64,000 bases of DNA from Pecten maximus (taxonomy: Eukaryota), in the NCBI RefSeq assembly GCF_902652985.1, contig NC_047028.1, forward strand, positions 35,650,001 through 35,714,000, in the 5' to 3' direction. Shown piece by piece: positions 1-64,000 of this stretch. The position numbers and the translations under genes are program-made. The notes below the pieces were generated by a model. The model had not been told where the DNA came from. It made no database searches and worked only from the letters and a program-made list of their open reading frames with translations. Each line of letters starts with the position of its first letter. The stretch's first letter is position 1.

Positions 1-17
1 CATATATATTATATACC

Positions 18-100
18 TTACCTGGATTTTACCTGTGTTCTCCCTCATTACCTGGATTTTACCTGTATTCTCCGACATTACATGGTTTTACCTCTATTTT
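18..100. repeat. Short degenerate ~30-bp tandem repeat (3 copies)
   Basis: ttacctggattttacctgt(g/a)ttctcc repeated about 3 times. Confidence 0.7.
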
Positions 101-930
101 ACACAAACTTTGAAATCATCTCATTTCATTACTATTTAATCAATTTTTATATACCATATACCATTTTCATCAACTAGATTTGCAGAAGACAGCTATAGTA
201 CAACGACTTTATATATTATAGATATTTCACTGTTTGAAATGATTAAAAATGCGGAACAAAACCACATTATTTACTACTATCCGATAACCCTTATCAACAT
301 GGCTAAATATCGCTGATATTTTTCTTGATACTTATTAACTTAACTGATTACAAATCATATATTTATATAGGATTGGAAAACAAGCTAAAAGCTAGATACT
401 AATTCCTTTCCTAAAACACGATTATGGCGTTAAATAATGGACATTTATTGCACACAATAATGAGATTGACAAATTATCTTCTCAACAGAATACTTCAGTT
501 GATTACATATTTGATACTTTCGATTCTGGAAAATTTGATGTAACCTCAGTGGTGTTTGAAAACTAATCAAATATTGACATTATTAAAATCTGTTACTGTT
601 ACAAATGAAATTCTACGCAGAAATGGATATTTCTTCATTTTCCTCAGTGTTTAGCGATTGATCACCCCATAAATGAATATCTTGGTTTTCATTAATATAA
701 TACTTCGTCATTACATTTGATAAATATTACTGTTGGATTAAACTATTGATATCAGTGTTTAAGCTGTCTGATTTGTAAGTATACAAACATCAGGATGGCT
801 ATGTCTATCACTCTTCCCTGTCAACAATTAACGAGGCAAATGCAGATTCGGATAAAATTTCTTCGGTACAAGAACATCGCCTACAATGGATACATACAGG
901 ACCCCAGGACAAAATAACTACGGCTATTTT

Positions 931-1275
931 ATTAGTTGTGTATGCATGTTTAATTTTTTTATTAATTAATCACCCATCGTCCAGGGCCAAGTATTACTAG
1001 TTGTGTATGCATGTTTAATTTTTTGATTAATTAATCGTCCATCGTCCAGGGCCAAGTATTACTAGTTGTGTATGCATGTTTAATTTTTTTGATTAATTAA
1101 TCGTCCATCGTCCAGGGCCAAGTATTACTAGTTGTGTATGCATGTTTAATTTTTTGATTAATTAATCACCCTTCGTCCAGGGCCAAGTATTACTAGTTGT
1201 GTATGCATATTTAATTTTTTGATTAATTAATCACCCTTCGTCCACGGCCAAGTATTACTAGTGGTGTATACATAT
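931..1275. repeat. ~65-bp minisatellite, ~5 copies
   Basis: tagttgtgtatgcatgtttaattttttgattaattaatcgtccatcgtccagggccaagtattac repeated in tandem. Confidence 0.9.
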
Positions 1276-2436
1276 TAAAATTTCATGAATGATCTATCAT
1301 CCATTGTCCGGTGCTGAGTGTATATACCAAGTATTCCTTGTATACATGTAGACAATAACTATTAACTGCTAATTACTATTATATAATTGTGTGTTTCATT
1401 TAATTTTTAATCAGCCAATGTCTAGTGTTAAATATTCTAAGTATGCTTTTTACTTTAGCATTTTCCACTTCGGGCACATATCACGTACAATGATGTAAAT
1501 GTTCTGTACTAGTGTATTCTCTGTATACGTGCAAGTATTGAATTATACTGTAGAAAAAACTGGCGTACAATACTATCATTCTTTCTCTTCATATTAATTG
1601 CCATATGCTTCAGAATTTTTGTATTAAGCTCTGATATTGAACTTGGTTAGATGAATCTGGAAAATATCATTATTACAAAAATCATTATATAGAAATAATA
1701 AAAATAAATTTAAAAAAAAATAAATGAAAGATATACACCAATACCGAAACATCGACAGCCGCCTTTAATATAATAAACGGATATATTGTGATCTTATATA
1801 GTACATGTAGTATGACTTGATAATGAGATACTATACAGGTATAAATACCTACCTGTACATATGCACATTCCTAGAACAGACTATAATTGGCGTGCCATTT
1901 TTTTCGTGTAGAATTCTTTTGATCCCCAAAAAGTGGGAGAAAGGGGAACAAACCTAATAGATCACGTGACTGCTTATCCTTTAATTACTGTCCTATTGAT
2001 TATTAATTAATTAATTACTCATTTAAAGAGTCCGTTCTCGTCTGACTTTGGGGTTATCTTTGAAGACGACCAGGAAATTATTTTACATATTTAACAGAAA
2101 TATGTGAGACTTTGCTTGATTAAAGAACGCATATTGAACAGCCATATTGATATGCAAGTATTTTATAATCTCGCTCGAACTTAAGCCCGATTTTCTGGAT
2201 ATATTGAGAATCTAAGGCCATATAAATGCAAATCGTATCCCCCTTAAACAATCACGAAAATGAAACAGCATTGTAGACCTTAAGTCATCCATATAATCAC
2301 ATGAAAAAAATCATTGTAATAAATACCGTAATTTGCATATAATTTTTTATATAGTTAACTTATTCCTTTCTGAATACAGATGTTCAGAAAAACAATGTCA
2401 AAATGAGCATGTCTTCAACTTCTTTTGAATACACAT

Positions 2437-2536
2437 CTCTGATATAGTTTGTAGCATTGGATATGCCTCTCTGATATAGTTTGTAGCATTGGATATGCCT
2501 CTCTGATATAGTTTGTAGCATTGGATATGCCTCTCT
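2437..2536. repeat. 32-bp tandem repeat, 3 copies
   Basis: ctctgatatagtttgtagcattggatatgcct x3. Confidence 0.95.
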
Positions 2537-2585
2537 GCTAGTGACAAAACTATCTTGATCCTTTTTGAATTAACATCTCTCATCA

Positions 2586-5500
2586 AGATGTACGTGTCGT
2601 GAGGTCCTGTTTGAATACAGAGATGTACGTGTCGTGAGGTCCTATTTGAATACACAGATGTACGTGATACGAGGTCCTGTTTGAATACAGAGATGTACGT
2701 GTCGTGAGGTCCTGTTTGAATACACAGATATACGTGTCGTGAGGCCCTATTTGAATACAGAGATGTACGTGTTGTGAGGTCCTATTTGAATACACAGATG
2801 TACGTGTCGTGAGGTCCTATTTGAATACACAGATGTACGTGTCGTGAGGTCCTGTTTGAATACAGAGATGTACGTGTCGTGAGGTCCTGTTTGAATACAC
2901 AGATGTACGTGTCGTGAGGTCCTATTTGAATACACAGATGTACGTGTCGTGAGGTCCTATTTGAATACACAGATGTACGTGTCGTGAGGCCCTATTTGAA
3001 TACAGAGATGTACGTGTCGTGAGGCCCTATTTGAATACAGAGATGTACGTGTCGTGAGGTCCTGTTTGAATACGGAGATGTACGTGTCGTGAGGTCCTGT
3101 TTGAATACACAGATGTACGTGTCGTGAGGTCCTGTTTGAATACACAGATGTACGTGTCGTGAGGTCCTGTTTGAATACAGAGATGTACGTGTTGTGAGGT
3201 CCTATTTGAATACGGAGATGTACGTGTTGTGAGGTCCTGTTTGAATACAGAGATGTACGTGTCGTGAGGTCCTGTTTGAATACAGAGATGTACGTGTCGT
3301 GAGGTCCTGTTTGAATACACAGATGTACGTGTCGTGAGGTCCTATTTGAATACACAGATGTACGTGTCGTGAGGCCCTATTTGAATACAGAGATGTACGT
3401 GTCGTGAGGTCCTGTTTGAATACACAGATGTACGTGTCATGAGGTCCTGTTTGAATACAGAGATGTACGTGTCGTGAGGTCCTATTTGAATACACAGATG
3501 TACGTGTCGTGAGGTCCTATTTGAATACACAGATGTACGTGTCGTGAGGCCCTATTTGAATACACAGATGTACGTGTCGTGAGGTCCTGTTTGAATACAC
3601 AGATGTACGTGTTGTGAGGTCCTGTTTGAATACAGAGATGTACGTGTCGTGAGGTCCTGTTTGAATACACAGATGTACGTGTCGTGAGGTCCTGTTTGAA
3701 TACACAGATGTACGTGTCGTGAGGTCCTATTTGAATACACAGATGTACGTGTCGTGAGGTCCTATTTGAATACACAGATGTACGTGTCGTGAGGTCCTGT
3801 TTGAATACACAGATGTACGTGTCGTGAGGTCCTATTTGAATACAGAGATGTACGTGTCGTGAGGTCCTGTTTGAATACACAGATGTACGTGTCGTGAGGT
3901 CCTATTTGAATACACAGATGTACGTGTCGTGAGGTCCTACTTGAATACACAGATGTACGTGTCGTGAGGCCCTATTTGAATACAGAGATGTACGTGTCGT
4001 GAGGCCCTATTTGAATACAGAGATGTACGTGTCGTGAGGTCCTGTTTGAATACGGAGATGTACGTGTCGTGAGGTCCTGTTTGAATACACAGATGTACGT
4101 GTCGTGAGGTCCTGTTTGAATACACAGATGTACGTGTCGTGAGGTCCTGTTTGAATACACAGATGTACGTGTTGTGAGGTCCTATTTGAATACGGAGATG
4201 TACGTGTTGTGAGGTCCTGTTTGAATACAGAGATGTACGTGTCGTGAGGTCCTGTTTGAATACAGAGATGTACGTGTCGTGAGGTCCTGTTTGAATACAC
4301 AGATGTACGTGTCGTGAGGTCCTATTTGAATACACAGATGTACGTGTCGTGAGGCCCTATTTGAATACAGAGATGTACGTGTCGTGAGGTCCTGTTTGAA
4401 TACACAGATGTACGTGTCATGAGGTCCTGTTTGAATACAGAGATGTACGTGTCGTGAGGTCCTATTTGAATACACAGATGTACGTGTCGTGAGGTCCTGT
4501 TTGAATACGGAGATGTACGTGTCGTGAGGTCCTGTTTGAATACACAGATGTACGTGTCGTGAGGTCCTGTTTGAATACACAGATGTACGTGTCGTGAGGT
4601 CCTATTTGAATACACAGATGTACGTGTCGTGAGGTCCTGTTTGAATACACAGATGTACGTGTCGTGAGGTCCTATTTGAATACAGAGATGTACGTGTCGT
4701 GAGGTCCTGTTTGAATACACAGATGTACGTGTCGTGAGGTCCTATTTGAATACACAGATGTACGTGTCGTGAGGTCCTATTTGAATACACAGATGTACGT
4801 GTCGTGAGGCCCTATTTGAATACAGAGATGTACGTGTCGTGAGGTCCTATTTGAATACACAGATGTACGTGTCGTGAGGTCCTGTTTGAATACACAGATG
4901 TACGTGTCGTGAGGTCCTATTTGAATACAGAGATGTACGTGTCGTGAGGTCCTGTTTGAATACACAGATGTACGTGTCGTGAGGTCCTATTTGAATACAC
5001 AGATGTACGTGTCGTGAGGTCCTACTTGAATACACAGATGTACGTGTCGTGAGGCCCTATTTGAATACAGAGATGTACGTGTCGTGAGGCCCTATTTGAA
5101 AACAGAGATGTACGTGTCGTGAGGTCCTGTTTGAATACGGAGATGTACGTGTCGTGAGGTCCTGTTTGAATACACAGATGTACGTGTCGTGAGGTCCTGT
5201 TTGAATACACAGATGTACGTGTCGTGAGGTCCTGTTTGAATACACAGATGTACGTGTTGTGAGGTCCTATTTGAATACGGAGATGTACGTGTTGTGAGGT
5301 CCTGTTTGAATACAGAGATGTACGTGTCGTGAGGTCCTGTTTGAATACAGAGATGTACGTGTCGTGAGGTCCTGTTTGAATACACAGATGTACGTGTCGT
5401 GAGGTCCTATTTGAATACACAGATGTACGTGTCGTGAGGCCCTATTTGAATACAGAGATGTACGTGTCGTGAGGTCCTGTTTGAATACACAGATGTACGT

Positions 5501-8262
5501 GTCATGAGGTCCTGTTTGAATACAGAGATGTACGTGTCGTGAGGTCCTATTTGAATACACAGATGTACGTGTCGTGAGGTCCTGTTTGAATACGGAGATG
5601 TACGTGTCGTGAGGTCCTGTTTGAATACACAGATGTACGTGTCGTGAGGTCCTGTTTGAATACAGAGATGTACGTGTCGTGAGGTCCTGTTTGAATACAC
5701 AGATGTACGTGTCGTGAGGTCCTGTTTGAATACACAGATGTACGTGTCGTGAGGCCCTATTTGAATACAGAGATGTACGTGTCGTGAGGTCCTGTTTGAA
5801 TACACAGATGTACGTGTCATGAGGTCCTGTTTGAATACAGAGATGTACGTGTCGTGAGGTCCTATTTGAATACACAGATGTACGTGTCGTGAGGTCCTGT
5901 TTGAATACGGAGATGTACGTGTCGTGAGGTCCTGTTTGAATACACAGATGTACGTGTCGTGAGGTCCTGTTTGAATACACAGATGTACGTGTCGTGAGGT
6001 CCTATTTGAATACACAGATGTACGTGTCGTGAGGTCCTGTTTGAATACACAGATGTACGTGTCGTGAGGTCCTATTTGAATACAGAGATGTACGTGTCGT
6101 GAGGTCCTGTTTGAATACACAGATGTACGTGTCGTGAGGTCCTATTTGAATACACAGATGTACGTGTCGTGAGGTCCTATTTGAATACACAGATGTACGT
6201 GTCGTGAGGCCCTATTTGAATACAGAGATGTACGTGTCGTGAGGTCCTATTTGAATACACAGATGTACGTGTCGTGAGGTCCTGTTTGAATACACAGATG
6301 TACGTGTCGTGAGGTCCTATTTGAATACAGAGATGTACGTGTCGTGAGGTCCTGTTTGAATACACAGATGTACGTGTCGTGAGGTCCTATTTGAATACAC
6401 AGATGTACGTGTCGTGAGGTCCTACTTGAATACACAGATGTACGTGTCGTGAGGCCCTATTTGAATACAGAGATGTACGTGTCGTGAGGCCCTATTTGAA
6501 AACAGAGATGTACGTGTCGTGAGGTCCTGTTTGAATACGGAGATGTACGTGTCGTGAGGTCCTGTTTGAATACACAGATGTACGTGTCGTGAGGTCCTGT
6601 TTGAATACACAGATGTACGTGTCGTGAGGTCCTGTTTGAATACACAGATGTACGTGTTGTGAGGTCCTATTTGAATACGGAGATGTACGTGTTGTGAGGT
6701 CCTGTTTGAATACAGAGATGTACGTGTCGTGAGGTCCTGTTTGAATACAGAGATGTACGTGTCGTGAGGTCCTGTTTGAATACACAGATGTACGTGTCGT
6801 GAGGTCCTATTTGAATACACAGATGTACGTGTCGTGAGGCCCTATTTGAATACAGAGATGTACGTGTCGTGAGGTCCTGTTTGAATACACAGATGTACGT
6901 GTCATGAGGTCCTGTTTGAATACAGAGATGTACGTGTCGTGAGGTCCTATTTGAATACACAGATGTACGTGTCGTGAGGTCCTGTTTGAATACGGAGATG
7001 TACGTGTCGTGAGGTCCTGTTTGAATACACAGATGTACGTGTCGTGAGGTCCTGTTTGAATACACAGATGTACGTGTCGTGAGGTCCTATTTGAATACAC
7101 AGATGTACGTGTCGTGAGGTCCTGTTTGAATACACAGATGTACGTGTCGTGAGGTCCTATTTGAATACACAGATGTACGTGTCGTGAGGTCCTATTTGAA
7201 TACACAGATGTACGTGTCGTGAGGCCCTATTTGAATACAGAGATGTACGTGTCGTGAGGCCCTATTTGAATACAGAGATGTACGTGTCGTGAGGTCCTGT
7301 TTGAATACGGAGATGTACGTGTCGTGAGGTCCTGTTTGAATACACAGATGTACGTGTCGTGAGGTCCTGTTTGAATACACAGATGTACGTGTCGTGAGGT
7401 CCTGTTTGAATACACAGATGTACGTGTTGTGAGGTCCTATTTGAATACGGAGATGTACGTGTTGTGAGGTCCTGTTTGAATACAGAGATGTACGTGTCGT
7501 GAGGTCCTGTTTGAATACAGAGATGTACGTGTCGTGAGGTCCTGTTTGAATACACAGATGTACGTGTCGTGAGGTCCTATTTGAATACACAGATGTACGT
7601 GTCGTGAGGCCCTATTTGAATACAGAGATGTACGTGTCGTGAGGTCCTGTTTGAATACACAGATGTACGTGTCATGAGGTCCTGTTTGAATACAGAGATG
7701 TACGTGTCGTGAGGTCCTATTTGAATACACAGATGTACGTGTCGTGAGGTCCTGTTTGAATACGGAGATGTACGTGTCGTGAGGTCCTGTTTGAATACAC
7801 AGATGTACGTGTCGTGAGGTCCTGTTTGAATACACAGATGTACGTGTCGTGAGGTCCTGTTTGAATACACAGATGTACGTGTTGTGAGGTCCTATTTGAA
7901 TACGGAGATGTACGTGTTGTGAGGTCCTGTTTGAATACAGAGATGTACGTGTCGTGAGGTCCTGTTTGAATACAGAGATGTACGTGTCGTGAGGTCCTGT
8001 TTGAATACACAGATGTACGTGTCGTGAGGTCCTATTTGAATACACAGATGTACGTGTCGTGAGGCCCTATTTGAATACAGAGATGTACGTGTCGTGAGGT
8101 CCTGTTTGAATACACAGATGTACGTGTCATGAGGTCCTGTTTGAATACAGAGATGTACGTGTCGTGAGGTCCTATTTGAATACACAGATGTACGTGTCGT
8201 GAGGTCCTATTTGAATACACAGATGTACGTGTCGTGAGGTCCTATTTGAATACACAGATGTA
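2586..8262. repeat. 35-bp satellite array, ~162 copies, with higher-order blocks
   Basis: Unit agatgtacgtgtcgtgaggtcct(a/g)tttgaataca(c/g). Exact 35-bp periodicity; variant markers recur at multiples of 35. Confidence 0.99.
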
Positions 8263-8290
8263 TAGAACGCACGTACGCACACAGACAGAC

Positions 8291-8582
8291 ATATATATAC
8301 AATGTAATTGTTTACAAAATGTCCTATATACAATTCAATTGTTTAGAGAATGTCATATATACAATTCAATTGTTTAGAGAATGTCATATATGCAATTCAA
8401 TTGTTTAGAGAATGTCATATATGCAATTCAATTGTTTAGAGAATGTAATATATACAATTCAATTGCTTAGAGAATGTCATATATACAATTCAATTGCTTA
8501 GAGAATGTCATATATACAATTCAATTGTTTAGAGAATGTCATATATACAATTCAATTGTTTAGAGAATGTCATATATACATT
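8291..8582. repeat. 31-bp minisatellite, ~9 copies
   Basis: atatatacaattcaattgtttagagaatgtc in tandem. Confidence 0.95.
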
Positions 8583-9679
8583 GTATTATTTTACAGAATG
8601 CACATACTATTAAATATTATAATGAAAATATATTCGGATTCTGTGAAAATGAAATGTTTTCTTATTCCAGAGAGTGAGCAGTGTTTCTGTAGTAAAAATA
8701 TTTTCATGTGTTAAATTTTGATGTAGATTATCATACATGTATAAAGAGGATTTTTTTATAGAATACACAGTCCACATCAATATTGTAAGCATTATTTCAC
8801 CTCATTTCGATTTCCTATTTTGGTATTTTCGTTTTCGGCTTAAACATTGTTATTTTATTCGCGCGCAGTGTATGTAAAAAACGTAATCATTATTCAATCT
8901 GATTAAAAGGAGACCTGGAAATTCCGCGGGAATAACTCCAGTAATTGGTGTTATCCACAACGGCGATAACAATAGACTACTGTATGGAGATATAACATTA
9001 TGGAAGCCGACAACAGTCGAACAGTTTAGGTGAGAACGAGGCTGAATGGCAGGCTCGGAAACGAATCCAAGAAAGGAGTCGACTTGAATGATGGTGACAA
9101 CATAGAAAACTCGTGTTATCGTCTGCTCTCGCCATTTATCATGGCGTGGTAATATGTGGAGAAAAGCCTAGTTTCTGAGAGCGCTACCAATAATTTCTCC
9201 TGTACACCACAATTCTTTAATCGATTTCACCAGTCACCTACAAATGATGGATTGTCTTTGAGATGCACGCCTGATAATTATACATTCATTCGAGTGTCCT
9301 CATATTTTGCTGTAGTTTCAAACCTATATATTGATCACCAAAATATTTCTAGGGGTCGAGGGAAAAATGACAACGGTAGAACAAATGGATGCCGAAAGGA
9401 GCCTAAGATAATGCTGTTTTGTGCCTGGAGGTACGCCTTCCCAGTCGACGATCAACTGTCAATGTATTCGCAGCTGATATTGACATTTTCTGATAAGAGA
9501 CGAGTTGGGAGGAGGGAAAGTAAGCGACATTTTCTATAGAAAATATGAGAACAACCTCTTGCCACGAAGGTCAGCACGATGTCTGATGAGCTTGGCGGGA
9601 GGCGCAGCACAGCGCGGGAGATAAAGGCAGATCTATATAATTACCACGGGAGTCTAGTGTGGTAAATCACGACACAGCT

Positions 9680-12600
9680 TAATGTGGAGTGTGAACAATG
9701 AAACATGACGTAATGTGGAGTGTGAACAATAAAAACACGAAGTTTAAAATGTGGAGTGTGAACAATAAAAACATGACGTAATGTGGAGTGTGAACAATAA
9801 AAACACGACGTAATGTGGAATGTGAACAATGAAAACATGACGTAATGTGGAGTGTGAACAATGAAAACATGACGTAATGTGGAGTGTGAACAATGAAAAC
9901 ATGACGTAATGTGGAGTGTGAACAATGAAAACACGACGTAATGTGGAGTATGAACAATGAAAACATGACGTAATGTGGAATGTGAACAATGAAAACATGA
10001 CGTAATGTGGAGTGTGAACAATGAAAACATGACGTAATGTGGAGTGTGAACAATGAAAACATGACGTAATGTGGAGTGTGAACAATGAAAACATGGCGTA
10101 ATGTGGAGTATGAACAATAAAAACGTGACGTAATGTGGAGTATGAACAATGAAAACATGGCGTAATGTGGAGTATGAACAATGAAAACATGGCGTAATGT
10201 GGAGTGTGAACAATGAAAACATGACGTAATGTGGAGTATGAACAATGAAAACATGGCGTAATGTGGAGTGTGAACAATGAAAACATGGCGTAATGTGGAG
10301 TATGAACAATGAAAACATGACGTAATGTGGAGTGTGAACAATGAAAACATGACGTAATGTGGAGTATGAACAATGAAAACATGACGTAATGTGGAGTGTG
10401 AACAATGAAAACATGACGTAATGTGGAGTATGAACAATGAAAACATGACGTAATGTGGAGTGTGAACAATGAAAACATGACGTAATGTGGAGTATGAACA
10501 ATGAAAACATGGCGTAATGTGGAGTGTGAACAATGAAAACATGACGTAATGTGGAGTGTGAACAATGAAAACATGACGTAATGTGGAGTATGAACAATGA
10601 AAACATGGCGTAATGTGGAGTGTGAACAATGAAAACATGACGTAATGTGGAGTGTGAACAATGAAAACATGACGTAATGTGGAGTGTGAACAATGAAAAC
10701 ATGACGTAATGTGGAGTGTGAACAATGAAAACATGACGTAATGTGGAGTGTGAACAATGAAAACATGACGTAATGTGGAGTGTGAACAATGAAAACATGG
10801 CGTAATGTGGAGTGTGAACAATGAAAACATGGCGTAATGTGGAGTGTGAACAATAAAAACATGACGTAATGTGAACAATGAAAACATGGCGTAATGTGGA
10901 GTGTGAACAATGGAAACATGGCGTAATGTGGAGTGTGAACAATGAAAACATGGCGTAATGTGGAGTGTGAACAATGGAAACATGACGTAATGTGGAGTGT
11001 GAACAATAAAAACATGACGTAATGTGAACAATGAAAACATGACGTAATGTGTGAACAATGAAAACATGACGTAATGTGTGAACAATGAAAACATGACGTA
11101 ATGTGTGAACAATGGAAACATGACGTAATGTGTGAACAATGAAAACATGGCGTAATGTGGAGTGTGAACAATAAAAACATGACGTAATGTGAACAATGGA
11201 AACATGACGTAATGTGGAGTGTGAACAATGAAAACATGGCGTAATGTGGAGTGTGAACAATGAAAACATGACGTAATGTGGAGTGTGAACAATGAAAACA
11301 TGGCGTAATGTGGAGTGTGAACAATGAAAACATGGCGTAATGTGGAGTGTGAACAATGAAAACATGACGTAATGTGGAGTGTGAACAATGAAAACATGGC
11401 GTAATGTGGAGTGTGAACAATGAAAACATGGCGTAATGTGGAGTGTGAACAATAAAAACATGACGTAATGTGAACAATGAAAACATGGCGTAATGTGGAG
11501 TGTGAACAATGGAAACATGGCGTAATGTGGAGTGTGAACAATGAAAACATGGCGTAATGTGGAGTGTGAACAATGGAAACATGACGTAATGTGGAGTGTG
11601 AACAATAAAAACATGACGTAATGTGAACAATGAAAACATGACGTAATGTGTGAACAATGAAAACATGACGTAATGTGTGAACAATGAAAACATGACGTAA
11701 TGTGTGAACAATGGAAACATGACGTAATGTGTGAACAATGAAAACATGGCGTAATGTGGAGTGTGAACAATAAAAACATGACGTAATGTGAACAATGGAA
11801 ACATGACGTAATGTGGAGTATGAACAATGAAAACATGACGTAATGTGGAATGTGAACAATGAAAACACGACGTAATGTGGAATGTGAACAATAAAAACAC
11901 GACGTAATGTGGAATGTGAACAATAAAAACACGACGTAATGTGGAGTGTGAACAATAAAAACACGACGTAATGTGGAGTGTGAATAATGAAAACACGACG
12001 TAATGTGGAGTGTGAACAATGAAAACGTGACGTAATGTGGAGTGTGAAAAATGAAAACGTGACGTAATGTGGAGTGTGAATAATGAAAACATGACGTAAT
12101 GTAGAATGTGAACAATGAAAACACGACGTAATGTGGAATGTGAACAATAAAAACATGACGTAATGTGGAGTGTGAACAATGAAAACATGACGTAATGTGG
12201 AATGTGAACAATAAAACACGACGTAATGTGGAGTGTGAACAATGAAAACATGACGTAATGTGGAATGTGAACAATGAAAACATGACGTAATGTGGAATGT
12301 GAACAATAAAAACACGATGTAATGTGGAGTGTGAACAATAAAAACATGACGTAATGTGGAGTGTGAACAATGAAACACGACGTAATGTGGAGTGTGAACA
12401 ATGAAACATGATGTAATGTGGAATGTGAACAATAAAAACACGCCGTAATGTGGAGTGTGAACAATGAAAACATGACGTAATGTGGAATGTGAACAATAAA
12501 AACATGACGTAATGTGGAATGTGAACAATAAAAACACGACGTAATGTGGAGTGTGAACAATGAAAACACGACGTAATGTGGAGTGTGAACAATAAAAACA

Positions 12601-13540
12601 TGACGTAATGTGGAATGTGAAAAATAAAAACATGACGTAATGTGGAATGTGAACAATAAAACACGACGTAATGTGGAGTGTGAACAATAAAAACACGACG
12701 TAATGTGGAATGTGAACAATAAAAACACGACGTAATGTGGAATGTGAACAATAAAAACACGACGTAATGTGGAGTGTGAACAATGAAAACACGACGTAAT
12801 GTGGAGTGTGAACAATAAAAACACGACGTAATGTGGAGTGTGAACAATAAAAACACGACGTAATGTGGAGTGTGAACAATAAAAACATGACGTAATGTGG
12901 AATGTGAACAATAAAACACGACGTAATGTGGAGTGTGAACAATGGAAACATGACGTAATGTGGAGTGTGAACAATAAAAACACGACGTAATGTGGAATGT
13001 GAACAATAAAAACACGACGTAATGTGGAGTGTGAACAATAAAAACACGACGTAATGTGGAGTGTGAACAATAAAAACATGACGTAATGTGGAATGTGAAC
13101 AATAAAACACGACGTAATGTGGAGTGTGAACAATGGAAACACGACGTAATGTGGAGTGTGAACAATAAAAACATGACGTAATGTGGAGTGTGAACAATAA
13201 AAACACGACGTAATGTGGAGTGTGAACAATAAAAACATGACGTAATGTGGAATGTGAACAATAAAACACGACGTAATGTGGAGTGTGAACAATGGAAACA
13301 TGACGTAATGTGGAGTGTGAACAATAAAAACACGACGTAATGTGGAATGTGAACAATAAAAACACGACGTAATGTGGAGTGTGAACAATAAAAACATGAC
13401 GTAATGTGGAATGTGAACAATAAAACACGACGTAATGTGGAGTGTGAACAATGGAAACATGACGTAATGTGGAGTGTGAACAATAAAACATGACGTAATG
13501 TTGAATGTGAAAAATGAAAACGTGACGTAATGTGGAGTGT
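9680..13540. repeat. 32-bp satellite array (~120 copies) with 25/27/31-bp deletion variants
   Basis: Unit aatgtggagtgtgaacaatgaaaacatgacgt. The 25/27-bp variants cluster at 10860-11800. Confidence 0.99.
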
Positions 13541-13617
13541 ATAAAAGAAAACACAAATATTTATCGAGTTTGAACAAGGAAAATACGGAACAATGTGAAA
13601 TCGATTGCGAACAAGGG

Positions 13618-14130
13618 TTTAGTTTAGTTTAGTTTAGTTGATTTTGTTTAACGTCCTATTAACAGCTAAGGTAATTTAAAAACGGCCTCCCGTGCGTGCG
13701 ACATGCATGCGTGTGGCGAGTGCGTATGTGTGTTTTGGAAGGCTGTTGTACGTTCGTTTTAAGTCTCCTTGTGATAGGCCGGAACTTTTGCCGATTTATA
13801 GTGCTACCTCATTGAAGCATACTGCCGAAGACACCCAGCAGCACACCCCACCCGGTCACATTATACTGACAACGGGCGAAGCAGTCGTCCTACTCCTAAT
13901 ATGCTGAGCGCTAAGCAGGAGCAGCAACTACCATTTTTAAAGACTCTGGTATGTCTCGGCTAAAGGACAGAGGCCAGAGCCTTTCTCACAGCGGCGAACG
14001 CTGAACTAAAGGCCAAAAGTGAGGCATTGTCAAGGGAGACATTAGGAAGAAGAAAGTTGTTAAGAAAGAAGAGAAAAGATAAGATCCCAAATTTAGTCGC
14101 CACTTACGGTCATGCAATGGGGGCAGCAGG
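13618..14130 (-). mobile_element. tRNA-derived SINE with Meta-like central domain, (AAACT)n tail and a 5' extension
   Basis: 12-bp target-site duplication TGCGAACAAGGG at 13606-13617 and 14131-14142. The minus strand reads: degraded tRNA-like head, then ggtagttgctgctcctgcttagcgctcagcatattaggagtagg...gtataatgtgaccgggtgg (resembles the MetaSINE domain as I recall it), then tail gctgttaataggacgttaaacaaaat plus (aaact)n. Confidence 0.8.
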
Positions 14131-14379
14131 TGCGAACAAGGGAATGAAATAACAAAACTAGAACAATATCCTTCTGAAGATTTGTTAATATAATCGTTTA
14201 CATAATATTACTTCGAGTGTTTGAAGGGAGCATGGTTAACAATATTGATTCGGTAAGTGTAATACTTGTTACGGTAACTGGAAACTCAAAATTCTGTTCC
14301 ATGGTTATAAATTCCTCCAATAAGATGTGTATCCACGTTACTCGTGTGTGACTCATGTACGTGTACTTCTTCACAAGTT

Positions 14380-26754: not shown

Positions 26755-29700
26755 GGGAAAACAAGTTTCCCATCGCCATCCCGTGGAATAGTTCCGAAGT
26801 GCTTGTGAAACAGAAAAAAATCCCACTGCTATCTCGTGGCATAGAAAAGTTCCTAATTGCTTGTGAAAAAAAAAAAAAACAAAAACAAAAACAAAACAAC
26901 AAAAAATCCAACTGCTATCTCGTAAAATATAAAAGTTCCGAACTGCTGGTGAAACAGAAAAGTTTTCCGCTGCCAACTTGTGGAATAGAAAAGTTTTCCA
27001 CTGTCATCCTTTGGAATAGAAAGGTTCCGAACTGCTTGTGAAACAGAAAAGTTCCAAATTACTGCTTCTTAGAATACAAATTTCCCCACTGTTACCTCAT
27101 GGAATAAAAAAGTCTCCCTCTTCCATCTCGTAAAAAAGAAATGTTCCAAACTGCTGTTGAAACAGGAAAGTTTCCTACTACCACCTCGGGAAATAGAAAA
27201 GTCTCCCACTACCACCTCGGGAAATAGAAAAAAATAGATGAACCCCCACCGCTATCTCGTGGAATAGACAAATCCCCCACCGATATCTCGTGGAATAGAC
27301 AAATCCCCCACCGCTATCTCGTGGAATAGACAAATTCCCCACGCTATCTCGTGGAATAGACAAATCCCCCACCGCTATCTCGTGGAATAGACAAATCCCC
27401 CACCGCTAACTCGTGGAATAGACAAATTCCCCACGCTATCTCGTGGAATAGACAAATCCCCCACCGCTATCTCGTGGAATAGACAAATCCCCCACCGCTA
27501 ACTCGTGGAATAGACAAATTCCCCACCGCTATCTCGTGGAATAGACAAATCCCCATCACTATCTCTTGGAATAGACAAATCCTTCACCGCTATCTCGTGG
27601 AATAGACAAATTCTTCTCGCCTATTTCGTGGAATACACAAATTACCCCACCACTATCTCTTGGAATAGACAAATTCCTCTCCGCTATTTCGTGGAATAGA
27701 CAAATCCCCAACCGCTGTCTCGTGGAATAGACAAATTCCTCTCGCCTATTTCGTGGAATACACAAATTACCCCACCTCTATCTCGTGGAATAGACAAATT
27801 CCTCTCGGCTATCTCGTGGAATAGACAAATCCCCCGCCGCTATCTCGTGGAATAAACAAATCCCCAAGGCTATCTCGTGGAATAGACAAATCCCCCACCG
27901 CTATCTCGTGGAATAAACAAATCCCCAACGCTATCTCGTGGAATAGACAAATCACCCACCGCTATGTCGTGGAATAGACAAATTCCTCTCGCCTATTTCG
28001 TGGAATACACAAATTACCCCACCGCTATCTCGTGGAATAGACAAATTCCTCTCGGCTATCTCGTGGAATAGACAAATCCCCACCGCTATCTCGTGGAATA
28101 GACTATTTCCTCACGGCTATTTCGTGGAATAGACAAATTCCCCACCACTATCTCGTGGAATAGACAAATCCCCTACCGCTATCTCGTGGAATAGACAAAT
28201 CCCCCGCCGCTATCTCGTGGAATAGACAAATTCCCCACCGCTGTCTCGTGGAATAGACAAATCCCCCACCGCTATCTCGTGGAATAGACAAATCCCCCAC
28301 CGCTATCTCGTGGAATAGACAAATCCTCCATCGATATCTCGTGGAATAGACAAATCCCCCACCGCTATCTCGTGGAATAGACAAATTCCCCACGCTATCT
28401 CGTGGAATAGACAAATCCCCCACCGCTATCTCGTGGAATAGACAAATCCCCCACCGCTAACTCGTGGAATAGACAAATTCCCCACCGCTATCTCGTGGAA
28501 TAGACAAATTCTTCTCGCCTATTTCGTGGAAAAAACAAATTACCCCACCACTATCTCTTGGAATAGACAAATTCCTCTCCGCTATTTCGTGGAATAGACA
28601 AATCCCCCACCGCTATCTCGTGGAATAGACAAATCCCCCACCGCTAACTCGTGGAATAGACAAATTCCCCACCGCTATCTCGTGGAATAGACAAATCCCC
28701 ATCACTATCTCGTGGAATAGACAAATCCTTCACCGCTATCTCGTGGAATAGACAAATCCCCCACCGCTAACTCGTGGAATAGACAAATTCCCCACCGCTG
28801 TCTCGTGGAATAGACAAATCCCCCACCGCTATCTCGTGGAATAAACAAATCCCCAACGCTATCTCGTGGAATAGACAAATCACCCACCGCTATCTCGTGG
28901 AATAGACAAATTCCTCTCGCCTATTTCGTGGAATACACAAATTACCCCACCGCTATCTCGTGGAATACACAAATTCCTCTCGGCTATCTCGTGGAATAGA
29001 CAAATCCCCCACCGCTATCTCGTGGAATAGACAAATCCCCACCGCTATCTCGTGGAAATAGACTATTTCCTCACGGCTATTTCGTGGAATAGACAAATTC
29101 CCCACCACTATCTCGTGGAATAGACAAATCCCCTACCGCTATCTCGTAGAATAAACAAATCCCCCACCGCTATCTCGTGGAATAGACAAATTCCCCACCG
29201 CTATCTCGTGGAATAGACAAATCACCCACCGCTATCTCGTGGAATAGACAAATCCCCCACCACTATCTCGTGGAATAGACAATTCCCCCACCACTATCTC
29301 GTGGAATAGACAAATCCCCCACGCCTATCTCGTGGAATAGACAAATACCCCACCCCTATCTCGTGGAATAGACAAATACCCACCGATATCTCGTGGAATA
29401 GACAAATACCCACCGATATCTCGTGGAATAGACAAATTCCCCACCACTATCTCGTGGAATAGACAAATATCCACCGCTATCTCGTGGAATAGACAAATCC
29501 CCGACTACTATCTCTCGTGGAAAAGTTCCCCACCACTATCTCTCGTGGAAAAGTTACCCACTACTATATCGTGTGGAAAAGTTACCCACTACTATATCGT
29601 GTGGAAAAGTTCCCCACTACTATCTCTTGTGGAAAAGTTTCCCACTACTATCTCTCGTGGAAACGTTCCCCACCACTATCTCGTGGAATAGACAAATACC

Positions 29701-31915
29701 CACCGCTATGTCGTGGAATAGACAAATCACCGACTACTATCTCTCGTGGAAAAGTTCCCGACTACTATCTCTCGTGGAAAAGTTCCCCACTACTATCTCT
29801 CATGGAAAAGTTCCCCACCACTATCTCTCGTGGAAAAGTTCCCCACTACTATCTCTCGTGGAAAAGTTCCCCACTACTATCTCTCGTAGAAAAGTTCCCC
29901 ACCACTATCTCTCGTGGAAAAGTTCCCCACTACTATCTCTCGTGGAAAAGTTCCCCACTACTATCTCTCGTGGAAAAGTTACCCACTACTATCTATCGTG
30001 GAAAAGTTCCCCACTACTGTATCTGGTGGAAAAGTTCCTCGCTACTATCTCGTGAAATAGTTCCCCACTACTATCTCTCGTAGAAAAGTTCCCGACTACT
30101 ATCTCTCGTGGAAAAGTTCCCCACTACTATCTCTCGTGGAATAGACAAATAACCACCGATATATCGTGGAATAGACAAATTCCCCACCACTATCTCGTGG
30201 AATAGACAAATATCCACCGCTATCTCGTGGAATAGACAAATCCCCGACTACTATCTCTCGTGGAAAAGTTCCCCACCACTATCTCTCGTGGAAAAGTTCC
30301 CCACTACTATCTCTCGTGGAAAAGTTCCCCACTACTATCTCTCGTGGAAAAGTTCCCCACTACTATCTCTCGTGGAAAAGTTCCCCACCACTATCTCTCG
30401 TGGAAAAGTTCCCCACTACTATCTCTCGTGGAAAAGTTCCCCACCACTATCTCTCGTAGAAAAGTTCCCCACTACTATCTCTCGTGGAAAAGTTCCCCAC
30501 TACTATCTCTCGTGGAAAAGTTCCCCACTACTATCTCTCGTGGAAAAGTTCCCCACTACTATCTCTCGTCGAAAGGTTCCCCACCACTATCTCATGGAAA
30601 AGTTTCCCATTACTATCTCTCTTGGAAAAGTTACCCACTACTATCTCTCGTGGAAAAGTTCCCCACTACTATCTCTCGTAGAAAGTTCCCCACTACTATC
30701 TCTCGTGGAAAAGTTACCCACTACGACTGTATCTCTCGTAGGAAAGTTCCCCACTACTATCTCTCGTAGAAAAGTTCCCCACTACTATCTCTCGTGGGAA
30801 AGTTCCCCACCACTATCTCTCGTAGAAAGTTCCCCACTACTATCTCTCGTTGAAAAGTTCCCCACCACTATCTCTTGTGGAAAAGTTCTCGACTACTATC
30901 TCTCGTGGGAAAGTTCCCCACCACTATCTCTCGTAGAAAGTTCCCCACCACTATCTCTCGTAGAAAGTTCCCCACTACTATCTCTCGTTGAAAAGTTCCC
31001 CACTACTATCTCTCGTAGAAAAGTTCCCCACTACTATCTCTCGTGGGAAAGTTCCCCACCACTATCTCTCGTAGAAAAGTTCCCCACTACTATCTCTCGT
31101 GGGAAAGTTCCCCACCACTATCTCTCGTAGAAAGTTCCCCACTACTATCTCTCGTTGAAAAGTTCCCCACTACTATCTCTCGTGGGAAAGTTCCCCACCA
31201 CTATCTCTCGTAGAAAGTTCCCCACCACTATCTCTCGTGGAAAAGTTCCCCACTACTATCTCTCGTGGAAAAGTTCCCCTCTACTATCTCTCGTGGAAAA
31301 GTTCCCCACTACTATCTATCCCGGAAAAGTTCCCCACTACTGTATCTGGTGGAAAAGTTCCTCGCTACTATCTCGTGAAATAGTTCCCCACTACTATCTC
31401 TCGTAGAAAAGTTCCCGACTACTATCTCTCGTGGAAAAGTTCCCCACTACTATCTCTCGTGGAATAGACAAATAACCACCGATATCTCGTGGAATAGACA
31501 AATTCCCCACCACTATCTCGTGGAATAGACAAATATCCACCGCTATCTCGTGGAATAGACAAATCCCCGACTACTATCTCTCGTGGAAAAGTTCCCCACC
31601 ACTATCTCTCGTGGAAAAGTTCCCCACTACTATCTCTCGTGGAAAAGTTCCCCACTACTATCTCTCGTGGAAAAGTTCCCCACTACTATCTCTCGTGGAA
31701 AAGTTCCCCACTACTATCTCTCGTGGAAAAGTTCCCCACTACTATCTCTCTTGGAAAAGTTCCCCACCACTATCTCTCGTGGAAAAGTTCCCCACTACTA
31801 TCTCTCGTGGAAAAGTCCCCACTACTATCTCTCGTGGAAAAGTTCCCCACTACTATCTCTCGTGGAAAATTTCCCCACTACTATCTCGTCGAAAAGTTAC
31901 CCACTTTTCCCCCCC
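26755..31915. repeat. Composite satellite: degenerate precursor (26755-27240), 31-bp array (27245-29510), related 28-bp array (29500-31915)
   Basis: 31-mer gctatctcgtggaatagacaaatcccccacc; 28-mer ctactatctctcgtggaaaagttcccca; shared core tctcgtggaa. Confidence 0.98.
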
Positions 31916-33817
31916 GAGTAATAGAAAAGTTGTTCAACTACTTGGTACTCTATCGTTTGCAGTCATTTCGTATATAAATACTTGACTCAATTTGTCTTTT
32001 CTGTGCTCATCTGCTAAATTATAGTTTGTAGCTAAAATACCAAGCATGTGTTCACGTTTAATGTGTCATGAGCTATTAGAAATTTAAAACGGAGCGTTAA
32101 TATAATACTTAACGGGAGAATTACGGGCATGCGTAAACAGCCTAGTCATGGTAAATGATTTATAAGATATAGATATACACGTAACAGATGTTTATAGTAG
32201 TAGATATAATTGGTGAGATATATGTAAATAAAACTGCACGGCATTGATACATGTGTAAACAACACACGTGTGTCCCGGAGTTCGCGTACATCAATTTCTA
32301 TTGAAGCCCGACAATAGTCATTTAATATGTTTCTGATGTTCCGATATCTAAGTGACCAATTGTCTCAAACAACCTCATCCTTTATTTTCTCATCATCATA
32401 TTCATCGCCATCATCCCCATTCTTCCTGGACAAAGCAGGCACCGCCCCCTGGCGATGAATCCGATTAGTAGTTCGAGATCCGCTGTCACGGTGCCGTAAA
32501 CCGTCGGAGGTCTGTTGGCTATGGTTCTATACTGACCAGTCGGCAACTGACCAGCAGGGGCTTAACAACAATCACCCGTCCTTTACAATAGCCGCTCAAC
32601 ACCACACGAATATGTAGTTATGTGCGTATGTATATATCATTCAAGCACAAATCGCCATCTCTGTATTGACGTAGCAAATGTACGAGAATCAGGAGCTCTA
32701 GATCTCTTATCGCTGTGTATATGTATGACTCGTATGTATAACCGAGAGATGCGGTGTTTAGTGAAGGAGTTCTTGACTTGTGGTGGTCACGCCGCTAGTT
32801 GAATCAATAGTGAATTATCCTGGCGAGCCTTTATCATGCATCGTTCCTTTTGCGTGGCTGAAATAAGCGACGTAAACTGGGTGACTCTATTCGATTTCAA
32901 CGTATTGATTTCCTGGTATATATATCCATATTGAGGACCTAGGCGAAAAGACAGCGGAACAAGGCAACCCGAAAGGCACGTCCGAATCGACGTTTCTCGA
33001 AGATCAACACTAGTTGCGTTTTTTCTCTCCCACTAACAACCGAAACTTAGTGTTGGCTGCGAGTAGCCGTGGCCAGTAGAAGGCGCGCAGAGACAACCTC
33101 GGCAGTGTTAACCGAGCAAAATCAATGAAAAATCTTTGTCTAGTTGTTAGAGGAATGCGCTCATAAAATGTGAAATCTGTTTGCATTTAGTTGTCTATCT
33201 AAACTATTTTTTCACGCATAATGCAGCCTGTTGAAATGCCATCTGACGAATTTTCTGAATCGGAAAGCTTGCACTGAGAAATCAACATGTGCCTCTACAT
33301 ACGCATGCGCAAATGATGCGAGTAATTGAGGGGAATGGAAAAGATGGCGGTGACGTATAGATACTGTGCTTACTTTGTGTATTCAACATGTGTGATGTGC
33401 CGGCAAAGCAACAGCAGATACACAGCAGCCGAATAAAAGCTGGCGGATTCGATGTGAACTCGAATTTAAGTAGGTATGTCGCTTGCCATTGAGTTCCCAT
33501 CGTTCGCCTGGACCAACACCGGTTTGTTTAGAGTTTGTGAAGAAACGAAGAAGAAACGTGAAAACGTGTTTCAAAGGGAATATACTACAAAAAGCCCATT
33601 CGAAGGACCAGTGTTAGACCTGTATTCATCAACAAGTTGTGTTTGTTATCAAAATAAGTGTTTCTTGTTCCAGTTAATTTCCGGAGAGGAATTAAAAAGA
33701 ATTGCCACGCCAGGTTTTCCGTTTGGATAACTGAATGAGTTTTCTCGACAGGTACCACTTCCACATTTTAATGCTTTTCTTAAATTTTCAACCATTTTTC
33801 TCATCTTTTTCTGAACT

Positions 33818-34348
33818 ATGACATTGCGTGATGTGGCAGGCTCGCTATATGAAAAGCCGAGTTCACCATACAAAGAGGCCTGTTACCCACGCAGTATTCT
33901 AACAATCTACTTTCTTCTGTTGATGTGTTTTGTTCACGGTTGTAAAAGTATTCTCCACTCGGGATCAAAATTACCAGCCCACCCCTCCGACAGCTCGTGC
34001 GAGATCAGGAACGATGGGGGCAGTTCTCCATTCGTTAACCGGTCCCAGTGCCTTTCTCTCAGTTCTAGATTCAGTGAAAATATTTGCAATATTAGTGAAA
34101 CACTCCGAACGCAGGAATTACGGAAATACAAGTTAAAGTTCTGTTCAGATTATACTGTGTATGCGGTGATTCCAAATAAGGATATAGTTCGCGAAATAGA
34201 GGATGCAGGCTGTTTAAATTATCTCCAGAAAGTTATATTTTTGGATCTGGAGGTTGAAAAAATGTATGAGGAATTTAAGCAAATAATGTTCAAGTTTGAC
34301 TGCTCCCGGACAAAATATTCGGTAAAGTGGGCATGTGTTGATTGTGAG
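33818..34348 (+). CDS. NALF1: First coding exon (177 codons) of a NALCN channel auxiliary factor (NALF/FAM155/NLF-1, Mid1 family); the gene continues beyond the window
   Basis: ATG, then a hydrophobic N-terminal segment (ILTIYFLLLMCFVHGC) and a Cys-rich domain: LKFCSDYTV...C...LDLEVEKMYEEFKQIMFKFDCSRTKYSVKWACVDCE. This matches the FAM155/Mid1 pattern (human ...FCNSYTL...EKYEEFESVLHKY...YSVKSCPEDCK). It ends at a perfect phase-0 donor GAG|GTAAGT (34349). Confidence 0.85.
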
Positions 34349-34659
34349 GTAAGTAATTTATTTACCTATAAAGCATGCATGGTTTGTTTACAGCTGTTGC
34401 CTTTTTTTTTGTACACGTGTGACCACACATATGCGATATTACATGTACCGGCCTTTATAAATCTGGTGAATAAATAGTGGTTAAACAAATATTTCATAAC
34501 TGAACATAAAAATAGAAATGTATTTAAGTCATCATTAGAGAAAAGGACAACAGTAAGTATACAATTATCTACTGCCAATAATAATTTAAAATCCAGCATA
34601 CTCGCTATTACATTATAAGGTATTCTAATATCTAGATTTAATATACATAACATATGTAA

Positions 34660-35170
34660 AATGTAGATAGGACACACACGTGTCATTACGTGTTGACAGG
34701 ACACATGTGTCTGCATGTGTAGATAGGACACACACGTGTATTTACATGCAAAAAGGACACGTGTCTTTATGTGTAGATAGGACACACACTTGTATTTACG
34801 TGTAGAAAGGATACACATGTGTCTGTATGTGTAAACAGGGCACGCACGTGTGTTTACGTGTAGAAGGGACACGTGTGTCTTATCTGTAGACAGGACAAAT
34901 ATGTCTGTATGTGTAGATATGACGCACATGTGTCTATGTGTAGACATGTCGCACATGTGTATTTACGTGTAGAAAGGACGCACGTGTCTTTACGTGTAAA
35001 AGGACACGTCTTCACGTGTAGAAAGGACACATGTGTCTTCACGTGTAGAAAGGACACGAAGACCGGAAACACATGTATGCATGTCATACGTGTATGTACG
35101 TGTAAACAGAACACACGTACATGTACTTTGAGACAGGACACACGTGTTGACAGCTAGGACACACGTGAAA
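34660..35170. repeat. Degenerate ~26-bp tandem repeat rich in CACGTG/CACATG/TACGTG
   Basis: acgtgtagaaaggacac(a/g)tgtgtctt-like units. Confidence 0.8.
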
Positions 35171-35249
35171 TTTGTCAACTCGTGTGATGTACAATATGCG
35201 TTGTTAACTGCCTATTGGTTAGGTTATCGTCGTATGAATTATTTAATTT

Positions 35250-35632
35250 CGACAATATTTATAGATCTCCCGGACAGCAGACAATATCATATATCTCCCA
35301 GACACTGCACAATATCATATATCTCCCGGACAGTGGACAACATTATAGATCTCCCGGACACTGGACAAGATCATATATCTCCCGGACAGTGGACAATATT
35401 TATAGATCTCCCGGGCACTGGACAATATTTATAGATCTCCCGGACACTGGACAATATTTATAGATCTTCCGGACACTGGACAATATTTATAGATCTCCCG
35501 GACAGTGAATAATATTTATAAATCTCCCGGACACTGGACAATATTTATAAATCCCTCGGACACTGGACAATATCTATAGATCTTCCGGACACTGGACAAT
35601 ATATATATAAATCCCCTTGACACTGGACAATA
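35250..35632. repeat. 29-bp minisatellite, ~13 copies
   Basis: ggacaatatttatagatctcccggacact. Confidence 0.95.
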
Positions 35633-37032
35633 CTTTGTATTATATGAGAAGATTAAGCTAATATTGAACTACAGTATGAAATATCGGTATTAAAATATTT
35701 TTAAACAATGTTTCTCGATAATTAAATGTTATGTTCACATAATCAAAATTTAATAAAGAGCAACTATTTTTCGATGTCCATTCTTCATGGAATGCTATTG
35801 AGCATTCTATTTTTGATATTAAGATATGTGTACCTCATGCTGCAGCTGTAGTTTCTAAACACAGTCAAACTTAAACACGCACTTGTGTACATACACATGG
35901 TAACCACACATATACCCTCTCCCCGGCACTTCTGAAGTAGCGCGATGAATCTGAAGGGGAGAAAGGAAGGAAATCGTTTAGCGACTTCTCGCTGTCCACA
36001 CCTACACATACCAAACGCTATCGAGGTTGTAGATAGAATAGTTTGATCCGCGAAAGCTTTCTGTGTGTTCACCAGACGGTATTGTCTGCCTTGTGATGCG
36101 ATACTATGCCTGAGCTATAGGGATCGCTTTGTCATTAGATCGATGGGTCGTCAATATAATAATACTTAACACATAATGTATTTACTTATGTAAGTAATAT
36201 TTATGTCTATCTGCGCACGTGAGAGAGCAAAGCCTTAAAGCTAACCCCTTATTCGTTACGACCGGAAGATGTTTGTATAACAAATGGTGACGTCACAAAC
36301 GTCTAACGACCATCAGAGACTTGTGTTGTTATCTGAAGCACGTGCGGTTTAATCGAAAATCCTTCTGTGCTGGTCTACTGGAAAATTATTAACCAACCGC
36401 GTACCTTGTTTCTCTCCCAATTAAACGAGTACATGCGTAAAGCATTTGCTAATTCTGTATTGCGTACCGGAAACAATCGACAGCTCGTGCATAAATAGAT
36501 TCCACCTCCACACGAGAAGAGTTCTGAGTGAAATGTAGCTATGCCTGGTAAGATATTCCGCTATCGGTAACCTTTGTACTTACTTCAGCGCAGTGATTTA
36601 TGTTGTAAATAACCATAAGATTTTGGAAGAAAAACAAGTTCATTTTCTCAAAGAACCCACCAATCACGTTCTTTTCAGATAAATAAAAACCATGAATGAT
36701 AGTATATTTATTTACAAGAAAGATCGGAATACTCTCAGTGGATTCAGAACCTACTTGAGATATTCATTCAGCACACTGTCGGTACAGAGAGTGTTGTCTT
36801 GGCAGCAGGTACACCAAATTTTCGAGATCATATTTTGCAAGGGCATTCCTTTCGTGTGTTTCAACACCGGCCTTCACCCCGCCGACAGTGCGCCAGTAAA
36901 ACTGATATGGGAGGCTAATGACCAGCTAGTCTGGCAGGCTGTGTGTATATTAACGGATATTATTGTAAGATACAGCGTTTATTCGTTTCCTTATGCACTT
37001 TAACAGTGGAACCTGGCTAGATGGTCCATTCT

Positions 37033-38628
37033 TACAGTAAAACTGTCTTATCTGACAACCTGTGAGGTATATACAGTGAAACTGTCTTATCTGACAACAT
37101 GTGAGGTATATACAGCGAAAACTGTCTAATCTGACAACCTGTGAGGTATATACAGTAAAACTGACTTATCTGACAACCTGTGAGGTATAAACAGCGAAAA
37201 CTGTCTTATCTGACAACCTGTGAGGTATAAACAGCGAAAACTGTCTTATCTGACAACATGTGAGGTATAAACAGCGAAAACTGTCTTATCTGACAACCTG
37301 TGAGGTATATACAGCGAAAACTGTCTTATCTGACAACATGTGAGGTATAAACAGCGAAAACTGTCTAATCTGACAACCTGTGAGGTATATACAGTAAAAC
37401 TGTCTTATCTGACAACCTGTGAGGTATATACAGTAAAACTGTCTTATCTGACAACCTATGAGGTATAAACAGCGAAAACTGTCTTATCTGACAACCTGTG
37501 AGGTATATACAGTAAAACTGTCTTATCTGACAACCTGTGAGGTATAAACAGCGAAAACTGTCTTATCTGACAACCTGTGAGGTATAAACAGTAAAACTGT
37601 CTTATCTGACAACATGTGAGGTATAAACAGCGAAAACTGTCTTATCTGACAACCTGTGAGGTATAAACAGCGAAAACTGTCTTATCTGACAACATGTGAG
37701 GTATATAACAGTGAAAACTGTCTATCTGACAACCTGGAGGTATATACAGTAAAACTGTCTTATCTGACAACCTGTGAGGTATATACAGTAAAAACTGTAC
37801 TTATCTGACAACCTGTGAGATATAACAGCTAAAACTGTCTTATCTGACAACCTGTGAGGTATAAACAGCGAAAACTGTCTTAATCTGACAACCTGTGAGG
37901 TATATACAGTAAAACTGTCTTATCTGACAACCTGTGAGGAATATACAGTAAAACTGTCTTATCTGACAACCCGTGAAGTATATACAGCGTAAAATGTCTT
38001 ATCTGACAACCTGTGAGGTACAGTGTATATACAGCGAAAACTGTCTTATCTGACAATCTGTGAGGTATAAACAGCGAAAATTGTCTTATCTGACAACCTG
38101 TGAGGTATAAACAGCGAAAACTGTCTTATCTGACAATCTGTGAGGTATAAACAGCGAAAACTGTCTTATCTGACAACCTGTGAGTTATAAACAGCGAAAA
38201 CTATCTTATCTGACAACCCGTGAAGTATATACAGCGAAAACTGTCTTATCTGACAACCTGTGAGGTACAGTGTATATACAGCGAAAATGTCTTATCTGAC
38301 AATCTGTGAGGTATAAACAGCGAAAACTGTCTTATCTGACAACCTGTGAGTTTTAAACAGCGAAAACTGTCTTATCTGATAACCTGTGAGGTATAAACAG
38401 CGAAAACTGTCTTATCTGACAACCCGTGAAGTATATAGAGCGAAAACTGTCTTATCTGACAACCTGTGATGTACAGTGTATATACAGCGAAAACTGTCTT
38501 ATCTGACAATCTGTGAGGTATAAACAGCGAAAACTGTCTTATCTGACAACCTGTGAGGTATAAACAGCGAAAACTGTCTTATCTGACAACCTGTGAGGTA
38601 TACACAGCGAAAACGGTCTTATCTGACA
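37033..38628. repeat. 39/40-bp minisatellite, ~40 copies
   Basis: acag(cga/ta)aaactgtcttatctgacaacctgtgaggtata(a/t). Confidence 0.98.
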
Positions 38629-38689
38629 CTGTTTGAGATCTTAACAGAACCAAGTCTAGGATCATAATGTCAAGTTTGTACTGTATGAT

Positions 38690-39949
38690 AGTGAGTGTCG
38701 TAATGTCGAGGTTCAACTGTTTAAAAACGATTGGCATAATGTCGGGGTTTCACTGTATAATAGCGAGTCATTATGTCGAGGTTTTACTTAAAAAGTGAGT
38801 GTCATTAGCTCGAGGCTTTACTGTGTAATAGTGAGTGTCATCATCTCGAAGCTTTACTGTGTAATAGTGAGTGTCATTATGTCGAGGGTTTACTGTAAAA
38901 AGTGAGTGTCATTATGTCGAGGTTTCACTGTATAATAGCGAGTCATTATGTCGAAGGGTTTTCCGTGTAAGGAGAATTGTCATTATGTCGAGGTTTTACT
39001 TAAAACGTGAGTGTCATTATCTCGAAGCTTTACTGTAAAAAGTGAGTGTCATTATGTCGAGGTTTTACTGTTAAAAGTGAGTGTCATTATGTCGAGGTTT
39101 TACTGTATAATAGCGAGTCATTATGTCGAGGTTTTACTGTAAAAAGTGAGTGTCATTATGTCGGGGTTTTACTGTGAAAAGTGAGTGTCATTATGTCGAG
39201 GTTTTACTGTAAAAAGTGAGTGTCATTATGTCGGGGGTTTACTGTAAAAAGTGAGTGTCATTATGTCGGGGTTTTACTGTAAAAAGTGAGTGTCATTATG
39301 TCGAGGGTTTACTGTAAAAAGTGAGTCTCATTATGTCGAGGTTTTACTGTTAAAAGTGAGTGTCATTATGTCGAGGTTTTACTGTATAATAGCGAGTCAT
39401 TATGTCGAGGTTTTACTGTAAAAAGTGAGTGTCATTATGTCGGGGTTTTACTGTGAAAAGTGAGTGTCATTATGTCGAGGGTTTACTGTAAAACGTGAGT
39501 GTCATTATGTCGGGGGTTTACTGTAAAACGTGAGTGTCATTATGTCGGGGTTTTACTGTAAAAAGTGAGTGTCATTATGTCGGGGTTTTACTGTAAAAAG
39601 TGAGTGTCATTATGTCGGGGGGAGGTTTCTATTTAAGGAGAAAGGTCATTATGTCGGGGTTTTACTGTAAAAAATGAGTCATTATGTCGGGGTTTTACTG
39701 TAAAAAGTGAGTGTCATTATGTCGAGGTTTTACTGTAAAAAGTGAGTGTCATTATGTCGAGGTTTTACTGTTAAAAGTGAGTGTCATTATGTCGAGGTTT
39801 TACTGTTTAAAGTGAGTGTCATTATGTCGAGGTTTTACTGTAAAAAAGTGAATGTCATTATGTCGAAGGGTTTTCCGTGTACGGAAAATTGTCATTATGT
39901 CGAGGTTTTACTTAAAACGTGAGTGTCATTATGTCGAGGTTTTACCGTA
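38690..39949. repeat. 35-bp minisatellite, ~36 copies
   Basis: gtgagtgtcattatgtcgaggttttactgtaaaaa. Confidence 0.97.
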
Positions 39950-41267
39950 ATTTACTGATAAGTGTGACCATTATTGACCCCCAGTATACATATAGAAGAT
40001 TTCAAAGTCATTGGTTTCATTATTAACCTTTATATCCATATCGCTGTCTGCTGCTCGAACCGACATATTTATAGCCGGAGAACAGAGGGAAATCGGGCCG
40101 CTATTGAGAACTCTATTCTATAAATGAATGGACACTAAAATCGATTTTTTTTCTGCATACACATGTAAGTGGTCCCCGGGGTTAAACTCTGAGGTAGTCT
40201 AACAGAGAGACCTAGGTATCTGAATTTGCGATCCCAGGTATAATGACCTACGTCGATTACTCACCCCAGGGACAAACACTCACACACAAATAGTCAACGC
40301 TCTCTCGGTATTGCTACTGACAATCAAATTTTGGTGATTATTTAGGAACCATTGTTATTGTTTACATATTAATTAACGTCAGAGAAAAGACAATACATTG
40401 ATGTCGGAAATAAACAATTGTGACTGTGTAAATAAGTCAGGCGAAAAGCTATAGCAGGCAGAACAACAATGGCTCGATATTCTGTCATACCTTATTACAG
40501 TTGCTATTCCTAAACGTGACCTTTTCGGCAAAGTTGCAGTTCTAGTGAAATAATAATTTAGCAATAAGTTAACAATTTCAGGATTAAGATAGACCTGGAA
40601 AATTAGCATGTTCCGTCGCCATATTGCCTTTCGTCTCGGTTATTTTAGCGTTTGGTTAACCTCGTGAGAATTATACGTCTAAACGATATCACGGAAATGA
40701 TTTTGATGTGTTAAGCAATATTAAATGTAAAATGATATTTGTATTCATGTATATTGACACTGTTATATCAAGCAAATAGTTACTGAAAACTAGATTCTGA
40801 GAAATCGAGTAATTCTGTATTTTGTAGTGATAAAGAGATGGCCACAAGAGCGACTGGAATCGCGTTCCTTAGAGGGGACACACTAAAAAACCGTGCAAAT
40901 GACATGAAGTGACCTGAATGTCACATGTTCATAACAAGGTTTTTAAACGTATTTTGTTGAATAGAAGAATTTCATTCATTGATTCAGGCTCCGATCCTTA
41001 AGGTTTTACACGATTTAATGGTATGTGTTAACAAAACTTGTGTTATGGGTTTGCTGTTTGATAAACGTAGCCGATTGGAGGTTAATACAACACAAGTTTT
41101 TTAAAGGTGTGGAACTTTTGTAGCCCTTAGTTGGTTTGTGTATTTCTCCTCCAATTTACGTCGTGACCGTCACACATGCACTAATACAACCGAGTATAAC
41201 GATTGTAAGTCTATATACACTGACATACGTCAGCGTTTAGAAATAACCCCTTATTGACTGTTACGAG

Positions 41268-42062
41268 ACATGCGCCTCTACAGACTAGGTCAAAAGACAC
41301 AAACATGCAACCCTACAAATTAGGTCAAAAACATAAACATGCACCACTACAAACTAGGTCAAAAGACACAAACATGAACCCCTACAAATTAGGTCAAAGC
41401 ACAAACACGCACCACTACAAACTAGGTCAAAGCACAAACATACACCCATACAAACTAGGTCAAAAACATAAACATGCACCCCTACAAACTAGGTCAAAAG
41501 ACACGAAACATGCACCCCTACAAATTAGGTCAAAAACACAAACATGACACGCAACCCTAGAAACTAGGTCAAAACACGAACATGCACCCCTACAAACTAG
41601 GTCAAAAGACACGAGACAGGCACGCCTACAAACTAGGTAAAAAACACGTGACACGCAACCCTAGAAACTAGGTCAAAAGACATACACATACACCCCTACA
41701 AATTAGGTGAAAAGACACGAAACATGCATCCCTACAAACTAGGTCAAAGGACACGAACATGCACCCCTACAAATTAGGTCAAAACACAAACATGCACCCC
41801 TACAAATTAGGTCACAAGACACAAACATGCACCCCTACAAACTAGGTCACAAGACACAAACATGCACCTCTACAAACTAGGTCAAAGGGCACGGGACACA
41901 TCCAATAAATTAGGTCAAATGGCAAGGGACATACTTCCCTACTAACTAGGCTTAAAGATACGAGACATGACCCTACAAACTAGGTCAAAGGGTACGGAGT
42001 ATACATCCCTTCAAATTAGGTCAAAGGATGCGGAACATACACCCCTACAATTTAGGTCAAAT
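41268..42062. repeat. Degenerate 33-39-bp minisatellite with conserved AAA(C/T)TAGGTCA core, ~23 copies
   Basis: catgcacccctacaaa(c/t)taggtcaaaagacac-like units. Confidence 0.93.
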
Positions 42063-42989
42063 GGCGAAAACAACAATGGAATATATCACGTGTCTGGCCC
42101 AGGGAGGAATGTTATGATTATTGATATGTATATTTAATGTATAACTGATTACTGCATCGGAATATTAAAATAACGCATGGCAATGCCCATGGGGTATGTG
42201 ACAAATATGAAAAATGTGAACCAGCAAGTAAATGAATCTCAGTCTGCAATTTTTCGGTGTGTCGAGGGCAGTAGCCCGGATGTGTCACTGTACAACATCC
42301 GATCAATGTACGGCCGTATCTCTGTACGACTTTATCGCCCTGCCATCTGTTGTCTCTGCAGCCCTGTCGTGAGTACTAACAAATCTCCCCGAGGAGATAC
42401 ACACGACATTTATAATCTTATAAACCATCTCTCTCTCTCGTTTTGAAAATTAAATCGCTATTTATATCTCGTTACTTTCGTGTATGTATTGTATGTATAG
42501 TATTTGTTTGGGGGTGGGGTGGGGGATGGTGCTGTTGTTGTTAGGGACGAGATAGGGGTAAAGGTTTGGAATTATTGAGAAAGGGTTAATATATATATCA
42601 TATCATATTAATTGTGCAATTTTCAGAAAAACATGTCTTCCTTTATTTTACCTCCAGGGTAACCCAGTTAACCGAAACTAAATACTTCTTACATCATTCG
42701 GGCCACTGTGTGAAAGATACGTATATTTAGAAAACAAAAATGATTTGACGTCGGCAGAAATGTAAAAAAAAAAAAAAAAAAATTGTCCACATTTAAGATG
42801 TATCGAGTGATGACCTTAGATTGCGACACTATGATGAAGGTTTGCTATCGTTCTGTCTGAATTATTGATCAAATATCACTCCACATATTAGATCGGCAAC
42901 ATTTGACACAGATTTTATCAGCTGTAGTAGTATAGGTGATTATGGTGTTAGGGAGACACGAGGTTTATCTGTCATCGGTTTAGCAGATA

Positions 42990-43300
42990 GTGCGGTATTG
43001 TGATATTTACATAAAGTGCGGTATTGTGATATTTACATAAAGTGCGGTATTGTGATATATTTACATAAAGTACGGTATTGTGATATATTTACATAAAGTG
43101 CGGTATTGTGATATTTACATAAAGTGCGGTATTGTGATATTTACATAAAGTGTGATATTGTTATATTTACATAAAGTGCGGTATTATGATATTTACATAA
43201 AGTGCGGTATTGTGGAGTGAAAAAAGTGCGGTATTATGATATTTACATAAAGTGCGGTATTATGATATATTTACATAAAGTGCGGTATTGTGATATTTAC
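42990..43300. repeat. 26/28-bp minisatellite, ~11 copies
   Basis: gtgcggtattgtgatatttacataaa. Confidence 0.95.
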
Positions 43301-43869
43301 AAATTATTTGGGGTTTGAAGAACAATTTTCATTGATGCAAGAAATTCTAATGACATTCATCTTGTACGTTAGAAAAGGTACCTGCCGATTTGAGTAACTG
43401 AAGCTACTTTACGGTAGTGATGACGAAACAAATTTCAGAGGTCATAGTTCAATATTTTCCTGGAAGGCAAAGATCATGGACAGCTGAATCGCAGCATAAA
43501 TATCTGGTTAATATTCATAGATAAAATATATAAGCTCATATTCCTACTATATGGTAGGTGTGGGGCTAATATGTTTATAACATTTTTTTTTTTTTTTTTT
43601 TTATGAATGCTAACCAGTTGCAGGCGCCTGTGGTCGTCAAATTAACAAATATATCTCAACAAAGTCTATGTGAAGGATTTGATGGCAAGAAGTGATATAT
43701 TGGGTTTTATAGTCACGAATTGGCAATAACTTGGTATATACATGTATATATATATATAGATAGATACGTCAGTTATCTGGTAGATATTAGTTACCGAGTT
43801 GTATTAGATATGATTCAAATTTCCTGAATTATCATTGGCTAAAATAGAGTCACATGGAAGTTAATATTT

Positions 43870-44300
43870 TCAGATACTAACCTGATTTATTTTTTATTGA
43901 TTTGTTTTAGAAACACTGAGTCAATATTTCATTGATGACGTCATAATCATTGTGATGTCACAATGCCCCAATGTAGATTTCAAGATAAGTTTTATGCAAT
44001 TCCACCCTAACCATATCTAATATAAAAATTGAGAACCTTTGGTTCGGTTAATACGATCTGGTATCTAAACTATTGATAGTAACACCATATTAACCTCCCA
44101 AAAGGTTAATAATTGATAAATAATATCAACCTGATGTTTCTATTTTTAGAAACGCCAAATTATTATGGCGTTTATGACGTTATAATCATTGTGACGTCAC
44201 TATGCCCTAGTGTATATTTCCTGATATCAAAATGAATATAATGGAAACAAATTTCAAATCTAATATGAAAATAAGTACCTTTGAATCGGTCAATATGGTG
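43870..44300. repeat. Old two-copy ~240-bp tandem duplication (probably an internal transposon repeat)
   Basis: ttttagaaac...atgacgt(c/t)ataatcattgtga(t/c)gtcac(a/t)atgccc at ~43905 and ~44145. Confidence 0.6.
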
Positions 44301-45462
44301 TCATTACGAACCTTGTAGAATCTAAAATGTTGATAACGGCTAATATTTGAGTCTTACAGGTTGGTATAACACTATATCAACCTCACAAATGGTCCATAAG
44401 TATTTCAATGCAGCAGATGGCCGCGGATTTTGTTCGATCGAAATTCTCTCGGTTGACAGATATTATACATTGATACCTTTGTTAACACTTTCAACGTAAA
44501 ATAAATACACAGTTAAACATATCGTATTACACATAGTGTCCTGTAAAATGTAAACTCCTTCTTGTGATGGATATTATTGACGTTCATGGTCGGATAAACA
44601 TGACGACTGGAGTATCCTTCTGTTTAAACAGATGCCGACCAGGTGTTAAATGACATCTCTATCCAGGTACACACAGGGACCTGAGAAGTTGTTACAGTCC
44701 AAGTTTATTTGGACCTTCCCTTGTGTGCACATTTTCACCCTGGTGGTGATGGTGAAGATGATGGTGGTGGTGTGTGTGTATGTTGGGTGGGTGGGTGGCG
44801 GTGGGGTGGGGTGGGGTGATGAGGGGGAATAGGGATACGTAACCTTAAGAGGTCACAAAGGTCACACATATATTGTTTGGTTTTTAATCGGCACATTCTT
44901 TGAAATATATCCTCGATATGACGTCCCATAAGTGATGATATACAAAATTGAAATCCTTCATTTTAATATCGGTAGACCTTTGTAGTATAACGTTAAACTA
45001 TTAATTTGGAATAAAAGAAGAGCGAAAATTGTTTTGTTTTCCCCTGAAATCCCAATATTTACGTAAATGTTGTATAATAAGAAAAAAATCTGATCTTCGC
45101 TTCTTCATCCCAGCCATCAAAATCCAAACTGAACCCCTGTGTAAGACCCCGCCGGATAAACAGCGGACACATGTACACGTAGCGCCGGCGCGTAACGGTG
45201 GAATTTAGTTTGAAACTCTATATATCTGAGTTTATAGTCTACATTGCAGACGGCTATTGAGGTTGTACAGCGGTAACGTGCCGGCTATTAACTAGGACTA
45301 GATACTGTGACTGATAGCATCTGTTTGGATTTACATTGGCACATATGGCTGAGAGTACAACCTCTGGTCAGACCCCAGCCGTGCCGGACACTCGGATCAC
45401 GTGGAGCAAACATGAGACTTTGATATTCACGTGCTCGTTTGAAAGAGCATTTGGAAATACTC

Positions 45463-46197
45463 TAGACTGGCTCCCTGTCTCTAGAATATTAAAATCATAA
45501 ATGAAATTGACCTTTATGATTTTGGTCACTAGGATATGTCCGATTCCTAAGTTTCAAACTAGGGGGAGATAATCTAGTACTAAAATTTAGAGGAGCAGTT
45601 CTAACAAAAAACTTAGGGGCTGGTAGCCAGTCTAAAAAATACCTATACATACAATGTAGTAAACTGGCCACCAGACCCCAAGTTTTTTTCGGCATAGCCG
45701 TATAATGTTCTTTTGGGCCCGGATATTACGCGACAGGTGGCGTTACTGGTCAGGATGAAGTATGTGATTGGTCAATGTAGCGGTAAATGCAAAATTCTGA
45801 CATGCCGTTAAAAACGAAACAAAGTTAACATTGAATGTGAGCTGAATAATTGGATGTATTTTTTTTTCAAATGAGACATTAAAATTATATTCCTGATTCA
45901 AATAAAGTCTTATTATCACCAAAAATGATTCAAACTTATTTGTTATCATTGCTGAAACGCATTAGTTCGTTAATTTATTTCAGCAGCAATTTTACATTAT
46001 TACCACCAGAATTAAAACTACGCCGTTTATCTTTTTTAAAGATATTTCTTGTTTGTTGAGAATTGCCATGCTAAATTCTAATACAGGGTTATCTCCCCCT
46101 AGTTTGAAACTTGAAACCAAGAATCAGACATATCCTAGGGATCAAAATCTTAATTTTGTTTATAATGTTAATGATCTAGAGACCGAGGGCCAGTCTA
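45463..46197. mobile_element. Non-autonomous DNA transposon with imperfect ~110-bp TIRs starting TAGACTGG (possibly Academ-like)
   Basis: tagactggc...tctctaga mirrors tctagaga...gccagtcta. Perfect 24-bp inverted match aagtttcaaactagggggagataa (45549-45572 vs 46089-46112). TSD not clear. Confidence 0.65.
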
Positions 46198-46544
46198 ACA
46201 ATGTAGATTTATCGGTATAGTATCTGCTTTTCGCGCCCAGATGTACAAATATTAGTACATGTATTTATGATCTGGTGTAAGCTTATTAATTAACTAAAAC
46301 AACTAATTACTGTATGCTGTGGTAGTAACACACTTTTGTAAGAACAGTATATTACTCTCCAGATACGAAAATATACATCTGGTGTGGTGTTTCGTTTTCT
46401 TTACTTCAAACAGATATCAAATGGCTTCTTCAAACTAAATATGTATATGTATTTCCTTTATGAATAATTAATTCTATAACAAGATAATATTAATTACAAG
46501 ATAATTTATTTGATTACATCGCGGTTATTACGATATTACGTATA

Positions 46545-46950
46545 ATATAGCCAGTTTGTATCTACTTTATATCCATCGAAGTTCATCTGTATTCTAATTT
46601 ATATACAGTGAAGTCCGTGTTCGCGTCTATTTTATATCCAGTGAAATTTCCGCGTCTATCTTATATTCAGTGAAATTCGACCGCGTGTATTCTCTATCAA
46701 GTGAAATTTCCGCGTCTATCTTGTATTCGGTGAAATTCGACCGCGTGTATTCTCTATCCAGTGAAATTCGTCGAGTTTGTTCTCTATACAGTGAAATACG
46801 ACCACGTTTATTCTTTATCCAGTAAAATTCCTCCGCGCCTATTTTATTTACAGTGAAATTCGTCCGCGTTTAATTTGTATCTGGTGAGGGCCTTCTGCGT
46901 CTAATTTATATCCAGCTATTTTCATCTTGGGCCAGTCCGCGTCTTATTTA
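46545..46950. repeat. Degenerate ~30-bp tandem repeat
   Basis: cagtgaaattcgaccgcgtgtattctctat-like units. Confidence 0.75.
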
Positions 46951-47734
46951 TGAAGTCCATACACTTGTAATAGTCCATACCTATCTTACTTTGATTTGTA
47001 TCCAGTTACGTTGGTATACATATAATTTGATACAGTATACGTAGACAATCACATGTAAACACCAATGCATACATCCTCTATAATTCTGTTTGTTCCTTTG
47101 GACGATCGACTGGTCAGTCGGCCACTACACGCTCGGACACCAGCTGTCCGTGATGACCGTGTACGTACAGTAGCTGGACATCCTGCCGGCGGCCGCTGGA
47201 CACATAATTGATGTTATAAATTACAGGTTTACAGGGATCGTGTCCCCAACTCAGATTATTGATACTTGACAAACAATTCATTAGTTGCTAAATAACCATG
47301 AATACAATGTCTATCGATATGATGGCATCTTATTGCTCTCTATAGTCGTTATCGGCCAGCCAATTTACATGGAAATTGCTCGTCTGTACTTGGATTAATA
47401 GTCGTTCTAATAAACCAGCTGCTTGAGGATCCAACCAACACAAGCGTCCGTTTCATAATGTGTTGCCCGCTGATTTGATCATTTTCGTTGACTTTATTTC
47501 AGTTGAAATTACGTACTGTAGGTATTGTATTTTCAAACAGTTTTTTTTTCTCGGTTTTGGAGGTTAGTATACATTCGCGAAAATATTTCAACTGAAAAAC
47601 TATCGTCATTTCAGAATTGTAGCGAGAAGTGAACCACTGCCATTTTATTTCGTAAAATATTAAATGACAGAACATGTAAAATACACGTAGATTGGCATAA
47701 ATAATGGGAGAGACGCTCGTTTATATTGGTTAAC

Positions 47735-48210
47735 AGATCAGGAGATAGACCTGGAGAAACGTGTGATAAACTGCGATAATAGTGAGACAAACATGAATAA
47801 CCTTGATACAGACAGGAAGATTTGTGAAACAGGCCGTCGTAGATTCCAAGATTGAGCGGATCCTGTGGCAAAAAGACCGATAGAATCGTAAGACGGATCG
47901 AGAGAGTCGCGAGAAAAACTGCGATAATCGTGAGACAGACTGAATAATAGTGAGACAGACTGCGATAATCGTGATACTGACAGATATAATCGTGAAACAA
48001 ACCGGGATAATCGTGAGACATACAGGTGTAATCGTGGGACAGACGGGGGAATCGTGAGACAGACCGGGATAATCGTGAGATAGGCAGGTGTAATCGTGAG
48101 ATAAACCGGGAGAAACGCGAGACAGACAGGTGCAATCGTGAGACAAACCGGGATAAACGTGGTATAAAGCAGGAGAACCGTGAGAGATACCAGTGTGAAC
48201 CGTGAGACTG
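47735..48210. repeat. Degenerate ~21-bp tandem repeat
   Basis: taatcgtgagacagaccggga-like units; these explain the SRL/SHD-rich minus-strand ORFs. Confidence 0.75.
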
Positions 48211-48554
48211 TTTGGAGGAACTTGTTCCCGTCAGATCTATGGTTTTTATACAACAGATAGACTTCCAGGGAGCGATCGGACGTGTGTGGCAGACCAGAAG
48301 AGACCCGGTACTCCGGGAGATATGTACGAGAGACAGGAACTTCACTGACGGTCGCCTGATGACGCGTCACTCGACGTCATCTCTCCTGGTTGTATTGATC
48401 AATATAAATTCGTGTGTAGCGCTTCTTTTCCGCTGGGTCGGAGTTGTCGGCAATTCTATATATCACACAATGGAGTGTGGTAACAAGCAGCGCTGTCCAA
48501 AGACCGCATTATACGGGAGGCGGAAGTTTTTCTGATAATACACGTTGTTTAGCT

Positions 48555-48631
48555 CTGTCGCCGGGGAGCTTGTCAGGGACCTGACGAGTCAGATCACTGT
48601 CGCCGGGGAGCTTGTCAGGGATCTGACAAGT
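48555..48631. repeat. Two-copy 42-bp tandem duplication
   Basis: ctgtcgccggggagcttgtcaggga(c/t)ctgac(g/a)agt occurs twice. Confidence 0.9.
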
Positions 48632-50624
48632 TAAAGCCTCTACCAGTGACAATCAGAACACTATCGGAATTTTCTGCCTTCTTGATTATTTCTTTTATCA
48701 GGTAGTCTATTGGAAAGAAATCTATACATTTATATTGCCTGTACAAGCTGTAGTCTTTTCGGCCTATATATACATGTTAAAGAGACCAAGCGTAAACAAA
48801 CTTTACTGGTGGAATATTGGTACCATGCCTGGTGTTTCATCAATTCAGACAGCATTGAGCCCAAACACATCAGCATGCGTTTTATCTCGACAGTAATCAG
48901 AAGCATGTTGTTATTGCGACGTTGCCTCGCTCTTCAACGTGCTTTTCGCTGAACAAAGGCGGAGAGACACGATTATCCTGTTTATTTGTCAGGGACAAGC
49001 AGACAATGCTTTGTACGGGGACATCTGATGGCTAGATTGATTTTGAACGACTTGACATTGCGTGTAATTTCGGAGAATCAAATCTTTGGATATTGGGATT
49101 TTAACTATGTATTTGTGGGTGGCCTTATGAAGAACAGAAAGTGGGTCGATTGATTCCGGACTGAAGTGTATGCTAATCGTTTAATGGAATATACATATGT
49201 GTGTGTGTGACAGCACGTGTGCTGCCATAACCAACACTTCTGTACAAGCGGAAGTGACGTAGACTAAATTTCACCCGGAAGTGACGTTTAACTACTGAAA
49301 CTTGTACACTCTTTACATATAAATTATTTGTGTTGAAATCGACCAAAGGCTTAACTTTGAATGTATTCCTATGTATCAATCATGTGTTTCGGAAACGGCA
49401 TACTTAATATTTTAATATGGTTTATAATAATCATTTGGTTTTTGGTAATGAATTCCTGGATACTTTCGCTGTGTACTTTCCAATCAAACATGTTTATAAT
49501 TTCTTAAACTGTTTCGTTTAAAACCAACCCCCAAGCTTCCTGTATGTCGGCTTTTGACTTAAACATATGATATTGTCCAGAATTGGTACAGAAATTTGGC
49601 ACACGTTTTAGCAACTTATGAAGCCATCTCCTATCAACAGAATGTTTTTTTTTATATATATATGCAGGTGATGACATACTGTACACAATTAATGCCAAAT
49701 TTAACAACGGAAAGATGTCAGGTACATGTAAATTGTAATGAATATATATATAAAGTTTATATACAAAATCTTCTGCTGGATTTAATGAAATACTGCACAT
49801 GTTCAACTACATTGCACTTTACATCCAAAGCTAGGTTTTCGTTGCCAAAGGGTAACTGATTTAAGCTTATTTGCATATTTAGGTTATTAAAAGCTTGAAG
49901 CATTACTGCACGAGCATTTGAATAAATTCGGCTCACAAAAAGAAATGATAAGCATTTCCAGATTGGTACCCGAATCGGCGGTATCATACGTAGAGAGATT
50001 TGTACATAAGTGGCGCATATCATAGAAACCTGGGGGGTTATAAGAGCCACATTTTAAGGAACAAATTACAACATTCCAGTTTATTTTCAGTGTTTGATGT
50101 GGAGATACATTTCGTGCACAAGAAAATGAATACATAAATTAAGAACATATATGTTTTCCTCGTCAGTATAGATGAATAATATACATGTAATCATATATAA
50201 GCACAAGAAAATGAAATTATGAATTAGGAACATATAATTCTTGCTTATGAGTATAGGTAAATAATTATATATATTTTCTAATGTCCCTTTGAAGTAGATG
50301 TCAGAAGGCTAATTAGTGTGAATAGGTTTGTTTATTATTGTATTCATTTTATGGAAAATATTTACTGAAATCAGCTGAAGATTATTGGCAAAAACCCCAG
50401 GAAAAAACGAATATTTTCATCAGGTTTTTTTTATCCGGAAAAATAAATCTAAGAAAAAGAATGTAAAACTCCGGGGTCCCGATCAAAAAATCCCCTACAA
50501 CAAAAAAGGAAAGCATGCTAGTCGAAAGGCATTGATGCATATATATAAATGTTGACTCGAGAGGAGGAATTATTACTCTGATCTTTTTTCCTTCTCCGGA
50601 GAAAAAAACCCTACCACGTACCAG

Positions 50625-50732
50625 GCAGTAGTTCCTTCTGCCGCTTAGCGCTCAATTTTGTTTGTTTGTTGTTTCGGCCGTCATAATTAATGTACTGGGT
50701 GTGGTGCGTTACAGGATGTCTTCGGCAGTGTG
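50625..50732 (+). mobile_element. Degraded fragment of the Meta-like SINE family
   Basis: gtagtt...cgcttagcgctca and tgtcttcggcagt match the minus strand of the 13618-14130 element. Confidence 0.5.
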
Positions 50733-50949
50733 AGGAGACAGGGACTGACTGGATATATATTCTATGTAATTGTAGATGTGTGATGTCGATGAGATGTATA
50801 CTCCCAAGAGTAATAAAGGAATTAATGGAATAGCATTAGGGAAAAAAGCTTTATGAAAGCAGAGAAAAGATAGATCTCAAACAGTCGTCGCTAGTGAATC
50901 ATGCGATGGGACGCAGGTACAAACAATTGTTTACGCCCCACCTGCAGTG

Positions 50950-51415
50950 CAGTGATTGTTAGGGCGTGCGTCGTTCATCCGTAAGCAATTAATTATTTCA
51001 ACTTCTTCTCAGGAACCCCTGAACAAATTTACATCAAATTCTGTATAAACTATATGTCTTCACCCCAAGGAGCCTGATGGACAAGGCAAAGGGGGGTCAA
51101 ATCTACTGAAATTCCAAAAATCTTCTTCTCAAGCCCCAGATATGGAAGAATCAAATATTCTGTATAGATGGAATGGTTTTAAGGTTCTTTACCAACATTG
51201 GGAATTTCATGACCGCGGGGTCACACGTTTGCACGTGGTGAGGGTGTGAAATTTACTTACAAGGGAAGTTTCAGTTTTGAGCCTCCTTTATTTGATTGTC
51301 ATTGAAAATCGTTTAAACTTGGTAGTTATAAGTATGGAATGTCAGATTGATAATATAGACACATTGGCGGCGGACCCTAGGGGGCTGATGGGCCGGCCGA
51401 AATAGGTCAAATTGA
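50950..51415 (+). mobile_element. Helentron-associated (HINE)-like non-autonomous element fragment
   Basis: cgtcgttcatccgt, then repeated cttcttctca...aaattt/aaacttgg and gggtca motifs, resembling the internal repeats of bivalve HINEs (recognised by eye). Confidence 0.45.
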
Positions 51416-52638
51416 CATTGGAACTCATGGTACCATTAATACCATGGGACTCCTGCTGATGTGTTTTAACAAAAACACTTTTGTATTTGTTGAGAACGGC
51501 ACAAAAGACACACAATGTATTAACATATTTCAAAACAAATTAAGAGTAGAGCCAAAATCAGTTAAAACCATACAGGTTTCGCTGGTTTAAGATGTCCTTT
51601 GATAACGCATTTTGTGTTTAGGGTTGCTGTTGAAACTGAGTAATGTGTTTGTAAAATTCCATAAAATGAAACCAGGTAGAAAAGATATCACCATTATTCT
51701 GTTCTCGGTAATAAAACAGAAGGAAATAAACAGAAAAAAATGAATCAAAATGGTCGAGTTTATTATCATGTTGAATTTAGTATCCATAGAGTCGTCAGGA
51801 GCCGGCTTTCAGAAAGGTTGATTAATTATAATGTGCCGTACGTAATCTAATTTCCATAACAACCAGCAACGCAGATACTCGGGATTAGCGGTTTAATAAT
51901 CTAGATTACGGACTTGTACTGTACATATATCATTATCTCATTAATTTGGCCATCTACCTACTGTATATACAAATACGACCGTTTCCTACGGTGAAAATAA
52001 GATGCCATGCTGTCTAGCGCGAGACTTTTCTGCCGAGAGCGGGGGTTCTCTATTCTATATCAGTTGATGACGTAGGTCCTATACTATCATGGTCACGTGG
52101 TCACGGTAAATATATCCTATAGTATATCTAACTCGTTGTATACCCTTTACGCACGACTACAATACAATAATGGCGGCCAATTAGTCTGTGTTTACAGTAA
52201 TACCAAGGATATGGTGTTGAACATCAGAGGCGCAGAACTTCTACGGTATCAACTCTACCTTGTGGAAGAGTGTATGAATATATATTTTCAGTCAGTTACA
52301 TACCATGTACTCTATATTGACTTTACGGAGGATGCAACCATGAGTTACATTGTTCCTTTCATGCCATTTCGTATTCATGTTTTGAGATGAAGAGCAGACA
52401 ATATCAAAATTATTTGAAAATATTTTTTGTCGTCATCGTTTTATAGCTCTTTCCACGCTAAATGGTTCTTTTGAAATATATGCCGCTTACAACCTTTTTT
52501 TCAATGATTTGAGATGACTGGAAGAAGTTCATTGGTATATTTATAGCTCTGATGCTACCTCACCAGAACATTATTGCGACCGAGAAACATCCTGTATACC
52601 TGTCTGTAGAAAGCGCATTCTGGTGTTTATACGAGTGA

Positions 52639-53285
52639 GTTGGAGGGCGTACACGTTAGGTGTGGTACGTGTGTTGGAGGGCGTACACGTTAGGTGTGGT
52701 ACATGTGTTGGAGGGTGTACACGTTAGGTGTGGTACGTGTGTTTGAGGGCGTACACGTTAGGTGTGGTACGTGTGTTTGAGGGCGTACACGTTAGGTGTG
52801 GTACGTGTGTTGGAGGGCGTACACGTTAGGTGTGGAAGGTGTGTTGGAGGGCGTACACGTTAGGTGTGGTACGTGTGTTGGAGGGCGTACACGTTAGGTG
52901 TGGTACATGTGTTGGAGGGTGTACACGTTAGGTGTGGTACGTGTGTTGGAGGGTGTACACGTTAGGTGTGGTACGTGTGTTGGAGGGCGTACACGTTAGG
53001 TGTGGTACATGTGTTGGAGGGTGTACACGTTAGGTGTGGTACGTGTGTTGGAGGGCGTACACGTTAGGTGTGGTACGTGTGTTGGAGGGCGTACACGTTA
53101 GGTGTGGTACATGTGTGTTGGAGGGCGTACACGTTATGTGTGGTACGTGTGTTTGAGGGCGTACACGTTAGGTGTGGTACGTGTGTGTTGGAGGACGTAC
53201 ACGTTAGGTGTGGTACGTGTGTTTGAGGGCGTACACGTTAGGTGTGGTACGTGTGTTGGAGGGCGTACACGTTAGGTGTGGTACA
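52639..53285. repeat. 34-bp minisatellite, ~19 copies
   Basis: gttggagggcgtacacgttaggtgtggtacgtgt. Confidence 0.98.
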
Positions 53286-55099
53286 TATTATTACTTTGTA
53301 GCTTATCACCTTTTCAAAGTCCAATATCATCATTTTCTGCCCATTGCAATCCAGTGTGATTTCTTTACAAACATCAATATACAAATGCAAAATTGATCCA
53401 TGTGGCGTAAAAACACACAATTCTCATCCACCGGCAACAGTATCTAGGATAGACCGCGGAAAAGCCGCAAATACAGCGCAAATGTTAAAGTGTTTATTAG
53501 TTAAGTGATAATAAAGAGGGTTATTGCATTTAATGGCGGTCATTCATATTTACTGAAGGCGCTGAGTCTACTCTGTAGTAAATCCCCTTGTATGGGACAA
53601 TGGCGAATGACTTAGCTTCTAACACGTATCAATTACTGTTTTATCAACAGATCGGCCAGGAAGTGTTTGTACAACAACTGTGTCAGCTTCTGCAGCTTAA
53701 AACTAGATAGAATAGGAGTATTGGGGAAGTCGTATGATATTGGTCCCTCGTCCGTTAATGTAATATCCGGCCTTAAAAACCTAGCTCAATGTCATACCGA
53801 ACGGGAGTTAGGTAATTCGGTTTTAATGAAAGTTGCTTTGCCACTCCGATAGTTCCACAGTATCCAGCCCAGTCGACTAATTTCATCTTATCGTTAAATT
53901 AAATTTTGAGGAAGATTCGATATTTGACATAAGTTGTATGTCACTATCTGTCTAACGCGCATGTGCAGTTATTGATGGAGACATCGTAGCTTCTCTGACT
54001 CCAGATATATCGTAGAAATACAAATTAACTTAGCGTGGATCGCACCACTTTCTCTTCAAATTATCCGGACTGCGAAAATTAAACTAATATTTCGCAAGGA
54101 AATGATTGCTTTTAACAGCGATATCTTTGAATTAGCGAAATATATGTTAAATTCATTGTGACAGTTAGAGACCTTTTTAAGATCAATAATATAAATTTAT
54201 TATTTAGCTTTATAACACAACAGTGACATTGCAACAAGCGAATTCCAATGCTACTATACATATTTACAACACGGAACTGAAAATATATTTTCAGGGCAAA
54301 TGTGTGTGAAAGTATGACATGCTTTTTACGGCACGGAAATGGAGGAAAGTTGCTTATTATTGACACTTATATCATGTCATCGATCACCCTGTTCTATGTT
54401 TATATGTATTTAAATAACATGTGTCACAGCTAGAACGTCAGTAAAACAACACTAGAATGAATATCAAAGCCGGAATCAAAAAAAAAAAAAAAAATTTACA
54501 GCGCAATTATACATATTGTATTAAAATAAGTGATGTTTTTGTATGACGCAAATATGTAGATTTGTTTTGCCACGTTAAGATAATACGGACACTGGTATCT
54601 TACACAACGGTGACTGCTTCGACTTAACAACTAGCAATGCCTTGTTCTAGTTAGAGGTAGTTGGTACGGCAGAACAGTTCACGTGTAAACCATAGGGGAA
54701 TCGTTATCACATCAATTTACTCAGGTTTGGAACATGCTGATAATATTTTCCAGTGCGTCTCGTACCCTATTTCCGACAGTATATTTACGTTTGTAATTGA
54801 GTAAGGCACGAAGTAGTCTCGAGTTCAATGCACACATATGTCTTAGCAACATAAATGGCACATCTCTATAATAGAGATCTCTGTAAGGTTGTAGATTTGT
54901 TTAACCTACCATTTATTGCGTTTGGAGGTAACATATTGTTGCTTAAAAGTTCTAAGTCCTTTACGAATGTTTTGTCGTCATAAAAAATCTAATTCAGTTC
55001 AGTCCTACAAAATCACGTGACTCATTGTTTATTTCCTTAATTGTCTATGACAACCGACAGGTACAATTTTATGAGTTCGGGTCGCTGATCTACGTATTT

Positions 55100-55440
55100 T
55101 CGCAGCGACAGAACGAAATATCGCGTAACGACACAACGAAATAACGCAAAGAGACAGAAAAGAAAAAACGCTAACCGGCTGAACGAAATAAAGCGAAGTG
55201 ACAGAATGAAATAACTCGAAATGACAGAAACGAAATAACGCGAAACGACAGAAACGAAATAACGCGAAACGACTGAACGAAATAACGCGAAACGACTGAA
55301 CGAAATAACGCGAAACTACGGTAACGAAATAACGCGAAACTACGGTAACGAAATAACGCGAAACTACGGTAACGAAATAACGCGAAACGACTGAACGAAA
55401 TAACGCGAAACTACGGTAACGAAAAAACGCGAAGCGATAG
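55100..55440. repeat. 23-27-bp minisatellite
   Basis: aacgaaataacgcgaaac(gactg/tacggt). Confidence 0.92.
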
Positions 55441-56369
55441 AAGAAATCTTATCTTTCTTACACATTGAGATCGAAAGAAATGTCAAAATCTAGATGGGGT
55501 AGGAAATATCCAAATAATTCAATAATTTTTATAATTCATTTGATTAACCCGAAATAAACCGGCTCACTATTCAAATGAATTAGAGAGTGGCATACAGGTT
55601 ACGGCAAACGTCGGGGACAATAGACCACCAACAGCGTATATATATCATCAAGAATACCAGCGAATTGAACAAAATACACATAATCAAGACCTTTCAATAC
55701 AAATTAAGAGTCAGATACAGTAGAGTCAGAGTTAAACTGCATCGTACAACTGTTTCGTCTTTCGATAACTCGTCAGCGATTTTAAGGACCTAAATCGTTG
55801 ATACCTTAAGATGATCATCGTTATTTCGGCAGTAAACCACAACATTACGACACTGCCCGTTATTATAGCGCTGTGCGTGGAGACGGCTATGGCGGTATGA
55901 TAGCTCCTATTATCTTCAACAGAAGGAATCTGTTATTTGTGCAAAATAAAGAAATGCGTGTTTTTGAAGGTCGTCGAGAACTGGTATCTGATTCAGTGGC
56001 CGCCGTTATTAACGGTAGGTGGCGTTGTCTAAGAATCACAATGACTCGGAGTAACAATAAACGGAACAACATCTAAACCTTGATCTCACGTAAAGTCTCA
56101 TTTCCACGTATGTCTGTTTGCATTGATGTCTTTTATTTCCCTACAATCTTTCTTCGGGGCATAACATTTAGGCGAGCCCGACGTTGCCGGGGAAAGTTGA
56201 AAACATGGACTGGCTCGACCAGAATGATTCAAAGCGCTTTGCTCATTCTCTCTCCTCTTGAAATCATAAGGATCCTTGGAAAAAATATACCCTGTACTTT
56301 GCTTCAGGCACTGAATCAGAGTATTGAATGTATATCAACGAAAACTAGATCATCGTTTTAAGAGTAAAA

Positions 56370-56905
56370 CCTCGAACATTAAATCAATGTATTTAGTGTA
56401 AATCCACGAACACTGAATTAATGTATTTAGTGTAAATCCACGAACACTGAATTAATGTATTTAGTGTAAATCCACGAATACTGTATCGATGTTTTTAGTG
56501 TAAATCCACGAATACTGTATCAATGTATTTAGTGCAAATCCACGAACACTGAATTAATGTATTTAGTGTAAATCCACGAACACTGAATCAATGTATTTAG
56601 TGTAAATCCACGAACACTGAATAAATGTATTTAGTATAAATTCACGAACACTGAATCAATGAATTTAGTGTAAATCCATGAACACTGAATCAATGTATTT
56701 AGTGTAAATCCACGAACACTGAATCAATGTATTTAGTGTAAATCCACGAACACTGAATCAATGTATTTAGTGTAAATCCACGAACATTGAATTAATGTAT
56801 TTAGTGTAAATCCACGAACACTGAATTAATGTATTTAGTGTAAATCCACGAACACTGAATTAATGTATTAAGTGTAAAATCCACGAATACTGAATTAATG
56901 TATTT
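56370..56905. repeat. 34-bp minisatellite, ~15 copies
   Basis: atgtatttagtgtaaatccacgaacactgaat(t/c)a. Confidence 0.97.
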
Positions 56906-57052
56906 CAATCCGTCCATCAAACATCAATTGATTCAATCCTTTTGTTCACTGCTATCCATTTTTTGTTGCCCGTTGGGTTTATTCGGCTAATGAAGTACAT
57001 TCCTTATTTAACACATAAATATCCTCAAAGTTAAAAGTGGTGCCTGTTTTGA

Positions 57053-57260
57053 CTAAAACACACTTCCGTGTGAACTTATTCCTAAAACACACTTCCGTGT
57101 GAACTTATTCCTAAAACACACTTCCGTGTGAACTTTTCCTAAAACACACTTCCGTGTGAACTTATTCCTAAAACACACTTCCGTGTGAACTTATTCCTTA
57201 AACACACTTCCGTGTGAACTTATTCCTAAAACACACTTCCGTGTGAACTTATTCCTAAAA
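57053..57260. repeat. 29-bp minisatellite, 7 copies
   Basis: cctaaaacacacttccgtgtgaacttatt. Confidence 0.97.
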
Positions 57261-57628
57261 TGAATGGCGCACGTTTTTATAGCTATAACGACAATACCAG
57301 ATGTGTTCTGGAATCAAAATAAAGAAGATAGATGTTTCTCTTGTTTTCAGTTCTCGAATAATTAAGGATTTCATTAGTATGGATGTGAATTGGTTATAAT
57401 ACGACAGTGGATTATCTAAAACAGTACATTCATTTAAATTTAAGATGGATTCCCCGTCTAAGAAGGTATATCTCATCAGTTCATGGCGAGATTTAGATCA
57501 TTTTTCACTTTCGGTAATGAAGACTACACAGGGAGGTATCGTGGATAATTCTAATTCATTTAGAGTGTTAACAATGTAGATATTTCAAATAAATCATTAT
57601 GTGCTATAAGGATATAACCGTGAATTCT

Positions 57629-57720
57629 AAACATCAGTTTGTGTTGTTTAAAGTTGTGATTTAGAAAACCGAACATCCGTTTGTGTTGCTTAAAGTTGTG
57701 ATTTAGAAACAAGAACATCA
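57629..57720. repeat. Two-copy ~43-bp tandem duplication
   Basis: aacatc(a/c)gtttgtgttg(t/c)ttaaagttgtgatttagaaa occurs twice. Confidence 0.85.
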
Positions 57721-59179
57721 CACTGGTAACCCTAAAACCTTGAATTTACTCGCGCGAGTTTGAATTTTTCAGTGAAAGTGAGCGTTTTCAACGTGGCGTG
57801 AGTATTTTAAGTGTAATTGAGTATTCTCAGTGTGTCGTTTTTAAATTCAGTATGCCGTTTTTAAATTCAGAGTGCCGTAGATCGTTACGCATCAGCGCAC
57901 TCGACAAGTAGTATAGGATTACCTGTACCGATCCCGCGATCGATCGATGAAACGTCCAACACCGCGCACGACCTCGTGTATCGTACGGTAGAAATACGTG
58001 TTCTTGCAAACGGGAAATATTACTGGAAGCAACATTTATTGCTCTCGGATTTGAACATTATTCTTTACTCCAGATCAATCGTTATCTATTGTAATTACGC
58101 CTGTAATTAATCACAACCCACCTATTCCGTTTACTTGCTCCGAGATCGACTGATATTGTCGTGATATTTGATGTACTTGTTTTCGGTAATACGGCGGTGG
58201 TGTTGTCAAAAAAATACCCATGTTATGATTTACCCCGTATAATGTGAAGTGTTCATATGAGAAAGTGTATTGGAGCAATAAACCGGTTACGTTGACTACT
58301 GTACATCGTATTTTGTTATTTATTTATAATACTTGACCCGGGCGGGATCCATAAGTAATCACTGTGTATTAACTGTGTCAATCTTCCTGTTTCAGATATC
58401 CATAACTGAGAAGTATCGCCGTTGCTGTTACGTGTTCAAGAAACCGTCAACACATGTGATGATTGATAAACATGTTTAATTATACAATTAAATTGTTATA
58501 TCGCCAGTATATTGCATTTTGTTATTTATACTTACCCGGGACGTATCGGAGATGACGTACAGTAGCAAGTAAAGTATTCAACGTTTATATTAACTGTTTC
58601 AATCTTCTTTTTCAGGTATTCCATGACCCAGGTAGAATGACGTTGTTCATCATATTTTCAAGTGGGTTCGAGGATAGAAACCTACATCTCATTTATCAAT
58701 AAAATAGTCATCAGAAGTATATCTATATGCAGTTATATTCATTAGCTTACCTGGAGCAGATCGACGATCCTATCCATTACTTGGTAACGGGTGTCTTCAG
58801 GTAAGATATATCCTATCACAACACACTGCGTTTAACAGCTATTAAAGCAAAACCCTTTCATTTGTTGTATATGTTATCAAACAATATATATACAAAGAAA
58901 TAAGTGTCCAACTACTAACCCGGATATTTTGTATCCAATGTATTTAATCGTACCATGGAATTTGTAAGATGGGCGGTCGTGTCTCTTTGTCGACCTGTGT
59001 AAACCCCACGGGGACTAGTATTTAATTGTCAACGCAACACTTTCTATATAGAATATCAAGATTTGGTGTTGGCAAAAGGGATTCGGGACAACGTTTATCA
59101 CAACTTTGAATTATTCGAATTTGACACAACAACCTGTTTTTAGGAAGTCGTTCCAAAGTACGAGCTTCAGTGTTGAAAT

Positions 59180-59572
59180 AACGTTCCCAAATATAAGTAC
59201 AAATACAACAGTTACATACTTGATTTTTTTATTATACTCTCAAGCAGAAGAAAATTCAGACGTTTAAACAAATTTCAAATATGAACCTCGAGTATTGATA
59301 GAATTTCGAACCCCCGCGCATCATGTTATTTATGGAAGGCGGCCATTACAGAAACTATGTGTGGAATTTATGTCAATTTTCAGAGTCGCCAAAATTCACG
59401 TTCCCAACAACATTTGCCACTGAACATATCTCATATATTTCATTATATCCCCAAGCAGAAGAAAACTCATACGTTTTAAGAAATTTCAAATATGAACCTT
59501 GAGTATTGATAGAATTTCGAATCCCTGCGCATCATGTTATGGAAGGCGGCCATTACAGAAACGGTAATGTGT
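59180..59572. repeat. Two-copy ~210-bp tandem duplication
   Basis: caagcagaagaaaa...gagtattgatagaatttcgaa...ggaaggcggccattacagaaac at 59241-59355 and 59452-59562. Confidence 0.85.
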
Positions 59573-59752
59573 GGACGTAATTATCCCAATTATAGATACC
59601 GACTCGGTAATTGATATATTGTTTTTATATATATAAACATTTGCAATAAATATATAATTGTAAAAGTTCTGAGGAGTTACGGCACTACTGTTTTAGTTCC
59701 GACTCCTGAGACCAGTGTATCCTCGTATAGTGATTTTCAAGCTCGTCAACTC

Positions 59753-60379
59753 TGTGGTTCTGTCTCGACATTTACAGCTGGCTACAGATCAATGGAATGA
59801 CAACACAGTTTATAACGTTCAACATTTTATTATATGAAGATTAGAAGTGATGAAACATGATGACTGAATATATACACAATGCTCACGTAACCTAACTGTG
59901 CGTCCGGTCCATATCTCGTATGAAAAATATCCACCCCTGTCCCTGCCTGGGGATAAATGTACCCAAAAATACAGCGACTATAACATGCCTACAACGGGAA
60001 AAGACCACCCGAAATAACAACGGAATTACTGACTATATCATGCCTATTATTGAGAGAAAAATACCACCCAACCCGGGATAATTTAGAGGTTTAAGTCCGA
60101 AATCTACTGCATACCTGACTCTGTGAAGGAGAAAGACGAGCCGGCCAGCTACATGTAAGCCTCTGCCAGACTGTCATATAATTATGCCTCGAAATACACG
60201 TGCAGTTTGTCCCAAGACTATAGATAGACCGATACCTGAGCGTAGAGTAATGTACAGGTAAGGTGATTATAAATAAACACATACCCCGAACATTAGCCAA
60301 TCAGAAACGTCGACAATACAACCGGAAGGGATTCCCCAACGGGAATACCCCGTATAAACAATATGGACCGATGATCACA
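59753..60379 (-). mobile_element. Possible solo LTR
   Basis: TGTG...CACA termini. On the minus strand an ATTGG/CCAAT box and TATA-like tttataa lie near the 5' end, and AATAAA lies ~75 bp before the 3' end. No clean TSD. Confidence 0.4.
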
Positions 60380-60512
60380 ACAACACGCACTCTGATTTAC
60401 AGGATGTAAATATGGTACTATATACAACAAGTAAGTGTTCAAAACCCAAATCTTTTACATAAAAGTAGTTTTTATTGCATAAATTCGAGTGCTGGATGTT
60501 TTTCGAGTGTTT

Positions 60513-60538
60513 TTGGTGGTCCTGAAAAGGGCCGTCAT
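60513..60538 (-). terminator. Replication-dependent histone-type 3' UTR stem-loop (one stem mismatch)
   Basis: Minus strand gacGGCCCTTTTCAGGACCaccaa versus consensus aacGGYYCTTTTCAGRRCCacca. Confidence 0.65.
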
Positions 60539-60539
60539 T

Positions 60540-60960
60540 ATAGTGTAGCTATAGACGAATCAAAGCGACTGCATGACTTCTATCTTCCTTCCATTGTTAC
60601 TGCAGTATCCGCTGTTGGAGAAGGCAAATTCCATCTTTAGAGTCAGGTGTGTGCCATTCTTGCGCTGAACCGAGTCTGTGGAAGCAAGTTTGGTCCGTGC
60701 ACCCAGATCTTATCGTGGTGGATTTTCTTCATAACTCAGTTAATGAGTGATAACCCGTTTGTTGTAGGTCCGATCATGACGTGGAAACATACTTGGTTAA
60801 CTCCCTGGGCAATCAAAACGTCATAGATTCGAATGGTGGTTGTTTTGATTTCAGCCGATGTACTGTCCATTACATCATTCTCTCCGGCCTGGATGAAGAC
60901 TGCCCGGTACTTGGACAGGTCTTTTGTCGTTGTGGGTGTGGTGCGAAAGTAATCAATGCT
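60540..60960 (-). pseudogene. 5'-truncated, frameshifted SGNH/GDSL hydrolase (esterase-like) fragment, probably from a mobile element
   Basis: Manual translation from 60960: SIDYFRTTPTTTKDLSKYRAVFIQAGENDVMDSTSAEIKTTTIRIYDVLIAQGVNQV (block III GxND at 60885-60874). After frameshifts it reads MFPRHDRTYNKRV, LIN*VMKKIHHDKIWVHG and DSVQRKNGTHLT (block V DGxH-like, 60658-60644). Confidence 0.6.
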
Positions 60961-63900
60961 TTTGTTATATTAGGTATATTCACATGTCTACGGATGAGCC
61001 GAAAGGCTTAAAGTAATAAAGAACTTAACTTTGGTGACATGTGTTTTGATATTAACTTTGACATGTTTTTAGAATATCGATATCCACGGCTATTAATTAC
61101 TCAAGTCAACCAATACAGATTCGTCTGCATAGTGTCTGTACAGAAAGACTAACGTGTCATGTGATCTGTTTTATTCATGAAACCGATAATATTGTGCACA
61201 GGTGAGATACCCAGGTAAACTGGCCAATGCAACAATCATAGGAAGTCAGGCATGACAACGACTAATTAATCAACGCCCCAGGACACCGCTAGGTCAGCAG
61301 GTCAACTGGACACTTTCCAGGTAAACGGGTATTTACGAAATTCACTGAGTTCGGTATACTGCCGCTAATTATATTCTAATTAATGCCCCGGGGATGAGGT
61401 CTTCGGTGAAAAGCTTGTGCCTGACGGGGTCAGTTAACTTTTGGTGTGTGGACCCACTTTTCGTGAGGTAGCCTACACACATGTTGTGCACATGTTTCAG
61501 TAGCAGCACTGCTGTAATGCTACGAGATCAATTCTTCTGACGATCAGGCTTATAGATATATGACCAATTGACTGTTTTATTTAATATGTCCATTGACAAA
61601 ACATCGTGTGCGCTGATTTCAGATTAGAATTTCAGATTATAATAGACCATCGTTCTTTGTTTGATTGATTGATGCACAGATTTAAGGGAGTAACTGAAAT
61701 GGTGGCCTGCAGTATAGACGACAGTGTGGACATTAGCAACACAGACCAGTCTGAAGATTCAAATTCAACTTCATTTATTCTCTTTTCACATATGATCTGG
61801 ATACGAGATTTAGGGTTGATGAATTTGGTGAATATTGCTGACAAGAAGTTGGAATCCACCAATATCAATTTGAGCTTTTAAGTGATTAATTTGTATTGAA
61901 ATGGAATCTGAAATGACCGCTTAGGTAACACAACCTGATGTGTTATACCAGGGAAATACAGATGGTATACACGATCTAATAATCGGTCAATCATCAATAA
62001 ATATATATTGGTTATGTCTTACTCATTACTATAAAAAGGAACACCGCATCATCATTATTTAAATAAAATAATGTGTCATTTCAAAATATAACAGTTCTGG
62101 ATATTCTGGTTTGTGAGACGCTACACACATACTGTAAACTTATGCATTATAATCTATGCAAAACCCTCTTTTAGTCATGAAGGACACTTAATTCAGAAAG
62201 TTATATTTTATATAGATTCATCATGATCTACAATAGACTAGTATCTCTTCCGTATGAAAACCAGTGTTTGAGCCTACAACTTGCTTATTATCATACAGAT
62301 CTTATCCCTTATGTTACATGTCATGGTCCCAGGGACTACCGACGATTAAATGCTTGAGAAAGATATAATTTATATACGATCGTTGAAAGTGAAATTATAT
62401 CAAAGTGCTTGGCAACAATTATAATAGTATTGGTCGATACGTACAGGTACATATCACAGAGACTTATTAAAACCATAATTTTTATTTCCGTTTTTTTGTG
62501 TGATAAAAAACATACAATTTAGTTCATCGTGACTAATCATAATTAATACTAAAATTATTAAACTCGCAATGGTTAAAATGTATTTTTTTCTTTTATTTCG
62601 TTTTTTCATTTATTTATCTTTCTTTTCTTTTAGTAATTGTGTAATTATCGTGAAGTGATTGAGATCCTTGTGTTTTACTTTCCATTCGTGTGTCGCAAGT
62701 CATGTCTTCTCTTAAAACAGGAATTAGAAAAAATATACCAGCATGTTCGGAGAATTACGAATCCTCAAGTTTGGGTTGGTTAGTATACCGCTAAACAATT
62801 TCCAGGTGAGAAATTACGGTCCACAAGCTTATAACACCTGTCACTGCACCACAGGTGTCTGTGATTTCTGGCGTTCAGGTTCTAATCGGCACATGCCGAT
62901 AATTACTTGTGAGTTCACACGTTAGGTTTCCATGCACTTCAAAAAAGTTCCGAAGATATATTTTTGGAATTCAGTGAGTTTCGTTTTTCCTACAAGCAAA
63001 ACAAATTCGTATCTCAAAAGTTTGCCTATAGAATAATTAACCAAATGTGGCTCATTCACATAACCACGATGTTGAAAATTTACTCTATGAATCCTGTCTG
63101 GGAGTTACTAATTTTTCATGAACAAGTGTTACAACGACCCGTTGAAATAGAAAATTATTCAATTTTTAATGTTAATGACCCGTAATCATAGAAAATTAGC
63201 AAGAGGATACACGTTGTATTTGGCCCGTTATAAAAGAAAATTAGTAAGATGTTACATGTTGTATACGGCTTGTTATAATAAACAAAATAGTAAGATGTTA
63301 CATGTTATATATGGCCTGTTATAATAGAAAATTATATGTCCCTGGTTTTGGTAGCACATTTATATGGGGATAACATATGTGTGAGTTTGTACTTATCCCG
63401 ATTCATCTCATCTCAACACCTTTACCAAAAGTGGTTGGTATACAGAGAAAGAAAATACGATAATAATGCAAACTATATAAAAAAAAATAACAGCGTTCTT
63501 CCTTTGGATTTCCTTAAATATACAGCAATTATCATCATTAAGAGTTACTTTTCTCCGTTTCACTCCGAAAGTGCCAGTCTTCTTTCACACCTGTCCAGTC
63601 ACCCATTGTTAATTACACGGACACATGTGGTTACTGTTTTCTTTGAGATTATCATTTTAAACAGTGAAGTGTATCCCCTAACCGAACTTCCCACTGCGCG
63701 AGTTCTTCTAGAAGACCTGTAAAATACATGTACCATAACCTATATGTTACCAGAAACATGGACACAAACACACATCAGTGAGGACTGACCGAGTTTGGCT
63801 GGGTGGACCCGGTCAGACGCTGGAGCTGTCACCTGTACCCTATACCGTAACCTGTATGTTACACGAGTAAACACACTTACCTTTGCAGAATAACACGCCC

Positions 63901-64000
63901 GTATGTCTGTAAGGCCATTGTAATACATTCATGTTATAAGCAGAGTTATTAGTTTAATTGCAAATTATCCTCTGCAGAGTTATTAATTTAATTGCAAAAT

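Follow-up and report, generated by a model that had tools for sequence, protein, structure and literature searches.

Why should a reading frame for an SGNH hydrolase end on a hairpin of the kind that closes histone messages? Histone mRNAs are stated to be the sole mRNAs made in this way (PMC4604434, PMC5054213). A sequence-only reading of the window, the whole 64-kb stretch of repeat-rich, animal-type DNA (38% G+C) analysed here, had described SGNH/GDSL motifs in the correct order on the minus strand, followed about 110 nt past the last motif by a histone-type stem-loop with ACCA. It had taken the locus for the relic of a mobile element or endogenous virus borrowing the histone 3'-end pathway. 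The layout is as described: VFIQAGENDV (from 60900), MFPRHDRTYN (from 60790) and NGTHL (from 60658) are spread over two frames, and the hairpin begins 110 nt after the end of NGTHL (Table 1).

The relic can be read against an intact homolog of 204 aa, P0003, which it matches with E values of 1.9e-12 (phmmer) and 6.6e-18 (tblastn) and with a frameshift-aware score of 252, the best of eight shuffles reaching 39.5. It covers residues 82-204 of P0003 in pieces (block III G-x-N-D, FPR and block V), and thus represents the C-terminal 60% of an SGNH-hydrolase gene broken by frameshifts near 60790, 60750, 60694 and 60612 and by an in-frame stop at 60738-60736; just block III, a decayed block V and the C-terminus are recognisable. 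Its true stop follows a terminal TMEGR that aligns with the terminal TMRQR of P0003, and lies 46 nt before the hairpin, the distance in histone genes being 21-51 nt. Further upstream, the match of the candidate 5' part to the N-terminus of P0003 is not significant (its score was reached by 4 of 60 shuffles), and a supposed block I relic near 61000 was dropped as not above chance. The two CCAAT boxes upstream of the candidate ATG are, as far as sequence goes, a weak hint of a promoter.

The family assignment holds by way of P0003, because this intact homolog matches SGNH/GDSL structures; a direct Pfam SGNH match to the relic was found in none of its four frames. A model of P0003 built from a 23-row alignment (pLDDT 83; the single-sequence fold was poor, at pLDDT 41) has PAF-AH and GDSL acylhydrolases as its top PDB matches (E 3.7e-9), so that its predicted structure matches the SGNH/GDSL fold. 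Sequence searches of the PDB were uninformative. Catalytic blocks I (Ser), II (Gly), III (Asn) and V (Asp-x-x-His) are all present in P0003 and in the related loci L010 and L007. Pfam gave E 0.21 for P0003 and, at E 0.1, a GDSL match for none of the 13 proteins of its clade; three intact ORFs (L010, L007 and L014) exceed the Pfam cut-off of GDSL_2 (PF13472). By analogy with the ZfL2-1 LINE esterase, for which hydrolysis of lipid or acyl esters has been demonstrated (PMC3905857), the encoded enzyme would likely act on such esters.

Relatives of the relic are few. A full phmmer scan with it returned three matches, namely P0003, P0005 (E 1.4e-4) and P0004, the last a spurious match to a plant repeat and not a homolog, and word-based searches that used just the relic or just P0003 as query yielded no further homologs. 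A profile search collected 18 proteins, of which 13 are strong, unnamed matches (several truncated) and five are weak, two rock-oyster LOC proteins among them. P0003 and P0005-P0016 form a separate clade that contains the closest relatives of the window (support 96/95), and the hairpin-bearing genes described below sit on long branches of the tree without settled branching; the two sets are homologous (HHalign probability 97.4, E 1e-11).

The hairpin of the window is the sole match to the motif in 64 kb at up to two mismatches, and none of 100 shuffles contains one. What had been read as a 6-bp stem with a 4-nt loop keeps the loop and the ACCA, but only five of the six pairs, with a C-A mismatch at positions 3/14. 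Its predicted fold is weak (-4.6 kcal/mol, z -1.1), and Infernal with the Rfam model RF00032, from which confirmation had been sought, returns 17.9 bits (E 0.19), below the cut-off of 34. The A-rich tract noted behind the hairpin exists as a purine-rich tract, at the site expected of a downstream element, and lacks the AAAGA/RRRGR core. No RNA 3' end was seen at the hairpin in RNA contigs (possibly DNA) from the species of the window, which cross it and, being contigs, cannot show ends; runs X3 and X13 have low, flat depth over promoter, gene and the stretch past the hairpin, and give no evidence of expression. The window copy is dead and has lost one stem pair.

Table 1. Features around the SGNH relic, in coordinates of the window.
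Feature	Position	Strand	Basis
C-terminal remnant of an intronless SGNH-hydrolase ORF, decayed	60583..60933	-	phmmer, tblastn, frameshift-aware alignment
Stop codon TAG	60580..60582	-	frameshift-aware alignment to P0003
Candidate eroded 5' part of the ORF, ATG at 61064 (MSKL as in P0003)	60934..61064	-	N-terminal match, not significant
Two CCAAT boxes (read as ATTGG)	61110..61228	-	50 and 164 nt upstream of the candidate ATG
Histone-type 3' stem-loop GGCCCT TTTC AGGACC + ACCA	60514..60533	-	motif scan, Rfam, folding
Purine-rich tract at the expected downstream-element site, without AAAGA/RRRGR core	60498..60506	-	sequence reading
AATAAA, possible poly(A) signal, +42 from the hairpin	60471..60476	-	sequence reading
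Minimal repeated unit with the relic, minus insertions 59659-60463 and 61876-62055	59534..62354	.	contig pieces, depths
Later 801-bp insertion, TG...CA ends, 8-bp terminal inverted repeat	59659..60459	.	majority contigs skip 59659-60463

Does the hairpin recur behind homologous genes that are better preserved? We scanned JGI metagenome contigs for a pattern composed of block V (Asp-x-x-His), a stop codon and a degenerate hairpin, and obtained 25 loci. All are SGNH genes (19 by profile, five by DNA similarity) except L019, a chance match in a phage, and the stem is perfect in 24 of these 24 genes, where the pattern permitted 64 arm combinations, eight of them pairing. That a stem-loop follows the stop in related SGNH genes is supported. 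The loci were selected on the hairpin, with SGNH genes lacking it outside the count, and the scan therefore supplies no denominator for the frequency of the hairpin among SGNH genes; at the DNA level the 24 loci reduce to about six groups, near-duplicates among them, and few host species may have contributed them. Further features that the pattern did not contain recur: an A at -4 (23 of 24 loci) and a block of purines from +13 to +18. The RF00032 cut-off of 34 bits is passed by 18 loci, and in 20 a distance of 11-48 nt separates stop and hairpin, the other four being broken frames. RRRGR at +9..+24 is found in 13 of the 24 loci and in 10 of 12 histone ends, as against 12.5% of 5061 background 16-mers, and the exact AAAGA in one locus; in histone genes this downstream element pairs with the UCUUU box of U7 (PMC5054213). 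There are three stem types, which may derive from separate histone-gene captures rather than from compensatory change. The pattern had no match in 596 Gb of prokaryote genomes (GTDB) or in IMG/VR, and homology scans for related loci found no relative in IMG/VR or the JGI metagenomes. The window provides the only DNA context for the P0003 clade, and the perfect hairpin is seen outside that clade. The link between SGNH gene and hairpin is not chance, and the two together are a real, conserved arrangement.

Which element, if any, carries this arrangement? The idea of a mobile-element relic survives in the setting of the relatives, and not in the parents that had been named for it. A transposase-like ORF lies 0.5-1.5 kb downstream in five of the 24 loci: L010 and L006 have the SGNH ORF, the hairpin and then, 1.45 kb on, a same-strand ORF of 1515 aa, relics of which follow 0.5-0.9 kb downstream in L004, L007 and L021. 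This ORF contains acidic motifs, an FEN/XPG-like stretch and a Cys-rich tail, and has no PDB match and, in Pfam, a match to NYN alone (E 0.099). Its features fit AcademX, as we presume from Repbase descriptions, and the AcademX transposase was reportedly described by Kapitonov and Jurka in 2010 and by Kojima in 2020. An Academ profile is absent from Pfam according to the available text of PMC5751038, and AcademX is associated with a nuclease and 3-4-bp duplications (PMC10045372).

The termini point the same way. The upstream end TAG(G/T)CCGGGC is common to L004, L009, L010 and L021, whose flanks are unrelated, and L010 offers one complete layout of TAG terminus, SGNH gene, hairpin and separate 1515-aa transposase-like gene. 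In a curated bivalve library (PMC10294476, supplement file 24), covered here over about the first 400 letters of each entry, 12 of the 13 Academ entries among those listed begin with TAG, and 10 of the 12 occurrences of TAGTCCGG are the opening letters of bivalve Academ-1 consensi. That a hairpin search of these first 400 or so letters found nothing is no test. With a transposase-like gene following five loci and Academ-type ends on four, one carrier is, as read from its sequence, an Academ-like DNA transposon of the cut-and-paste kind rather than a virus or a retroelement. The related contigs yielded neither a right end nor a target duplication, and no carrier was identified for the other 18 loci or the window copy; L001, L011 and L023 contain fragments of piggyBac and hAT, which were set aside as not common to related loci. 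In the window neither a transposase nor a pair of TAG/CTA ends was found, and the unit may extend beyond it.

The relic itself belongs to a repeat. A majority contig without 59659-60463 was present in all four runs examined (24 are listed); the 801-bp insertion in this interval, flanked by a 4-bp duplication with one mismatch, is likely a solo LTR and not part of the SGNH unit, and a CCAAT/TATA-like stretch at 60200-60400 belongs to it. Over the hairpin, major and minor contigs have depths of 206 and 11.9 in X1 and of 1067 and 57 in X5. Contig depth is not itself a copy number, and the equal ratio in these two DNA runs (17 and 19) points to some 18 nearly identical, dead copies, of which the window would hold one. 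One contig across 60464-61211 departs from the window at 15 letters and in one 4-letter gap, which means that the copies have the frameshifts in common and that the form that spread was, it seems, the broken one. The true ends of the repeated unit were not found by end searches in the window: a TAG at 62338 was rejected because contigs continue past it, differing there, and for three candidate ends at 59016-59141 no partner was found, either elsewhere in the window or in the curated starts.

We favour, with somewhat better than even confidence, the reading that the window holds a broken SGNH remnant, likely multi-copy and likely the cargo of a DNA transposon, whose message is predicted to have obtained its 3' end in the histone manner. 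The hairpin that closely follows the stop would be the binding site of SLBP, and cleavage guided by U7 would fall after the ACCA. The cargo would thereby gain a short, poly(A)-less message of its own, with transcription ended ahead of the transposase gene. Translation and decay of this message would be tied to S phase, eggs and early embryos, the latter two being where new insertions would become heritable. We put a broader form of the proposal slightly below even: across invertebrates, a transposon cargo esterase would use the SLBP/U7 pathway as its first non-histone, parasite-encoded client, producing poly(A)-less messages in S phase and eggs, and would be part of a wider class (MADF, RING and orphan ORFs) missed by poly(A) transcriptomes.

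The main rival, unlikely in our judgement, likewise takes the hairpin as real and bound by SLBP, but has the message polyadenylated further down, the hairpin serving translation, egg storage or S-phase decay. AATAAA occurs within 70 nt of the hairpin in nine of the 24 loci and, in the main Academ-linked group, within 10 nt in eight of nine, eight of nine there also lacking RRRGR; the window has its own AATAAA at +42, and double hairpins stand in tandem in L004, L005, L012, L016 and L021, all of which would suit this rival. Yet only two of the 13 loci with a U7-type element also carry AATAAA, and a poly(A) signal accompanies two of 12 true histone ends as well, both of which count against it.

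Less likely again is an origin in the host, by which multi-copy host genes own the histone 3' end, Academ captured one of them in a single lineage, and what the window holds is a host pseudogene that was duplicated. In favour of this view, no transposase is seen in 19 of the 24 loci or in the window, and the hairpin-bearing SGNH ORFs are under purifying coding selection, with dN/dS of 0.22-0.42 in all six pairs among four of them, a result that supports the favoured reading too. A sample blind to SGNH bears on the same point. Scanning GTDB assemblies for the hairpin only gave 30 loci on 14 contigs: eight with histone genes, whose stops precede the hairpin by 21-51 nt, three with non-histone ORFs (MADF, RING, orphan) plus hairpin and downstream element, two with no clear ORF and one a bacterial chance match; none of the 14 carries an SGNH gene. 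L026 (phage) and L041 (bacterial) were discarded as chance matches. The three non-histone contigs make the SGNH gene one of several non-histone clients. Set against a host origin, many copies are frameshifted or truncated, the broken form itself was seemingly amplified, and L009, having lost its transposase, still has the gene and its hairpin, flanked by end sequences of Academ.

That the window hairpin has nothing to do with the SGNH frame, being an accidental neighbour or what remains of a histone pseudogene, an outcome the sequence-only reading had allowed for, we regard as very improbable. Its imperfect stem, Rfam E value and missing HDE core would fit such a view, as would the fact that the DNA context of the closest homologs is the window alone; but the hairpin lies at a histone-like distance from the true stop, the identical layout recurs at 24 homologous loci, and, in line with what had been claimed, no histone sequence was found nearby, none of the 129 frames of at least 26 aa in 58900-64000 having matched any Pfam family, whether of histones or of other proteins. 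Descent from the parents first named, a CR1/L2 or Ngaro retroelement or an endogenous virus, or from a Helitron, is the least probable of all: such elements do carry SGNH genes (PMC9210276, PMC3905857, PMC4021074) and no carrier was identified for the window copy, but no RT, recombinase (tyrosine recombinase included), Rep/helicase or viral match was found in those 129 frames, beside the SGNH gene in 13 loci (80/114 frames) or, for the pattern, in IMG/VR, the visible carrier is Academ-like, the SGNH ORF of Ngaro overlaps that of its recombinase, and texim genes are interrupted by introns.

How does the favoured arrangement compare with known systems? With the histone 3' end (RF00032, SLBP, U7/HDE) it shares the 16-nt hairpin, an AC-rich 5' flank, ACCA/ACCC, a short stop distance, an intronless ORF and, at the 13 loci above, a purine-rich downstream element; it differs in that the gene encodes an esterase and that one group has AATAAA instead of the downstream element. 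With Academ (AcademX-type) the relatives share the TAG(G/T)CCGG end of curated Academ-1 and the transposase-like ORF, and they differ, outside the window, by an additional SGNH gene and its histone hairpin ahead of the transposase. Ngaro ORF4, the CR1/L2 ORF1 esterase and Helitron texim have in common with it the SGNH fold, the catalytic blocks and life as mobile cargo, whereas here the gene stands alone, intronless, with its own 3' signal and without RT or recombinase. The available portions of PMC9210276 and PMC4021074 make no mention of a hairpin on SGNH genes of mobile elements, nor does the accessible part of bioRxiv 10.64898/2026.10.14.759114 mention non-histone or transposon targets. 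A literature search, with most subscription journals and Repbase Reports outside its reach and other papers seen in part, found no published SGNH gene in Academ and no histone hairpin behind a transposon gene. The parts are known; the combination is new.

If the proposal is true, the rule that poly(A)-less hairpin mRNAs belong to histones only, as given in the available text of PMC4604434, is broken. Selfish DNA could then match the timing of its expression to replication and to the germline, and the absence of such genes from poly(A) data would be explained.

Beyond the single hairpin, five of the SGNH loci on JGI metagenome contigs (L004, L005, L012, L016, and L021) carry a tandem pair of histone hairpins separated by about 30 nt. 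A-rich sequence follows the second hairpin, with AATAAA in most of these loci. A further locus, L002, is a tandem array (419 bp) of four units, each containing the 3' half of SGNH together with the hairpin. Of three loci checked for upstream sites, two (L010 and L021) have an E2F-like candidate, GCGCGAAA, 52-59 nt 5' of the point where the SGNH ORF starts.

The SGNH-blind, hairpin-only scan of GTDB assemblies revealed that several bacterial genome bins contain contaminating animal DNA, histone gene arrays included (L027-L056). It also returned non-histone ORFs with a histone-type 3' end: the stop codon of an intronless MADF-domain ORF (L040) lies 25 nt before a perfect histone hairpin and that of a 230-aa RING-finger ORF (L056) 19 nt before a hairpin, each with AAAGA in addition. 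A protein-kinase ORF, likewise without introns, and the RING-finger ORF are arranged head to head. An orphan ORF of about 120 aa (L052) bears a hairpin and downstream element nearly identical to their histone-gene counterparts in L042 and L050.

Coordinates of features in the window and in the database loci
Feature	Location	Strand	Detail
Minisatellite array	window 2586-8262		35 bp units
Minisatellite array	window 9680-13540		32 bp units
Minisatellite array	window 27243-31905		28-31 bp units
Open frame	window 33815-34477	+	220 aa
TAGTCC-type end	window ~59018
Duplicated segment	window 59227-59562		~210 bp
SGNH-hairpin array	L002:85-1527
Tandem histone hairpins	L004:5794-5842		likewise in L005, L012, L016, L021
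E2F-like candidate	L010:730-760		likewise in L021
MADF-domain ORF, hairpin, AAAGA	L040:153-998	-	Pfam E 2.6e-8
Orphan ORF	L052:111-514	-
RING-finger ORF, hairpin, AAAGA, protein-kinase ORF	L056:162-1683

Within the window, the three minisatellite arrays are very long and give rise to spurious long ORFs. The 220-aa open frame looks like a host exon. The TAGTCC-type end is oriented away from the SGNH gene, and the duplicated segment contains a GGCGGCCAT motif similar to one that often occurs close to the ends of bivalve Academ DNA transposons.
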